From positions 1 through 64,000 of the IMG/VR virus record IMGVR_UViG_2597489997_000001: a DNA stretch of 64,000 nucleotides. One strand, given 5' to 3'. The stretch is from a virus. Lineage: Duplodnaviria; Caudoviricetes. The position numbers and the translations under genes are program-made. Shown here one piece after another: positions 1-64,000 of this stretch; the first letter of the stretch is position 1; the number at the start of each line of letters is the position of its first letter. The notes below the pieces were generated by a model. The model worked only from the letters and a program-made list of their open reading frames with translations, was not told where the DNA came from and did not search any database.

Positions 1-903
1 TTAACCCATGTACTTCGGATTAGCGATTGAACGCGCATCTTTGTTCATGATGTCAATCAGACCGTTATTCTGAATACCCTGGAGAGTAGCAGTCGGTTGT
101 TTGAAGCCAGCAGGTGCAGCACGACCACCTGGGTTATGCAGAGGCATACGCTTCATTACAGCACGAGCGATCTCTTTAGCTGCCATGGTATCGAACTCCA
201 TCAGGCCAGTGAATTCAGTATTGATTTCACGTACAGCACCGGAGGCGTTGTCAACATCGAAGCCGAACTCATAGTTCGCACCTTCTTTAGGCATCTGAGC
301 CAGAACGATACAAGCATGACGAACGTCCTGCCAGTTACGCGTTGGTTCAAAGTACACAGACGACATGGAGATTTCATCCAGCAGTAAGTCACCACCATAG
401 TTCAGTGTGATGATTTTCGGGTGGCGAATCACTGGGTCGTTCAGCAGGTAGCTGATCCAGGTATCCATCAGTTTGGAGAAGGATTCACCTTCTGGATCCA
501 GAGCCATGTGGCTAATGGTACCGAACTGACGGGTTGAACCAACAGGGAAGCTCAGGGTAGAACCACCTGCCCAGGTAATGTCATGGTAGTCGACCGATGT
601 ACGGACGGACAGACCCTGCCAGTTACGTGAACGAGTTTCCATGTAAGCACGCAGCAAGCCATGCAGTTCACGACCGCCTGGTAATGCCGAGAATGCCTGT
701 GGGGTTGACAGGTTCACACAGTAAGGACGCTGAGATACGTAAGGTTGTTCCTGAACATAACGGAAGTTGTTCGGAGCAAAGCCATACTCACCACCAAACG
801 CTGCGTTGATAACTGGGGTGTTACCAATATCAAACGCGCGTTTAAAGTCGGCGTTACCTGGCATCAGCGTCAGGTTATCGCGATGCGGATAGTTAGTACT
901 CAT
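1..903 (-). CDS. Tail tube protein (phiKZ gp30-like)
   Basis: 300 aa ORF directly downstream of the sheath gene; size and order match phiKZ-like tail modules (synteny inference). Confidence 0.7.
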   Translation of the reverse strand: MSTNYPHRDNLTLMPGNADFKRAFDIGNTPVINAAFGGEYGFAPNNFRYVQEQPYVSQRPYCVNLSTPQAFSALPGGRELHGLLRAYMETRSRNWQGLSVRTSVDYHDITWAGGSTLSFPVGSTRQFGTISHMALDPEGESFSKLMDTWISYLLNDPVIRHPKIITLNYGGDLLLDEISMSSVYFEPTRNWQDVRHACIVLAQMPKEGANYEFGFDVDNASGAVREINTEFTGLMEFDTMAAKEIARAVMKRMPLHNPGGRAAPAGFKQPTATLQGIQNNGLIDIMNKDARSIANPKYMG

Positions 904-915
904 TCTTTATCTTCC

Positions 916-3117
916 TTATTCTGCATTCAGGCTGTCTTCGTTGTACGCTTCCAGCACAGAGTTCAGCATGTAGATACCTTTGCCGAACCACAGACGTGTG
1001 ATAGAGTACATGACAGACTTGGAAGTTGGAGAGTCTTCGCGGAACGAAGGCACGACTTCCCAGTTGGAGATTACAGAACCGAACAGATCACGAATACGTT
1101 TTTCAGCGCCGTCTTTAACGAAGGACAGATATCCTTCTTTACCGAGCTGGGTATCGCCAGAGACCTGAATCCAGATATCCTGGAGGATCTTCTCAACGAC
1201 AACACACTTCCAAACGTTAGTCAGGTCTTTCAGCACACTGTTGATGTTACCATATACAGTAGGCAGCGCCGGACGGCAGAACTGAGATTCAGTGATTGGA
1301 GTTACAGTGATGCAACCCTGGATCAGGTTGTTGGCAGCCGGGTCATCAGCTTCGAACTCAACGAATGGATCGTGAGCGATACGGAGGATACGGTTACCTT
1401 CATGGTCAGGCATGTCAGCCGCATAAATACGACCATCAGCACCACCACCTGCTACTGCGAATGCATACATGTTCTCGATGTTCAGAGAGAAACGACCCCA
1501 GGTAGGTTCGTTGATGTAACGAGCGTCCCAAAGGTTGATAGATGCACGACACGCTTCAGACTTGTATACTTCAGATTCAGGAATCATGACGATACGAGTG
1601 TTCAGCATGGTAGCTGTGGAATACAGTTCGTCCTGAGTTTTCTTACGGAGGTACTCAGTTGCACAAGGTACGACAATAATGTCTTTACGCTTGGACAGGA
1701 ACTGGATCATGATGTCTTTGATCTTCTGATTGTAACCAACGTCCCACATGAAAGAAGAACGGTTACGGATAACGTCTTTAACATCCAGTGAAGTGATGTA
1801 AGTCGTCAGGTAAGCCTCAATCAGCATCTGGTTCATTTCCCAGGCTTGCTTGTGGCTGATTACCAGATCAGGATCGGATACGTCTGCAACCCATGGACCA
1901 TCAATAGCTGGCAGCCAGGTAGTCGGAGCTTCTGGGAACTTACCATCTTTATCAGCGAACGGGTTGATGCCGCCGTTAGATTGCAGATAGTGGTTCATAG
2001 AGAAACGAGAACCGGTTACTTTACCAGCTTGGTCAAAGTTACCACCGAAGACGATGTGTTTGTATGGTTTGCCGTTATGGTTGACCAGATCAAACATGTT
2101 CATGATAGCGTGCTTAGGCAGACGCTTGCTCAGAACGTTCGGAGGTTGGTTAGTTGGATCGTCAGTACCGTATTCAGCAGCGTACAGTTCCTTAGCAACA
2201 TCGCTCAGGTTCTGGGTGTACATGAACACGTCGTCAAACGGTGCATCCTGAACTTCTACAGGACGGTTTACGTTATTACCAGTATACTGGTCGACAGCAA
2301 CCTTCAGGCCGTAACGAGTGTTGAATTCGTTAACAGTGTCGAACATAGTAAAGGTAGTATCCGGGGTACCGTTGATGGTATTAGCCGGAACACGTAAGCC
2401 ATTATCCAGCAGAACACCCATATTAAGGATGAATGGATAAGAACCGTTGGTCTGAACGAAACGAGCTACTTCGTTCCAGTCGGTCTGGAAGTTATGACCG
2501 ATAGAAATCCAGTTAGCGTTGTAAGTGTCACCAATACCACCGATTACTTCGGCCAGCGGATAGAACTTACCGTTAGTCCCTGTAGGGATGCCTGGAGTTT
2601 CATCGGTAGAGGTAACTTCGAATGCTTTCGCTTCGCCAACTTCGCCTTCAGATTTAAGAACGCCCGTGCAGACCCACTTACCAGCGATGGTCGCAGTGGT
2701 TTCATCTACCTTAGGGTTACCAGCAGCATCCAGAACGTAATCGCCGTTACCATCGCGAAGATAGTTAGGGATATCACCGGAGAAAATGGCCAGACCAATA
2801 ATAGTACGAGATTTCGCAGTATTGTTAGTCAGACGCTTGAAGCTGAATGAGGCTTGACCAGCCTGGCCCAGTTTCTGGATCGCGTACGTGACCGGGTTGT
2901 AATAAAGACCGAACGGGTCTGTCGTGTCACCAAACTTTGAAGTAAAGGTGCCAGTCGAAACCGTAGCTCGCTTGGTAGACCCACGAGGGGTTACTGCTGC
3001 GAAGTCCGGAAAGTGAGCAGGAGAGGAGATAACTGGGACCGCAGCCGGGAATGTCTCACGACTTACAATACCTTCATTAACTACTTTACCTGGAATCACT
3101 TTGTTAAAAGTTTCCAT
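916..3117 (-). CDS. Contractile tail sheath protein (phiKZ gp29-like)
   Basis: 733 aa; N-terminal FAAVTPRG..F..KFG and C-terminal WDVGY..K..M..FL..RKD segments typical of sheath proteins; divergent from virion genes. Confidence 0.85.
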   Translation of the reverse strand: METFNKVIPGKVVNEGIVSRETFPAAVPVISSPAHFPDFAAVTPRGSTKRATVSTGTFTSKFGDTTDPFGLYYNPVTYAIQKLGQAGQASFSFKRLTNNTAKSRTIIGLAIFSGDIPNYLRDGNGDYVLDAAGNPKVDETTATIAGKWVCTGVLKSEGEVGEAKAFEVTSTDETPGIPTGTNGKFYPLAEVIGGIGDTYNANWISIGHNFQTDWNEVARFVQTNGSYPFILNMGVLLDNGLRVPANTINGTPDTTFTMFDTVNEFNTRYGLKVAVDQYTGNNVNRPVEVQDAPFDDVFMYTQNLSDVAKELYAAEYGTDDPTNQPPNVLSKRLPKHAIMNMFDLVNHNGKPYKHIVFGGNFDQAGKVTGSRFSMNHYLQSNGGINPFADKDGKFPEAPTTWLPAIDGPWVADVSDPDLVISHKQAWEMNQMLIEAYLTTYITSLDVKDVIRNRSSFMWDVGYNQKIKDIMIQFLSKRKDIIVVPCATEYLRKKTQDELYSTATMLNTRIVMIPESEVYKSEACRASINLWDARYINEPTWGRFSLNIENMYAFAVAGGGADGRIYAADMPDHEGNRILRIAHDPFVEFEADDPAANNLIQGCITVTPITESQFCRPALPTVYGNINSVLKDLTNVWKCVVVEKILQDIWIQVSGDTQLGKEGYLSFVKDGAEKRIRDLFGSVISNWEVVPSFREDSPTSKSVMYSITRLWFGKGIYMLNSVLEAYNEDSLNAE

Positions 3118-3223
3118 AGTAAAACCTCATTAATTTTTTTGATCAAAAAAATCAATCGTATGACCCAAAATTCGGGCAGATGGTTAACGTTAACACGCAT
3201 AACATTATTTCAGGACTACAGTT

Positions 3224-4099
3224 ATGATTATAAATGGTTACGACACCACAGTAGGTAGTCGATTTAAAGTAAAGGATAAGGTTTCTGAAACTCTAAAGAT
3301 CTTACAAAGCACTGATAGACTTGACAAAGTTGACAATCGCGGTGTCTTTGCAATCGATCAAAAGAATGACTTCGGTCTTCCTCCTTTTGTATTCCCAATT
3401 TCAGTTTTCAACTATGTTCGGGAACCAATCACAATCATTGACCAACGTACCTACTTTAATAGTCAGGGCCGTAATATCAATGTTCCAGAATACAACGTTA
3501 TGCTTCTTGCTGCTACTTTGCAACAGGACTTACAACGTGGTAATTTGAACCTGGTTAAATCAGTGCGCCCATACACTATCAAAGCATTCGCAAATGCGGT
3601 TGGTAATGCTATTGCTCGTGCGGTTACACTGGACATTCTTCAGAAGATCCAACTGCGCGTTATTCTGGCTCACTATTTCGTTTGCCTGGCTGAGAATCCT
3701 AACGTGGATTACATGTTCATTTCTCAGAACGCGGTTTCCCGTGCCCTCGGTTTACAACAATCACAAGTCCAGGAAGTTATCCAGGACCTGGGTTATTTGG
3801 GTTCATTGGATGATCTCCTGAAAGCTATCAAATCTCATCCTTCCCTGTTTGCTCTGAGTCGCCTTGATATGGGTGGTTTGGTTGCAGCCGGTTCTTCTGT
3901 GTTCTTCTCCACATCTGGCTTTAAGATGTTGATGGGTGCTGCGCTGGAAATGCCAACACTGTTCACCGCTATCTGCTGGGGTGCTGCTACTCAGAAAATC
4001 TATCAGAACACTGCGGTTGGTCAAGAACTGAACGTGAAGACTGATAAGAAGGTAGAAAACTTTATCGCTACTGTTGAGTACTACTTTAACGGTAAATAA
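3224..4099 (+). CDS. Virion structural protein (phiKZ gp28-like)
   Basis: 291 aa ORF with AGGA SD; synteny between sheath and terminase. Confidence 0.55.
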   Translation: MIINGYDTTVGSRFKVKDKVSETLKILQSTDRLDKVDNRGVFAIDQKNDFGLPPFVFPISVFNYVREPITIIDQRTYFNSQGRNINVPEYNVMLLAATLQQDLQRGNLNLVKSVRPYTIKAFANAVGNAIARAVTLDILQKIQLRVILAHYFVCLAENPNVDYMFISQNAVSRALGLQQSQVQEVIQDLGYLGSLDDLLKAIKSHPSLFALSRLDMGGLVAAGSSVFFSTSGFKMLMGAALEMPTLFTAICWGAATQKIYQNTAVGQELNVKTDKKVENFIATVEYYFNGK

Positions 4100-4123
4100 G
4101 TTCAATCATCTTGGGGTAGACGA

Positions 4124-6934
4124 ATGTCGACTGCATACATGCTTGAGCACACCCAAGAAAAAGCCCCACTTGTTGATTACGCAATTAAAAACATGTGGGG
4201 TAACCCTGAACTTGATTCACAGTTCCAGATTAAACTGGCGCGTGTATCTGGGCCCCAAGGTTTTGTAAACGACTTCGCATACTTAGGTAAGCAGAGATAC
4301 CTGCCTAAGACTTTAACCTTTTTTCATGTCTTCACTTTAGGTGGACTTGATGCTGGTTTCTGGAATTTCGGTAGTCGTGGCAAAAGCTGGTACCCGATGG
4401 ATCAGTGGGTTCGTGCTTCTAACATTGCCACAGATCGTGGCGTTGTAATTGATGTATATAAAGGTGATGGTTCGATGTTCCCTCGTGGTGAGACATATAT
4501 CATGCCTTGCTTCGATGGTGTCACATTAGTCTGTGTTCCTATTAACCCGAACTTCCCGTTACCATTGGATAAGAACCTTTATATCCACTGTTACAGTTCG
4601 GACATTAATACGAAGAACCTGTCTCCAGAAAACAAACGTAAATATACGGTTGCTTATTCTGGCGGTATCTATATCCAACATGAGGATATGGAAAGAGTTA
4701 AGTTAAACTATGACTCTTGGAAAGCCTATGACATGGGAATGGTTGCTTTCTTCCATAACGGTAAGATCGTACCTATCGACTCCATAAGCCTACAGCCGGG
4801 TGATTTGATTGAGGCGTTTTACGACCCTTCCATCGAAATGATCCTGAAGTACAAATACAAATCGATGCCGGACTATTTGTCTGATCTCGATAAGAAAAGA
4901 AAAATCATTCTTTTCCCTGGTTTTGATGATTTACCGAAGATGTATCGTTATTATGACGATTGCCACTTCTATATTACTAACCGTCGGAACAATCATTCTT
5001 ATTACTATCACCGTAATACGGAAGACTCAGTTAGACAGTTAACTCATCAAGACTATGGCATGACTGCCGACTACATTGAGTTCTTGGCTAATCGTCTTAT
5101 TAAGGATGACACAACCAAGAAAACCACAATGGATGATATTGATATCACTGTGGCTTACCATGCGACTCGTTGGCAGTTTAAATTGGGACCAACCTCTTCT
5201 CGCATTAACGATCTGTATTTGTTAGAAGATCATAGCAAGATACTTCAGGCGATGACAGGTTCTAATTCCAATATCACGGAATGGACTGCGATTGAATTAG
5301 AGAAGTCTCCAACTAACAAAGTTCTGAATGCCATCTGTCCTAAGCTGACCACTGAGATGGTTCGTGATGGGTTGGGTTATAATGGGTGTTCTGTTGCGAT
5401 GTCTAACAACGCACACTACATGCCTTGGAAAACTCCAGGGGATCCTGACCATGACCCTATCTATCCAACACCTCCTTATACCTCAGGGCTAGGGTACACC
5501 GTCCCTCCGACGTTTGTAGAGAGTTCTACTGCATACGAGTATGATGCTGATGGATTACTCCTGAGACTGGTTGGAATTACCAACCAAGAGTATTACGCCC
5601 CGGGTGAAGGTTGTACTTATGTGGAATACGCTTTAGGGCGAGCAACCACTTGGCTGGACTACATCATCACCAAGCGTGATGTCAAACTGAAACCTAACTA
5701 TGGCTTCAGAGTCTATAAAGCTAAATGGGCTATCGATCCTAATTGGGAACCTCTCTTCCAGGAAATCCCTGTTAGTACTGATGGTGTTATCCCAAGCCTT
5801 CCTAACGGCGAGGAGATCAGAGCGCTGATGCGTGATGAAATCCCTGAGCAAGTTGATCCTGAATTACCAGAAGGTGGACGCCCAGTCCCTCCATGGATTG
5901 ATATCACTGATGAAGTAGATCAGTGGCACATCGATGGTGACTACCTGGTATGGGATATTGACATGATCAACTGGGTTGGTTTAATTGTGTTTGACTCTGC
6001 TCATTTGTATAATGAGTTTGATCTCTCTCACATCGATAACTCTTTGACCTTTGCCATTACACACCAATGGCCAATCGGTGGTGTACTGCTTCCGATGGAA
6101 CCAGGTCAGATTGATATCTGGATGAACCGACATCCTCTAATTGAGAACGTTGACTATATCTTAGATTTCCCCAATGTCTACATCATCAACAAGATGTGGT
6201 TGGTAGAAGGGAAACAGCATATCCAGTATCGTGGTGTAGGGCTCTCCCGTAATGGGTTGGTTAATACCAGTGAGCTTGGTTTTGTTGCAGATGGTGTTAT
6301 CGGCTATAATGGTCGTTATAACCTCCGCATCGACAGACCAACTAAAACGATTATCAAAGGTCGTCTGTTCTTAACACCGACTGTTGACTGGGCTGAAGAT
6401 ATTCATCATGGTAATAACCTGGTTGGGTTAAATGGTTGGCCTTACGAGGTTAAGCATTATTACTCAGCTAACAAGTATGTAGACAAATGGAATACGTACT
6501 GGGGTTATGATGATGCACGGGCTCTCGATAAGAAGATCTCTGATTACTTAACCATTCATGCAACCTACAAGTCTAATGCTCCTCACAATCCGGTTTATCT
6601 GGATAAAGATAAGTACAGACTTTATAGTCCGTTCCTGAGTCTCATCGTGAACGAGCTATTACTTGGATTCATGACGGCTCCAGTTCCTTCTGGAACAGAG
6701 GTTCCGTATCCTCCAAGACTGGTTGATGAAATCACTCGCCCTTATCAATGGTTGTTGAAATACGATCCGATCATTCTTGGTCTGGACTTGGGATACTTCA
6801 CAGTACACCCTTACAACAACTGGGATAAAGTCACATTAACACCCGACCAACTTACTTTCGTTAAAACCGTCAATGATTTGTTCCTAGATGGGAAACTTAA
6901 GATTGAAGGTCACTTTGAGGTGAAACATGTTTGA
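4124..6934 (+). CDS. Large virion/baseplate structural protein (phiKZ gp27-like)
   Basis: 936 aa ORF; synteny. Confidence 0.6.
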   Translation: MSTAYMLEHTQEKAPLVDYAIKNMWGNPELDSQFQIKLARVSGPQGFVNDFAYLGKQRYLPKTLTFFHVFTLGGLDAGFWNFGSRGKSWYPMDQWVRASNIATDRGVVIDVYKGDGSMFPRGETYIMPCFDGVTLVCVPINPNFPLPLDKNLYIHCYSSDINTKNLSPENKRKYTVAYSGGIYIQHEDMERVKLNYDSWKAYDMGMVAFFHNGKIVPIDSISLQPGDLIEAFYDPSIEMILKYKYKSMPDYLSDLDKKRKIILFPGFDDLPKMYRYYDDCHFYITNRRNNHSYYYHRNTEDSVRQLTHQDYGMTADYIEFLANRLIKDDTTKKTTMDDIDITVAYHATRWQFKLGPTSSRINDLYLLEDHSKILQAMTGSNSNITEWTAIELEKSPTNKVLNAICPKLTTEMVRDGLGYNGCSVAMSNNAHYMPWKTPGDPDHDPIYPTPPYTSGLGYTVPPTFVESSTAYEYDADGLLLRLVGITNQEYYAPGEGCTYVEYALGRATTWLDYIITKRDVKLKPNYGFRVYKAKWAIDPNWEPLFQEIPVSTDGVIPSLPNGEEIRALMRDEIPEQVDPELPEGGRPVPPWIDITDEVDQWHIDGDYLVWDIDMINWVGLIVFDSAHLYNEFDLSHIDNSLTFAITHQWPIGGVLLPMEPGQIDIWMNRHPLIENVDYILDFPNVYIINKMWLVEGKQHIQYRGVGLSRNGLVNTSELGFVADGVIGYNGRYNLRIDRPTKTIIKGRLFLTPTVDWAEDIHHGNNLVGLNGWPYEVKHYYSANKYVDKWNTYWGYDDARALDKKISDYLTIHATYKSNAPHNPVYLDKDKYRLYSPFLSLIVNELLLGFMTAPVPSGTEVPYPPRLVDEITRPYQWLLKYDPIILGLDLGYFTVHPYNNWDKVTLTPDQLTFVKTVNDLFLDGKLKIEGHFEVKHV

Positions 6935-8666
6935 TACTAAACCAATCCCTCCTGGTTCGGGTTCCCCTATTGTTCCGGGGAATACGCCTCAACGTCCCAA
7001 TGAAGGTGACTTGAAGCGAGTATGGTATTTGGATCAGATCTTTGATCCAGACATCCACCCAGTCCAGGATATGCCTAAGTACATTGTTCCTTATGAAGGG
7101 GAACTTGTACACGACGTACCTAATAAACGTATGCTTGAAGTTAAGCACGTTGATAAGTACGCGACATGGAAAACAACGTTTGCTAACTACTTCCTGTTAC
7201 CAGAGAAGTCAGATAGCGACTACGATCTGTTTCCACAGCACGAGTACGGATTCCTGCAAGGTGAGTTGGCCCTGGCCATCGATTACTCTGTACGTCCTCC
7301 AGTTGCTCGTGTTGACGCTAACGCTGTAGCGCCTGATGCTGCTTATGCGTTACTGTATAAAGGTGCGATCATCAGTGAGAAAGGTCAGATCATTTCTGCC
7401 TCTTACTCTGGTCAAGACTTTATCGACAACAAGATTACTGTCTCTCCAGTTGTCATTGATAACTTGGAAAACAAAGTCATTGTTGGATGTAACTCATTTA
7501 GCGTCCAGCTAAACAAGGAAGAGTTAAAGAACGGTACTCGTTGCACTCTGGTTTACTATGATGCAGCAGGTCGTCCTATTCCTCCTACCTATCCGGTAGT
7601 TGTTCAGCAGTGCGCATATCTGCGTGACCATCAGTTATCGAAACGTTATGTTAAGTCTATTGAACTGGTATCACCTTGGTTCACTAATAGCACTAAACCT
7701 AACACTCTGTTCGTCCCAATCAACTTACCGTTGAAACAAGTCGAGTTCAGAGCACGTGTTCACTATAACGATGGGGGTGTTGAAGAACATCCTGTTAACT
7801 CGTTTAACGGAACAAGTGGTTTCTCCCTGCATGGTGTTGATCAATACAAACCGACTACACCAGGTCAGATATCTGATGCAGTCGTATTGACCTACGTGTT
7901 CAAGGAACATGAACAAGCTCTGATTGCCGATCCTGGTCAGCCACGCCATAAGTCCGAAGTATATGAGATTGTCGCTACTCCTTCTAAAGGTGCGTACAGT
8001 CCTCGTATCTACACTTATCCGTATTGGGATGGTGCATCCGGTTGGAAACTTAAACACTTCCTTACCGACCTGGAACGTAAGTACTGTCGTGACGTTACCG
8101 ATCTGGTAACACTGAATGAAGCATCTCCAGTGTTCGAAGGTCTGAAGTACGGTGAAGAACAGCCATTGATCTTCAACCTGAACATGCGTGATGTTTCCGC
8201 TACTTACGAACCATGGGCATTCGTCCAACACACTACCGTTACGCTTTACAACGGTGCGACCTCTGTTGGTCGTAAGTGGGATGTCCGTCACTCTTACAGT
8301 CGTCCTCCGTTCAATAACATGAACCTCGAGTTCTGGACTGAAGTAGGTGGCGTTACTAAGTCTCGCTTCGGTGATGTTACGGATGAAGCAAGCTTCCTGG
8401 ACAAAGGTTATTGGGCATTCGAACCAATGCTGGATCCTCGTGCAGAAGTTAAAGCTCCGGCTGCTACTCACTTCGACATCGTCCGTGTTGATGGCACAGC
8501 TCGTACCGCAATCCCTATCGGGGAATGGGGTAACTTGCCAATCGGAAACATGGCACTGAACAACGGTGAAGGTATCTACATCCGTTGGACTCGTCGTGAT
8601 GCAACTGGTGCTGAACTTCAGCTGGGCGTATCCGCAGCAGTTTGTAAAAAGATCACTGCACCATAA
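6927..8666 (+). CDS. Virion structural protein (phiKZ gp26-like)
   Basis: 579 aa, overlaps upstream stop, GAGG SD; synteny. Confidence 0.6.
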   Translation: MFDTKPIPPGSGSPIVPGNTPQRPNEGDLKRVWYLDQIFDPDIHPVQDMPKYIVPYEGELVHDVPNKRMLEVKHVDKYATWKTTFANYFLLPEKSDSDYDLFPQHEYGFLQGELALAIDYSVRPPVARVDANAVAPDAAYALLYKGAIISEKGQIISASYSGQDFIDNKITVSPVVIDNLENKVIVGCNSFSVQLNKEELKNGTRCTLVYYDAAGRPIPPTYPVVVQQCAYLRDHQLSKRYVKSIELVSPWFTNSTKPNTLFVPINLPLKQVEFRARVHYNDGGVEEHPVNSFNGTSGFSLHGVDQYKPTTPGQISDAVVLTYVFKEHEQALIADPGQPRHKSEVYEIVATPSKGAYSPRIYTYPYWDGASGWKLKHFLTDLERKYCRDVTDLVTLNEASPVFEGLKYGEEQPLIFNLNMRDVSATYEPWAFVQHTTVTLYNGATSVGRKWDVRHSYSRPPFNNMNLEFWTEVGGVTKSRFGDVTDEASFLDKGYWAFEPMLDPRAEVKAPAATHFDIVRVDGTARTAIPIGEWGNLPIGNMALNNGEGIYIRWTRRDATGAELQLGVSAAVCKKITAP

Positions 8667-8675
8667 GTCATATAA

Positions 8676-8705
8676 CCCTCTACTCTCCTTTCGGAGAGTA
8701 GAGGG
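8676..8705. terminator. Bidirectional intrinsic terminator hairpin
   Basis: CCCTCTACTCTCC-TTTC-GGAGAGTAGAGGG between convergent genes. Confidence 0.8.
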
Positions 8706-8722
8706 AATTATGATCTTTATTT

Positions 8723-11065
8723 TTATATCATGAATGGCGAACGACGATTCATACCAAAACGAGAACCTTTAGAACGTTTCTCAATTGCTCGTTTATTACG
8801 CTCTTGTTTGGCATTATCAATGATCTCATCGATAGTGATAGTTTTACGCATCTCTTTAGGAATCAATTCCGAAAGTTTACGTATCTCCATTTCAATACGG
8901 GTAGCGAGTGTATTATTATCGGAGGTCATCAATTCCTTCGTCAGATCGTTTATACGCCCACGTATCTTGATGAACATATCCAACTGTGCTTTGTTATACT
9001 TAGGAGCGTCACCGGTGTCCTTAAGCGTCGTAATCTCAGTTAACGTCATTCCCTGAGGAACGTCGTAGAGATGTTTATTGTATCCGAGCTTAATGAACCA
9101 GAAAGTCAGTAACCAAGCAATAACCAAGTCATCGTGTCCGCCTGACTTGTGGTCTATACGCCCATCCTTATCAATCTCCAAACCAATCAGTTCGTCAATC
9201 AATAACTTATATCGAATACCGGCACCAGTAAGCGAGATAGCTTCATGAATAAAGCCATACATCTGTCTACGTGATTCAGGTCCAGTGTGGAATCCAAACT
9301 TACCTTTATAGCGGAGGTAGAATTCCTTACTGCGATACTTAGCGTTCATCTCCATGACTTCTTTGAATTCCCGTTCATAACGAATAGGTTTATCATAGAT
9401 GTCATTAAAGATACGCTTGAATGGATCAATCCCATAAGCTGGCAACATGATCAACAAACGCTCGATCATGTGGGCTGCCCTGTTACGCTCAATGATGAGT
9501 AAGCTATTCGGTATGCGGAGTATCAATTCCTTAAGAACTTCCGTCACGTCATCCATAAAGGCTAGAGGATAACGGCCTGTTGCTATATTCTCACCTGTCC
9601 TCATTCGCCTGAGCACTAATGTCACGGCATCTCGGTTGTTCGCATCCGAGGTATCCATGCCCATCAGTATATATTCATCAGGGTGACCGATTAGAGACTC
9701 AGCCATTTCCTTGCTAATGAACCAGTCAACAAAAAGACCAGTTTCATTAATCTCTTCGCTGTGATCAAACTCCTTCTTACTATCAGCCAGTTTCTCACGG
9801 GTGAAGTCATCGAAGAGTTTGTTCATCCCCTCTTCAGTCCACATCATCAGTAAGTCAATCTTAGCCTTAGACCAAGACAGACCAAGTTTATCCATTGTCT
9901 CCTTAACCCAGGCATGACCGAAGCCGAGTTGGAGGTGGGTAAACATCATACCGATCTTTGGAGATGTGGTAGAGACAGGGGCTGCTTTAATACAACGTTG
10001 TACAAGGTGAGTTTCAGAGAAGCTATCAAAGAACGCTTCACGCCACTCAGTAGATGACATGAAGTCATCATGCATGTACTTACCTTCATCCTTGAGGATG
10101 GAGTTAGGTGTTGTAGCTTTAGCGGTAAAGTAAGGGATGCCTTTCTCACGCGCTTCTTTCTGAGCCGTCAGTGTAGCAGGGCCAGAACCGTTTATAATAC
10201 CTTCAATGTATTTAGTCCATGCTGGTTCGTCATAGAGCAATACTTCAAAGGTAGAACCACGAGATACGTTCTCTGCGCCATCTTCACCACCAGAAGGTAC
10301 ACGTACTTCAAAGGTGTTCTTCTTATCGGGACCATAAGCCTCATAAGTAAGAATGTTACCAGCATCCTTATCTTTATAAGTCATGTTGGTGAGATAAGCT
10401 GGCATAGCCGAGCGCATCTTCTTAACTGCTTCAACGAACTGCATTCGGTTCGATGCTGCAAGTGTAATCAGACCGGAACGGAAACCACGACCCATCAGGT
10501 ATTGCATTACTGTAACGAGTACCTGCATCCCAACTGTCTTACCAGACTGACGAGGCATCAGGATAGTTGTGTTGAGGTGATTCAGGCATGACCAGATGAA
10601 AGAGATTACAGCACGGTTAGCTCGGAAGCGTGAGGAACCGTTGACCTTAATAACTTCACGGATAACGTACCAGATGTTTTCATTACATTCGTTCAAGATC
10701 ATTGAACGTTGTACATCTGTTAAGTTCTCATCCCAAGGATCAAGATCTTTAATCAGCGGGTTGTTAATCTGTAATAAGAAGTAATAGTTCTTAATACCCA
10801 TCTGACGGAAAAGTTCAGCAGTACGCAAGAATGTCTTATTACTTGTCTCTAGATGGACACCGGCACGGTAGCGTTGGAAGTCCTTTAAGAAACGAACTGT
10901 TTTCAAAGTCCAGAGGGTATCTTCTTCATAGTGAGACTGAATTCGGACATCATCGTCTTCTAACTGATGTCTTTTGTTCTTGTCATCCATGAGGTACTCT
11001 GGAAGCTGTGAAGGTTTAAGTCCTAGGTGTGATAGGACCTTCTTAGCAATGTCCAATTGACTCAT
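8723..11065 (-). CDS. terL: Terminase large subunit
   Basis: Walker A MPRQSGKT, Walker B LLYDE, nuclease GMDTS and HDDLVIAW motifs; start moved to MSQLD at 11065. Confidence 0.9.
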   Translation of the reverse strand: MSQLDIAKKVLSHLGLKPSQLPEYLMDDKNKRHQLEDDDVRIQSHYEEDTLWTLKTVRFLKDFQRYRAGVHLETSNKTFLRTAELFRQMGIKNYYFLLQINNPLIKDLDPWDENLTDVQRSMILNECNENIWYVIREVIKVNGSSRFRANRAVISFIWSCLNHLNTTILMPRQSGKTVGMQVLVTVMQYLMGRGFRSGLITLAASNRMQFVEAVKKMRSAMPAYLTNMTYKDKDAGNILTYEAYGPDKKNTFEVRVPSGGEDGAENVSRGSTFEVLLYDEPAWTKYIEGIINGSGPATLTAQKEAREKGIPYFTAKATTPNSILKDEGKYMHDDFMSSTEWREAFFDSFSETHLVQRCIKAAPVSTTSPKIGMMFTHLQLGFGHAWVKETMDKLGLSWSKAKIDLLMMWTEEGMNKLFDDFTREKLADSKKEFDHSEEINETGLFVDWFISKEMAESLIGHPDEYILMGMDTSDANNRDAVTLVLRRMRTGENIATGRYPLAFMDDVTEVLKELILRIPNSLLIIERNRAAHMIERLLIMLPAYGIDPFKRIFNDIYDKPIRYEREFKEVMEMNAKYRSKEFYLRYKGKFGFHTGPESRRQMYGFIHEAISLTGAGIRYKLLIDELIGLEIDKDGRIDHKSGGHDDLVIAWLLTFWFIKLGYNKHLYDVPQGMTLTEITTLKDTGDAPKYNKAQLDMFIKIRGRINDLTKELMTSDNNTLATRIEMEIRKLSELIPKEMRKTITIDEIIDNAKQERNKRAIEKRSKGSRFGMNRRSPFMI

Positions 11066-11160
11066 AGGTAAATCTACCTTGTAATGTTGGTGAACGCTAC
11101 ATAGGGCTTTACAGGAAGCCTGATAGCTTAACAAAGGATGGGTTGTTTTAGCTGGAACAT

Positions 11161-11178
11161 ATTTCAGATAGATATTAC
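11161..11178 (+). promoter_or_regulatory. Putative phage early promoter
   Basis: ATTTCAGATAGATATTAC, member of the repeated motif resembling the phiKZ early TATATTAC element. Confidence 0.6.
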
Positions 11179-11220
11179 TAAAGTGTGTAACATAAACCTA
11201 TTCAATTAAAGGATACCATC

Positions 11221-11508
11221 ATGTCTACTTTCGAAACTAATGTAAACACCAATGACACTACCGTGGAGTGGGTGGTTGAGAGTAAAGGCGATTACCTTAA
11301 AGGTGATTGTGAAATCTCTGCTGTAATCAAGGGAACTCATGGGCATACGTCATGGGGGTGGCCAGATGATGAGAGTAAGATCATTGTGCTTAGTTGTAAC
11401 AATCAAAGATCCAAACCATTACCCATCGACCCTCGCATTATCGCTGCTGCCGAATCAGTGGCATTGGAAATTGTTAACGAAAAGAATGCTGAACAAAAAG
11501 TCAATTAA
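11221..11508 (+). CDS. Hypothetical protein
   Basis: 95 aa with AAGGA SD, own promoter and terminator. Confidence 0.7.
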   Translation: MSTFETNVNTNDTTVEWVVESKGDYLKGDCEISAVIKGTHGHTSWGWPDDESKIIVLSCNNQRSKPLPIDPRIIAAAESVALEIVNEKNAEQKVN

Positions 11509-11551
11509 CCAATGAGATAATAAGTGTCTATTTAAAATAAAATAACAAAGA

Positions 11552-11582
11552 CCCCTACCCCTCCTTTCGGAGTGGGTAGGGT
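11552..11582. terminator. Bidirectional terminator hairpin
   Basis: CCCTACCC..CTCC-TTTC-GGAG..GGGTAGGG between convergent genes. Confidence 0.75.
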
Positions 11583-11600
11583 TATCTTTAATTTATTTTT

Positions 11601-12215
11601 TTATTCTGGATCGTTCTCACCGAGTAACTCGAGGATCTCGTCTACCGAGGTATGTTCATTGATGTAATGAATTTTGGTTTTACCCTTTAACTCGACGATA
11701 GCTAAAGAACGTAGATACTTCTCACGAAGGTTATCCCAGTTCTCTTTCTTCTTAAGGAAGAGATCTTTCTCATCCACTGCTCGGTTACAGTTAGCCAGAC
11801 GTTCTAAGAAAGTAGAATGATCAATGTCCAAGAAGAAGATATGGTCAGGATAGATATCGTGGCCTGCTGTTCTCAGCATCTCTTCATTGGCACGCAATAC
11901 TGCACTTGGCGGCATGGTAGGAGTTGATTGATAAACCATCGAACTCACAACACATCGATCGGAGATTAATCCCCCTTCACGATATTTACATACTACCTCA
12001 TCAAAGCAGTCAATACGTCCTGCAATGATCATCATCATTTCATAGTGCTTAGGGAGATAGTTCGCATTGTTCATGCGTTTCACTTCCGCAGCATGTTCAT
12101 TACCAGTATAAGGTTCGTTAACTGTAGCCCAACCAAGGCGAGCAATTAACTTTTTAGTCAACTCAGACTTACCTGCAAAATCCAAACCTTCTAGGGCTAC
12201 ATATTTACCAAACAT
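11601..12215 (-). CDS. tmk: Thymidylate kinase
   Basis: P-loop LEGLDFAGKS, NEP, SDR..SS.VYQ and PD..FFLD motifs. Confidence 0.9.
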   Translation of the reverse strand: MFGKYVALEGLDFAGKSELTKKLIARLGWATVNEPYTGNEHAAEVKRMNNANYLPKHYEMMMIIAGRIDCFDEVVCKYREGGLISDRCVVSSMVYQSTPTMPPSAVLRANEEMLRTAGHDIYPDHIFFLDIDHSTFLERLANCNRAVDEKDLFLKKKENWDNLREKYLRSLAIVELKGKTKIHYINEHTSVDEILELLGENDPE

Positions 12216-13697
12216 TTATACCTTTGACTCCATGATTAATGTACGAAGAACAATATAAAGCATCAGACTGGTACGGAGCGAAGTGATCTTAATCTCGGTC
12301 TTAATACCTGTCATTGCTTTAACAATCTCATCGCCTTCAGCTCTCAGTTTGAGAAGTAACGCGTTTGAGGATTTGCTCGACGTATAAGCACCACGTATTT
12401 TAAAGAACACGTGTTTAACATCCTGGTGCTTGATTCCATTTGCACTTATATATTCAAACAAGTGCGTAGTTACGTCATCAACAAACTCACGATACTTATC
12501 GCCCTTAGCATGTGCATACTGGGCTGGGAAATCCTTAAGGATTGATTCCAACTTATCTGCATCAGTTCGGGGGATTGCTTTGGCTGCATAAGTTGCAAGT
12601 TCCTGTTTAAAGAAACTGTTCTTATCGTTCAGAACGTTTGCAATATAGTTCTTAAACCGGTTAGCAGATTTCTGAACATCCTTGATATTCAGTTCACCAT
12701 CCAGTAAAGCCAAGCCTGAGTCTGTCTCAACGAGATCAACGGAATCTTTAATCTCATAAAGCACTTTGGTGTAATCGTTAATAACACCTTTAAGACGGGA
12801 CTCCATATCGTTCACCATGTAAACGATTTTCTTGTCATTATCCATCTTAGCAAAGGCATCAAAGTGAATACCCGTACGAGGGTCGATAATAAACTCACCA
12901 CGAGCACGGAATAGATCATTCCATGAACCATAGCGCTTGATATCAAACTTCAAGGAGAGCTTGTTATAGGCCGTTATAGCGACGTTCTGTTTTACCAGAT
13001 AGCCGAAGTAGTGGTTCATGATAGACGTCATGACACGGTAGTGGAATAACATGACCAGATTGATCAATGCTTCGTTCTTCATATTGCTAGGAAGATTGGA
13101 ATTCCACACACGGTTCATTAGGTAGATAATAGACAGGTTGAAAGCTTCAGAAGAAACTTTAAAGTCTTTATTGATCCACTTGGTCTTGATCAGTTCATCA
13201 CGGAGTCTTACTTCATCCACGTCGATAATGTCGCGGAAGAAAGTAACACGGTCAGATGTTTTAAAGAGTACACGATGAGTCCCCAGATAAGGAGAGCCAA
13301 AGAACTCAGTATGATCATTGTCTTTAGTTGCGAAACCATAGACATAACGACGAAGAGTCTGTACCCAGCGAGGAGTAATCTCTAAATCTTCAACCAGGTT
13401 ATCAAAGATATCCTTAACTGCGTTGTCGCGGTTATAGTTGAAGTTGGCCGGTAGAGCTTCTAGCCCAGACCAGTATTCGGGGATATTCGCAGCGGATTCA
13501 AATCCACTAACCCAGCCTGGAGGAATTGCAGGAGCAAAGAAGTCAGTTAAAGGCTTACCCTCTAAACCAGCTAATAGCTCACGCATCTCAACGTCGGACA
13601 TGGCACGTTCGTATTTCTCTTCATCCGTTAACTCAAGGAATCGATACTTTACTAATCCGCCCATGTGACTTTTAAAACGATCAGTAGCAGCAGACAT
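12216..13697 (-). CDS. Conserved phiKZ-like hypothetical protein
   Basis: 493 aa ORF, translationally coupled on both sides. Confidence 0.7.
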   Translation of the reverse strand: MSAATDRFKSHMGGLVKYRFLELTDEEKYERAMSDVEMRELLAGLEGKPLTDFFAPAIPPGWVSGFESAANIPEYWSGLEALPANFNYNRDNAVKDIFDNLVEDLEITPRWVQTLRRYVYGFATKDNDHTEFFGSPYLGTHRVLFKTSDRVTFFRDIIDVDEVRLRDELIKTKWINKDFKVSSEAFNLSIIYLMNRVWNSNLPSNMKNEALINLVMLFHYRVMTSIMNHYFGYLVKQNVAITAYNKLSLKFDIKRYGSWNDLFRARGEFIIDPRTGIHFDAFAKMDNDKKIVYMVNDMESRLKGVINDYTKVLYEIKDSVDLVETDSGLALLDGELNIKDVQKSANRFKNYIANVLNDKNSFFKQELATYAAKAIPRTDADKLESILKDFPAQYAHAKGDKYREFVDDVTTHLFEYISANGIKHQDVKHVFFKIRGAYTSSKSSNALLLKLRAEGDEIVKAMTGIKTEIKITSLRTSLMLYIVLRTLIMESKV

Positions 13698-14545
13698 TAT
13701 CTTTTCCTCGGAACAGAGTACTTGATTTGGTCAGACTTGCCTTTAGGATCAGCGTACTGGAGACGTTTCTTAATTTCGTTCTCATAGAAGTCTTTAAACT
13801 CTCTGTGAGCATCAGCATAACCTTGGATATCATCCTGAAGGTCATCGACGGTTACACCGAAACGAGAAACGGCTTCTTGCATCCCACGGCGACAGTTCTT
13901 ATAGATATAAGTTTTGACACCAAGCTCTACAAGCTCAGCAAACTTATCATACATCTTCGGTGGAATTACAGAGAAGTGGTCGTCATAGGACAATACCACT
14001 TTGGCAATCATGTTAAAGAGAGCAGAGCCAGCATCACGAATGAGGAAGGAGTTATTCCCCGTCATGGTGAATGTAGTAAAGGTACGTTGAACGTTACCAT
14101 CATCAAGACCGTTGATCAGACGACCTAATGCGTTGTTCATTTGACCTACACCGCAGGTTGCATAGTTGCTGAAGTTATTACCGTTAGCAATAGCTCTGTT
14201 AATGTTTCCAGGGTACACTTCGATAACCTGGAGAATACGTCTACCACCTGTTAAGAAATCAGGTACGTTGACGTGGATAATCCCACCTTGGAGATTCTCA
14301 ATGTTTGCACTACTAAGATCAATGATCTCTGTAGTACCACCTGCTACGTTCAGCAGAGGAGCAACCATCTTCAGAATAACCTTCTCTCTTATACCTTGTT
14401 CAATAGAGAACTCAGTATTGACAGGTCCCCAAATACCACCATAACCGTTGTTCGGATTATCGAAGGCTAACTTGAGTAAATAGTCAGAGATATCGGTAGG
14501 ACCATTAATGACGTATTCAATAGAAAAGTCTACTGGGTTTGACAT
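13697..14545 (-). CDS. Conserved hypothetical (possibly virion) protein
   Basis: 282 aa, AAGGA SD. Confidence 0.7.
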   Translation of the reverse strand: MSNPVDFSIEYVINGPTDISDYLLKLAFDNPNNGYGGIWGPVNTEFSIEQGIREKVILKMVAPLLNVAGGTTEIIDLSSANIENLQGGIIHVNVPDFLTGGRRILQVIEVYPGNINRAIANGNNFSNYATCGVGQMNNALGRLINGLDDGNVQRTFTTFTMTGNNSFLIRDAGSALFNMIAKVVLSYDDHFSVIPPKMYDKFAELVELGVKTYIYKNCRRGMQEAVSRFGVTVDDLQDDIQGYADAHREFKDFYENEIKKRLQYADPKGKSDQIKYSVPRKR

Positions 14546-14591
14546 AATTAGTCCTTCATTTTTGTAAGCTTACAAAATATCCAAAGACAAT

Positions 14592-14627
14592 CAAAAACCC
14601 CTACCCCACCCAAAGGCGAGATAGGGG
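14592..14627 (-). terminator. Intrinsic terminator ending the RNA island transcript
   Basis: Minus strand CCCCTATCTCGCC-TTTG-GGTGGGGTAGGGG followed by TTTTT. Confidence 0.8.
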
Positions 14628-14641
14628 CAGAGGTAGTGTCA

Positions 14642-15250
14642 TTGCATACACCCTAGGGCAGACTCGATGGACTATATAGGAGCTACCCATAAATCCGACC
14701 AAATCTACCAAAGGCTGTCTACATTGATGTCAACAACTTCTCCCAGGCATGGGAGCAGACCGTTTGTAGCCTGCATCGTATAATGCCTTATACTGTCAGG
14801 TATGCTACGCTGTTTAGTCCCGTTAGTCTTTCGGGGAGTCGCTCACGGTTAAGGCGCGACTAGACATGACGGCTTCACTAATGCTGGAGACATTATCGTG
14901 AAGACCCGTTTCGTCTGCAATTTATATCCCCGTCAGACTCGTCAGATGTTCCGGGCGTTCTCTCCCACCAGAGAGTAGGTCGAGTGAAACGATGTCGCGA
15001 GGTCAACTGTAAGTTGCCGATTAATCCATCAAGTCTTTGACAAGGGATATTAAATTCGCTTTCGTTCGAATCACTCTGTTTGTTAGGGAAGCTAACCAAA
15101 GTTACTTTAACTACGGTCTGTGGATAACCTAGGGTTAAAAGATAAGTTTGACGGCTAGCTCCCTAATGGATTGCACCATCCTGTTCACTACGCTTCGAGT
15201 ACTCGGGTATGAGATATTATTACTCAGCTTGAGATCGACAGGTGATGCAA
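14642..15250 (-). ncRNA. Candidate large structured ncRNA (about 610 nt)
   Basis: No credible ORF; terminal helix 14642-14652 with 15241-15250, nested long-range helices, terminator 15 nt downstream. Confidence 0.7.
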
Positions 15251-15260
15251 AGGAAGAAGG

Positions 15261-15580
15261 TCCCGATTAGATCGTTACCTAAAAAGGGTGCGCGGGCTTG
15301 TCAGTAGGCGGCGCATACGCCACCAGTACCGGACCCGCAGCTATAGTCGCCATGCTGGCGACACCCACCAGGAACTACTACTGCGACAGGACTATGGCCT
15401 GAGTTCATTCCTGGATTTACGACCGGGAGGGTAAACCCCCGGTATTTGCCTTCCCATCGGCCACACCAGCCACGGAAGGTCTTACAATCCCAGCATGTCA
15501 ACTGGCACACCCCTCTTAACCCACATCGCTATCCGCAGGGAGTTAAGCAAGACATACACTTCTCGACATACAATCGGGAT
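15261..15580 (-). ncRNA. Candidate GC-rich structured ncRNA (about 320 nt)
   Basis: Terminal helix TCCCGATT/AATCGGGA, many strong internal hairpins, no credible ORF. Confidence 0.65.
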
Positions 15581-15584
15581 ATTG

Positions 15585-15995
15585 TCATTTCACCAGATCG
15601 TACTTAGTATCCATCTCGGCACGTTTGCTATTGCTTACGTATTCCTCAAAGGTACATTTATACCAGTCACCCTCACCGATTTCCCGGCTATAGAAGATAA
15701 CTGCTGGGTCGTAAGCTTTCTTAGAAGGCTTATCCACAGGACGGTGAAACACTTGTAATGTATGACCCAATTCTGATATCAGATAGGCTTCATGATCATT
15801 ACAGATAAACGTTGGCTGTACACCATGTCCGTGTTCCACCACAATAATGGTGTTCTTCGGCATGTCGGCATACTTACCACCGTACTCACCCATATTAGTC
15901 AAACGGTTAATCACCGAGTTATGAGTAATATGGAAGAATTTTTCCCGGTTGGCTATTTCGCCAGTTGGGTTGCTTGAAACAAGCTTCAATAACAT
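15585..15995 (-). CDS. Hypothetical protein
   Basis: 136 aa with GAGG SD. Confidence 0.7.
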   Translation of the reverse strand: MLLKLVSSNPTGEIANREKFFHITHNSVINRLTNMGEYGGKYADMPKNTIIVVEHGHGVQPTFICNDHEAYLISELGHTLQVFHRPVDKPSKKAYDPAVIFYSREIGEGDWYKCTFEEYVSNSKRAEMDTKYDLVK

Positions 15996-16039
15996 AGTAA
16001 CCTCAATTGCTTCTTATTGTTGGAGATTAAATGAAATTA

Positions 16040-16116
16040 TGGTGGCCCCGGCGTGACTTGAACACGCGACCAAGCGATTATGAGTCACCTGCTCTAACCG
16101 TCTGAGCTACGGGGCC
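16040..16116 (-). tRNA. tRNA-Ile2 (CAU, lysidine type)
   Basis: Cloverleaf GGCCCCG..GACTCATAATCG..GGGGCCACCA, closely resembling enterobacterial tRNA-Ile2 rather than tRNA-Met; encoded CCA. Confidence 0.9.
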
Positions 16117-16120
16117 GGAA

Positions 16121-16196
16121 TGGCGCGCCCTACAGGATTCGAACCTGTGACCAATAGCTTAGAAGGCTACTGCTCTATCCACTGAGCTAAGAGCGC
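16121..16196 (-). tRNA. tRNA-Arg (UCU)
   Basis: Cloverleaf, anticodon loop CTTCTAA, GGTTCGAATCC T arm, CCA. Confidence 0.95.
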
Positions 16197-16204
16197 CGAA
16201 TTAC

Positions 16205-16471
16205 TTATTCTGCTACCTTAGCCAGATTTGCTTTATGGGAAGCCACTACAGGAACTAAACCCTGGAACCCATGCTTGTTGTACTGACCGTCAACGAAGAT
16301 CTGAGGAACAGTTTGAACTTTCTCTCCACACATCTCGCTGAGTTTAGCACCATCAATACCAGCTTCCACGATATTGACATATTCGTGAGTGATGCCTTCA
16401 ACACCTTCAACCAGTGCTTTAGCGCGATCACACCATGGACAATTAGGCTTACCATAAATTACAACATTCAT
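16205..16471 (-). CDS. grx: Glutaredoxin
   Basis: CPWC active site and TVPQIFVDG motif. Confidence 0.9.
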   Translation of the reverse strand: MNVVIYGKPNCPWCDRAKALVEGVEGITHEYVNIVEAGIDGAKLSEMCGEKVQTVPQIFVDGQYNKHGFQGLVPVVASHKANLAKVAE

Positions 16472-16701
16472 TTTGGGATTCCGTTTAAAGGAGAATGATA
16501 GAACATACCTCTGGATGGCATATTCAATATACCTGCTGGTTTCGTTGCAAACACGTTGTAGGGTTTACTTTCGCGGATACCTACCTCTAACGTTAATCTG
16601 GCAATCAGTGGATTAAAGAAACTAAAACCAGTAACTGTTAAATGTGGTTGCTCAGAAACATATTTAAAATCATTGGGAACAAAACCTTCTGGCACTTCCA
16701 T
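16468..16701 (-). CDS. Hypothetical protein
   Basis: 77 aa, AAGGA SD, ATGA overlap with grx. Confidence 0.6.
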   Translation of the reverse strand: MEVPEGFVPNDFKYVSEQPHLTVTGFSFFNPLIARLTLEVGIRESKPYNVFATKPAGILNMPSRGMFYHSPLNGIPK

Positions 16702-16732
16702 AATGATTCCTTAGAAGCAGTGGTCATAAATA

Positions 16733-16821
16733 TGGCAGAGAGTATGGGATTCGAACCCATGAGCCCCGAAGGACTGCCTCCTTAGCAGGGAGGTGACTTA
16801 AACCAACTCATCCAACTCTCT
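16733..16821 (-). tRNA. tRNA-Ser (GCU)
   Basis: Long variable arm, anticodon loop CTGCTAA, G73, CCA. Confidence 0.95.
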
Positions 16822-16825
16822 AATG

Positions 16826-16901
16826 TGGCGCTCGTGACAGGGCTCGAACCTGTGACATACGGATTAACAGTCCGCCGTTCTACCGACTGAACTACACGAG
16901 C
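16826..16901 (-). tRNA. tRNA-Asn (GUU)
   Basis: Anticodon arm GCGGA-CTGTTAA-TCCGT, G73, CCA. Confidence 0.95.
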
Positions 16902-17111
16902 TAAATTCTTGCCCCTCATTAGGATTCCGCCTAATGTTTAACCGGCTGGCCGCCGGGGTACAGTCTCAACAGAGTTACTTTAGGATTATTGTCCTAAAGA
17001 CAATCATGGGGATTTTAACCCACACTTCTACTAGACCTAGTCCTCTACCAACGAGGTGGAGTCGATACCACCCTTCTTAAAGCACTATCATAATAACACT
17101 TTAAGAAAGGT

Positions 17112-17235
17112 AGGTTCCCGCTTCGGTATTTAAACCAGCACTGATTCTACTTGTAGACTGATCACTCTTTTGGTTTACCTGACACCGTGGTCAATGTATC
17201 ACCTGAATGAGGCTACTTTCGAAGGGCAGCGGGAG
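17112..17235 (-). ncRNA. tRNA-like structured element (about 120 nt)
   Basis: Closing stem CTCCCGCT/AGCGGGAA with a 3' T-arm-like GGTTTAAATACC. Confidence 0.4.
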
Positions 17236-17241
17236 TTTGTC

Positions 17242-17466
17242 TTATCCAGCATTAAAGCTGTTTAAAACGAATCCTTGAGGGTGGAGAGAGTTGTTGGACA
17301 ACAACGTTATCTTTACAGTGTCTGCTGGGATTTTATCACAGCAACAATGATTGAATAACGCAGTAGCTAACCAGACCGCTCTGCTTTCTCTAGGAGCCGA
17401 TACCACACAGGCATCGAATTCGTCATAACTGATCGAATCAGTTCTTTCAACAAGATATAGGTTCAT
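17242..17466 (-). CDS. Small hypothetical phage protein
   Basis: 74 aa; MNLYLV..YDEFD..VV.A pattern common in small phage proteins. Confidence 0.7.
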   Translation of the reverse strand: MNLYLVERTDSISYDEFDACVVSAPRESRAVWLATALFNHCCCDKIPADTVKITLLSNNSLHPQGFVLNSFNAG

Positions 17467-17693
17467 CTATTTAATCCCAATTAGTGAAATAGGAGCTAAT
17501 ATGGCTCTTTATGTTTTTCGGCTAATTGTGACTCAAACCTAACATGTTGATTGTATCTACCAGATTGTGGTCCTGCACTATACAACACTGGCTAGCTGGA
17601 ACATGTAATCACCAGTGAGATTCCTGCTCGCTGCAACGCGTCCCCAGGAAGGGGAAGTTTTGTACTGCTTAACAGAGTATAGAAACTCAGTTA

Positions 17694-18017
17694 TTAAATT
17701 ACTTCATACCAATCAAGAGCTTGCGCATCAGAGACTGATGGAACCCAGGTATTGATTGTTTTAGTTTCTTCGTTAACGATAACAAAGAAAGGCTGGATAT
17801 AAGCAAAGTTTGCATCAAGAGGATTAACTGGATCAGTACCCTCAAATTTGATATGGTTGGTCGGAATAGATCCATGAATCTGAATATATAGGTGTTTGCC
17901 ATTCCATCCTTTACGGGCAAACTTACGGGCCTTCTTATTTTCCAGACTTCTGATCATGAGATCATTAACCATCCCGTAGGATAAGAGAAGAGGGCCTTTA
18001 ACTTGTTCTTGTGTCAT
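17694..18017 (-). CDS. tad2: Tad2-like (DUF2829) cyclic-nucleotide sponge
   Basis: ARKGWNGK and W.PS.SD..A.DW signature motifs. Confidence 0.8.
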   Translation of the reverse strand: MTQEQVKGPLLLSYGMVNDLMIRSLENKKARKFARKGWNGKHLYIQIHGSIPTNHIKFEGTDPVNPLDANFAYIQPFFVIVNEETKTINTWVPSVSDAQALDWYEVI

Positions 18018-18237
18018 GTTAATTTCCGGTGGGGTAAAAAGCTCCCTTGAATGGGTTTAATCAAACAAGGGAGAATGGTTGATCTAAGGAACACAGAAAC
18101 CCTAGATCGAGGCTACACCTGCCCGGTGCGCTTTCTGATGGGGACTTGATAGATCCCATTAAAAAGCTGAGGACATCCATCCTCAGTTGGTCAAATCGAC
18201 CCAATGCGTAAGCAGTTATATGAAGTATGCGGCGCGT

Positions 18238-18830
18238 ACTTCCCTATGGTTATTCTGAAAAACAAACATAGGGTAGTGGGGTCAGAAGACCCCAGCAACC
18301 AACCTCATTCGTACCGAAAGTATCCATACCTTCTTTATAAGAACTCATTCGGTAGAGAACTTATAAAGAAAGCAAGTGGGTTGATAAGGTCCACTCACTC
18401 TCAGTATTCCTTAATCATATCGCCAAATATAATTAAGACGTGGCAACCACACGATTTTAAACTACTGTTACAAACTCGCTTTTTTGGAAAGAACACGCAT
18501 GACCATGGCTTTCTTTATAGTGACTCATTCTAATAGAGATACCATAAAGAAAGCGAAGAGGGTGGAGGAAAAGTGAGACCAACCCTCTCAGCTTTAATTA
18601 CGAGACATGAGAGTTATGCAATGAAAGTTAGCAAGCAAGCAGTACCTTTCTTTATAAACACTCATTCAAGTGGAGTAATTATAAAGAAAGAGGAAGGTGA
18701 CTAGTCTTCCGCTTTGAGTATAGAGAGTTTTAATAATGATTGAATCATGGCAGCGAAACCGGATTCATTAAAGTACGATGGCGCGCACTTCTTAATAGGC
18801 ACTAATCCATTCAATACTTATTAAGAAGTG
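18238..18830. repeat. Array of repeated long hairpins (TTCTTTAT..ACTCATTC..ATAAAGAA)
   Basis: Near-identical copies at 18331-18370, 18508-18554, 18646-18690; divergent copies at 18238-18277, 18786-18830 and 17072-17110. Confidence 0.85.
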
Positions 18831-18951
18831 GACATGTTTAATTTTACATAACATATCCATCGCCAGTAGAAGTTTACTGGAAAAGCAAATGAGCAATGGA
18901 ATCTGGAAAGGGTCGCCGAAGATCCATTTAGCGTATACCTCTCTTTCTTCA

Positions 18952-18977
18952 CATAATATAAATCACTGCACTAAAAA
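18952..18977 (-). promoter_or_regulatory. Putative leftward promoter of the RNA island
   Basis: Minus strand TTTTAGTGCAGTGATTTATATTATG, similar to TTTTACTGATAGATTGTATATTATG upstream of chimallin. Confidence 0.5.
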
Positions 18978-18995
18978 TTAACAGACAGATATTAT
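18975..18995 (+). promoter_or_regulatory. Putative phage early promoter
   Basis: AAATTAACAGACAGATATTAT. Confidence 0.65.
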
Positions 18996-19039
18996 TAGAT
19001 TGAAACCATACATAGTTTTTATTATAGAGGAATTACCCC

Positions 19040-19645
19040 ATGCAAGTTGAACAATATCGCTCCCTGTTATCCGCCCAACTGTCCAAAACTTTCAAGGTCG
19101 ACCAGATCCGTGCATCTGTTGTCCCACCTTCTCAGTTAAATGGTCCACTGCTTCGCAGCATGACTGTTTACTGCTACGAATTCTTTATCAATAGCTGTGA
19201 ACGTTATTTCACATTCGCTGTTGAGTTGGACGGGAAAGTATTCTTTACACGACCTAAAGAAGGCATTCGTGAATATCTGACCCCATTGATCCGCAATAAG
19301 GATTTCGGGTTTGCTTTGACTGGTGAAATCCATAATCACAAAGACGTGGTTGGGAAGTTCATCGAGAGCAAAATCAACCGTGATGCCTGGACTATAATGG
19401 GAAATACACTGGCCGATGAATTAGGTGATGAGTCCATGATCAGTTTCGACTACTGGTTCGGGTTCAAAGTGACACGTCACCACAAAGAAGCTTTGAGCTT
19501 TGACAGTGATGTCGAATTAATGATTCGTCGCAAAGACAGCCCCGACATTGAAGTATATCGCGGTAACTTCGTCGATGGCAATATTGGAACGTTCCGTAAT
19601 AAGTACAACGAAACTGTTACCATGAGGGAAGTTGCACGGAGGTAA
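19040..19645 (+). CDS. Hypothetical protein
   Basis: 201 aa, GAGG SD. Confidence 0.75.
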   Translation: MQVEQYRSLLSAQLSKTFKVDQIRASVVPPSQLNGPLLRSMTVYCYEFFINSCERYFTFAVELDGKVFFTRPKEGIREYLTPLIRNKDFGFALTGEIHNHKDVVGKFIESKINRDAWTIMGNTLADELGDESMISFDYWFGFKVTRHHKEALSFDSDVELMIRRKDSPDIEVYRGNFVDGNIGTFRNKYNETVTMREVARR

Positions 19646-19646
19646 T

Positions 19647-19769
19647 ATGAATATATATCTCTGGATCCTTGTATTATTCTGTATCGGTCCGATCCTAGCC
19701 TTGGTAATCCACTGGCGTTGGGCCAAATGTAATCACTGTCGTCATGAAAATCATGACGAACCACACTGA
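19647..19769 (+). CDS. Small membrane protein (40 aa, absent from the ORF track)
   Basis: GGAGG SD; MNIYLWILVLFCIGPILALVIHWRWAKCNHCRHENHDEPH. Confidence 0.7.
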   Translation: MNIYLWILVLFCIGPILALVIHWRWAKCNHCRHENHDEPH

Positions 19770-19782
19770 AGAGGAAATATCC

Positions 19783-20142
19783 ATGTCTCGTAATAAAGCC
19801 ACGAAACCTGCTAAGAAAGTAAAACAAAACGTTGAACGTGTAAACCGCCGTGAAATGATCCATATGGATTTTCTCGATGTTTATAACGAAGTCCTGAAGT
19901 ACGAAGAAGTCATCGACCTGGATATTGATCTTATTCTCGACGTCACCAAATCGGTATTCGCCCGTGAACTGTCATTGTCCAAACTGGCCAGTTCTCCAAC
20001 TCCGGAAGAACTGCACGATATGGCTACGAAGATCATCGATGAAATTCGTGGTCTGAAAGCTGTGGGCACTGTACTGGCTGAAGTATTCGCCAAAGGCAAT
20101 GGTATCGCTCCAGAAGACATTGTTCTGAAACCAGCAGCATAA
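19783..20142 (+). CDS. Hypothetical protein
   Basis: GAGG SD before MSRNKATK; followed by terminator. Confidence 0.75.
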   Translation: MSRNKATKPAKKVKQNVERVNRREMIHMDFLDVYNEVLKYEEVIDLDIDLILDVTKSVFARELSLSKLASSPTPEELHDMATKIIDEIRGLKAVGTVLAEVFAKGNGIAPEDIVLKPAA

Positions 20143-20146
20143 CACG

Positions 20147-20174
20147 CACTCTCAGGGCTTCGGCTCTGGGAGTG
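20147..20174 (+). terminator. Terminator hairpin
   Basis: CACTCTCAGGGC-TTCG-GCTCTGGGAGTG. Confidence 0.7.
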
Positions 20175-20206
20175 TTCCCTATGTCTTTTAATTTAAGGAA
20201 TTTCGT

Positions 20207-21073
20207 ATGTGTGGTAACTGCAAGAAAGAAGATGTGAAATTAGGTAATCCCAAGAAAATTAAAACTGGGATCATCGAGCGCATCGATATGAAACTAACGC
20301 AGGGTGACGATGGAACTGATTTAAACGCTCTGTGTGATGTCATTCAGATGTTAAAGTCAGATGAGGGGACTCTGGATGCTAAACTCCCGGAACCTTATGA
20401 ACTCAATACCTCAATTAAACTTTTTGATGGTTGTTATGCTAAGTTGATTCGTGGCACGACCATTGGGATATTAAGCGTCAGACTGGTTGATGATGAAGGC
20501 GTCATGTATGGTTATATCAACTATAACCCTGGGACAGATAACTTCACCGTTGGTGTCGTGTGGACTAAATATGAGAAAATCTATTCCACCACTGTGAGTA
20601 ATAATGCTCATACCCTGAAGTACGTTCATCGTTTCTTAACCAATGAAAGCGAACGTGCCACAATGGCGATGGACGCCGTTCCCTACAAACGGAAGGAAGT
20701 GACTCCGCCTTCTAAGGTACATCACACCTTCCAAGAGGTCATGAAACAAATCCATGATTCTCGTTTAGCTTCTTGTGATCCACTCACCGTGGACTATGGA
20801 TCAAAAGCTAACGAATGGACTTGTGTGTCTGACGGAATGTTTTTGGAACTGACATCTCACATCTGTGGGGTGGATGAGTGTCGTTATGAAAAGGTCTTCA
20901 TTCGCCAGCGTGATAATGAGCTCGGTGCTGTCTGGTTCGAACCTAGCGGGGCTTTGTCTATTGAGACTAAGTTCTACAAAGGTAAGTTCCATCTGGTCCA
21001 TCACACTACCTGGGAACCCGATTATGATCTGATCGAGACCCATATCAAACACTTCATTTTGAGAACGATATGA
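20207..21073 (+). CDS. Hypothetical protein
   Basis: 288 aa, AAGGA SD. Confidence 0.75.
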   Translation: MCGNCKKEDVKLGNPKKIKTGIIERIDMKLTQGDDGTDLNALCDVIQMLKSDEGTLDAKLPEPYELNTSIKLFDGCYAKLIRGTTIGILSVRLVDDEGVMYGYINYNPGTDNFTVGVVWTKYEKIYSTTVSNNAHTLKYVHRFLTNESERATMAMDAVPYKRKEVTPPSKVHHTFQEVMKQIHDSRLASCDPLTVDYGSKANEWTCVSDGMFLELTSHICGVDECRYEKVFIRQRDNELGAVWFEPSGALSIETKFYKGKFHLVHHTTWEPDYDLIETHIKHFILRTI

Positions 21074-21486
21074 ATATAACACCGCTGTCTAAAAAGAAGC
21101 TGGAAACGGCTTGTCTCATGCTGAAGTCCAAACGGGAGAAAGCTGTTAAATCAGTTACTCTCGGCACTGCTGGCGCACAGTCAGTAATGTGCGGCTTCAG
21201 GAACCTCGCCAAGGCGTTGGAAACGTCCACCTTACGTTTGGATGCCGATGATGGTAAACCTATCCTACTCGACGTTGACTACGTTATGGGTGGCGAAGGT
21301 TGTGATATCTGGGCCGTAATGATGATAGGAGTCAATGATGAAGCTCCTCTTATTAAAACCTGGTTTGATCAATCTGGCCATGCTCATATCCAATGTAATT
21401 ATGGTAACTATTCGACCATGATTAAATACGCTACGGCGGAAGATGTATCTGACTGGATTGTGGATTATCTCCGACTTCAGGTTTAA
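21070..21486 (+). CDS. Hypothetical protein
   Basis: ATGA-coupled ORF. Confidence 0.7.
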   Translation: MNITPLSKKKLETACLMLKSKREKAVKSVTLGTAGAQSVMCGFRNLAKALETSTLRLDADDGKPILLDVDYVMGGEGCDIWAVMMIGVNDEAPLIKTWFDQSGHAHIQCNYGNYSTMIKYATAEDVSDWIVDYLRLQV

Positions 21487-21488
21487 TT

Positions 21489-21830
21489 ATGAAAGGCAAG
21501 CAGGGTACCATCGAAGAGTATTCTGACAAGGCTGTCGTTCTGCGTGAACTCATTGACAAATTGAGAGATTTCGATCATCCAAGTTTTACTGAACGGGTAG
21601 TGCTTAACCATCTAGCATTCCTGGTCATTAAAACTCCTGATTCATCTTTCATTGAAGTAACTTGGGTGGGGAGATTAATGGCAAGGATTAACGTGGGTAA
21701 TTTAATCCTGCGTTGCCCTAGCGTTAGGATAAAAGGTAAAGTGGCTGAGTATTATCTCGACCCTACTATATCCACTCCCTTGCCCGTAGTCATTGATATC
21801 ATTTCAGAATACGTTACTGGAGGGAAGTAA
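21489..21830 (+). CDS. Hypothetical protein
   Basis: 113 aa in operon. Confidence 0.7.
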   Translation: MKGKQGTIEEYSDKAVVLRELIDKLRDFDHPSFTERVVLNHLAFLVIKTPDSSFIEVTWVGRLMARINVGNLILRCPSVRIKGKVAEYYLDPTISTPLPVVIDIISEYVTGGK

Positions 21831-22038
21831 TGTCCAGGATACTCACTTCAATTAAGTTATTTTCTTACTCTCATTCTTATATATTGCCATAGTGTAAAAG
21901 GGGAGGGGGTTTATCCGGTTAGGATAATTACAGGTAAACTACTGAACGAAGTGAAGTATCCTCTTCCAGGGATTACGTAAGTAATCATCACATGTTCTTT
22001 TAACCGAAGGTATTTACAGTCGGAAGGAATAGAGAATA

Positions 22039-22407
22039 ATGGTTAATGAATTTTACAAGGGATTTATTCTAGGTATTGCATTATTGGTACTTGGAAGGAT
22101 TCTTTATAACTGGGCTTTGAAACAACTAGGTCCAGAACCAAGGCCGGGAATAGATATATCTCATCTGGTACAGTTACCCAAGATGAATAGTCGTGACCTG
22201 GGTTTTTGTTTGAATCAAATCCTGTTGGATCCAGTACTAAGTTATACCATCAACACGGTTACCCCTAAAGACAAAGACGACATTGTCACCATCTGGTTTA
22301 ATATTCATGATGAAGAAGGGAAAGTAACTGGGACTACGACAGTACGTTGTAAGGTAGACGAAGAACTTCCCGATACGTATCCATTAGGGTACAGAAAGAA
22401 GAAATAA
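22039..22407 (+). CDS. Hypothetical membrane-anchored protein
   Basis: N-terminal hydrophobic helix GFILGIALLVLG. Confidence 0.7.
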   Translation: MVNEFYKGFILGIALLVLGRILYNWALKQLGPEPRPGIDISHLVQLPKMNSRDLGFCLNQILLDPVLSYTINTVTPKDKDDIVTIWFNIHDEEGKVTGTTTVRCKVDEELPDTYPLGYRKKK

Positions 22408-22497
22408 ATCAATACTCTGATAAATGAAACTGTCCTTCGGGATGGTTTCATCTCTCGTTAGTTGTTATTCCATCCATCACACCAATAAGGCAAAGTA

Positions 22498-23166
22498 ATG
22501 TTCAACTATAAACACCTCCATGCAATTGCACTGCGTATGTTCGTAACCTTCCTGGCTGCCAACATTGCCAAAGTCAATGAATTGATCATCGCTGGTTTCT
22601 CAGATCCTAAGGTACTTCGTATCTCACTATTTGAGCTTAACAGCGTTGTCGTTTCTATTGTGCGGGTGGAAGGTAAACTTACTCTGAACATCGTAGTTCC
22701 TGGTTATGATACTCATCGTGTCAAACTGGGTAATCTCAAAGCGCCGATCAGTAAACGTGTGGTAACTGATCTGCAAGTTTATTTCCATCGTGAGTATCGC
22801 CTGATCCATGAAGACGCATTGAAACAACTTGCTGAATCAATTGATCTGGCTGACGTTAAGTACAAAGCACGGAACATTCCAGTTGTCGCTCGTTTGTTCA
22901 ACAAGGTGAATGAATTCAATATTCGCCTGGACAACCAGCTGATGTCTGAACTGTTGAAGGTTACTGTCTTTATCCGTCGTTCCATCTTCAACAAACTGAC
23001 CGTGGTTGTGGTAACTCACACTCCTGAACCAGCTGGACTGATCCGTGAAGTGATGCCGGTACATGTAGGCGTTACCAATACGTATTTGGCTGATGGACAA
23101 TCCGACCCGGTTAACCAGTGGTTCCGTCAAGTACTGACTGATCACGTTGATACTTTCGCTAAGTAA
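22498..23166 (+). CDS. Hypothetical protein
   Basis: 222 aa flanked by terminator hairpins. Confidence 0.7.
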   Translation: MFNYKHLHAIALRMFVTFLAANIAKVNELIIAGFSDPKVLRISLFELNSVVVSIVRVEGKLTLNIVVPGYDTHRVKLGNLKAPISKRVVTDLQVYFHREYRLIHEDALKQLAESIDLADVKYKARNIPVVARLFNKVNEFNIRLDNQLMSELLKVTVFIRRSIFNKLTVVVVTHTPEPAGLIREVMPVHVGVTNTYLADGQSDPVNQWFRQVLTDHVDTFAK

Positions 23167-23241
23167 ACACATCGAGTGGGTGTCCTAACGGGCGCTCACT
23201 CTTTTATGTTTATTTTATTTTTCTAACAAAGTGAGGTAGTT

Positions 23242-23613
23242 ATGTGGGTTTTATTTGTAGTAGTGGTTTGTGTGTTAACCGTATGGGGGATCTATTCGGT
23301 GGAAAGAGGTCGTCGTATTCGTTTTGAAGACATCGCAAAACTGGAAAAGATCAAAACAACGCTTTCCAATAATTTAGCATTTGACATGCTACGGGATACG
23401 CCGACAATCGCATATCAGGATCTTGTGACCTTCTGTACTAAGAAAGCACTGGAGCATAACGTCGATATCGTCCTACTGGCGTATAAAACTAAATTCACCA
23501 TCCTTATCAAATATCAGGGTAACTCCGAACGTATCAACATCTCAGCATCAGCCATAACAGGTTTCGATGGTGAGTATGAAAGAGAAGCCCCTCCACTCCG
23601 GCGATATAAGTAA
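23242..23613 (+). CDS. Hypothetical membrane-anchored protein
   Basis: GAGG SD, N-terminal TM helix. Confidence 0.7.
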   Translation: MWVLFVVVVCVLTVWGIYSVERGRRIRFEDIAKLEKIKTTLSNNLAFDMLRDTPTIAYQDLVTFCTKKALEHNVDIVLLAYKTKFTILIKYQGNSERINISASAITGFDGEYEREAPPLRRYK

Positions 23614-23664
23614 CCAACCCAATATGGTGATTGGATAGTTCAATCGGCATTTAAGGAAATACGA

Positions 23665-24069
23665 ATGAATTACTTCGAATACAAAATCTACGGGATAGTT
23701 TTACTGACAATAGTTTCATTGTTGGCGATTTCAGCTATCTGGTTATGCGGTGTTCTCTTAAAGGAAGCTCAAGATATCAAAGCAGCCTCTAAGAACGTTC
23801 AGTCCGCATTCACACTACTTGATGTGGAAGTCACTAAGAAGCTTAAAAACAATAACGCAATCCACTTCTATGATCTCATGAGGATCGTGGAAATGGTGAC
23901 TCGGCGAATGCCGATGGTTAAGATAACAGTGGATAAGAAGTTCGAACGTAACCAAGTGAAGATTAGCATTGAGAAAGGGGATGTCAAAGCTAGCTACACA
24001 TTCTTGGCGACCATAGTCGAAGCTCCTTACCACAATCAAGGTAAACAACCCGATCCTGTAAAAGAATAG
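23665..24069 (+). CDS. Hypothetical membrane-anchored protein
   Basis: AAGGA SD, N-terminal TM helix. Confidence 0.7.
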   Translation: MNYFEYKIYGIVLLTIVSLLAISAIWLCGVLLKEAQDIKAASKNVQSAFTLLDVEVTKKLKNNNAIHFYDLMRIVEMVTRRMPMVKITVDKKFERNQVKISIEKGDVKASYTFLATIVEAPYHNQGKQPDPVKE

Positions 24070-24219
24070 TAGGGTTCTATTGTATGTAGTCTATGACTTC
24101 ATCTTATCCTCACCCCAGGGATAAGAATGGGGTTATAGATTTTCTCTTCTTTTCTTTTACGTTTTGGGGATAATAGGGGCTTTTCTTCTTCTAGTTCTTC
24201 TCTTCCAGGTTTACCTGAA

Positions 24220-24263
24220 TATATACTTATTATATATTAGTTATATATATATATATATATATA
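24220..24263. repeat. (TA)n tract in an AT-rich intergenic region
   Basis: About 11 consecutive TA units at 24242-24263. Confidence 0.9.
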
Positions 24264-24388
24264 GAGTAAGTAGAGAAACCCTTTGACTCCGAAAAGAAAA
24301 TCAATTAAATCTTATCCTGGTTACCTTCGGGTAGCTAGGGTAGGGTAATATGTCTTAAAACTGAAATCTTAATATATGGGTTATTAAC

Positions 24389-25090
24389 ATGAAGATGGTA
24401 GAACTGTTAATCGGGTACGACATGGAGAAAGTCTACTCTGGTGATATCTCTATTGGAAGTACCGATATGGTCACTGATATCCATGTTAAAAGTGATGATG
24501 AACTTACATCAAGTGAACGTCGTCAGTTTGAAACAGAATTATCGGAATTAATTTGCAAACACTTCGTTAATAATAAACGTATTAACGAACATGATCTTTT
24601 AAAGAGGCAATACCTCGTCAAGGATGTTTTAGAGTACGCTGTTAACTATTCGGGCATGTTAACAGAGGAAGAGGTTTACACTAACCTGTCGGGTGGAGAT
24701 CCTAAATTACTTAAGAAATTTATGACAGGGGAAATACCAACAGTATCTCGCACTTATCTATTTAGCTATTGTGGATTTAGTTATAGTTGGTTAGATAAGT
24801 TTGAATCGAGCCTGAATACTGTTAAAAGCAATTTGGTCATTAAGGAAGAACAAGTTAGTTCCGCTGCCATCAGACACGTTTTTATGGATATCCTGGGGAT
24901 GAGTTCAGACGAATGTCTTTCTATGTTAAAGAGACACAATCGTTGGAGTAGTCATGACATATTCATCGAAGATTATGATTACCTTGTCCCACTAAGTGAA
25001 ATCCAGAACATGTTCTACGGGCTAGACCGCTCAAGAGACCAACTCGTAGCCTTAATGGTTAATTATACCAAAGATCATCCTATCGGGTAG
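24389..25090 (+). CDS. Hypothetical protein
   Basis: 233 aa ORF. Confidence 0.7.
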   Translation: MKMVELLIGYDMEKVYSGDISIGSTDMVTDIHVKSDDELTSSERRQFETELSELICKHFVNNKRINEHDLLKRQYLVKDVLEYAVNYSGMLTEEEVYTNLSGGDPKLLKKFMTGEIPTVSRTYLFSYCGFSYSWLDKFESSLNTVKSNLVIKEEQVSSAAIRHVFMDILGMSSDECLSMLKRHNRWSSHDIFIEDYDYLVPLSEIQNMFYGLDRSRDQLVALMVNYTKDHPIG

Positions 25091-25130
25091 TAAACATGAA
25101 AGCCAAAAAGATATTAAGCCGAGGTGAAAA

Positions 25131-25580
25131 ATGCGCTGGTTAAAACGACTTATTCGTGTATTGGCAACACCGGCCAAGATCGAAGCAAATAAAGTAAAAG
25201 TAGCGTCAGAGTTAGATAAGGCGTTTAACTTACTTGTAACTGATTACCCTAAACAAAGCTCACACCGTGGTCATATGGGTTTCGACATAGGTCACTATAC
25301 TTTCCAGGGTGGTTGGCTAAAAGACGAATTCTACTTTGACGTCTATGATCTCGATTATGAGTTCAGACTAAACAAAGAAGGTCGGATCTATGTTGGATAC
25401 CACAAGTTCCCAGATATGGGCGTCAGGTGGTCAGTTCATAAATGCGGAGATAAAAACAAGGTTGTCGATTCATTGACTTTACATTCCCCCGATAATCTTT
25501 ATAAAGGCGACTTCATCAAAAGCCTTAACTTTATCATTCCCGGTTTAGTAGAGGAAGTTGTAAATGAATCCGAGTCGTAA
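25131..25580 (+). CDS. Hypothetical protein
   Basis: GAGG SD. Confidence 0.7.
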   Translation: MRWLKRLIRVLATPAKIEANKVKVASELDKAFNLLVTDYPKQSSHRGHMGFDIGHYTFQGGWLKDEFYFDVYDLDYEFRLNKEGRIYVGYHKFPDMGVRWSVHKCGDKNKVVDSLTLHSPDNLYKGDFIKSLNFIIPGLVEEVVNESES

Positions 25581-25977
25581 ATTTAGTCTATCGATTGCTT
25601 TATTTTGCTTTTTCTGTATATGGGGCATTGGCCAGATAAATCCCTATATGGAATTCAAAACTCACAGAGTTGAGGTCTTTCAACTCTACAGTGGGACAAG
25701 TACGGGAAAATACTCTAAGCTGGAATTCATTGCCGTATATAAAAACCCAGAAGGCACTGTGTTTGATCAACGCGTATCACCATCTGAGTTCTCTCAACTC
25801 CATGTGGGAGATAAGGTAGATATCAGTGTTCGTCAATTTGACATCGAACAAACCACTCTTGACAATGTAGTTTGGTTCTTTGGGGCATTATTGTTCCAAG
25901 CAACCTTATTCACAGGAGGAGTGAGTTTCCTCTTATACGGTCTTAGTGCAAAATTCAGAAAGTGGATACGATCATGA
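25564..25977 (+). CDS. Hypothetical membrane protein (two TM helices)
   Basis: Hydrophobic N- and C-terminal segments around a beta-rich domain. Confidence 0.7.
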   Translation: MNPSRKFSLSIALFCFFCIWGIGQINPYMEFKTHRVEVFQLYSGTSTGKYSKLEFIAVYKNPEGTVFDQRVSPSEFSQLHVGDKVDISVRQFDIEQTTLDNVVWFFGALLFQATLFTGGVSFLLYGLSAKFRKWIRS

Positions 25978-26972
25978 AAGTTGGAAAATACTTGTTAGAA
26001 AAACATAACTTTGGCGATCCTGAAGTTAAAGCTCGATTCCTTGATCAGTTTGGTTACTCTGAAAAGATCCTTGAGAGTATCCTGGCTGACCGATATCCTT
26101 CATTGTTAGGTTGTCATATTCACGACATTGCGATCTTTACTGGGGAGGATCCTGGGTTCCTTCAAAGTCTGGAAGAATATGAGCAGTTGTCTGACTTTGA
26201 GAAACAAACACTGTCTTCCCCACCTATGGGTAAACCATACGTTTCTGATCCACCGGTGGCTAAGATCGAGTTAATGGGCGTTCCTTCTCAGGAGTCTGTT
26301 AATAAGGTCAATGAAATGGCAAATGAAATTATTGACGATATCAAAGCAGGTAACTCTTTAAAAGGGCCTATTCTCAATATTGCCGCCATCGCGGCAGGTA
26401 GTAGACCTTTCAATACTCGCCCTGTGAAAACAGAAGTCGGTATTAAAGATCTTGTAAGTGATGATTGGGACAAAATGAAAGAACCCGTTGATGGTGTAAT
26501 GATTAAGCTGAATCTCTCATCTGGCGAACCTGTTGAACTAGTGGGTGTGGATGAAGACGGTATCCGTCGCTATGAAGAAGCGATCAATAAACTCCGAGCC
26601 TCCATGGATTATCCAGGCTTTGGTTGCTTAGTGGGCGATGATCCAGAAATGGAGTCTTTGATTACACGTCTAAGAGAGTACACCAAAGACAAGTCATTTA
26701 AGCTGATTACCCCTAAAGCTGATCTTGCTATCAGTGAAATGCAGTGCAAGTCACGTATCCATCGCGATCCAAGTGAAGTCGAGTATGTGGTAACCACATA
26801 TCCTATTACTGGGCCCGAGTCTGTTAAGGTGGTTAAGGGTCGTGACCTGGGGATCGGTACTGGTGATAAGTATGTTTTCTCTAACCAGTTAAAACACACC
26901 ATCAATAAACTTGGTTTGGATCCTATTGAAGGATCGGGCCCTTCAACTAACCATAAAGAAGGTGACCAATGA
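25974..26972 (+). CDS. Hypothetical protein
   Basis: ATGA-coupled start at 25974. Confidence 0.7.
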   Translation: MKVGKYLLEKHNFGDPEVKARFLDQFGYSEKILESILADRYPSLLGCHIHDIAIFTGEDPGFLQSLEEYEQLSDFEKQTLSSPPMGKPYVSDPPVAKIELMGVPSQESVNKVNEMANEIIDDIKAGNSLKGPILNIAAIAAGSRPFNTRPVKTEVGIKDLVSDDWDKMKEPVDGVMIKLNLSSGEPVELVGVDEDGIRRYEEAINKLRASMDYPGFGCLVGDDPEMESLITRLREYTKDKSFKLITPKADLAISEMQCKSRIHRDPSEVEYVVTTYPITGPESVKVVKGRDLGIGTGDKYVFSNQLKHTINKLGLDPIEGSGPSTNHKEGDQ

Positions 26973-27511
26973 GTCGTTACGAAAACTTTGCCAACGAATT
27001 TGAACAGAATTTCATTAAATACCATACCGATGAAATCGTGATGGCTATCCATACTAGCGATACCCCAGATCCGATCACCACCGTCTTCGGTGAACTAGTA
27101 ATCGGTGGTTATGACGACCATAACCATGTTTACCCCGTCCTGTTCAAAAATGAAATCGTCTTTAGCGTGCATAGCTCACGTACCTATTTTAAAGATGACA
27201 TCTCTGGTGTTGCCCTTAGGCTTGCCTCAGTGATAGAGAACTCGGGATTTGTCAAAAAGCAACTTGATGAGATCCCCGTTAACTATGGCCCTGTCAATAT
27301 TGGTGTCGATGTGGAAGATATCATTTCCATTGTCTTATTGTCAGAAGCGGTTTGTCCAGGCAAGTTACCGGCGTATGTAACTAAGCTGAGAAATGACACT
27401 TACCAGTTGTTATGTAGGAAGATCTCCGAAGTTGCCCAAACTCCCGGATTGATAACTGATCAAGTAAGTATGATCAAGAATCTGGAAAGTAAATTAGCAA
27501 AATTAAGTTAA
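26969..27511 (+). CDS. Hypothetical protein
   Basis: ATGA-coupled ORF. Confidence 0.7.
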   Translation: MSRYENFANEFEQNFIKYHTDEIVMAIHTSDTPDPITTVFGELVIGGYDDHNHVYPVLFKNEIVFSVHSSRTYFKDDISGVALRLASVIENSGFVKKQLDEIPVNYGPVNIGVDVEDIISIVLLSEAVCPGKLPAYVTKLRNDTYQLLCRKISEVAQTPGLITDQVSMIKNLESKLAKLS

Positions 27512-27565
27512 TCCATTCCCTACCTACTCAGATGAGTAGGTAGGTTTTACGGAGTATAGAGAGTA

Positions 27566-27889
27566 ATGAAATCGAAGCACGTTAAGAAAGAGTTAGTTGA
27601 AATCATGTTCCCAATCATGCAGAACCTGAGCAAGTACGGAACTGAAGAATTCGAGTTGGAATTTAAATTCCAACATAACGGTGTTCCCTATAAAGTGGAA
27701 CACGTCGTACAGTCAGAGCATAATCGCCTCGAAGTTAAAATTTGTGACTACTATGGGATCTATCCAATGTTCCACGTACCTATTCAGGTCACCAAGGACA
27801 TTGAACCAAAATCAGCAGCTCGTGCTTTTGTGCATGAGAACCCACATCTCCCACAGACAGCTTATCGCATTCTTAAGAAGGTCCACTGA
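27566..27889 (+). CDS. Hypothetical protein
   Basis: 107 aa after hairpin 27518-27544. Confidence 0.7.
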   Translation: MKSKHVKKELVEIMFPIMQNLSKYGTEEFELEFKFQHNGVPYKVEHVVQSEHNRLEVKICDYYGIYPMFHVPIQVTKDIEPKSAARAFVHENPHLPQTAYRILKKVH

Positions 27890-27890
27890 T

Positions 27891-28706
27891 ATGAATATAA
27901 AGGACGTTGTACTTGTTAATGAACGGTTTGGGGGAATTCTCAAAGACCGATTGAACCGTATTAACATGACCGTTAAGTTGTTTGCTTCCAATTTGAATAT
28001 CGATAGATTGACTGCGGAGAATATCTTAACTGGAAACGAAGCCTTCACTTATCCCCACTCCTTCAAAGATCTTGATCGTCTCTTTGGAACATCTGAAGGT
28101 TATTGGTACCAAGTTTATAACAACGTGGTTAAATACGTCTCAGAAGGTATCGACCCTAATCGTCCAGATGTGAAGCTGAAAGAAGTCATTCCACACTTCC
28201 CAGGTTTTACGCTCAATATGACTCCTGCGCCAGTTGATCTGGATAACTTCGAAGTCCCTAAAACTCAAGCCTATTTTGGTGATCCAACATCAGGATTAGA
28301 TTACATGGTTCAAGGACACGAGTATTTTGAATTGGTCGATACCGCCATTACTATTAGCGGTCTCCAACAAGGGATCATTGGTATCTCATTATCCAATCTG
28401 GGTACACGAGAGGAGATGGATTTTTACACTGGGTTGGTTTATCTACAAAAGAAATTACCCCATCTCAATTTCGCTGTTCTCCCAACACCTACCTTCGACA
28501 TGGACAATAGCACCGATGTTGAATCATTGTCGCGTCGAGTGGAACGTGATGGGCTTGATGGTATTCGTTATAACCGTATCTTCTTCGCAGTTTACCAAGA
28601 CTATGAAGTTCCCGACTTGGTGAGAAAGTCCCATGACCTGTTTATGGATGTTGAAGAACTCCATGGCCGTTATCAAGCTAACGTATCCGTAAAGGAAAAG
28701 AAATGA
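27891..28706 (+). CDS. Protein with N-terminal HigA/XRE-like HTH domain
   Basis: G.ILKD.L....MT...FA..L.I......NILTG.....LDRLFGTSEGYW pattern; start reassigned to 27891. Confidence 0.6.
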   Translation: MNIKDVVLVNERFGGILKDRLNRINMTVKLFASNLNIDRLTAENILTGNEAFTYPHSFKDLDRLFGTSEGYWYQVYNNVVKYVSEGIDPNRPDVKLKEVIPHFPGFTLNMTPAPVDLDNFEVPKTQAYFGDPTSGLDYMVQGHEYFELVDTAITISGLQQGIIGISLSNLGTREEMDFYTGLVYLQKKLPHLNFAVLPTPTFDMDNSTDVESLSRRVERDGLDGIRYNRIFFAVYQDYEVPDLVRKSHDLFMDVEELHGRYQANVSVKEKK

Positions 28707-29392
28707 AACTCCCTTTATTTGTAAAGTCAGTATCTCTAAGCTTCTGTACTCCAGAACTTACTAATTCATTCAAAGCCCAAGCTAGAGATTGGGTAAGTTC
28801 AAATAAGTTAGGATATTCCAATGCGTTAAGTTTAGCTTTAAACTACCTGGATAAGTGGGATGGTCTCGAACCTGTAATGCCAGCTCTCGATGACGGGTCG
28901 TACGTTCGCATTCAATTTATCACGGGTCCGGATGGCCGTGGTTTTAAAATGGATACTTTTGGTATTCGTTTCGTAGTGTTCCCTGGCTCACCATCAGATG
29001 AATTTTCTCACTATCCGTCTCTACCAGGTAAGCTTGTAGATTTGTTGGTAACAATGCTGACCCCGGATATTAAGTTCTCGGTATTTGATAAAGAACTAAC
29101 GGTATCGAATAACGTCAGCACTAGCCCTTACGATCTCTATAACCCGATCAAGATTTCTCAATCGGAACTCCCGCATATTGGATCTCTTCCAACCACCCAT
29201 ACGCTGAAATTTATCAAGAACCGTGAGGGGATCGAAATTGGGATATCGTCTGGTTCTCTCAAATACATGATGGTCCCACTCGAGTTGTTTGAGAATATGA
29301 CCAGCAAGCTTGCTGAAGACAATAGTTATAATCCAGATGTTAACGTCGGATTAACCTTAATCAAAGATTTTAAAGAGGCTATCGATGAGTAA
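28703..29392 (+). CDS. Hypothetical protein
   Basis: Coupled ORF. Confidence 0.7.
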   Translation: MKLPLFVKSVSLSFCTPELTNSFKAQARDWVSSNKLGYSNALSLALNYLDKWDGLEPVMPALDDGSYVRIQFITGPDGRGFKMDTFGIRFVVFPGSPSDEFSHYPSLPGKLVDLLVTMLTPDIKFSVFDKELTVSNNVSTSPYDLYNPIKISQSELPHIGSLPTTHTLKFIKNREGIEIGISSGSLKYMMVPLELFENMTSKLAEDNSYNPDVNVGLTLIKDFKEAIDE

Positions 29393-29855
29393 TTCAATTC
29401 TCGAAATTAACCTGATCCATGACCAGTCAATTGAAAAGGAAGTTGCCAAACAGGCACTTGCTAATCGTGACTTCTCCGTAGTTAAAGATATCATCGTTAA
29501 CAGTGACACTGTCATACTTAACTTTGAACAGAGTAATGAACTGAAGCGTTTGGTGCTGGAAGCTCTCCGTAAAGTTACTGCACCTAAAGAGGAAGATCCT
29601 TTTCTTCTTGCTGACCAGGTCTACCATTATCTCCTGACTCTTTACTCTGTTCGTGAGAACCCGGACAAAACCGAAATCAAATTTTCCAGTTGGTTGGCGA
29701 TTCAATATCCGGAGATTGGTGGACTTGCAGAAGTTATTGCAAGTAATAACATCCAAAGCTATAGCAATTTCGCTTTAGATGCCATGGCCAAAGTAGAAGG
29801 ACTTACCCGTGATCGTTGGTTACAAAAAGTGAGGGAAACCTGGGGTGGGAAATAA
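29385..29855 (+). CDS. Hypothetical protein
   Basis: GAGG SD, coupled. Confidence 0.7.
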   Translation: MSNSILEINLIHDQSIEKEVAKQALANRDFSVVKDIIVNSDTVILNFEQSNELKRLVLEALRKVTAPKEEDPFLLADQVYHYLLTLYSVRENPDKTEIKFSSWLAIQYPEIGGLAEVIASNNIQSYSNFALDAMAKVEGLTRDRWLQKVRETWGGK

Positions 29856-30318
29856 AACTAACGGCCACTATGAGGTGATAGACGAATCCAACATAGATGA
29901 GTTCTATTACAAACACTTCGGCGAAACCCATAGACGTTTCTATTGGCGATGGTGGATGGTTATCAAGTGGTTCTTTCAGGACCTACCTGATAAACTCCCT
30001 AAGCGTAATAAAGAAACTATGCAGTTTCTCCATCTCGATATCCAGCAACTGAAATACTATACCAAACAGTTTACATTTACCCGGCGTAGTTTGCGGTATG
30101 TTGGTAAAGATGGTCAGCTCTGGGAACGCAAGTTTAAGATATGGATTGGGTACTCCGATATTGAGCTAATGGAATTACCCAACTCACCTCCCAAGCTTGT
30201 TAAAGGACCTAAGGGACCAAGGACTTATAAACTCGCTGTCCACCATGGTAGTCACTATACCTGGTTCGGTTTAAAGCGAAGTAAGACCTGGAGACTCAGG
30301 TTAGGATTTATATTCTAA
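29845..30318 (+). CDS. Hypothetical basic, Trp-rich protein
   Basis: GTG start, coupled; ends before terminator. Confidence 0.65.
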   Translation: MGNKTNGHYEVIDESNIDEFYYKHFGETHRRFYWRWWMVIKWFFQDLPDKLPKRNKETMQFLHLDIQQLKYYTKQFTFTRRSLRYVGKDGQLWERKFKIWIGYSDIELMELPNSPPKLVKGPKGPRTYKLAVHHGSHYTWFGLKRSKTWRLRLGFIF

Positions 30319-30322
30319 CATT

Positions 30323-30354
30323 ACCCTACTCTACCCATGTGGGTAGAGTAGGGT
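30323..30354 (+). terminator. Terminator hairpin
   Basis: ACCCTACTCTACCCA-TG-TGGGTAGAGTAGGGT. Confidence 0.75.
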
Positions 30355-30382
30355 TTATCATTATTAACTTTTTTATCTGTAT

Positions 30383-30403
30383 AAATTAACAAACCGATAT
30401 TAT
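30383..30403 (+). promoter_or_regulatory. Putative phage early promoter
   Basis: AAATTAACAAACCGATATTAT. Confidence 0.6.
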
Positions 30404-30411
30404 CCTAGTGT

Positions 30412-31095
30412 ATGACAAACATAAATTTTATTAAGGAATCTAGTATGATGAAGTTATGTGGTAAAACTATTCCTGAGTTTGCGGAACAGATTAAGAAATT
30501 CCTGGTTGAGGCTGTGGATAAGCCAAACGGGGAACATGCCTGGACCATTGGTGATGATTCCACATTGCCTATCTATATCGATGTTCAGCGCAACGAAGCA
30601 TCTCGCATGGCTCACATCTATATTAAGATCGGGTTAGTCCATTTGGCTAGCGGCTCAGCACATTTCTCTACTGATAAAGGTAAACATAAAAACCTTCCAT
30701 CTCAGTTGAAAGTAATTGGAGAAATGATCGACGATAATATCTGGAAAACCGTCAACATCATCCTCTTTGCTGACTCTGGTTTGTCTAACGGACTTCGTGA
30801 GTTGTTCGAATCAGGTGATGTCGATCACGTCGAATCTTCTTTGTACGGGATCCGTCTGAAGTATAACAAAGAAGAAGACTCTCAACGTTTGCTGATTAGT
30901 AATCTTGATGATCAGCCAATCTATGCCATTGAAGAAGCCATCGTCCCTAACTTGGGTATCGGGTTGACTAGCCAGAATGATCTAAAGGATAAAATCTTTT
31001 ATACCTGCCTGGGTATGATCCAACAACCGACATTCGAATTTGACGGGGAGTTGTACAGTGCCCATTCCAAAGAAACATCACGAGCGGATTCATAA
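30412..31095 (+). CDS. Hypothetical protein
   Basis: ORF; true start probably the MMKL after the AAGGA SD. Confidence 0.7.
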   Translation: MTNINFIKESSMMKLCGKTIPEFAEQIKKFLVEAVDKPNGEHAWTIGDDSTLPIYIDVQRNEASRMAHIYIKIGLVHLASGSAHFSTDKGKHKNLPSQLKVIGEMIDDNIWKTVNIILFADSGLSNGLRELFESGDVDHVESSLYGIRLKYNKEEDSQRLLISNLDDQPIYAIEEAIVPNLGIGLTSQNDLKDKIFYTCLGMIQQPTFEFDGELYSAHSKETSRADS

Positions 31096-31378
31096 GTTTA
31101 CTGAAATCTGCTTAGGTAAAGTAACTCGGGAAGAAACAGAACGTGTATTCTTCCTAAGAGGTAGGTTAGATAATAATTACACCATTGCTTTATATAGCAC
31201 TGGTTTATTACCCCAAGGTAATGATGACACTATTGAAATATCCGGTGACTGTAACGACAAGTCCATAGGGAAATTCTACATTACCGGTGAATCATTAGCC
31301 TCCCATAAACTCGATGACAAACTTGTTAAAGATGTAGCCCAAGCTTTCATCAAACTCAAGATCAAGGAAATAAAATGA
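31040..31378 (+). CDS. Hypothetical protein
   Basis: ORF in operon, start uncertain. Confidence 0.6.
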   Translation: MTGSCTVPIPKKHHERIHKFTEICLGKVTREETERVFFLRGRLDNNYTIALYSTGLLPQGNDDTIEISGDCNDKSIGKFYITGESLASHKLDDKLVKDVAQAFIKLKIKEIK

Positions 31379-32061
31379 AGCCAGTTCATTATACCGTCGG
31401 TGCTATCAATAAACTCCAGCCACAGTTCCGGGCGATGTTGGGTAAGCTCATGATTCATATGGTTCAGCTGGATCCAATTACCCACACTGAGCAAGACTGG
31501 AATTATGACATCGATGGTAATACGTTTACCTGGAAAATTAGAAAGAACCCAGCGCGGACCATTCTTAAACATTTGGATGAAGCTATTCCAGGAAGTACAA
31601 CTGCCTTGACAGCAGTCATCTATCTTAATGGTAGCCATTACGTGATGAGTACCGATTTTACCGATCATGAAGATCCTGGTACAACTATCACAGTAGAGAT
31701 CTTGGATAAGATCACTGAGCTGTTCACCAGCTATGTTATTACCCGCATGGTCCGTCGTTGGTATGTTGAGGAAGGTATGCAGGAACGCATACATGACCGC
31801 GCCGATGCTGGTGACTGGTCGTATATCCATGAACACTGTGAAGGGCATATCACTGGGTTCTACGACACCAAAGGTTATAGCGTGATCGTCGAGTCAGAAG
31901 GACAGACCATCGCCGAAGATACTCACTACAACCAGTTTGGTAAAGAAAATCCAACTAACACCAATAAAGAAATTTATAAACGTTATCTGAATGAAGCGAT
32001 CTGCTTCTTACTGGCTGGCGAGTATATCTTTAAAGGTCGCATCTCGGCGCCCATCATCTAA
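31375..32061 (+). CDS. Hypothetical protein
   Basis: AAGGA SD, ATGA coupling. Confidence 0.7.
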   Translation: MKPVHYTVGAINKLQPQFRAMLGKLMIHMVQLDPITHTEQDWNYDIDGNTFTWKIRKNPARTILKHLDEAIPGSTTALTAVIYLNGSHYVMSTDFTDHEDPGTTITVEILDKITELFTSYVITRMVRRWYVEEGMQERIHDRADAGDWSYIHEHCEGHITGFYDTKGYSVIVESEGQTIAEDTHYNQFGKENPTNTNKEIYKRYLNEAICFLLAGEYIFKGRISAPII

Positions 32062-32096
32062 TTTTCATTTAACCACTTTGTAACAGGACTATAGAA

Positions 32097-32423
32097 ATGA
32101 CTACCGCTATTGCATTAAGCGCACAACTGAATGACAACAAAATCTCCCGTCTGGTTTCCAAAGCTTGTAAGTTGTTGACAGACACCGAAGGTAAAGTCGG
32201 TTCCTCAATTAACTTCATTGCCAACGATGCCAATGTCACTACCACTCTCTGGGGATTCAACTCCTCTCGTACCAACCTGGTGGTGGAAGTAGCGATCAAT
32301 AAAGTTGTTATTGAGAAGTTGCATTTCGTTCGGCCACATGGCGGGGACATGTTCTCTCAGAAACATAAGTGCGGGTTTGCTTTCCTTTACAAATTAAAGA
32401 CTGGTCAGCAATTCGCTAAATGA
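32097..32423 (+). CDS. Hypothetical protein
   Basis: AGGA SD. Confidence 0.7.
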   Translation: MTTAIALSAQLNDNKISRLVSKACKLLTDTEGKVGSSINFIANDANVTTTLWGFNSSRTNLVVEVAINKVVIEKLHFVRPHGGDMFSQKHKCGFAFLYKLKTGQQFAK

Positions 32424-32444
32424 TAAACCCTACAGCCAGAGCTC

Positions 32445-32762
32445 GTGCTCACCGTCACTCCGAAAAACTATGTAAGGGATAACGGAATGTTATCCCCACA
32501 TCCTCGGAGAAACCTTATGCAACGTACTCGTGCTTATCGTCGTTACAAACTGCAAGTGAAGAAAGTGAAAGTATCCCGTTACTGGAATGCCGGTGTATGG
32601 AGGATTGGCGGATGCCAAAGGCAAACAGATAAGGCGGTGATTGGCCGAGTGGCGAATACACCAAAAGCCTGTGGTTGCTGGATGTGCGCTAATGCCCGCC
32701 AAGTTTTCGGTGAACCATTTGCAGACGTACGTCGTAAACAACTTTACGTAGATCAGGAGTAA
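32445..32762 (+). CDS. Small basic protein with CxCxxC motif
   Basis: TPKACGCWMCAN.R; likely start at MQRTRAYRR after GGAG. Confidence 0.65.
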   Translation: MLTVTPKNYVRDNGMLSPHPRRNLMQRTRAYRRYKLQVKKVKVSRYWNAGVWRIGGCQRQTDKAVIGRVANTPKACGCWMCANARQVFGEPFADVRRKQLYVDQE

Positions 32763-32767
32763 TAAAT

Positions 32768-33223
32768 ATGCAGCGATTCGAATTTACTGTTAAAAAGAAT
32801 GTCCTTGTCATTGACGACCTGGAAACAGGCGGGTCGCTGCGTATTAACTGTCGCCCACTGAGTAAACCATCTATCTCCCCGGTACTCGAAGCGTGGAATG
32901 ATTTAGAACATGCAATTGAACACAACGAGTTATTCCTGTCACTTCACGGGATTAACACAATTACCGAAAGACGTGGGTTCAATCTGAAAGGGTCCGTGAC
33001 ACTTAAGTCATCACACCTTTATGATCCCACAGTCTATGACAGCTCTATCACAATGACTTCGATAAGAGCTAAGTCAACTATTCTCAACTCTGAGTTAAGT
33101 TCATTAGGTCTTACCCACTTCGGTAATGTCACCTTTAATGAATGCAATCTCAAGAGCACACCTATTGTTATACCTCGCAAGGGAAACCAAAGCGTGGTGT
33201 ATTATCAGAATGAACTAATATAG
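32768..33223 (+). CDS. Hypothetical protein (paralog of next gene)
   Basis: AGGAG SD; shared motifs with 33234-33740. Confidence 0.7.
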   Translation: MQRFEFTVKKNVLVIDDLETGGSLRINCRPLSKPSISPVLEAWNDLEHAIEHNELFLSLHGINTITERRGFNLKGSVTLKSSHLYDPTVYDSSITMTSIRAKSTILNSELSSLGLTHFGNVTFNECNLKSTPIVIPRKGNQSVVYYQNELI

Positions 33224-33233
33224 AGGATTCATT

Positions 33234-33740
33234 ATGTCACGTTTTAAAACCGAATTAGACACTGTTAAACGTACAATCACTATCACTGGTGATGAAAACG
33301 ACGGAACCTTGGTTATCCGTCAGCAATGTTATCCTGGTTACTTCGATAACGAAAGTGAATGTGATCGATTAGTCGAATATGCGAACGATCTTCAGGGAGA
33401 TTTGAATGAAGGTCGTATTGCGTTACAACTGGTTGGCGAAAACAGTATCGTGTTCACTGACAATAATTTCCCAGTGATGGACAGCGGTATCTATCTTAAG
33501 TCATCTGATCTTTCAAATCCAAGACTCAGTAACGTTCACCTTACTTTCTTTGATGCGGTGTGTTCTGAAGAATGTATCGTTACTAATTCCACCATATCTG
33601 ATTTTGAATGGCCCCATGGTAACAAGATCCATCTGTCTCACTGCTTCATTAACCAAAAGTATAATGAAGTGACTTCTCGTATGAGTTACTCTCTGAACGA
33701 ATGGCATTTGAATCAACGTGTCGATGGCGAGATGTGGTAA
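33234..33740 (+). CDS. Hypothetical protein (paralog of previous gene)
   Basis: GAGG SD. Confidence 0.7.
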   Translation: MSRFKTELDTVKRTITITGDENDGTLVIRQQCYPGYFDNESECDRLVEYANDLQGDLNEGRIALQLVGENSIVFTDNNFPVMDSGIYLKSSDLSNPRLSNVHLTFFDAVCSEECIVTNSTISDFEWPHGNKIHLSHCFINQKYNEVTSRMSYSLNEWHLNQRVDGEMW

Positions 33741-34126
33741 TGAACCTCATTCCTAAAACAAACTACATTCCAGAGTGTTCAGCAGAATTGCTGAACGCCT
33801 GGATTAAATACGACGGATTAGCCGAACCTTATACTCCCACCAAAATGATGATGGCTAGAGAGTTCTACGCTTATCCTGATCCAGGGTATGTTGTCCCTAT
33901 GGAGAAGAAGCCAAATCGCCGGTTATCTAATCCTAAAACACTGACCATGCATTTCTTAAACTTCCTTGATGAAAACTTACTCCAGTTAGGGTATCCGTAT
34001 TTCTTCATGGAAGATTTCCCATACAAGTGCTTGAACATGGTTCAGGTACTCCACGAAATGAATCTCATCGTTGGTTATGATATCGACGAGAATGGATTCG
34101 TAACTTATGATGAAGAAGGTATCTAA
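33740..34126 (+). CDS. Hypothetical protein
   Basis: TAATG coupling, start MNLIPK. Confidence 0.65.
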   Translation: MNLIPKTNYIPECSAELLNAWIKYDGLAEPYTPTKMMMAREFYAYPDPGYVVPMEKKPNRRLSNPKTLTMHFLNFLDENLLQLGYPYFFMEDFPYKCLNMVQVLHEMNLIVGYDIDENGFVTYDEEGI

Positions 34127-36280
34127 ATGAAGATCTTTAATGTGGAAACACTGACCAAAGAAATTATCGGTAAACTGGTTACTCGTGATGATTCCAAAGA
34201 CTGGCAGGATCATGGCGGTAAGGATGGGGAATTACTCCAGCGTATTACCCGTAACTTCAAAATGGTTGAAACTGCATACATGCAAGACCAGACTGACGAA
34301 GAACGTTACAATGCAATCCATAAAGCATTCCGTCTGGGGATGTATGGGGTTCTGGTGGATATGTGGAAAGAGTTAGCTCTCATGGCTAACGGTGATTTCA
34401 ATATCCTGCGCAAATGGGCGCTTGCCTATTATGTAAATGCCGCTGCGGTAGGCGTTTGTTTAAATGGGACTGAACCTTTCCTGCAATTCCCAGAAGAACT
34501 TAAACTGAGCGCCCAGCACCACCTGTCCAAAAATGCTCAGACACTTACCAAATGTCTTGAAGCTCTGCGCCGTTCATTTGCGAGTATGACTCGTGAAACC
34601 AATTGCCTGGTCACCAAAGAACGTGCCCAAGTAGAAATCTTCAAACTACTGAAAGCCAACCCTCTGATCCAGGAAACCTTCCTCAGTGAAGTATTGATCG
34701 AATCTGTATTTAATAAGATCAAAGAAGGTAATAGTGCGGTTATTCGTACTAGCCTGATGACCAACATCTTTAACCTGTTAATTGCAGGTGAGAATATAGA
34801 ACCACTGACAGAAAAAGAACGCTTCAATTTCATTAAGTCAGAAATTCATCGGACTGGTTTCTTCATTTTTAAAAATGAAGATGAATTGAATGCATTCGCT
34901 AAATGGGCTGACGAAAATAACGTCTATCCTGATAATATCGAAATGGTTGTACACGCATCGGAAATCGATCCGACAAAACAGAACATCATGTTCGTACCTG
35001 GTAGCATAACCATTCCTACTAAAACCGAAATTAGGGTTCTGTTAGAAGAAGAGTTGGATTATTCCGGATTACAAGCATTGGGCGCGAGTGCAGATATTCT
35101 CCGTGTCATCGACCCTAACTTTAAACAAAAGGAAGAAGCTGTGAAACAAGAATCATATATTCAGTTCATGGGTACAGATCACCTGGTTGGCGGTGTTGAG
35201 CGCCATGGTTCTGAACAAGAAGAAGTTAATGTCATTCTTCAAGCCATGCAACCTGAGGCACGTAAAGATCGCAAGTTCTTTGTTTCATACATCCACCGTT
35301 CTGAACATCAGCGCACACTTACTGCGATGTTCTTAACCGCAGAGAACATGAAGACTATGGATACCCTTGATCCTCGTCATCGTTCTCTGGTCCTGGACCG
35401 TGCGATTGATATGCGCTTGGGTACATTGTCCCAACTCGAAAGCATCTTTGATGTCATGGGTGCTAAAGGTAAAGCCATTCCGCCGTCAGCTAATTCCATT
35501 TACAAGGGTACTGAACCTACCCGCAATGTAGCCGACAACATTATCGGTATTAACCCAATTAAAACAGAAGAACCTACCACGATGAAACAACCTAAATCCC
35601 GTATTGAAAATCTTCAGAAAGCGCTGGAAGAAATTCTGACAGTGCGTGCTAAAGCTCAGTTCCCTGGTGCCCCAGAAGACACCATCAGAAAAATTGTTTC
35701 TGAATCGAGCAAGGTACTTGGTGTAGGAACAACAATTGAGAAATTGCTATCCGATAACATGATCAAACCCCAGAATGCAGAAGGGGTTGATTACTCCAAG
35801 TTAGATTTCGCTTCACTGTTCTCTAACCTTACCCAAGCCGGATCCCCATCTTCAATGGATCCATTTACCCCAGCTCTAGGTACGCTTTACAACACACCTA
35901 TTAACTTCCATACAGGTAGTCCTACCCCAACAGGCGCAAGCATGTACGCTAAGGAACAAGCTCGCCCAGCTAAAATTAGTCGGGTTCTGACTAATGAAGA
36001 AATTACCGTAGAAGGTCATGGTGTCTTCAAGATCTCTCGTGAAATTCCGACTAACCAGCTGAGCATCATCTTTGTAGACACTAACGGTAACTACGGCACC
36101 CAGTTAGTACAGGGCTGTTATAACGATATCGATACCAACTACATCATCGAAATGTTGTACGCGGGTATTGAAGCTGGACATCCTCACAAATCAGTTCTGT
36201 TGGCTGTACAGCGTCTTACTCCGCCAACCTTTAATGGCGGATACGGATTCGGTACTCAACCTGGTTACTCTTCTTATTAA
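34127..36280 (+). CDS. Large hypothetical protein
   Basis: 717 aa ORF, no recognised motif. Confidence 0.75.
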   Translation: MKIFNVETLTKEIIGKLVTRDDSKDWQDHGGKDGELLQRITRNFKMVETAYMQDQTDEERYNAIHKAFRLGMYGVLVDMWKELALMANGDFNILRKWALAYYVNAAAVGVCLNGTEPFLQFPEELKLSAQHHLSKNAQTLTKCLEALRRSFASMTRETNCLVTKERAQVEIFKLLKANPLIQETFLSEVLIESVFNKIKEGNSAVIRTSLMTNIFNLLIAGENIEPLTEKERFNFIKSEIHRTGFFIFKNEDELNAFAKWADENNVYPDNIEMVVHASEIDPTKQNIMFVPGSITIPTKTEIRVLLEEELDYSGLQALGASADILRVIDPNFKQKEEAVKQESYIQFMGTDHLVGGVERHGSEQEEVNVILQAMQPEARKDRKFFVSYIHRSEHQRTLTAMFLTAENMKTMDTLDPRHRSLVLDRAIDMRLGTLSQLESIFDVMGAKGKAIPPSANSIYKGTEPTRNVADNIIGINPIKTEEPTTMKQPKSRIENLQKALEEILTVRAKAQFPGAPEDTIRKIVSESSKVLGVGTTIEKLLSDNMIKPQNAEGVDYSKLDFASLFSNLTQAGSPSSMDPFTPALGTLYNTPINFHTGSPTPTGASMYAKEQARPAKISRVLTNEEITVEGHGVFKISREIPTNQLSIIFVDTNGNYGTQLVQGCYNDIDTNYIIEMLYAGIEAGHPHKSVLLAVQRLTPPTFNGGYGFGTQPGYSSY

Positions 36281-36300
36281 TAGCGTATAAACATTAAGTA

Positions 36301-36332
36301 AACTCTAGGTACCCAATTGGGTACCTAGAGTT
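36301..36332 (+). terminator. Perfect 32-bp palindrome/terminator
   Basis: AACTCTAGGTACCCAATTGGGTACCTAGAGTT followed by a T-rich tract. Confidence 0.75.
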
Positions 36333-36360
36333 CTTATTCTTTTATTTTCTTTTGGGTATA

Positions 36361-36380
36361 AATTTTCAGACAAATATTAT
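36361..36380 (+). promoter_or_regulatory. Putative phage early promoter
   Basis: AATTTTCAGACAAATATTAT. Confidence 0.6.
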
Positions 36381-36407
36381 CGGCATGTATAAGTATAGGA
36401 GTTTAAC

Positions 36408-36854
36408 ATGAACGAAAGGGTTAACTATTTAGTATACCTATTGGCTGGGATGTTTGAACAGGTAGTTAAAGCCAAACTGAATCAGCATCGTAGATTGTAC
36501 AAAGATGGTCGTTGGCATGAACATCCGATGTTCCCATACTTCACCTTGGGTATCCAGCAAATAGAGGCTACAGATTACACCGGCAATCTGGAACATTACT
36601 ATACGGTTTGTGCTCGTACCAGAACTACCAAATATCCAGTCGATGTCATGGACTTCGTTGTTTGTGATGAACTAATCCAAGTCAGATACAGCGGGATTGA
36701 ATTACCAATCTGTGCAGTGGATGGTACAATGATCATCAGTCCTGAGCAGTTTAATAGAATTTTCACTGTGGCAATTGAGTCCAACCTAGATTTGATGGAA
36801 GCACTCAAGAATCACAAAGGGGGTCCACATGAAGCTAAGTCGACTGGTAAGTGA
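36408..36854 (+). CDS. Hypothetical protein
   Basis: AGGAG SD. Confidence 0.7.
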   Translation: MNERVNYLVYLLAGMFEQVVKAKLNQHRRLYKDGRWHEHPMFPYFTLGIQQIEATDYTGNLEHYYTVCARTRTTKYPVDVMDFVVCDELIQVRYSGIELPICAVDGTMIISPEQFNRIFTVAIESNLDLMEALKNHKGGPHEAKSTGK

Positions 36855-37215
36855 GATCCTTAATGACGCAGCATTCCAAAGGCAACCAAAACCTTATAAG
36901 AATGTTTACTTCATAAAGGCACTCAATCCCGGCGACGGAAAAAGCATGTTTGTCAGTTTCCGTTTCAAGACGAGCAAGAATGAAGTTCTCGTTGCTCATG
37001 CAGAAATCGATCTTGATAAACCAAGTAAGAATGTTTCCGTTGGTGTAAGTTACTTGTGGCCGATAAAAAGAGAATCGATAACGTTCTTCCGTAAACGTCA
37101 ACAAGTATTACACAAGTCAATCCCAGAGATACTACAACAAGTAGTGGCTCCATTAATCATAGCAACAATCGAAAAGGTAGAAAATTATTATGTCACAGAC
37201 TCAAGCAATCATTGA
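36829..37215 (+). CDS. Hypothetical protein
   Basis: Overlapping operon ORF. Confidence 0.65.
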   Translation: MKLSRLVSEILNDAAFQRQPKPYKNVYFIKALNPGDGKSMFVSFRFKTSKNEVLVAHAEIDLDKPSKNVSVGVSYLWPIKRESITFFRKRQQVLHKSIPEILQQVVAPLIIATIEKVENYYVTDSSNH

Positions 37216-37585
37216 TTTCGCTACCCTGAAAGTAACAGGCATCTGTACCGAGCTGAAAGGCAAGCAGATTCCTAACTGGTGGAAAATGGGTGATGTTCAA
37301 GGATTCGGATTCAAAGTAACTGAAGGTGAACTGAATTTCCAAATCGGTGCGGCGATCTACCCAGTAGAAGAAGCGGGCGAAGGCAACTTCTTGATCAAGA
37401 TGAATTCGTGCTTCCTTTCTAACCCTGTACGTAAACAAGGTTACGAATTGCTTCAAGTTCCTCTCGGTGCTGTGCTGGAATTAGATTTCCCGATTTACGC
37501 TGAACACGAACAAGAGCTCATGGATGGCGTACTTCAACTTATTTCCGACGAAGCAGAGAACATTCTGTGTCGGATACTCCAATAA
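37190..37585 (+). CDS. Hypothetical protein
   Basis: Overlapping operon ORF. Confidence 0.7.
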   Translation: MSQTQAIIDFATLKVTGICTELKGKQIPNWWKMGDVQGFGFKVTEGELNFQIGAAIYPVEEAGEGNFLIKMNSCFLSNPVRKQGYELLQVPLGAVLELDFPIYAEHEQELMDGVLQLISDEAENILCRILQ

Positions 37586-37727
37586 GCTCACAGAAACGAT
37601 TCTACTGAGTTTAATTAAGTAATACTAAGATGTGTATCATGTAGGTACATAAAGACCATAGAGATCGTTTAAAGGGCTTTATGGTTTAACCGACGTTTTC
37701 AATCAATCTCAATCAAGGATATTTGTA

Positions 37728-38684
37728 ATGAAAGATTTTAACATCTATGCAGTTGGCGGTGCAGGTATCAACGTAGTTAACCGTTTCCTGGGTGAAGGTA
37801 AAAATGGCAAGTTTGTTAAGCAGGTAGTTGGTATCGATACTTCTGATGCTAACCCTGTCGAAGAAGGTCTGTATCCGCTGGAGCGTTTGGAAGGTGCAGA
37901 AGGCTCCGGTGGTAACAAGAAAACCCACGGTGACAAATTCCCTGACTTCGCAAAACAACTGCTGGCCAAATACGAGCCAAACAAACTGAACATCGTCATC
38001 TTCTCCACCGGCGGTGGTACTGGTGCAGGTCTGGGCCCATATCTGGTTCGTAACATGCTCCAACGCAAAATCCCAGTTCTGACTCTGGTAGTTGGTGACA
38101 TCTCAACCATTAACGAACAGAACAACACAGTGAGTACTCTGGGTTCTCTGTTCAACCAGACCAAGCTCGGTTCTTCAGTACTGTTCTCTTATCTGGAAAA
38201 CCGTCCTGAACTGTCTCAGGGTCAGGTTAACCAATCAGCAGTTGGGCGTCTGGATAATGCGATCATGTTCTTCAACCTGTTGAACGAACGTATCGACTAT
38301 GCCGACATCATCAACTTCTTCTTCTACAACCACATCGTGGATGCTGATCCAATTCTGACTCAGTTGACCTTCCTGACTGAAACTGAACTGCCTCAGTACG
38401 ATCGTAAAGCTGTAGCGGCAATCAGCCTGTATCCGAACATCGACGATATCAAAGTCCCGTTCGAAAACATGTTGTATCGTAAGGCTGGTCTGTTCGGTTC
38501 TGATTTCCATGGTTTCACTACTGCCGTTCATGCAGTTCTGGATCACGGTAACACGATCGACAGCCTGAAAGAAATGATCGCTGATAAAGATAAGAAAGCA
38601 AATCAGCTGTCTGGGCAATTCCGTAACAAGGACACTAACCTGTTCGAAACTACTGGTGCAGCAGACGACGACGGCATGATGTAA
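37728..38684 (+). CDS. phuZ: Phage tubulin PhuZ
   Basis: VGGAGIN, GIDTS and tubulin signature GGGTGAG; acidic C-terminal tail. Confidence 0.92.
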   Translation: MKDFNIYAVGGAGINVVNRFLGEGKNGKFVKQVVGIDTSDANPVEEGLYPLERLEGAEGSGGNKKTHGDKFPDFAKQLLAKYEPNKLNIVIFSTGGGTGAGLGPYLVRNMLQRKIPVLTLVVGDISTINEQNNTVSTLGSLFNQTKLGSSVLFSYLENRPELSQGQVNQSAVGRLDNAIMFFNLLNERIDYADIINFFFYNHIVDADPILTQLTFLTETELPQYDRKAVAAISLYPNIDDIKVPFENMLYRKAGLFGSDFHGFTTAVHAVLDHGNTIDSLKEMIADKDKKANQLSGQFRNKDTNLFETTGAADDDGMM

Positions 38685-38727
38685 TAACCGGAGGCCCTAG
38701 GGAATTCCCTAGGGCTTTAAAGGGCTT

Positions 38728-39015
38728 ATGCGAATTTTATTTAATCTAGCAAGCTACCGCACTACTTTCAATGTCCTATCTCAAAATGATGTAGGCGTTG
38801 CAGAATCTATTCTTACTAAGGTATGTTTGGATAACGGGTTCCCAGTAAAACCTGGGTTCTTTGACCGTAATCTATCTTTCAATCACACAGCAGTTTATGA
38901 ACAAATTCGCGAATGTGTAGAAGAGAGACTGTTCCTTATCCCCACACCGGATATCGCGGAACTGAACCATCTTGGTAACCTTCAATTTTCACTCACTTTA
39001 CAAAATCGGGAATGA
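38728..39015 (+). CDS. Hypothetical protein
   Basis: 95 aa after palindrome 38694-38715. Confidence 0.6.
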   Translation: MRILFNLASYRTTFNVLSQNDVGVAESILTKVCLDNGFPVKPGFFDRNLSFNHTAVYEQIRECVEERLFLIPTPDIAELNHLGNLQFSLTLQNRE

Positions 39016-39018
39016 CAC

Positions 39019-39486
39019 ATGTACAGTATCGATAAGCGCGGTCTTACTTCGGCTATCGCTATCGCCCTAATACCTCAGTTCAAAAATGAAAATCCTGAAG
39101 AGGATCTTCTCACCTATAACTTTCACTTAGTGTTAGATATGGTGCTCGGGGTGATGAACAGCGATACCCGAAACATCGACGATGCTATTGACGACCAGTA
39201 CCGGTTGTATCCAGAGGAAAGGAACCTTGCATTTTTAGCTGAGGTCATCCGACTAGAAGTCATTGACATCAAAAAGCAATTTATGCAAGCTGGATTCGAT
39301 CGTCGATTGAAGTATAAGTTAGTGACACGGAATGTCGGTGCTCATAAGTTCTACGGGATTGCAATGGACCTCGATGCGACAACTATCGCATTAACCGAAG
39401 CGGAACCGGTAGTAGAAACTGACAATGCATTCGCCGTATCTCAGGAGCCATCGATCGATGAACTTGAAGCAGCTTTCAATTGGTAG
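39019..39486 (+). CDS. Hypothetical protein (core block)
   Basis: 155 aa in operon. Confidence 0.7.
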   Translation: MYSIDKRGLTSAIAIALIPQFKNENPEEDLLTYNFHLVLDMVLGVMNSDTRNIDDAIDDQYRLYPEERNLAFLAEVIRLEVIDIKKQFMQAGFDRRLKYKLVTRNVGAHKFYGIAMDLDATTIALTEAEPVVETDNAFAVSQEPSIDELEAAFNW

Positions 39487-40060
39487 GGAATTAATCAACT
39501 TCGTATCTTTCGATTCTCACATCATCGAAGCTGTTAATGAAAAGGCGATGTTTGCTCATCGTCTGGTTCGTCAGGAAGATATCCCCAGTATCGTGGATGG
39601 GTTAAGAGAATGGCTGATTCGTTCTGTTGGTATCTTTACGACGGTTGGATATTACCGCTCTCCTGATCTAAAGTTGTGGTTTGATGGTGAAACAATAATC
39701 GAAGAGTTTGATGAACTCCTTCTTAAGTTCAAAACCTTTCTTGAAGCTGAGAGAGGAATCGACTTAAAGGGTGAGTACAGCTTACTCCGTTATCGTGATA
39801 ACCTGAACTTCATCATGTTCGCCGGTAAGCCAATTGGTGACGTGACCAACGATCTAGGGATGCCGGTTTTTTCTGGTTTCTTAACAGAAGAAGAAGAAAT
39901 CAGGTTTGGTTATGCTCTGGAAGAAGCGAATCATTTCATCGAAGATCTTATCAGTCGGATGAATGATAAATTCGACGCTCTTGATAACGCAGAAGCATTT
40001 GTCAAAGAGTTGATTGGTGATAGACTTCCTGAAGTACTCAAACGCCACCTTTCCCAATGA
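39458..40060 (+). CDS. Hypothetical protein (core block)
   Basis: AGGAG SD before MNLKQLS. Confidence 0.65.
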   Translation: MNLKQLSIGRELINFVSFDSHIIEAVNEKAMFAHRLVRQEDIPSIVDGLREWLIRSVGIFTTVGYYRSPDLKLWFDGETIIEEFDELLLKFKTFLEAERGIDLKGEYSLLRYRDNLNFIMFAGKPIGDVTNDLGMPVFSGFLTEEEEIRFGYALEEANHFIEDLISRMNDKFDALDNAEAFVKELIGDRLPEVLKRHLSQ

Positions 40061-40068
40061 GGTAATAA

Positions 40069-40392
40069 ATGAGGAAGCCGGAACTTTATAGTTTCAACAT
40101 CTTCCCATTACTTCGAATAATCGATAGATACAAGCTGGATAGTACTCTCTTCTTTAAAATCATTCTGAATTTCCTCTCTCATCGCCGGGAGGAAATTCTT
40201 AATGTAGAACTGTCCAAATGGTTTAGCCCACATGACGTTCGTATTAAATTAGAGATGAAGCCTATTTTATACCAACTCATGCATGAGTTGAATCATTCGG
40301 ATAATGTGGAAGATTACTTCGTCTTAAACAAACGTTTCTATATTAAGGATCACCCTTATGACCCAACAGATGAGTTCGATGAATACACCTAA
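40069..40392 (+). CDS. Hypothetical protein
   Basis: GAGG SD. Confidence 0.65.
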   Translation: MRKPELYSFNIFPLLRIIDRYKLDSTLFFKIILNFLSHRREEILNVELSKWFSPHDVRIKLEMKPILYQLMHELNHSDNVEDYFVLNKRFYIKDHPYDPTDEFDEYT

Positions 40393-40681
40393 AGCGGTTT
40401 ATTCTCACTCGATACAATTTCCAGGTGTGGCTTTCACCACCCTGTTGAATTCCTGCATCCTGTTACTCAACGTCTATGGTATCAAGCACACGGCTCAGTA
40501 CGACCCAAGCTTCGATACCTCGGCCCTCACATCGGGCAACCCGACAGCAGACGCCAGATTCCAGAATGACTACATGAACTTCAAAATGATGTTGGATGGG
40601 CTACAGAGTCAATATTCCGATATTAGTTGCGACCTTCAGTCCAATGGATCTGTCCTGTACATGAAGTTTACCTGCAACTAG
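40358..40681 (+). CDS. Hypothetical protein
   Basis: AAGGA SD. Confidence 0.65.
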   Translation: MTQQMSSMNTPKAVYSHSIQFPGVAFTTLLNSCILLLNVYGIKHTAQYDPSFDTSALTSGNPTADARFQNDYMNFKMMLDGLQSQYSDISCDLQSNGSVLYMKFTCN

Positions 40682-40689
40682 GAAAACGT

Positions 40690-41316
40690 ATGTATGTTAA
40701 TCTGAATTGCTTCGACTACAACAAACTGTTATCGGGAATAGTCGAGCATTACAACTTGCAAGACGATTTAACAGATGAGACCATTGCACAGGTGTTCCGT
40801 AATCTGTCGAATCTGTATAGTTCCCGTGGTGATCTAGGAATCACTGAAGAAGAAGTCAAGATGGTTGAAAGCTTCCTTGGATTAACTGTATCGTACATCT
40901 CTTTCGAAGGCGAAGATTTTATCGCCATACAGGAACAGATCGATGACGGTCTTGATTCATTAGAAGCCCACTTAACACAGCAGGTCGATCAAGTTCCATA
41001 TGGGAGCTTTATTGAAAAATGGGTTATCGGTAAGTTTCTTAATGACGTGGATGTTGAGTCCTGCGAGTACTTTGAACAGGTCGCTCATTTCATAGAGTGT
41101 TTCGACAACATGATCCACCGATACATCACTGCGAAATCCATACCTGATTTTGGTCCTGGTGAGTTATTCGTTTTGGGCGAGATTGAGAAATACACTCATC
41201 CCTGTGAAGTAGTCACCAATATTAATGTGATCGACGTTCCTGGTACCAAAGTTCGCTATGGGAATTCTTTGATTACCTTCCCTCTCATTTTGGTGAATGT
41301 AACCGAAACCCATTAA
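40690..41316 (+). CDS. Acidic hypothetical protein
   Basis: AGGA SD before MYVNLNC. Confidence 0.65.
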   Translation: MYVNLNCFDYNKLLSGIVEHYNLQDDLTDETIAQVFRNLSNLYSSRGDLGITEEEVKMVESFLGLTVSYISFEGEDFIAIQEQIDDGLDSLEAHLTQQVDQVPYGSFIEKWVIGKFLNDVDVESCEYFEQVAHFIECFDNMIHRYITAKSIPDFGPGELFVLGEIEKYTHPCEVVTNINVIDVPGTKVRYGNSLITFPLILVNVTETH

Positions 41317-41325
41317 GGAGATCTC

Positions 41326-41748
41326 ATGGCCAGCTTAAAAACTCTGAAGAAGGACGATATTGTCAACTTTGACATGCTTCGTCCTGGTATCTTCGGAGAC
41401 CAATATAAGGGCGCGGTAATCGCGTCCATTGGTGATTTCAACGTAGCCCGTCTGGTCGATCCAGATGTCGCTCAAAAACACGCCAGCTTTTATCCTTTCT
41501 TCAAGGATAAAGTTGACAACGTCGATAACCCCGCTATCTATGATTACCTGATTCTTCAGTTGGATAAAACCAAGCCCAACTTGATTGCAATCGGGTTCCC
41601 ATGGATTAATGAAGGGTCTCTGAAAACAATCACCACCAGACAAGCTGTTGTCATCATTCGTGAATTCCAAGAATATCATCGCGCTGCGCTGACCGATTTC
41701 CTGGAAGGAATGAACGTTGATTACACTTTGACCATCGACGATCAGTAA
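41326..41748 (+). CDS. Conserved phiKZ-like hypothetical protein
   Basis: AAGGAG SD; directly upstream of the polymerase gene. Confidence 0.7.
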   Translation: MASLKTLKKDDIVNFDMLRPGIFGDQYKGAVIASIGDFNVARLVDPDVAQKHASFYPFFKDKVDNVDNPAIYDYLILQLDKTKPNLIAIGFPWINEGSLKTITTRQAVVIIREFQEYHRAALTDFLEGMNVDYTLTIDDQ

Positions 41749-41841
41749 GAAAAATAATATCCTATTACTGGACCTACCATAAGGTAGGTCTGGTAATATT
41801 AAGATTACCCAATTATTTTTTTTCTCCGTTGAGGAAAGTGT

Positions 41842-43920
41842 ATGTCTGGAGTAGGTCCTTTTCTCTCTGAAAACTATGAGAGCGATCGCAATCTGTTAAA
41901 ACACGCGATCAGTCAGTACAGCATGATGGTTAGCCGTAGCCAAGGTTTAGATGAAGACGAAGTTAAACGAAACTTTGTTGAGTTCTTTAAAGGTAACAAA
42001 GATAAGTTCAAATCACTGAGAGCTAAGGTTATCGTTAAGAACAAGATGGAAGACCGTGAGATGAAAATCTTACCTTTGTCATCTGTCTTTAAATATGTTC
42101 AGGAAAAGAACTATCACTTATCTCCATCAATGGTGGCTTACACTCACTCTGATGAAGAAGAATGTGTTAACTCGATTGGTACCCGTCTATTCATCGATAA
42201 CCGATCCTACTATAAACAGTTGATGCAGAAAGCCCGCGACGCCGGTGACAACGAAAACCGTGATAAGTATAAAGAAATCCAGAACGCCTTTAAGATCTTT
42301 AACAACGCCCAATCCGGTGCCATGTCATCCGAAGGTACACCAATTAACAATAAGACGGGTCATACATCATTGACCTCTACTTGTCGTTGCTTAACATCTA
42401 CAGCTAACCTGATCAACGAACAGTTCATTGCCGGTAACCACTTCTATAACACACCAGAGAACACGTTACAGTCAATCATGGCTCGTCTACAGGTAACGGA
42501 TTACAAGCTGTTAGAAAGCGTTATGGAGAAGTACAAGCTGCATTATGCAACAACCGAAGACTTGATGGAATCCATTCATTATTGTTCACGTCGTTATTGG
42601 ACGTCAGCAAAACACATGGCGATCATCGAACACTTCTTAATGCACATTTCTCCGCTGGAACGTTCTGCGCTTCTTTATACCCTTGACCTGGTATCTTTGT
42701 TCAAACATAACAAAGAGTTCGTTAGTGGATTCTTCGATGAGTGGGTTTCTATGAATCCGCCTGAAGAAGGGAAAACAGAGAAAGATTACCTGGCTCCGGA
42801 TAACGGTGACAAGTACGTACTCTGTGTATCCAAACTCCACCGTAAACCAAGTAAGGTAGAGGTCAACGCACTGAACACTCGACATATGGAAGTTGAGGCT
42901 AAGTACTCAGACTTCATGAAGATCTTCTTCAACTCCCCAATTCCACCGTCTGGTCTGTTCGATGTAACTTCCTCTATCCGTGACTGTGTATTGACTTCCG
43001 ATACTGACTCCTCCATTTATACAGTGGACGAAATGATCGAAGCATATACTCATGACCGTGAGAAAGGTGTTAACCTGAACGGCGTTCTGACTTACTTCAT
43101 CCGCATGATCTCTGTTGACCAACACCAACAGCTCTCAGCTAACTTAAACGTGGCTAAGAAGAACCTGCGTATGCTGGGTATGAAGAACGAATACTATTTC
43201 GGTGCTTATGTTACCACGCTGATGTCCAAACACTATTATGCTAGCCAGCAGATGGTTGAAGGTGTTCGTAACTCAGAACCTGAAATGGAAATCAAAGGGG
43301 TTCACCTTAAATCTTCTAAGATCGCATCGAACATTAAAGACTTCGCTCAGAAACTCATGGGTGATACTTTAGATGCTATCGAGCACAAGAAGAAACTCAG
43401 CCCAGCTGAAACGCTGAAAGAGATTGGTGACCTGGAACGTACCATCGTTGATGACATTCAAGCTGGTGATTGGAAATGGTTATCTCGTCAGGGTGTTAAG
43501 GGTTCTGCTTCTTACTCTAAACCTATGGCATCGGTATACTTCTATCACGAACTGTGGGAGAATGTATTCGCTGAGAAATATGGTCCGGCTCCAGAACTTC
43601 CATACACTGGCGTTAAGATGTCAGTTGATTTGGGTAGTAAGACCAAGGTTAAGGAATTCATAGAACGTCTGGAAGATAAAGCATTAGCTGACCGCTTCTT
43701 GAAGTTCATGGAATCCACTGGTCGTACTGATTTGGGTAACTTGGTTGTTCCTATGGAACGTATGCAGTTCCTTGCCGACATTCCAATTGAGATCAAACAA
43801 GCTATCGATTATCGTACAGTAATCAAACAAAACCTGAAGTGTGTTTATGAAGTTCTGAACTCCACAGGCTTGTACTTTATGAATGATTCAATCAGTCGTC
43901 TGGTTAGTGACGAACACTAA
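41842..43920 (+). CDS. Family B DNA polymerase, polymerase-domain subunit (phiKZ gp50-like split polymerase)
   Basis: KIFNNAQSG (motif B), SDTDSS (motif C), KHYYA and EIKGVHL. Confidence 0.85.
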   Translation: MSGVGPFLSENYESDRNLLKHAISQYSMMVSRSQGLDEDEVKRNFVEFFKGNKDKFKSLRAKVIVKNKMEDREMKILPLSSVFKYVQEKNYHLSPSMVAYTHSDEEECVNSIGTRLFIDNRSYYKQLMQKARDAGDNENRDKYKEIQNAFKIFNNAQSGAMSSEGTPINNKTGHTSLTSTCRCLTSTANLINEQFIAGNHFYNTPENTLQSIMARLQVTDYKLLESVMEKYKLHYATTEDLMESIHYCSRRYWTSAKHMAIIEHFLMHISPLERSALLYTLDLVSLFKHNKEFVSGFFDEWVSMNPPEEGKTEKDYLAPDNGDKYVLCVSKLHRKPSKVEVNALNTRHMEVEAKYSDFMKIFFNSPIPPSGLFDVTSSIRDCVLTSDTDSSIYTVDEMIEAYTHDREKGVNLNGVLTYFIRMISVDQHQQLSANLNVAKKNLRMLGMKNEYYFGAYVTTLMSKHYYASQQMVEGVRNSEPEMEIKGVHLKSSKIASNIKDFAQKLMGDTLDAIEHKKKLSPAETLKEIGDLERTIVDDIQAGDWKWLSRQGVKGSASYSKPMASVYFYHELWENVFAEKYGPAPELPYTGVKMSVDLGSKTKVKEFIERLEDKALADRFLKFMESTGRTDLGNLVVPMERMQFLADIPIEIKQAIDYRTVIKQNLKCVYEVLNSTGLYFMNDSISRLVSDEH

Positions 43921-43942
43921 TAATCTTATGAAAACAATTTGA

Positions 43943-43971
43943 AACTCTACCCGGGATCACCGGGTAGAGTT
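43943..43971. terminator. Bidirectional terminator hairpin
   Basis: AACTCTACCCGG-GATCA-CCGGGTAGAGTT between convergent genes. Confidence 0.75.
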
Positions 43972-43987
43972 CCTGTTGTATGTGTGT

Positions 43988-45085
43988 TTATGAAACTTTT
44001 GCTTTAACGGTGTTCCAGAGATTGGTGAAGTGATCTGCCCAAACTTTATCCTTGATCTGTCCAACCTGAGTCTGTAATGGGAACTTATCGAAATAGATCC
44101 TCAGTTCAGAGTTCAGCTGACCATCAATAGTCCCAAGGAATACGTTATAGTCCAAATACTTCCTCACAAGCCCCAGAGAGCCCATTGTCCATATCCAGGA
44201 CATCTGCATAAAGAAGATGGATTTAAACGCCTCAGGGAAGTAGAAGCGGTTCTTATCCACTATTGGGTTGGTGACTTCATTAACCAGATAGAAGTTAGTA
44301 AATGACTTCATCTGAGTGCCCATGAATACCTTCTTCTTGAAGTTAACGTAATCCGCTAACTTACTTTCAAAAGCCTCATAGTTCCAGCTACCTTTAATAG
44401 CCTGGATCTTACCTTCATACTGATTTAAGTAATTGAGGTTAACCAGTTCGTTATGGTAGATGTAACAGTTCATTAACGGATAACCAGCAAGATACCCATG
44501 AGGGGAATTACCCCAAGCTTTCCCTTCCTTCAATGTTCTCCAGAACCCAATGATCAACGCATAAGGGTCAATCTGGACAATGGTGTATAAAGGACGGCTA
44601 GCACTGTAGTTCTGGGTATTGAGGAGTTGCATGATATCTAACCGCTGTAATGTATCAGTGGTATAGATCGGAACCAAAGGAACCAATTCATGTAAACTCT
44701 TACTGAGGTATTCATTAATTTGTACACGGTCGGGTTTGCCGAACGGAACAACCAGAAGAGTGTTGTGATTGTCTTCTGGGTATATGGACTTGATGTGGTT
44801 CTTTCCTCTATTATACAGGCTGGTCAAATCAGACAAGCTCGCATACTGTTGGAGTTTATTATCGATCACATTAATTAAGTATTCCGGAGACCATTCTAGG
44901 TTAACCGAAAAACTCAACAAGAACTGAACTAATGGATGTTGGTTAGGGAGTGTCCGATTGCCAAGGTCAATATAGTCTTTAAAACTATTATTGTTCCTCT
45001 GCATGATTCTGCGAAGGTTTCCTAATTCGCCATAATTCTGTATCGGATTGCTCACCCCATTATTGGACAATGTGAAATATGACAT
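43988..45085 (-). CDS. Conserved hypothetical protein, divergent from chimallin
   Basis: 365 aa ORF. Confidence 0.7.
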   Translation of the reverse strand: MSYFTLSNNGVSNPIQNYGELGNLRRIMQRNNNSFKDYIDLGNRTLPNQHPLVQFLLSFSVNLEWSPEYLINVIDNKLQQYASLSDLTSLYNRGKNHIKSIYPEDNHNTLLVVPFGKPDRVQINEYLSKSLHELVPLVPIYTTDTLQRLDIMQLLNTQNYSASRPLYTIVQIDPYALIIGFWRTLKEGKAWGNSPHGYLAGYPLMNCYIYHNELVNLNYLNQYEGKIQAIKGSWNYEAFESKLADYVNFKKKVFMGTQMKSFTNFYLVNEVTNPIVDKNRFYFPEAFKSIFFMQMSWIWTMGSLGLVRKYLDYNVFLGTIDGQLNSELRIYFDKFPLQTQVGQIKDKVWADHFTNLWNTVKAKVS

Positions 45086-45241
45086 TGATGGGAGCCCCAG
45101 AAAGCTATCAGTAATTTTTTACTGATAGATTGTATATTATGTAAACTAACATTCAAGCCACGTGCTTGAGTGTAAGACGGGAGTCGTACGTTTATTTGGC
45201 AAGTATACATACGATCAACTGTCAAATTTTTATGCGCCTAT

Positions 45242-45262
45242 AATATTTGAAGTCTATATTAT
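45242..45262 (+). promoter_or_regulatory. Putative early promoter of the chimallin operon
   Basis: AATATTTGAAGTCTATATTAT followed by TATGGTGTA. Confidence 0.5.
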
Positions 45263-45348
45263 TATGGTGTATAAGGAAACAAATGTTTTCTATATTTCTC
45301 CCACTAGTGTAAATTAACGTTAATTCATATATTAAGTAAGGAATAATT

Positions 45349-47256
45349 ATGTCCCTCGATACCATCAACAACGGCAACAACAACTCTTCTTCTAACAACG
45401 CTGGTAACTCTCAAATGAAAAGTTCCGAAAATGCTCTGTTCGCTCTGCTGGGTCAATCTAACCTGATCTCCTCTACTCACAACATCACCGAAGTTTCTGA
45501 TGTTGTTAAGTCCCTGGAAGAAATGGTTAAACACCTGGATAAGAACACCGCAAGCCAGGCGCAGAAACTGTCTCTGCCACGCAACATCCGTAACGTCACT
45601 TCCGACATCAGCCCGCAGCTGCCAGGTATCATCCTGTCTACCGTTGTTAACGCGACTGCATACGTTCAGCCGGTTCTGTTCTTCAAAGTGGGTGTAACTG
45701 AAGTTACCGAAACTATCGTTCTGGCTAACGAAGCAATGCCACGTGGTATCGCTAAAGTTCCAACTTCCTTCATGACTCAGGAAGTAATGGAAAAAGTGAA
45801 ATCCGCATACGCATTCGTTGACAGCAAACAAATGGACAAAGTTGTTATCCTGTCTCCAATGGTTCTGAACCTGGAGAAGTTCATCAAGAACTCTCTGAAG
45901 TACGAAGACATGATCGCCGACGTTCGCAACGTTCTGCTGAAAGAGTGGAACACTGGTCTGTACAACACCGTAGTTCTGGATGTTGCCAAAGCTGGTGCTG
46001 AATTCCCTAACCCGTTCAAAGACGGTAAACTGTTCGGTAAAGACGATGCAGCAGTAGCTCGTATCGAACCTATCAACAAACAGTCTATCGACGGCGTACC
46101 GGTTCCGTACAACCTGGCAGTTAAACTGGCTACCACCAACAAAAACAACACTCAGAACATGAACAGCAACAACACTAAGTCTGTTGCAACTTCTTACCTG
46201 ACTGTTAGCCTGGAAGCGATGTCTCAGCAGCAGTTCATGGCTGCGAAGATGGCTCGTCCTGGCGCAAACGTTGGACCTCTGGTTCCAGTGATCTCTACCG
46301 GCGTAACCGTACCAGGCGAAACCCTGAACAACAACAACTCCATGTTGACCGCAGCACTGGGTCTGTACGCATCTATCGGTGCAAACCAGATGCAGTTCTT
46401 CTCTGAAGCATTCCGTGGTAAAGAAGTGGGTCACCGTGGTAACCTGTCTAACTTCAACTACTACCTGTCTCAGATCCTTCAGGGCGCGTACAGCACTCCT
46501 CAGTTCATCACTGATAAGAACATCACCAACGCCAACGCAGTTAACGACTGGCTGCAACGCTATGTAGCTCCGAACGCAGTATACGTTCTGGATCTGGGTA
46601 GCTTCGGTGAAGATGTTTCTAACTCTGATTTCTGGTGGAACGTGATCGTTAAGCCTTCTGGCTCTACTTATCACCGTGCGCTGGTTAACCTGCTGGACGT
46701 TCTGTCTGGTGGCGCATTCAGCAAAATCGCTGCTGAGAACGCATCTAAGCCAAACCGTGATCCACGTAAAGACTGGGCACCTGGCGATGCAATCCTGAAA
46801 CCAACCAACATCATCATGCCTTCTGGTATTGCACAGGGTAAAGATGGTAAGTGGTTCGACCTGGCAGAAGTTGACGGCATGTTCCTGCGTCAGGACAACT
46901 ACTACGGTCAGAACGAAATCGCTGTAAACGAATACCTGGGTCTGGTATGTGGTTCAATGGGCGGCGATGCGAAAGTTCGTCAGTTCAACATCTACAACCG
47001 TCTGAACCAGCTGTTCGGCACCAACGTAATCGTTGATGGTTGGAAACGTCGTTTCGTGTGGGAAGATTCCTTCTTCAACACCTTCGCTAAAGCGATGGCT
47101 TCTGCTGGTATGCTGTCTATGTCTGCATCTAACCTGGGTGCAATGTGGACTCACCAGTTCAGCAACGACTACCTGACCAGCACCATGACTGCAATGCTGT
47201 CTCAGAACTTCGGTTCAGGCGCAATGGCATTCAACGGCGGTTACTCCCACTACTAA
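45349..47256 (+). CDS. chmA: Chimallin, phage nuclear shell protein (phiKZ gp54-like)
   Basis: 635 aa, strong high-expression codon bias, low-complexity termini, directly upstream of the nvRNAP beta' gene as in phiKZ-like phages. Confidence 0.85.
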   Translation: MSLDTINNGNNNSSSNNAGNSQMKSSENALFALLGQSNLISSTHNITEVSDVVKSLEEMVKHLDKNTASQAQKLSLPRNIRNVTSDISPQLPGIILSTVVNATAYVQPVLFFKVGVTEVTETIVLANEAMPRGIAKVPTSFMTQEVMEKVKSAYAFVDSKQMDKVVILSPMVLNLEKFIKNSLKYEDMIADVRNVLLKEWNTGLYNTVVLDVAKAGAEFPNPFKDGKLFGKDDAAVARIEPINKQSIDGVPVPYNLAVKLATTNKNNTQNMNSNNTKSVATSYLTVSLEAMSQQQFMAAKMARPGANVGPLVPVISTGVTVPGETLNNNNSMLTAALGLYASIGANQMQFFSEAFRGKEVGHRGNLSNFNYYLSQILQGAYSTPQFITDKNITNANAVNDWLQRYVAPNAVYVLDLGSFGEDVSNSDFWWNVIVKPSGSTYHRALVNLLDVLSGGAFSKIAAENASKPNRDPRKDWAPGDAILKPTNIIMPSGIAQGKDGKWFDLAEVDGMFLRQDNYYGQNEIAVNEYLGLVCGSMGGDAKVRQFNIYNRLNQLFGTNVIVDGWKRRFVWEDSFFNTFAKAMASAGMLSMSASNLGAMWTHQFSNDYLTSTMTAMLSQNFGSGAMAFNGGYSHY

Positions 47257-47317
47257 TACGTAGTGTGTAAGTTGTAAAGTGTAAACGACAAGGAGAGCGG
47301 GTGCAAGCCTGTTCTCC

Positions 47318-48940
47318 TTGTTTTACTTTAGAGAGGTTTATTTTTTAATGACTAATACCGTAGCCGACATTCTGAACAAGTTCTCTGATGAGAATATGAT
47401 TCCTTCTATCTTGTTCGATACAATGTTGAAAGACACCGGCATTAAACATCCTGGCGACGACGAAAGTTTCTATTCACCACTGTATCCTGACTTCGAAGAC
47501 TTCGATCTCAAACACGATACATCTATAGTTGCTCCGGTATATCTGAATGACTTCGACTTTAACATCGAAGAAGACCGCGAAGCAATCATCGAACTTCTGC
47601 GTACCGAATTCGAAGGTAACAACTTTGACACCGTAGCGAGCTGTCAATGTAAGAAGTATCGTTGGAATGGTTATCTGGGTTCTGAGTTCGTTTGTGATAA
47701 CTGTGGGCATAAGGTCACCAAACCCCTTACTGCTCGTATTGAAACCAAAGTCTGGTTAAAACGTCCAGCTTATGTATCTGGATTTGTTAGTCCAGCCATG
47801 TATGCTGTATTCTTTAGTAAGCTCAATACCAAATCTCCGAAAGTAAACTTAGTTGACTACTGGGTGAACTCTCAGATTCGTAATGAGAAACGTTTTAAAG
47901 ATCCAGCCAACAATGCGTTTAAGATTGCGGCTAAACTGGAAGCCTTCCGCAATACACTGGGAATTGAATTCGGGTATAACAGTTTCATCGACAACATCGA
48001 CCTGATCATCCGTGGTGCAGTTGAACACGATGTGAGTAAGGTACTGGACCTGACTGAAAATGACCGTCGTCATTATGCGTTGTTCTGGGAACGTTATCGT
48101 ACCAAAGCTGTATTTAAGTATCTCCCACTCCCTAACAAAATCACCACAGTCGTTGAATCGGATCAACGTGACCGCTATGTAAACAAAGAGCAAACAGATC
48201 TGGATAAGATCTACTTTACTCTGGCTGACACCTATCCGATCGATGATGTTCGAGCTGATGAGAACGAAGACTTAATGGGCCAGAACCTGAAACCATTAGT
48301 CGATGCATTAGCTGAAGTACAGAAGAACATTCTGTTCGGTAAGAAAGGTATGATTCGCTATCATGCTGGCGCAGGTAAGTTGCCATTTACTGGTCGTTCT
48401 ATTATTACCGGTGAATCTGGCGTCTGTCGTTCTGATACAATCATTCTTCCTTGGTTGTATGGTCTGACTTGTCTGGATAAACATCTTACGAACTGGTTGT
48501 ATCGTAAGGGTTATACTCCGATGAAGATCAAGGAGATTATCCGAACAGCTGCTCACACCCGACATCCTGTAATCGAAGAGTTCTATAACTGGATCGAAAC
48601 CAATCGCTATGCGATGGCTACGGCTGGTCGAAATCCATCGATTCAATATCTGTCTGCTCGTGGGTTCTTCGTTAAGTTCAACCGTGATCTTGACGATAAG
48701 TCCATCCGTATTCCAATCACCACCGTTAAGGAGTTTGGTGCGGACTTCGATGGCGACCAGATGTACGTTATCTTCATCCCGGATATGATTTCTAAAGCGG
48801 AAGCATATTCTAGCTGGGGTCACCATCAGATGTTGGACCCGAATAAGCCATTTAAGGTTTCTCGTTTCGGTACCCATACCAAAACTAACTTATTAAATAT
48901 CAACTCGTTGTTACTTAACGAACCAATTGAGGAGAGTTGA
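47318..48940 (+). CDS. Non-virion RNA polymerase beta' N-terminal/catalytic subunit (phiKZ gp55-like)
   Basis: Zn ribbon SCQC..CDNC, GKKGMIR, FTGRSIIT, RNPS, ADFDGD; true start probably MTNTVAD. Confidence 0.92.
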   Translation: MFYFREVYFLMTNTVADILNKFSDENMIPSILFDTMLKDTGIKHPGDDESFYSPLYPDFEDFDLKHDTSIVAPVYLNDFDFNIEEDREAIIELLRTEFEGNNFDTVASCQCKKYRWNGYLGSEFVCDNCGHKVTKPLTARIETKVWLKRPAYVSGFVSPAMYAVFFSKLNTKSPKVNLVDYWVNSQIRNEKRFKDPANNAFKIAAKLEAFRNTLGIEFGYNSFIDNIDLIIRGAVEHDVSKVLDLTENDRRHYALFWERYRTKAVFKYLPLPNKITTVVESDQRDRYVNKEQTDLDKIYFTLADTYPIDDVRADENEDLMGQNLKPLVDALAEVQKNILFGKKGMIRYHAGAGKLPFTGRSIITGESGVCRSDTIILPWLYGLTCLDKHLTNWLYRKGYTPMKIKEIIRTAAHTRHPVIEEFYNWIETNRYAMATAGRNPSIQYLSARGFFVKFNRDLDDKSIRIPITTVKEFGADFDGDQMYVIFIPDMISKAEAYSSWGHHQMLDPNKPFKVSRFGTHTKTNLLNINSLLLNEPIEES

Positions 48941-49611
48941 TGAACGCAACAAGTGCATTCACTCGAGCTTGTAGTGGATCCATGACGGAAGCTTCTGCTG
49001 GAGCATTCAATAACTTTATGAATGGCTTCTATGAGAAGTATGACAATCTGTCGGGCTGGCTTGGTGAAACACTGACTTCCGTTAAAGACGCTCATAATAA
49101 CTTTATGAGTAGCCGTATGTGGGAATTCAGTAACCGAGTCAATGGTAAAGATGGTACATATGTAGGTCGTTTCGAAATCGGCTATCTGTCTGAAGTTAAG
49201 TATCAACAACAGGCGACTGGTTTCATGCGAGATTACATTATGGCCAACCCACTGTTGATGGGTCTTTATGAAGAAGATCGTGTATCTGGTTATGACGGTG
49301 ATTTCAATGCCCTCTGTTCTGGCATTGGACGTGATAACTATTTCTTCAATAAGGCTAACGACGGTAAGGTCATCTTCGATGCAGAGAAAGAAACTCTGAA
49401 CAGAACTGTCTATACCAGCTCACGTGATCAACTGACTCACCTCGGATTCTCTGAGCGTGTTGACATCCACCGTACTTGGCAGGCTACCAATCTCCATATC
49501 GCTAAAGGTCTATTTGACCCAACTAGCATCACTGGTGGGAATATCCTGTCTCTGGAAGAAGTTGAAGAACTGCGTCAGCAACGTGAGGAGCGATCGAGCT
49601 CTGAAGAATAA
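48937..49611 (+). CDS. Conserved hypothetical protein
   Basis: Coupled to the RNAP gene, GAGG SD. Confidence 0.7.
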
Positions 49612-49688
49612 CTAGAATTGTAATAGGGTGGAAACACCCTATTACTTTTCACACATCGCTTATTTTTTTTTGTTTCAAACGGAGAGTT

Positions 49689-50114
49689 ATGGACCTCGTA
49701 ACTAACACCCACCTTAAAGTGCCAAACATTAAGCGTTCTGATGTAGAGCGTTTAATCCTTGAAAATAAAATAGATGACGAGGGTAGAATGCTTGTACATA
49801 AGGACGACCTGGTTAATGTAAAACGCCCAGCCGATAACCCAAACCGCTTTAAAGCTTATAATGCCAAAGGTACCAAATTGGGTGTTATTGAATTTCAGCA
49901 AGGTTTTGTGGATGAAGAGAAAGGTGCCAATGGTTTGACTAATGAAGCAGTCATTGCAATTGCATTAGACCGTATCAAGTCACAAAACCAAGGCAAGTTC
50001 AAATCCCCACAGAACGATGCTGCCATCGAATGTCTTCAGGGTGCATTAGTTGCCCTGCGCCATCGTAATGATGACCGCAAAGAACGTGGTGTATCTAACA
50101 CGGATCAAAAATAA
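49689..50114 (+). CDS. tad1: Tad1-like anti-Thoeris/anti-CBASS sponge
   Basis: IEFQQG..EE...NG......I..DR......GKF.S..N..A......AL..L..R..DR.ERGV matches the Tad1 pattern. Confidence 0.8.
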
Positions 50115-50123
50115 GGTATATAA

Positions 50124-50585
50124 ATGAAAGGCCAAGGTTACTGCGAGTTGCAGGTTGATCTTTCCAGCGGACTTAAAATCTCCAAAGCTATCGGCAATAT
50201 CGCCGATGATTGTGGTGGAGCTATTCCCGCCAATAAACTTCATGCAACGATTATGTACGACGTCCGTAATCCTGATATCTTTCCGCCGAAATCCAATGCG
50301 GTTTATAACGCTAAAGTTATCGGGATTAAGACACTGGGTAAACCAGGTGACAAATGGTACGCCTGTGCTCTGGAATTAAATTGTCCAGAAATACATGCCC
50401 GCCATAAAGAACTGGTTAAAGCCGGTTACGTTCATTCATACGACGACCTCCTTCTTCATGTCTCTTTGTCTTACGGAGAAGCCACTTCTGTAATTGCACC
50501 ACAACTGGAGCAGATGTTTGCAGAAGGTAAACTCCCAGAGACTATTACGTTATGTAATGAGACATGGGATACGTTGGAAGATTGA
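50124..50585 (+). CDS. acb1: Acb1-like 2H phosphoesterase (anti-CBASS nuclease)
   Basis: KLHATIMY and H.YDD..LHVSLSY (two HxT/S motifs) as in T4 gp57B/Acb1. Confidence 0.8.
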   Translation: MKGQGYCELQVDLSSGLKISKAIGNIADDCGGAIPANKLHATIMYDVRNPDIFPPKSNAVYNAKVIGIKTLGKPGDKWYACALELNCPEIHARHKELVKAGYVHSYDDLLLHVSLSYGEATSVIAPQLEQMFAEGKLPETITLCNETWDTLED

Positions 50586-50742
50586 TGGATGTAGGAGGGT
50601 ATGGATACTCTTCTTTAATAAAAGGAGTTACCCAGGGAAGTGAATAGGTTTCCGATTTCACTTGGATGATTTCTCAGACCTATATTACCTAAGTGATAAA
50701 CCTAAACAGTTTAAACCTTATTTCAATATAGAGAGAAAACTT

Positions 50743-50904
50743 ATGTTCTTTAATAGCCCAGATGACCTCGTTGTAATGGCCTCAGCATTCTTCACCGGTA
50801 TCGGTGCGTTAGTTTTCGGATGTGCCGGATACTACGGTATCAAAGGCGCTATCCGCAACATGCTGCATCCTCAGAATGTTCAAGCTGTACGCAACAAGCA
50901 TTAA
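50743..50904 (+). CDS. Small membrane protein
   Basis: 53 aa from MFFNSPD with one hydrophobic Gly-rich helix. Confidence 0.55.
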   Translation: MFFNSPDDLVVMASAFFTGIGALVFGCAGYYGIKGAIRNMLHPQNVQAVRNKH

Positions 50905-50977
50905 TCCAGGTACAGCATCCTCCGTTAGGGGGATGCTGACCTATATCATATGTTTATTTTTTTTTGTCATCTTTTGA

Positions 50978-51415
50978 TTGATTATCTTTGATGAGGAAGA
51001 GACAATGCCAAAGGGTGTCGTTGCCACAATGGATACCGTCGGGTTTATACAAGAACCCGGTATCAAAATAGACCGTGCCATCGCGTACTGGTTTGCTAAC
51101 CGTATTGACCAATGTATCATATTGAGGAATGTTAAGTCCTATCAGTATGTTGTCGCTAAGCACCAAGATGACAAGAAAGGGGAAGAAAGATTCCTCGAAG
51201 ATATACAAAAGAACTTGCGCGAGTATCTCTTGCAAATCTTTGATGCTGTCTCTGTCAATGCCTGGGCTAAACGAGAACAAGAGGGGGACAAGATGTTCTC
51301 ACTTATTCTCTCTGGGATAGTTGAGCAAGATGGTAAGAAATATGACCTTGCCCACGCAGTATCTGTGAATGGCGAGACTTATAAACTAATTGATATTGGA
51401 AGAGGTTTACGTTAA
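50978..51415 (+). CDS. Conserved hypothetical protein
   Basis: ORF; likely start MPKGVV after GAGGA. Confidence 0.7.
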   Translation: MIIFDEEETMPKGVVATMDTVGFIQEPGIKIDRAIAYWFANRIDQCIILRNVKSYQYVVAKHQDDKKGEERFLEDIQKNLREYLLQIFDAVSVNAWAKREQEGDKMFSLILSGIVEQDGKKYDLAHAVSVNGETYKLIDIGRGLR

Positions 51416-52215
51416 TGGCTTCAAAAGAAGAATTCGCTGGGATTGATAAGATTAAGCACGGTAAGCTTATCGAGTTTATGACCAATAACTTCCGTAATGT
51501 GGAAATTGCAGGTAAGCAAGTCATCCAGACCCCTGATGGTGAGTTTATCGAATACGTTCTGATGGAAGAATCCTACTTCGTAGAGAACTGGCTCGTTCAG
51601 TTTGCTATCGGGCACGTCGGTGAGAAGAACTACTTCAACCACCAGGAATGGTCTCGCCTGACCGATGGGTTCACCAAAGGTGCTATTATCTTAAACGAAG
51701 ATAAGCAACCTGTATGCCTGATCCGTAAATTCATTGATATGGACCTGGGCGGTGAATTACAACACCACATGGACCACTTTGCCCGTATGGCCTCTCAGGC
51801 TGCTCACGTTCCTGATAAGAATGAAGCTGATGAGATCATCGGTGCATTTGCTAACGCAGTAGAGCAGATCGCTTCTCAGAACCCAGACTACGATACTCTT
51901 ACGGCAATGATTCCATATGAGTATTACCTGCGCCATGGTATCGACCCAACTGTAGTCAAGCAGTGTATCTGGATCCGTGATAACTACACCTTAGGTGGTG
52001 AGCCTATTGACGCTGACAGCGACATCATGAAGGCAGTTGAGATTGTTCTCTATAAACACGCTCGTGGTGAACCTACCACTGAGAAAGAACGTAATCTCGT
52101 ATTCCATCTGACTAACGGTGATTTTAATTTTGACGGGAAGATGAATGAGGTAGACACCCAAAATTCTCCCGCCATTGAAAAGCCGGATGACAAATTCGAT
52201 CCATTAGCTGACTAA
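51415..52215 (+). CDS. Conserved hypothetical protein
   Basis: TAATG coupling. Confidence 0.7.
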   Translation: MASKEEFAGIDKIKHGKLIEFMTNNFRNVEIAGKQVIQTPDGEFIEYVLMEESYFVENWLVQFAIGHVGEKNYFNHQEWSRLTDGFTKGAIILNEDKQPVCLIRKFIDMDLGGELQHHMDHFARMASQAAHVPDKNEADEIIGAFANAVEQIASQNPDYDTLTAMIPYEYYLRHGIDPTVVKQCIWIRDNYTLGGEPIDADSDIMKAVEIVLYKHARGEPTTEKERNLVFHLTNGDFNFDGKMNEVDTQNSPAIEKPDDKFDPLAD

Positions 52216-52223
52216 CAGGTCTA

Positions 52224-53375
52224 GTGGGTCTAAGGAATACAATGAAAAAGTTTAAAGGTCTGTTAACCACTGACCACCATTGCTTAAACCCACGAACACC
52301 TACTCGTCACATTTTGGGGAACCTGGACACATTCTACTATAAAGAAAATAACTTAGCTGATATTGACTTTAGTGTGATGTGTGGTGACTTCTTCGATGAC
52401 TTAGCTCCGGCTAACGATCCGAACATGATGATCTGCCAGCGCTGGATTAAAAAGCATTTACAGATCTGCCATGAAAAGAAAGTACACGTTCGTATTTTGG
52501 AAGGGACGTCGTCGCATGACTGGGGACAACCAGAAATCTTTGATATCCTTAAACCAAAAGACACCCCATATATAAAGTACATTAATACCTTATCCATTGA
52601 GTATATTCCTGAGCTGGATATCAACGTAATGTATGTACCGGATAACTTCGGTCATATATCCACCGATACCATTTACGAACAAGCTCTGAAATTAATGGCT
52701 GAGCATAATGTTTCTCAACTTGACTTTATCTTCTTGCACGGTGGGTTTGATTATCAGCTCCCTCCAATAGCAAACAAGAAAGGAACTCTTTACGATTCTG
52801 TCAAGTGGAGTGCATTAGCCAAGCACGCCATATTCAGTGGACATATTCATAAGCCATCTCAGAAGTTAAAGATTCACTGTGGTGGTTCGTTTGACCGTAT
52901 CTCATTTGGTGAGATGCACCCGAAAGGTGGTTATCGTTTCCAGTTCAACAAGGATGAGTTCAGCGCGTCGTTCTGGGAGAATAAGAACGCACTTATCTAT
53001 GATAAGATTCTGATCAATAAGGAAATGGATGCTAAACAAGTTTCTAAGGAACTTAATAACTACTTGTCTAAACGTCCACCGACTAATACCCACATTCGTT
53101 TAGTAGGTGGATTGTCGTCAGTTACCAACCCTCTGATTAATGAGTACAAGGAACAGTACCCGCAATACATCTTTGATTTGGATAACGTAAAAGAAGATAA
53201 CATCGAAGTAGATGATACTCTTTACACACCTGAGATGTATAAGGGTGTTGCGTTAACCAGACATAACCTCAAGGATAGTTTGTTCAACTTTATGGAATCC
53301 ACTTTTGTGCAAAATGACACGATCGATATGTCATTGATCCACGAAATAATGGATGAGGCTATGGGTACAGAATGA
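52224..53375 (+). CDS. SbcD/Mre11-like metallophosphoesterase nuclease
   Basis: TDHH, GDFFD, EGTSSHD, FLHG and GHIH motifs. Confidence 0.85.
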   Translation: MGLRNTMKKFKGLLTTDHHCLNPRTPTRHILGNLDTFYYKENNLADIDFSVMCGDFFDDLAPANDPNMMICQRWIKKHLQICHEKKVHVRILEGTSSHDWGQPEIFDILKPKDTPYIKYINTLSIEYIPELDINVMYVPDNFGHISTDTIYEQALKLMAEHNVSQLDFIFLHGGFDYQLPPIANKKGTLYDSVKWSALAKHAIFSGHIHKPSQKLKIHCGGSFDRISFGEMHPKGGYRFQFNKDEFSASFWENKNALIYDKILINKEMDAKQVSKELNNYLSKRPPTNTHIRLVGGLSSVTNPLINEYKEQYPQYIFDLDNVKEDNIEVDDTLYTPEMYKGVALTRHNLKDSLFNFMESTFVQNDTIDMSLIHEIMDEAMGTE

Positions 53376-54172
53376 TAGTGAGGACTAAGGGTACGCTTCC
53401 CATAAGCGTCGGTACGGCACTTGCCATTGAAACACTACCCAGTGTTAAGATGTACAAGTATCACGCCATCCTGTTCAATCTGAGAACGATTATCCGTAAT
53501 GCCAGACAAGCGTTTGAAGGCGACGTCCTTCCTTCTGTTAGCGAGTTGTTTGATGCTTGCAAAGAAGACATTGTCGGTATTGCGGAAGCCATAATTGCGA
53601 TGAAGATTCGCACCGTGTTGGAATTAAAGATTTACTACCCCAGCTATCGGTCGTTAGAGTCAACATTTCCATTAGGTAAAGTTATCGATGTTCAGAAGAA
53701 CGGTACCGATAAACAGAAGGCCATTTATAAACTCGATAAAGAAGTAGCTGATAAAGTACTTGCTGAATTTGGGAAAGGAATAACCCAAGTTGATTCGAGA
53801 GTTCCACAGTTTTCTGGTGATGCGTTGATCATGACTCATCATCCAGTCGATTTGGTTACAACAGAATCTTACTCCAGACTCTATCTATTAGAGTCACACA
53901 CTGGAACAATCAAAAACTACACTTTGACTTATTCCAAGTTGACAGGTTCTGATAAGTTTAACAACATACCGTTAAACAAGATTACGATACAAGTATTCGG
54001 GGACAAGTCCTCTAACTTCTATTCGCAGTCTATAGGTTTAAAGAACACCCTTAAACAGTTAGCAGACTCGGCGCATTGGTCAACAGCCTCTACACCAAGT
54101 ATGGTAGCAAGATCTATTCGTTCTCTGCCGGAATCCCCAGAGAAAGATATCCTCATTCAAATGTCTAAATAA
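53372..54172 (+). CDS. Conserved hypothetical protein
   Basis: ATGA coupling; synteny. Confidence 0.7.
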   Translation: MIVRTKGTLPISVGTALAIETLPSVKMYKYHAILFNLRTIIRNARQAFEGDVLPSVSELFDACKEDIVGIAEAIIAMKIRTVLELKIYYPSYRSLESTFPLGKVIDVQKNGTDKQKAIYKLDKEVADKVLAEFGKGITQVDSRVPQFSGDALIMTHHPVDLVTTESYSRLYLLESHTGTIKNYTLTYSKLTGSDKFNNIPLNKITIQVFGDKSSNFYSQSIGLKNTLKQLADSAHWSTASTPSMVARSIRSLPESPEKDILIQMSK

Positions 54173-54184
54173 GAGAGTAATAAC

Positions 54185-54973
54185 ATGAGCCAGCAAAATA
54201 ACGGTACTTTCGTTCGTCGTCCACAGACCATGTTCAACGACTTCCGCTATCCGATGCCTAAGTCTGACAAACCTGTTGAGGGCGCTAAGTACCCTGCTAC
54301 CTGGACCTGGGAACTGGGCCTGTCCGGTCAGATCTTTATGAAGATCAATGACGGCGTCTGGGGTAAAGACGACAAGAACGCTAAGTCTAAAGAAGTCGAA
54401 TTGTCCTGGGCTGACCGTAACGCTCTGTTGAACCTGATGGAAGAAGCGTGTAACAACCCTAACTTCGGTAAGGCTCAGTACGTTGTTCGTAAAGTTACTT
54501 TCGGTAACGGCGGTCGTATGAATGACCACCCATCCACCATGGGTACATTCACCGTAATCCGTGACGGTCAAGGTAAGATCCACGTAGGTTACACCAAAGG
54601 TACTTACAAAGTAATGTTCCCATTCACCTCTCCTTACGACTCCATCATCCTGGTTTCTAAAGACGGTGAATCCGTAGAAGACAACGGCCTGATGTCACGT
54701 GTTTACTGTAAGGCATTCATCAACTTCTCTCGTAAGTATCTCGACCAGTACGAGTGGGATAACTTCAAACCACGTGAGAAGAAAGGTGGTGATAATAACG
54801 GTAACAACAATAACCGTGGTGGCGGTAATAACAGCTGGGGTGGTAACAATAACTCTGGTGGTAATGGTGGTGGTAACAGCGGTTGGGGTGGTAATAACTC
54901 CAATAGCGGTGGTGGTCAACAGACCCAGCAACGCCAAGCACCAGCAGATTTCGATGACGACATTGATTTCTAA
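54185..54973 (+). CDS. ChmC-like nucleic-acid-binding protein (phiKZ gp67-like)
   Basis: Folded N domain plus Gly/Asn-rich disordered tail ending DFDDDIDF; located just before the gp68/gp69-like genes. Confidence 0.65.
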   Translation: MSQQNNGTFVRRPQTMFNDFRYPMPKSDKPVEGAKYPATWTWELGLSGQIFMKINDGVWGKDDKNAKSKEVELSWADRNALLNLMEEACNNPNFGKAQYVVRKVTFGNGGRMNDHPSTMGTFTVIRDGQGKIHVGYTKGTYKVMFPFTSPYDSIILVSKDGESVEDNGLMSRVYCKAFINFSRKYLDQYEWDNFKPREKKGGDNNGNNNNRGGGNNSWGGNNNSGGNGGGNSGWGGNNSNSGGGQQTQQRQAPADFDDDIDF

Positions 54974-54993
54974 GGACTAGCATAGTTGATTAA

Positions 54994-55019
54994 CCTAGCT
55001 CGGGATGTCCCGAGCTAGG
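54994..55019 (+). terminator. Terminator hairpin
   Basis: CCTAGCTCGGGA-TG-TCCCGAGCTAGG plus T tract. Confidence 0.75.
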
Positions 55020-55040
55020 CTTTCTTTTATGTTTGTCTAA

Positions 55041-55061
55041 AAATTAACAGGCAGATATTAT
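55041..55061 (+). promoter_or_regulatory. Putative phage early promoter
   Basis: AAATTAACAGGCAGATATTAT. Confidence 0.65.
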
Positions 55062-55091
55062 TAGCTTGTATATGACAGAGAGGATTAACCT

Positions 55092-56723
55092 ATGCGTTAT
55101 GACAACCGAATGTCTGGTAAGAAGGCAATCGATGCAATAATCGTGACTCACAATGGTGAAGAGATTATCTTCCGTGGGGCACAGAAAGTAAATGGCGGTG
55201 ATGCTGACCAGGAACTGTTTGAATTTCTGAACGAATACTTCCAGAGTTGCTCTGAAGCTACTTTGGATAAACTGTGGGCTTTGATCAAAGCCGGTAAGCG
55301 AATCCTGGAACCAGGTTATTTCGAAGAGGTGGATACTCCAGAGATTCAGGAACTTCGTAAGCGTAATCAGGACTATAAGTTCTTGACTGAAAAGTTAGAG
55401 CCTATCATCCGTGAAATGTATACCGTTATCACACCTGCTGAAATCGGTTATGCTGCTCAGGTTACTGGACGTTGTGAAGCACCGAAAGATTTGATGGCAA
55501 TGTCTCAACTGGGCGACTATCCAGAAGAAACAACTATCGACGCATTTAAATATGCCGAACTGGTTAAGCAAGCATTCGCCGTTCAATTATCCTTCCCAGT
55601 GGTAAACCAACTACTGGACCATGTGTCTAGCATTACCGGTAAAGATTACAAAGATGTACCAGCCGGTACGATGATGGCGAACATCACAGCTTTAACCGAT
55701 ATGCCAGGTTGGCGTATTCTGGACGTATATGTCCGAGCATCATGCCTCCGTCAGGAAGCACGACGCAATAGTATCGGTGTGGTCAGTGATGTGAAGTACA
55801 TTGACTATATCGTATATAAAGGACTGTTCAATAAACTGTGTCTGACATTCTTACCGAGCAAGATCAATGGTAAGAACTTGTCTAAAGAACTGAACTCTCT
55901 GGTAGAGGGTGAAATCCGTGGCGGAGCCGATATTAAGTTTAAGACTTATAAGGATCCAAAACCAGGTTCTGATGACCAGTCTATTCCAGAATCATATCGT
56001 ATCGCTCAAGCAGTCAACGGTACCGATGAAATTGCGCAGGCCGAGTACTTTACTTTTGGCATGTATAATGAAGTCAGAGGGGAAGATCAATGGGGTAACC
56101 CTACTGTACGCTTAGAGAAGAAACATAAAGACTTCTTCTATTATCAGTGTATGGGTCTGGGTATTAAGAACCAAGCTCTCGCAGAACGTTTGTTCAACAC
56201 TCTGCCACGGCTCTGGGACTTCCGTCTGACCACGGTACATATAAAGTTACTGCAACTTGTATTTAGCGGCAACATAAACTACTATCTGATTCCGGTACTG
56301 AATTACGACCAGTTAATGGCCGCAATTGTATTGGCTCAGGTTAAGCTTTATGAGATGGGCTTTGAGAATCTGGCGACTCTGTGCGCTATCGTTCGCAACC
56401 CTTCTTATCATGTCGTTTATCTGGATGACGATTTTAAACTCACCACCAAAGATCGTGAAGTATTGACCGAGATGTGTGATATCTATTCCGGTCAGTCGAC
56501 ATCGACTACAGAAAACATTCTGGTTAAGTCGGTATCTGATCTCCTCGATGAACTTGCTACCTCAGGTTGGGATTCGAATATCGAAGCCGGGCTGTTGGGT
56601 AATGAAAAGTTCGTCAACGCTATGAGTTCCGGTCAAATGTATCAAGTGGACTTGATACCTGAGATGAAACGTGAACTGTTAGCATTAATCAAATTAAATA
56701 ACTCTACTGTAGACGAGGAATAA
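55092..56723 (+). CDS. nvRNAP promoter-specificity subunit (phiKZ gp68-like)
   Basis: 543 aa; position in the gp67-gp74 block (synteny inference). Confidence 0.6.
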   Translation: MRYDNRMSGKKAIDAIIVTHNGEEIIFRGAQKVNGGDADQELFEFLNEYFQSCSEATLDKLWALIKAGKRILEPGYFEEVDTPEIQELRKRNQDYKFLTEKLEPIIREMYTVITPAEIGYAAQVTGRCEAPKDLMAMSQLGDYPEETTIDAFKYAELVKQAFAVQLSFPVVNQLLDHVSSITGKDYKDVPAGTMMANITALTDMPGWRILDVYVRASCLRQEARRNSIGVVSDVKYIDYIVYKGLFNKLCLTFLPSKINGKNLSKELNSLVEGEIRGGADIKFKTYKDPKPGSDDQSIPESYRIAQAVNGTDEIAQAEYFTFGMYNEVRGEDQWGNPTVRLEKKHKDFFYYQCMGLGIKNQALAERLFNTLPRLWDFRLTTVHIKLLQLVFSGNINYYLIPVLNYDQLMAAIVLAQVKLYEMGFENLATLCAIVRNPSYHVVYLDDDFKLTTKDREVLTEMCDIYSGQSTSTTENILVKSVSDLLDELATSGWDSNIEAGLLGNEKFVNAMSSGQMYQVDLIPEMKRELLALIKLNNSTVDEE

Positions 56724-56728
56724 GAATA

Positions 56729-58273
56729 ATGAGCATGAATCTGGTAAAAGCACGTTGTGGTCTGACTAACTACTATCACCAACAAGTTATCCGTAACCCT
56801 GTTCTGAATCTGGAAACGACATTGATCGACCAGCTTACAGAAGAAAACATGATGGGTGGGGTGAATGGTTCCACTCTGAAGATGGCTGCTGTAATGGGTG
56901 GTGGTCTGAATGCTCAGGCTTCTGGCTTTGCAAACATCATGGATGGTTGGAATGACTCCAAAGGTCTGATGATGTTGGATTTCTGTTCCAGTGATTCCCC
57001 TGTAGCTGTTGAGTACATGCACGTTATCGGGTATGTAACAAACAACGGTGCTGAACAGGGCCTGACTATGGATGCTCTCTTTACTCCGGTAATGAGTTGG
57101 AAATCCCATGAGTCTATCACTGCATCGGGTATGCTGGATAGCCCAACATCTGTACGTCGTAAAATGGGTGGTCGTACTGACTATATCCTGAACGATGGTT
57201 CTCAAATGGGTTCTGTCGTATCCCTTCGTCCTTCTGACATTATCGATTATTCTATCGAGAAAGCGTCTTCTGACGATATCCTGGAGCGGATGCAGGATGA
57301 AGGTATGGACGGAATGGTTCCTCAAACTACCGTGGCTGCTTCTGACATCAGTCGTGTCGGCGTTGTTACATCAAAACGTGGTAACCTGAACCCAACCAAC
57401 TATGCGACAGATATGCTTGTTGCCGGTACTGGTTATCAGCGTAATCAACAACTCCAGTCCAACATGATGGACAGCATGGGTGAGAACACTACTCAGTTTG
57501 ACGGGATGTTTAATGACCTGTCTCAGCTGGCGTATCAATCTCGTAACAAAGAACCTGAATTACTGCGTGATGACTTCTTCCGTGAAATGATGGAAATGAT
57601 GGGGCAAGCTCAAATGCGTGGCTTCCGTGGCTATACCATCGGTGATCTGGAAATGGCATTCCCGAACATCAACGAAGTTCTGGATTTAACCTTCATGGAT
57701 AAATCTGAATTCGTGGTTAACGATTTTACTGCTGATACAGAAAGCATGGGTACTTCCCAGCTGGAAGAATTCGTATCTCAGGAAATCACCATGAACATCA
57801 TGGACCTGATGATCAAGTACGGTCTGTCTGAAATCAACTTCCGTGGTTCAAACTGCGATAACTACGGTGGTGATGGTGCATTGTCTAACGTCGTTGTTCT
57901 TCCATATGGTTCTTTCTCTCTGGATGCCGATGACTATCAACTGGGCCAAAAGACCGAAGCATTCGTAGATGATCTGACCAATCAGATCTTTGCGAAACTG
58001 AATGGTCTTCGTCCGGCAGATATGACGCCAATTCGTTTTGATGTCAGTGCTGAACTGTTCGGTACTTTGATCGTTAACATGGTGCGTGTGGACGATAGCA
58101 ACATCGGCGGCGGTTTCGATATGTCAGCAGGCGGCGTACCAGCAGGTATGGGTTCTCGCGTATATCCAACTTACGCAATTAACAACTTCGGTACGGTTAC
58201 TGGTGATAAAGAACAAGCTCAAGTAGCGGGTTCCAACTTCTTCTCTAACCTGTCCTCTTATTTCCAATCTTAA
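56729..58273 (+). CDS. Nuclear import factor PicA/Imp1-like (phiKZ gp69-like)
   Basis: 514 aa; synteny inference. Confidence 0.55.
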   Translation: MSMNLVKARCGLTNYYHQQVIRNPVLNLETTLIDQLTEENMMGGVNGSTLKMAAVMGGGLNAQASGFANIMDGWNDSKGLMMLDFCSSDSPVAVEYMHVIGYVTNNGAEQGLTMDALFTPVMSWKSHESITASGMLDSPTSVRRKMGGRTDYILNDGSQMGSVVSLRPSDIIDYSIEKASSDDILERMQDEGMDGMVPQTTVAASDISRVGVVTSKRGNLNPTNYATDMLVAGTGYQRNQQLQSNMMDSMGENTTQFDGMFNDLSQLAYQSRNKEPELLRDDFFREMMEMMGQAQMRGFRGYTIGDLEMAFPNINEVLDLTFMDKSEFVVNDFTADTESMGTSQLEEFVSQEITMNIMDLMIKYGLSEINFRGSNCDNYGGDGALSNVVVLPYGSFSLDADDYQLGQKTEAFVDDLTNQIFAKLNGLRPADMTPIRFDVSAELFGTLIVNMVRVDDSNIGGGFDMSAGGVPAGMGSRVYPTYAINNFGTVTGDKEQAQVAGSNFFSNLSSYFQS

Positions 58274-58289
58274 TCTGGAGCTGTAACAA

Positions 58290-59801
58290 ATGAACAAGCT
58301 TAATAAACTGTACGAAGCCATGCTGAAATCTTGGGGCTGTACTCTGTCTGCCGACGCAGCAATCAGCCTCAACTTCAGCGGCACCGTCGTACCAGTTACA
58401 GTAGAAGAGAAACAGGTATATCTGGCTACATCTGAAAACCTGAACGGCGTGACCATTGGTAAGGTATTCTTCCACCCGGCATGTGAATCCATCATGTCTA
58501 AAGAAACCGAAATCTTTAAGGTCATCCGTAAACTGTCTACTGCCAAGATCTATGCCGTATTCCAGCCTATCTGCGAAGTTCTGTTTGCGGTAGCAGGTAA
58601 GAAATCCGGTAAGACCCTGACTGGTAAAATGATGGAAATGCTGGAACCGTTCAAAACGGTAACCAAAGCGGTTAAGCAGGAAGTACTTGATATCATCAAG
58701 ACTATCTCCGTAACCATCGAAGATCAAAACGTGGATACTCGTCTGATCAGTTTTAACCTGATGAAAGGTGGAAAGACTGAAAACGACGAACCTATCTATT
58801 ATACCGCAACTCCGAGCTTCCCGTTCTATACTGAACTGTATCGTACCGCAGCACAGAACGAACATCTGAAAGCTGCTGACCGTCTGAGCTTTAATGGGCT
58901 GAGTGTTTCTATGCAGGCGATGCGTGTTGTTATCGCTCTGTTCGAAATTGCAATCCCAGCGGTTATCGATCCAGCTCGTCATAAGTATGCAGCGACTACT
59001 CAGGACGCAGCGCGTCTGACAGCATATCTGCATTCCTATGGTCTGGTTGTATCTGACATGAACAGTCTGATCGGTAAGTTCCGTAAAGAGTTCGATGCTA
59101 TCGGCATTTACGGTATTGATATTGACTGGTTGTCCGAACTGGACGAAATCAGCGAAATCAAGAAACTGATCCCGGCCCTGGATTATAACAACTACAACAT
59201 GGGTTCTGCTCCAGAAGCACCAGCGGCTAATAGCGGCGCTCGTATTTCCAGCTATAACCCAGTTGCAGGTATGTTTAATTCTTCCAGTCAGTCCAACATC
59301 AATCAGGGTTCTGCAAACACAATTGCGTCTGCTCCGAAGATCCCTGATGCGATGCCAGGTGAGAACTACATCGGTTGTGATTATTCTCAGGCTAATGGTA
59401 TTTATGAATATAAATTCCAGTGTAACAATGGCTTGGTTCGTGTACGTCGTCTGGCTGAAGATGGCCGCTTCATTTCTGAAGACTTCCAGAACCCGATGAT
59501 GACTAACATGAACGGTATGAACAACAATGGCGTTCCTCCACTGGGTATGGGTATGCCAAACATGATGATGCCTGGTATGGCTAACCCAATGATGATGAAC
59601 ATGATGGGATCTGGTATTCCAATGTTCGGCATGGGACAGCCTGGGATGGGTGCAATGGTTCGTGACCCATATACCGGTCAAATGGTAATGGCAGGTAACA
59701 ACCAAGCTCAGAACAACGGTTTCCAACAGCCACAGAACAATGGCATTCAGTGGAACACCGGTATTGATCTCGGTTCAACTGCTGGCATCAACGACTACTA
59801 A
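58290..59801 (+). CDS. Conserved protein (phiKZ gp70-like) with Met/Gly/Asn-rich tail
   Basis: FHPACESI motif; synteny. Confidence 0.6.
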   Translation: MNKLNKLYEAMLKSWGCTLSADAAISLNFSGTVVPVTVEEKQVYLATSENLNGVTIGKVFFHPACESIMSKETEIFKVIRKLSTAKIYAVFQPICEVLFAVAGKKSGKTLTGKMMEMLEPFKTVTKAVKQEVLDIIKTISVTIEDQNVDTRLISFNLMKGGKTENDEPIYYTATPSFPFYTELYRTAAQNEHLKAADRLSFNGLSVSMQAMRVVIALFEIAIPAVIDPARHKYAATTQDAARLTAYLHSYGLVVSDMNSLIGKFRKEFDAIGIYGIDIDWLSELDEISEIKKLIPALDYNNYNMGSAPEAPAANSGARISSYNPVAGMFNSSSQSNINQGSANTIASAPKIPDAMPGENYIGCDYSQANGIYEYKFQCNNGLVRVRRLAEDGRFISEDFQNPMMTNMNGMNNNGVPPLGMGMPNMMMPGMANPMMMNMMGSGIPMFGMGQPGMGAMVRDPYTGQMVMAGNNQAQNNGFQQPQNNGIQWNTGIDLGSTAGINDY

Positions 59802-59823
59802 GTCATAATTAAAAAGTAAATAC

Positions 59824-59852
59824 CTACCTCCTACTGCATAGTAGGAGGTAGT
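59824..59852. terminator. Bidirectional terminator hairpin
   Basis: CTACCTCCTA..TAGGAGGTAG between convergent genes. Confidence 0.7.
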
Positions 59853-59874
59853 ATTCTTTTATTCACTTTTTCTT

Positions 59875-60210
59875 TTATTCTCTTCTTACTCGAGTAACCT
59901 GTATTACCGAATCGACTTGTTCTTTAGTTACCGTAAAGAGACCCGGTATCTTAGTAAAGTCGGCGTTAGGGTTTTCCATATTGTTAATAAAGGAAGTGAC
60001 CCAAATGAGTTCTTCTGGAATAGTAGGATTATCCCCACCAAGGTTACGTAAGAACTTATGGAAGTTATACTTATAAGCAAACTTTATACTGTCATCTGCA
60101 AATGCAGAAAACGCTGCTTGTGATAATAAGATTTCTTTACAGGAACGAATAATCGTTTTGAATTCGTCTGTATAATAGTAGGAGTTTCCATACGGGATAG
60201 CTACGGGCAT
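59875..60210 (-). CDS. Hypothetical protein
   Basis: 111 aa, AGGTG SD. Confidence 0.65.
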   Translation of the reverse strand: MPVAIPYGNSYYYTDEFKTIIRSCKEILLSQAAFSAFADDSIKFAYKYNFHKFLRNLGGDNPTIPEELIWVTSFINNMENPNADFTKIPGLFTVTKEQVDSVIQVTRVRRE

Positions 60211-60240
60211 TTTATCACCTAATAAAAGGATGGGCCAAAG

Positions 60241-60259
60241 ATAATCAGGCAGATATTAT
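60241..60259 (+). promoter_or_regulatory. Putative phage early promoter
   Basis: ATAATCAGGCAGATATTAT. Confidence 0.6.
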
Positions 60260-60287
60260 CTATACGTAATGACAGAGAGGAATTACA

Positions 60288-62408
60288 ATGAGCAAGCAAA
60301 CTAAACAAGTTAACCAAATCAAACCGAATACCGCAGGTGTGGCTATCGGGATGAACGCAAACCGAGTGACTAACTCGTCAGCACGTCTGTACATGCTGGG
60401 TAAGAACCAGGGCAAGGCCGCTGTGATTTGGGGAAGTACTAACCGCAAATACAGTTCCGGTGATGAACAAGAGTATGCGGCAACTGCTCGTAAAGTAGAG
60501 GTCGACTCTGATGTAGAAGTCGAAGAGATCTTCTTTGTTAAGAACGTTCTTAACGATAAGGAACCAAACCTCTGGGGAACATATCAAGTCGTTGTTAAAG
60601 ACCTTGAGACGGGTTATTACGACGTGATTGAAATGCCTAAGTTCAACGCTCAAAATATGGACCTCGGTTTCGAGTACCATTATGACAATGACCTTATGCG
60701 TAAGCTGGTGAAAGGAGCAAGATTCTCCCGTGGTACGATCTTTGCAACATCTGCTCGTATCAGTGAGAGTAATGAATGGTGTCCTGGGGTTCAGACTATG
60801 GTCGCGGCAATGTCGCATGCCTATACTGAAGAGGACGCCGTCGTTATCTTTGACCATTATGCCAAGAAGATCGGTGTAACGTTCAAACGTAGTTTTGATC
60901 ACCAGTGGAATGAAGACGAATACGTTCCTCTTAACTTGTATAGTGACGATCCTGATAATCCACAGATGTGTCCGTTGTCTGGACAACGTGTGCGAGATGA
61001 CGGTATCGTAATGGGCTTCCGCCGTAAAGATGCAGATGCAGCTATGGCGAGTATGACCAAGAAAGCACTTATGACCCCAGATCCAATTTATGATACTCTC
61101 TTCTATGCAGCTCCCGGCTGTATCGTGGCAGACATCTTAGTTGAGACTGAACGTTATAAGAACCTGTCCAACAACAAGCGTGCTGAAAAGCGTTCACAAC
61201 CTCATACACGTATTCTGGAGCGTTTAGAGGAAGAACAGAACGCCTTCGCTAACTCCATTGTGAAATGGTATCGCGATAAGCAGCGTCAGTATCTGGATAA
61301 ACGCCCACCACTGACCAAGGCATTATGGAACCTTATTATGTTCCAGGGTCAAGGTGCGATCACCCGTGACTTTACCACACCAAGCAGCAACGGTAAGTTC
61401 ACCAAGATCAAACGTAAGATGGGTAACATCCAGCTGAAAGACTGGCGCGTTCAGATCTTCCTTAAAGAAGATGTGGAAGGCAAAGTTCGTTTCAAGAACA
61501 CTGGTATGGACGGTAACAAATCTGTAATCATGAAGATCCTCCCAAGCTCTATGGCACCGGTAGATGATCATGGTAATATGGCGGATATGATCGTGGGTAA
61601 CACCCCTGGATTCCGTCGTCAGATTTATAGTTCGTTTATCGAACTGGATGTGAACTTTATCAACATCCACCTTTATCCTAAGATCGTTGAAGCATACGAG
61701 AAAAAGGAATACGACAAGGCATTCAAAATTGCTCGTGACTTCTATGACACCGTCTCCCCTGAACAAGCGGCGATGCTGGACGAGTTGGACGAGAAAGGAC
61801 GAATGAGTCACCTTCATTGGATCATGAAGGATGAAAACGAATTTGCAGCACTGGGTAACAATACCAATGACCTGCAAGGCGTTAAGATTGTCGAACGTTT
61901 GGTCGATAACTATCCTGAGATCCAACCAACACCTGTAACTTATATGAACGAGTTCGGAGAACAAATCCGTACCCGTCACCCAATCGTGATTAGTTCCGTC
62001 TATTATATCATGTTGGATAAGTTCGGTGATGATATCTCTTGTCAGTCCACTCCGAAACTGAACATCTTCGGCTTACCGACCTCGTTGTCGAAACATGAGC
62101 GAGCCCGTGATTTCTATCGTGCAACTCTGAACCGAAATGTGGGTGAAACTGAAGGTCGTCTGTATATCAACCAGAAAGGCGGCGCAGCTGCTGTTCGTAT
62201 CCTGGCTCTGGCTAACTCCGCTGAGTTACTGGAGGAATCGGTTAAGCGCTTAATCCGTGCAGATAACCCATTCACTATCGAGCGTCTGGTTTATCCTGGT
62301 GAAGAGAAGAACAACCACTCTCTCCAGGTTATCGATAGCATGTTGTCCGACTTTGGCTTAGTATTAAGGAAAGAAAGTGAAGAAGATAAAACTCCGGGAA
62401 TTTGCTAA
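60288..62408 (+). CDS. Non-virion RNA polymerase beta C-terminal subunit (phiKZ gp71-73-like)
   Basis: SSAR..M, EEDAVVI, K..GMDGNKSVI, APVD..G..AD, YYIMLDK and VGETEGR motifs. Confidence 0.9.
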   Translation: MSKQTKQVNQIKPNTAGVAIGMNANRVTNSSARLYMLGKNQGKAAVIWGSTNRKYSSGDEQEYAATARKVEVDSDVEVEEIFFVKNVLNDKEPNLWGTYQVVVKDLETGYYDVIEMPKFNAQNMDLGFEYHYDNDLMRKLVKGARFSRGTIFATSARISESNEWCPGVQTMVAAMSHAYTEEDAVVIFDHYAKKIGVTFKRSFDHQWNEDEYVPLNLYSDDPDNPQMCPLSGQRVRDDGIVMGFRRKDADAAMASMTKKALMTPDPIYDTLFYAAPGCIVADILVETERYKNLSNNKRAEKRSQPHTRILERLEEEQNAFANSIVKWYRDKQRQYLDKRPPLTKALWNLIMFQGQGAITRDFTTPSSNGKFTKIKRKMGNIQLKDWRVQIFLKEDVEGKVRFKNTGMDGNKSVIMKILPSSMAPVDDHGNMADMIVGNTPGFRRQIYSSFIELDVNFINIHLYPKIVEAYEKKEYDKAFKIARDFYDTVSPEQAAMLDELDEKGRMSHLHWIMKDENEFAALGNNTNDLQGVKIVERLVDNYPEIQPTPVTYMNEFGEQIRTRHPIVISSVYYIMLDKFGDDISCQSTPKLNIFGLPTSLSKHERARDFYRATLNRNVGETEGRLYINQKGGAAAVRILALANSAELLEESVKRLIRADNPFTIERLVYPGEEKNNHSLQVIDSMLSDFGLVLRKESEEDKTPGIC

Positions 62409-64000
62409 TCTCTCTTGTCTCTCCATGCTTCAGTTCACTGAACGTCGAGTGAAGATTGAGGTTATGGACGATCAGGAACAAACGGTTGTCACCGATACAT
62501 GGATGATGGCCCTAACCTGGTTCAGTCTCGTAGTACATCGTCACTTCAATAAAGAACCGTATCATATCGATGAGGTTGCAATACTTAAGTCGGAGAAAGG
62601 TCGTCAGGCATTTGTTGATGACAACTTACTTAAGAAACCAATCGATAACTTCCTGGGTCGTTTAATGCCCCAGTATGATGATCCGGTCTTCTATGACTTT
62701 GTTAAACAATTGGTGTTTACTTGGCACAACCAGGTTCACAACTATATGTGTATCAAGTCTGAAGATGCAGTAGTGTCTGCACGTGCAGTTGATATCGTTC
62801 ACGTATATCGTCATCCTAAGGTTGCTGACCTGAAGAAGCGAGTGCGTGAGCGTACAACGAATCTGGCTGATGCAGGTAAAGAGTTCGAGCAGATCATGAT
62901 GACGGAACCGGAATTCGATAAATCCGTATTTGGTCTCCTGTATCGTACTCGTTCGGTATCTTCTATTCAGTCGTTCCAGTTGGTGATTGCTCGAGGTGAC
63001 GTATTCGACCTGAACAACGTTATCTTACCAAACACCGTAATGACGTCTTATGCTGATGGTATCACAAACCTGGCTGACTCATTAGGGGACTCCAAAGGTG
63101 CTGGGTTCTCACTTATCAGTAACGGCTCTGCACTACAGGACTCCGAGTGGTTCCATAAAAAGATCCACAACGTTTCCCAAGTTGTTCAATCTGTTCAGTA
63201 TCAGACGGACTGTGGTTCTCAAATAGGACCTATCCTGAAGATTATCAGCAAGGAGTTTAAGAAGTCCCTGGCTGGTCGTTGGCGTATATTAGAAGACGGC
63301 TCCAATGAGCTTCTGATTGGTCCAGCACTGGATAAGATCGAAACCGGTGACGTAATCCAGATTCGTGATGTGGCTTGGTGTCATCTTTCTCATAAAGGTA
63401 AACCATGTTCTAAGTGTTTCGGTAAAATGGAATCAGCTTTACCATATAACCCGTACACGAAGAAATCAGCAGTTCCAGGTTTGTTCTATGGTTCAACATT
63501 TGCTGAACCTATCGGACAGTCTATCCTGAAAACTAAGCACCGTATCGGATCCGCAACATCCGTAGGGTTCAAGGTGCAACGTCAGGATATGGATTATATT
63601 ACCACGGATGAAGCAGGTGACTTCATTTACTTCAAGAAGGATATCTTGAACGAAGATGCCGATCCATACATTATCCTGGATAAAGAAACTCAACAGGACT
63701 TCTCTGACTTCCAATTCATGGATAGCTTAGATGACCTGGACACAACTCGTCTGCGTACTTATGAGACGATTAAGTTGCGCGTCAATATCGTTAACCCAAT
63801 GTTCGATGACAGAAAGGCAACACACTTCCCGATTCTTACCACAACGGTCGCATCTCGTGATGCTCGTATGACTAAGACACTGGTTGAGTATCTGCTTTCT
63901 AAGAACATGGAAGAAGAAGGTCGTACCTTTAAGATCAGTCTGAAAGACTATGATTTCAAAGAGCCTGCTTTTGAACTTCCTCAGGTTAACGAAGATCTGG
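62377..64000 (+). CDS. Non-virion RNA polymerase beta' C-terminal subunit (phiKZ gp74-like), truncated by the window end
   Basis: GTG start after AAGGA; open frame MKKIKLREFAN...; TDCGS, CH....PCSKCFG zinc site and AEPIGQSILKTKH trigger-loop-like motif; absent from the ORF track. Confidence 0.85.
   Translation, partial: MKKIKLREFANLSCLSMLQFTERRVKIEVMDDQEQTVVTDTWMMALTWFSLVVHRHFNKEPYHIDEVAILKSEKGRQAFVDDNLLKKPIDNFLGRLMPQYDDPVFYDFVKQLVFTWHNQVHNYMCIKSEDAVVSARAVDIVHVYRHPKVADLKKRVRERTTNLADAGKEFEQIMMTEPEFDKSVFGLLYRTRSVSSIQSFQLVIARGDVFDLNNVILPNTVMTSYADGITNLADSLGDSKGAGFSLISNGSALQDSEWFHKKIHNVSQVVQSVQYQTDCGSQIGPILKIISKEFKKSLAGRWRILEDGSNELLIGPALDKIETGDVIQIRDVAWCHLSHKGKPCSKCFGKMESALPYNPYTKKSAVPGLFYGSTFAEPIGQSILKTKHRIGSATSVGFKVQRQDMDYITTDEAGDFIYFKKDILNEDADPYIILDKETQQDFSDFQFMDSLDDLDTTRLRTYETIKLRVNIVNPMFDDRKATHFPILTTTVASRDARMTKTLVEYLLSKNMEEEGRTFKISLKDYDFKEPAFELPQVNEDL

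Follow-up and report, generated by a model that had tools for sequence, protein, structure and literature searches.

A conserved array of tandem hairpin modules between the divergent early genes of a phiKZ-like jumbo phage

We have analyzed a 64,000-nucleotide stretch of DNA (the window) from a phiKZ-like jumbo phage of 285 kb (genome 284,757 bp), for which a phage collection contained no near-identical DNA. An array of hairpins occupies the gap between two divergent early gene sets, and the ~1 kb of this locus has been left empty by annotation in every relative. The features of the locus are collected in Table 1. Downstream of the array on the minus strand lie genes for a Tad2-like (DUF2829) protein, for a conserved 74-residue protein with no assigned function, and for four tRNAs. 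Homologues of the Tad2-like gene are found at the same position in eight distinct relatives (14 of 16 matched records); the loci of Aeromonas phages have no Tad2-like gene, and there the array leads directly into the tRNAs. The 74-aa gene matches annotated proteins of Survivor, AH04, Kc263 and Sureiya in tblastn, with E between 8e-16 and 5e-15. The constant neighbor on the other side is an early gene for a 201-aa protein, which has homologues in 24 phage records and four IMG/VR contigs.

Table 1. Features of the array locus, in window coordinates
Feature	Position	Strand	Basis and remarks
Early gene, 201 aa	19040..19645	+	Constant neighbor on the other side of the array
Early promoter of rightward genes, CAGACAGATATTATTAGATTGAA	18966..19009	+	Genome-wide consensus upstream of plus-strand genes
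Leftward promoter-like element, core TATATTATG at 18960-18952	18947..18982	-	Sequence match
M5: long hairpin 18786-18830 and small palindromic hairpin 18830-18858	18786..18858	-	R1 45.9 bits (plus strand 28.4); folds
M4: long hairpin 18646-18690 and G+C hairpin 18692-18710	18646..18710	-	R1 48.6 bits (plus strand 33.7)
M3: long hairpin 18508-18554 and G+C hairpin 18557-18588	18508..18588	-	R1 45.7 bits (plus strand 23.5)
M2: long hairpin 18331-18370 and G+C hairpin 18375-18395	18331..18395	-	R1 47.8 bits (plus strand 26.0)
M1: long hairpin 18238-18277 and G+C tetraloop hairpin 18278-18293	18238..18293	-	R1 38.1 bits, minus strand only
M0: G+C hairpin 18167-18186, then CUUUUUAAUG opening long hairpin 18130-18167	18130..18186	-	Terminator scan
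Hairpin CTCCCTTG...CAAGGGAG, then CUUUUUACC	18033..18073	-	About 15 nt before the Tad2-like start codon
Tad2-like (DUF2829) gene, 107 aa	17694..18017	-	Pfam PF11195, E 1.3e-13; downstream of array
Conserved gene, 74 aa, function not assigned	17242..17466	-	tblastn and phrog_5444, E 6.6e-15
Seventh long hairpin, between the 74-aa gene and tRNA-Asn	17070..17111	-	R1 34.6 bits, E 3.5e-4 (plus strand 19.4)
tRNA genes Met, Arg, Ser, Asn	16040..16901	-	ARAGORN and Rfam; downstream of array

The 201-aa protein was considered as an RNA-binding or RNA-cutting partner of the array. Its predicted structure (pLDDT 91.8) comprises two alpha+beta halves. A Foldseek search of the PDB gave no match at E 0.001 or better; the weak rows included latexin, an MHC platform, RnlA and tandem-dsRBD proteins, the last at E 0.015-0.08 and TM 0.12-0.18. 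The BFVD library returned the protein's own family only, and the best VIA-align score (Z 6.4, for NTF2/cystatin-like and Med17-like halves) lies below the level that is meaningful for that tool. With no convincing fold relative the candidate was rejected, and the comparison supports no function. We found no RNase III or dsRBD domain encoded by the phage, and recognized no partner nuclease gene among 16 reading frames scanned for family membership, one of which lies ~15 kb away.

A promoter and a promoter-like element stand back to back at the upstream end of the array. The rightward early promoter also matches that of N1M2 pORF256 (PMC7058600, Supplementary Table 4). The leftward core TATATTATG occurs twice in the genome, at 45133 on the plus strand and at 18960 on the minus strand, in each case within a divergent intergenic region, and its TATAT-TATGT is invariant in all eight aligned relatives. 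It resembles the early-promoter core given in PMC7058600 for N1M2, for OBP, which is named as its closest relative, and for phiKZ; the long early consensus is represented without its upstream half, and the element is known here by sequence match. We also considered whether each module might carry a promoter of its own, UAAUUAAAGUG, which resembles the 3′ half of the N1M2 consensus. This was rejected, because the real promoters of the genome all carry (G/T)ATATTAT, which is absent from the modules.

The original prediction, made from the letters of the DNA, described three near-identical inverted repeats. The pattern TTCTTTAT-N(14-34)-ATAAAGAA is indeed found at 18331-18370, 18511-18551 and 18648-18688, and at no other site in the 284,757-bp genome; it matched none of 100 dinucleotide shuffles of the window, and a backwards control pattern had no site in the genome. 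We built a covariance model of the long hairpin (R1), which can serve for annotation and which matches six places in the genome of this phage with E from 3.6e-7 to 3.5e-4, all between 17070 and 18831. The model recovers these three and the divergent copies proposed at the same time, at 18238-18277 and 18786-18830 (both preceded by GGCGCG(T/C)ACTTC) and at 17070-17111. All six predicted copies are real, but the count was one short, as a further module at 18130-18186 (M0) brings the total to seven, beginning at 18786, 18646, 18508, 18331, 18238, 18130 and 17070. R1 falls short of E 1 on M0, and matches its N1M2 counterpart with E 0.048. The start-to-start spacings of 93, 180, 137 and 141 nt are as predicted, and so are the variable hairpins to the right of the repeats: GGGGTC/GACCCC in M1, AGTGG/CCACT in M2, AGAGGGT/ACCCTCT in M3 and GGAAG/CTTCC in M4. 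An additional small hairpin, GGACATGTT/AACATATCC, belongs to M5, and in relatives it carries the promoter-like GAGATATTATG.

In each module a short G+C hairpin directly adjoins an A/U-rich hairpin of 19 bp. Read along the minus strand, the order is a single-stranded spacer, UAAAG(Y)G, the short G+C hairpin and then the 19-bp hairpin, and the units are separated by 50-137 nt of unlike sequence. The G+C hairpin of M3 has a CU-rich loop, CUUUUCCUCC on the minus strand. M2 is additional to the modules of N1M2, Yubaba, SXP01, Kc263, pEt-SU, Survivor and AH04, and corresponds to an insertion of one module that is unique to the window in the alignment (columns 560-740).

Is the structure of the long hairpin under selection, and if so, on which strand? 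We aligned 47 hairpins from this phage and 11 relatives, giving 893 stem cells. On the minus strand 90.6% of the cells are paired, compared with 79.5% on the plus strand; shuffled alignments gave 71.0 ± 1.0%, with none of 500 reaching the observed value, and sliding the partners reduced pairing to 44-51%. Compensatory changes affecting both sides are seen at 15 of the 19 stem pairs in this alignment, on which RNAalifold was also run. There are 115 G-U cells on the minus strand, as against 16 A-C cells, i.e., those that would be G-U on the plus strand, and from this excess we conclude that selection has acted on the structure of the minus strand, which also encodes the downstream Tad2-like gene and tRNAs. 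The energetics point the same way. As minus-strand RNA 46 of 53 hairpins are more stable (summed energies −813.6 compared with −575.1 kcal/mol), the 801-nt region folds with −259.1 kcal/mol (z −8.98) compared with −225.7 kcal/mol (z −5.50) on the plus strand, the z scores being based on 20 shuffles per strand, and every match to the covariance model scores higher on the minus strand.

The stem contains the conserved bases. The loops are of 4-10 nt, and the corresponding columns 24-33 of the 47-sequence alignment contain no conserved motif. Within the stem (G/A)AGU pairs with AYUY, and a U-G pair adjoining an invariant U-A is retained in 31 of the 47 copies. The conserved loop ACTCATTC that had been proposed is identical between copies within this phage, but is largely stem, and only (G/A)AGU, read on the minus strand, is kept by the relatives. 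The ACTC pairs with the GAG noted earlier, and on the other strand the helix continues via G-U pairs. The polarity of the hairpin is fixed in all 47 copies. In the minus-strand RNA a hairpin with a minimum of 5 bp, three or more of them G-C pairs, lies within 4 nt of the 5′ side of 38 of 46 long hairpins, whereas an equivalent G+C hairpin adjoins the 3′ side of 14 of the 46. The original prediction had left open whether the units act as RNA or as DNA. Function at the RNA level fits better, given the compensatory changes and the G-U excess, but the strand had been wrongly assigned. The array seems to be a structured non-coding RNA read from the minus strand.

The flanks of the modules resemble terminators. 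Ordinary terminators in this genome consist of a G+C hairpin followed by (C)UUUAUGUUUGU, with one having CUUUCUUUUAUGUUUGU. The module arms read CUUUCUUUAUR, and that of M1 reads UAUGUUUGUUUU, the usual terminator tail of the phage as judged from its own terminators and from the N1M2 entries in Table S5 of PMC7058600. In the 12 nt following the G+C hairpin there are on average 6.2 U on the minus strand, compared with 3.5 on the plus strand. A simple terminator scan flagged M0, on the minus strand, as the only site in the array, and its N1M2 counterpart is an ARNold terminator (complement 251572-251608; PMC7058600, Table S5); M0 is the probable end of the non-coding RNA. The modules share with the intrinsic terminators of this phage group the G+C hairpin, the A-rich run upstream and the U-rich tract downstream, with a tail similar to (C)UUUAUGUUUGU, so that each G+C hairpin with its U-rich arm resembles a terminator of the phage. 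They differ in that the G+C hairpins of M2-M5 have 5-9 bp and loops of 9-13 nt, whereas terminators elsewhere in the genome have stems of 10-12 bp closed by tetraloops, and a tail without a complement downstream; R1 found no match on these ordinary terminators. A further hairpin just ahead of the Tad2-like gene is present in the same arrangement in N1M2 and Yubaba. Space for a separate promoter is scarce there, so that transcription of the gene probably depends on read-through.

The array is conserved, and confined to one locus. R1 matches the same locus in all 12 GenBank relatives that were fetched, and in five whole relative genomes the matches are confined to the orthologous gap, bar a marginal one with E 0.27. 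Three metagenomic relatives outside the training set have 3, 4 and 4 minus-strand matches, of which 10 of 11 lie just upstream of the flanking gene; the remaining one (L144:468-509) is ~1.6 kb further out. There are 3 to 6 copies per gap across the phages, and the hairpin at 17070-17111 has a counterpart in SXP01 (L003:4029-4070). The modules are orthologous, and can be aligned in the same order between phages with 23-44% protein identity; the locus is among the few stretches alignable as DNA across phages of Klebsiella, Serratia, Kosakonia, Edwardsiella, Pantoea, Erwinia and Shewanella. Aeromonas phages have the same hairpin modules in the same place. No copy was found by R1 in phiKZ, 201phi2-1, EL or SPN3US.

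Relatives in viral contigs were recovered by an alignment-based search, a single-protein search having given none. The raw pattern TTTCTTTAT-N14-30-ATAAAGAAA occurs in at least 121 stretches of viral contigs, but these were rejected as chance A/T-rich palindromes; among 80 such loci fetched, one gave even a weak match to the model. A search for RNA sequencing runs matching 16000-19700 gave none, and two other runs that were aligned proved to be contigs of another phage, which covered 16406-17107 only. Rfam 15 at the gathering threshold returned four tRNAs only in the whole window, and with E up to 10 over both strands of 16900-19100 gave four chance-level rows with scores far below gathering. 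The literature searched, in which the supplementary tables covered were those of PMC7058600 alone, contained no description of the array.

The sequence between the hairpins is also conserved. The motifs GUGCUCCGC, GCCAUCGUG, GCCAUUGUU and CAUUGCUCAU recur in the spacers of distant phages, which suggests that the RNA between the hairpins matters. This runs counter to a role of the unique segments as guides with free turnover, since the modules and several of the spacer motifs align at 23-44% protein identity. Nor did the search for complementarity suggested in the original prediction find targets: for 304 crude gene calls in the genome of the phage itself the duplex energies between spacers and start regions were no better than those of shuffled spacers, and blastn of 18130-18960 against E. 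coli genomes and plasmids gave no match. Minus-strand reading frames starting from the AUG of GAAUGAGU are present in the window and were rejected, the AUG not being conserved in relatives.

What might such an RNA do? The explanation we prefer, which we hold tentatively, is that the array is an early leader RNA whose modules form or process 3′ ends, by termination or RNase III-like cleavage, releasing small RNAs and metering read-through. We infer transcription, termination, cleavage and the activity of the released RNAs from the features described above. The segment from ~18960 down to ~18130 would be a minus-strand gene for a highly structured non-coding RNA of ~0.7-0.8 kb, starting at the early-type promoter that backs onto the rightward one and lying upstream of the Tad2-like gene, the small conserved gene and the four tRNA genes. 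This RNA would contain six tandem modules, with the seventh further down at 17070-17111. Within each module the G+C hairpin and U-rich arm (CUUUCUUUAU...) would act in the manner of a terminator, so that some polymerases stop. In RNA that is read through, the downstream A-rich arm would capture the U-rich tail to generate the 19-bp duplex, a likely target for a nuclease specific for double strands. This would have to be the RNase III of the host, because the phage appears to have neither an RNase III nor a dsRBD domain of its own. Either termination or cleavage would leave the same product, a spacer RNA with a G+C hairpin cap and a U-rich tail. The outcome could be twofold, with several small stable RNAs released early in infection, and with the array setting how much transcription and intact mRNA reach the Tad2-like gene and the tRNAs.

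The RNase III-like processing of the original prediction is a reasonable idea, with the long hairpins as putative substrates, although 19 bp is at the low end for this enzyme, whose sites of the T7 or sib type span about two turns of duplex RNA in a transcript. Some features fit the punctuation of 3′ ends less well. Termination requires no downstream complement. The (G/A)AGU and the retained U-G pair are not explained by termination, and are unneeded for simple recognition by RNase III; they look more like a specific protein contact. A more ambitious version, possible but rather unlikely in our view, is that the array is an RNA-based take-over or anti-defence device beside Tad2, serving as a small-RNA precursor or as a set of 19-bp duplex decoys. 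In the former case a jumbo phage of the nucleus-forming type would produce the precursor within the first minutes of infection, and the modules would punctuate it into five or six small RNAs, each with a terminator-like 3′ cap and a single-stranded CU-rich segment complementary to ribosome-binding sites, which would silence host translation or time that of the phage. In the latter the 19-bp duplexes would tie up a host protein, either a nuclease for double-stranded RNA or a defence protein that senses RNA.

Other readings of the same RNA give less weight to cleavage. CsrB sponges CsrA, and adenovirus VA RNA sponges PKR; the uncut 19-bp hairpins might similarly offer repeated high-affinity sites early in infection for a protein of host or phage, for instance an RNA chaperone, a defence protein that senses RNA or a nuclease that binds double-stranded RNA. 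The repetition of a single type of hairpin five to seven times per RNA would suit this purpose, as would the early-type promoter, the adjoining anti-defence gene, a conservation that exceeds the needs of pairing (the fixed polarity, (G/A)AGU, the U-G and the invariant U-A) and restriction to a single locus, expected of a gene and not of a genome-wide signal. We nonetheless think a sponge unlikely, as no RNA-binding fold could be convincingly assigned to the flanking 201-aa protein and no other candidate partner has emerged, the loops contain no conserved motif such as GGA, and the abutting G+C hairpins with their terminator-like flanks are left unexplained. It is less likely still that the array is a purely cis-acting gate, in which stacked weak terminators or pause sites restrain transcription from the early promoter, the short RNAs are inactive by-products, and the Tad2-like gene and tRNAs are expressed only with a terminator-resistant polymerase or an antiterminator. 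The downstream A-rich arm would then be superfluous, yet it is the best conserved and most strongly covarying feature; conserved spacer motifs would not be expected, and an anti-defence gene should be needed early and not after a delay. A gate would, on the other hand, account for the terminator-like flanks, for the invariable position and orientation of the array, with the promoter-like core on one side and the downstream genes on the other, for the 3 to 6 copies per gap as in a dosage-type element, and for the further hairpin with a U-run directly before the Tad2-like start codon.

The remaining alternatives do not involve a minus-strand RNA. In phage N4 extruded template-strand hairpins with stems of 5-7 bp and loops of 3 nt recruit the phage polymerase, and here too hairpins on the template strand might recruit a phage polymerase, or hairpins or cruciforms might mark a replication origin or another protein-loading site. 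A/T-rich palindromes of 19 bp should extrude easily, the locus is a point of strand divergence, and the cumulative G-C skew of the record as laid out has its minimum at 17-18 kb. Moreover, the strand asymmetry alone is compatible with a hairpin in DNA, where G-T pairs are also tolerated in the single strand, and the favored strand is the template for rightward transcription. However, a cruciform folds both strands, and the plus-strand arms would have A-C mismatches at 115 of the 893 cells; a symmetric double-stranded iteron or cruciform is disfavored because it would not produce a G-U excess on one strand. The skew minimum tracks the small leftward gene block and the curve does not close, so we rejected it as a sign of an origin; and the stems of 19 bp and loops of 4-10 nt are not those of N4 promoters. 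The early promoters of phiKZ-type phages are double-stranded A/T-rich motifs, according to PMC7058600, and one is present at the locus in normal form. A DNA-level element is accordingly improbable.

Function of the plus strand as tiny translated frames or leader-peptide attenuators is more improbable again. Each spacer would provide a ribosome-binding site for a frame that extends into the long hairpin, with the G+C hairpin and CUUUAAUUA serving as terminator downstream. Over ten gaps the plus strand contains 31 Shine-Dalgarno-plus-ATG motifs, compared with 7.8 ± 3.4 in shuffled sequences (none of 300 reaching the observed number) and 4 on the minus strand; they occur in several relatives and are well spaced in pEt-SU, Survivor, ACP1, CF8 and SXP01, and an A-tract, hairpin and short U-tract are present in the rightward direction also. 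This excess could mean that the other strand is read as well. Yet the window, Kc263 and AH04 have no such site, the interior of the gap has no rightward promoter-like core, and the hairpin energetics and G-U counts favor the minus strand. The frames themselves were rejected as small proteins; they are of 1-38 codons, and neither length nor sequence is conserved even in close relatives, frames beginning MAI... being of 20, 7 and 5 codons and MQPTLE... diverging after six residues. On the minus strand the same motifs would be segments complementary to ribosome-binding sites, as found in many small regulatory RNAs. We attach almost no weight to the idea that the array is a small palindromic mobile element that accumulated by chance in a non-coding gap. 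The units are palindromic, A/T-rich and multi-copy, and there is one more module in the window than in its relatives, but in six whole genomes of 238-285 kb there are no copies elsewhere apart from the marginal match, the modules are orthologous and in common order, and their pairing has been preserved by compensatory changes.

Returning to the early leader RNA with punctuated 3′ ends, its elements have parallels in known systems. In the early RNA of T7 the RNase III processing hairpins R0.3-R1.3 separate protein-coding messages, and at lambda sib/tI a terminator together with downstream sequence forms a longer duplex in read-through RNA only, which is a nuclease target. The array shares with T7 the presence of several related long hairpins in one (here putative) early phage transcript, and with sib the logic whereby a U-rich terminator tail is captured by a downstream A-rich arm. 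Unlike in T7, the sequence between the hairpins contains no conserved reading frames. Unlike either, six or seven units lie within 0.8-1.9 kb, each fused to a G+C hairpin, and the 19-bp stems contain the conserved (G/A)AGU and U-G, cleavage being hypothetical for the array. Sponge RNAs of the Csr/Rsm type are built from short hairpins that carry GGA in the loop. As in CsrB and RsmZ, many copies of one type of hairpin are placed in one non-coding RNA, but the array has long stems, in which its conserved bases are found, and unconserved loops without the GGA.

Small RNAs have been described in giant phages, including sRNA005 of 201phi2-1 with counterparts in phiKZ, EL and PA3, and one next to a tRNA (PMC11512511). 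As with the array, these belong to phiKZ-related phages, some derive from 5′ leaders by early termination, and one is upstream of a tRNA. However, those in the accessible part of that paper are single, under 250 nt and at other loci (upstream of a tail gene), and no array of repeated modules is described there. The alternation of repeats with unlike sequence recalls CRISPR and ToxI, whose RNAs are cut at each repeat to unit length. The original prediction had held that the geometry is not that of CRISPR, and we agree; the structured units, with dissimilar sequence in between, form a genuine array that has been under selection, but not a CRISPR array. CRISPR repeats are near-identical, direct and of fixed length, with spacers of almost constant length. 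The repeats here are covarying hairpins of 40-47 nt, with 75-90% identity over 20 nt and the irregular spacing given above, the spacers are conserved between phages, and no cas hit was found among 15 neighboring reading frames (Pfam, PHROG). The antitoxin RNA ToxI consists of direct repeats of ~36 nt placed head to tail beside an endoribonuclease toxin gene, whereas the units of the array are not head to tail. A relationship to Y RNA and Ro60 finds no support either, as the 284,757-bp genome has no match to the TROVE domain (PF05731), which was detected in control genomes.

The array matches no described RNA family in Rfam 15 or in the literature searched. Giant phiKZ-like phages are models for the study of phage 'nuclei' and of escape from bacterial immunity, and to our knowledge almost nothing is known of their non-coding RNAs; transcriptome reports on giant phages have given a few single small RNAs. 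If the array is transcribed as an early RNA, it may be among the first products of infection, and may control the expression of an anti-defence gene and of phage tRNAs as well as supplying regulatory or decoy RNAs. It would also be a clean case of a serially repeated module of terminator plus complement, and is directly testable in several cultured phages.

The row of A/U-rich 19-bp long hairpins and short G+C hairpins on the minus strand (17070-18858) is a genuine structured element, conserved and specific to one clade. The sequence features claimed in the original prediction were all found in the window. The strict pattern TTCTTTAT-N(14-34)-ATAAAGAA matches the three near-identical repeats, at 18331, 18511 and 18648; it matched in none of 100 shuffles, and the whole genome contains no further site. 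Divergent copies at 18786 and 17070 were recovered by a repeat finder along with these same units, at unit spacings of 180, 137 and 141 nt, and the second, variable hairpins are indeed present to the right of each unit. The list of units holds for those named, and the count was short by a further one at 18130-18186 (module M0). The motif ACTC had been taken as the loop; its minus-strand complement (G/A)AGU pairs with AYUY across the stem, and the true loop is therefore just 4-10 nt. A search for targets of the spacers gave none in the phage's own start regions, E. coli genomes or plasmids.

The window covers the opening 64 kb of a virus record (284,757 bp, rated complete), and DNA similarity is confined to the jumbo phages Klebsiella N1M2, Serratia Yubaba and Sureiya, Kosakonia Kc263 and Shewanella SXP01. 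In the available part of its description, N1M2 is grouped beside Pseudomonas phage OBP among phiKZ-related phages; it is reported to have multisubunit RNA polymerases of both virion and non-virion type, and its early promoter is predicted to read TBYAWWWWWTTTCARRYAKATATTATYWAAGTGWA (PMC7058600). The 201-aa protein always flanks the array; it gives a confident model (pLDDT 91.8) with two alpha+beta halves, for which structure searches returned no convincing relative, and it belongs to no Pfam or PHROG family.

Features of the array locus and of the fetched loci of relatives (L-numbers; L001 is N1M2 and L003 is SXP01)
Feature	Position	Strand	Remarks
Four tRNA genes	16040-16901	minus	
Conserved 74-aa gene	17242-17466	minus	phrog_5444
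Tad2-like gene	17694-18017	minus	PF11195, E 1.3e-13
About 1 kb without a convincing gene	18018-19039		holds the array
201-aa early gene	19040-19645	plus	long series of plus-strand genes after it
Palindrome with GAGATATTATG, relatives	L001 5561-5590; L002 5533-5562; L004 5561-5588; L008 about 2284-2312	minus	
Strong ribosome-binding sites plus ATG, relatives' spacers	L008 2081-2265; L009 2085-2222; L013 2160-2377; L003 5185-5301	plus	

Several features of the neighbouring sequence were also noted. The 74-aa frame looks unannotated and is a conserved gene (C-terminus ...SSFNAG) with homologues in Survivor, AH04, Kc263 and Sureiya. N1M2_258 (79 aa, L001 4712-4951) is the counterpart of the Tad2-like (DUF2829) gene (tblastn E 3e-9), and its record name 'methionine--tRNA ligase' looks wrong. 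Over 96 nt, non-coding DNA between the Tad2-like and 74-aa genes (17560-17653) matches N1M2, Yubaba and Sureiya at 83-84% identity, exceeding the identity of adjacent coding DNA; the surrounding 227-nt intergenic region has an unremarkable folding energy (z -0.63) and no Rfam match. The non-coding segment directly after tRNA-Asn (16902-17109) shares 78% identity with SXP01 across 218 nt. It is near-identical in contigs of another phage from two public runs, which diverge at 17107, precisely where the seventh hairpin (17070-17111) lies. Its minus strand contains a T-arm-like GGGTTAAAATCCC, perhaps a decayed tRNA; ARAGORN called no tRNA there.

The orthologous gap was taken from 12 GenBank records: N1M2, Yubaba, Sureiya, SXP01, Kc263, pEt-SU, Survivor, AH04 and the Aeromonas phages ACP1, PS1, CF8 and ZPAH34. 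All 13 gaps, that of the window included, contain long A/T-rich hairpins of this type, with 3-6 in each. The proteins flanking these gaps share just 23-41% identity with that of the window, indicating that the hairpins have been kept over a long time. The eight closest phages can be aligned module by module, the window having one extra module; the Aeromonas phages lack a Tad2-like gene, and their array leads directly into tRNA genes.

A covariance model of the long hairpin (R1) matched six places in the phage's own genome, all on the minus strand (17070-18831), five of which also match on the plus strand, more weakly. In the whole genomes of N1M2, Kc263, pEt-SU, AH04 and CF8 the matches lie in the orthologous gap only, bar one marginal (AH04, E 0.27); since these loci were training data, it is the absence elsewhere that is informative. 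Three untrained IMG/VR contigs, found via alignment of the flanking protein, gave 3, 4 and 4 matches, each scoring best on the minus strand. Of the 11 matches, ten fall in the ~500 nt that precede the homologous gene, and the other (L144:468-509) is ~1.6 kb further out, resembling the seventh copy of the window. At E 1 there was no R1 match in phiKZ, 201phi2-1, EL or SPN3US, and Rfam held no matching family at either threshold.

RNA folds were computed on either strand for 53 hairpins drawn from 12 sources. The minus strand gave the more stable fold in 46/53 and the plus strand in 7/53, with summed energies of -813.6 vs -575.1 kcal/mol and 100 vs 18 G-U pairs. A minus-strand alignment was made of 47 hairpins, omitting three M0-type units (N1M2, Yubaba, SXP01), L002:5222, L011:1167 (identical to an ACP1 unit) and L013:1685 (poor), and RNAalifold reduced it to a single long stem. 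Standard pairs occupy 90.6% of the 893 cells of this 19-pair stem, compared with 71.0 ± 1.0 for shuffles (0/500 reach 90.6%), 44-51% for slid partners and 79.5% on the plus strand. The cells comprise 694 Watson-Crick, 115 G-U, 16 A-C (which are G-U on the opposite strand) and 68 of any other type. Both sides change at 15/19 pairs, and one U-G adjoining an invariant U-A is retained in 31/47 copies. The 801 nt of 18160-18960 fold at -259.1 kcal/mol (z -8.98) on the minus strand vs -225.7 (z -5.50) on the plus, with 20 shuffles each. The pairing, the compensatory changes and the strand asymmetry thus show that structure has been selected, on the minus strand, which also carries the Tad2-like gene and the tRNAs. 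It is very probable that the array is a minus-strand RNA feature.

Each module reads, on the minus strand, spacer, UAAAG(Y)G, short G+C hairpin, 0-4 nt and long hairpin, the last having CUUUCUUUAUR as its 5' arm. A 5' hairpin (at least 5 bp, at least 3 G-C pairs) abuts 38/46 long hairpins, and a 3' one 14/46. Orthologous small hairpins differ in sequence yet keep their pairing (GGAAG/CUUCC, GGGAUG/CAUCCC, GGGGAGG/CCUCCCC), and the spacer motifs GUGCUCCGC, GCCAUCGUG, GCCAUUGUU and CAUUGCUCAU are retained across genera.

A rightward promoter before the 201-aa gene fits the genome consensus and N1M2 promoter pORF256, as listed in the accessible part of PMC7058600 Supplementary Table 4. The minus strand carries TATATTATG in back-to-back arrangement with this promoter. 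It shares its core with the phiKZ-type early promoter, but of the long consensus the upstream half is missing; TATAT-TATGT is invariant in 8/8 aligned phages. TATATTATG occurs in the genome here and at 45133 (+) only, the latter within a second divergent intergenic region (45086-45348), where another early-type core lies at 45255. The first module's small hairpin is palindromic in relatives and contains, on the minus strand, the early-promoter-like core GAGATATTATG, which may be a second leftward promoter; the window's version, GGATATGTTATG (18858-18847), is degenerate.

At the far end of the array, a terminator scan picked out M0 (18186-18130), a G+C hairpin followed by CUUUUUAAUG, as a minus-strand terminator, and the N1M2 counterpart of M0 appears in what is available of Table S5 (PMC7058600). 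A whole-genome scan found the ordinary terminators to be G+C hairpins of 10-12 bp with (C)UUUAUGUUUGU after them, one having CUUUCUUUUAUGUUUGU; the available N1M2 terminator table has the same tail (PMC7058600 Table S5). The shared tail (C)TTTATGTTTGT recurs in the phage genome, e.g. at 54994, 71846, 94938, 215258 and 248472, and also in N1M2, a hint that termination in this phage group is partly sequence-specific.

The module arms (CUUUCUUUAUR; UAUGUUUGUUUU in M1) resemble this terminator tail, and the 12 nt past the small hairpin average 6.2 U on the minus strand vs 3.5 on the plus. The array also has an A-rich, tail-pairing arm just downstream that is found in no ordinary terminator here, and a stack of terminators acting purely in cis is quite unlikely. 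The nearest precedent for the tail-capturing arm is lambda sib/tI, where RNase III cuts a longer duplex that arises in the read-through RNA; the early RNA of phage T7 likewise has a series of related RNase III hairpins. Domain searches found no RNase III, dsRBD or Ro60 domain encoded in the phage genome. The conserved (G/A)AGU and U-G pair are unneeded for termination or simple duplex recognition and so suggest a specific protein contact. That the array serves as a protein sponge is unlikely.

An element acting as DNA is improbable, and a selfish repeat is hardly credible. Translation of the plus strand was also considered. Ten gaps contain 31 Shine-Dalgarno-plus-ATG motifs on that strand vs 7.8 ± 3.4 in shuffles (0/300 reach 31), and the minus strand has 4. 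The plus-strand motifs cluster in pEt-SU, Survivor, ACP1, CF8 and SXP01, with none in the window, Kc263 or AH04, and the frames behind them are of 1-38 codons and unconserved (MAI..., MNNG... and MQPTLE... in relatives' spacers). These motifs may be real mini-frames on rightward RNA or, read on the minus strand, may be anti-ribosome-binding-site segments of small RNAs; that plus-strand mini-frames account for the array is very improbable.

The literature covered comprises the available parts of PMC7058600 and its tables S4 and S5, PMC11512511, PMC8244752 and PMC7824862. The giant-phage transcriptomes, as far as accessible, report a few single small RNAs, among them one beside a tRNA and a conserved one that lies upstream of a tail gene (PMC11512511), and a modular array is not described in these portions. 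The literature search returned no paper on the array locus, and the papers listed for the relatives are genome descriptions only. The array is akin to known kinds of phage RNA punctuation and is in no described family. The reading that we tentatively favour is that an early leader RNA of the minus strand would be punctuated by the modules through 3'-end formation and processing, and that this punctuation would both release small capped RNAs and meter how much read-through reaches the Tad2-like gene and the tRNAs.
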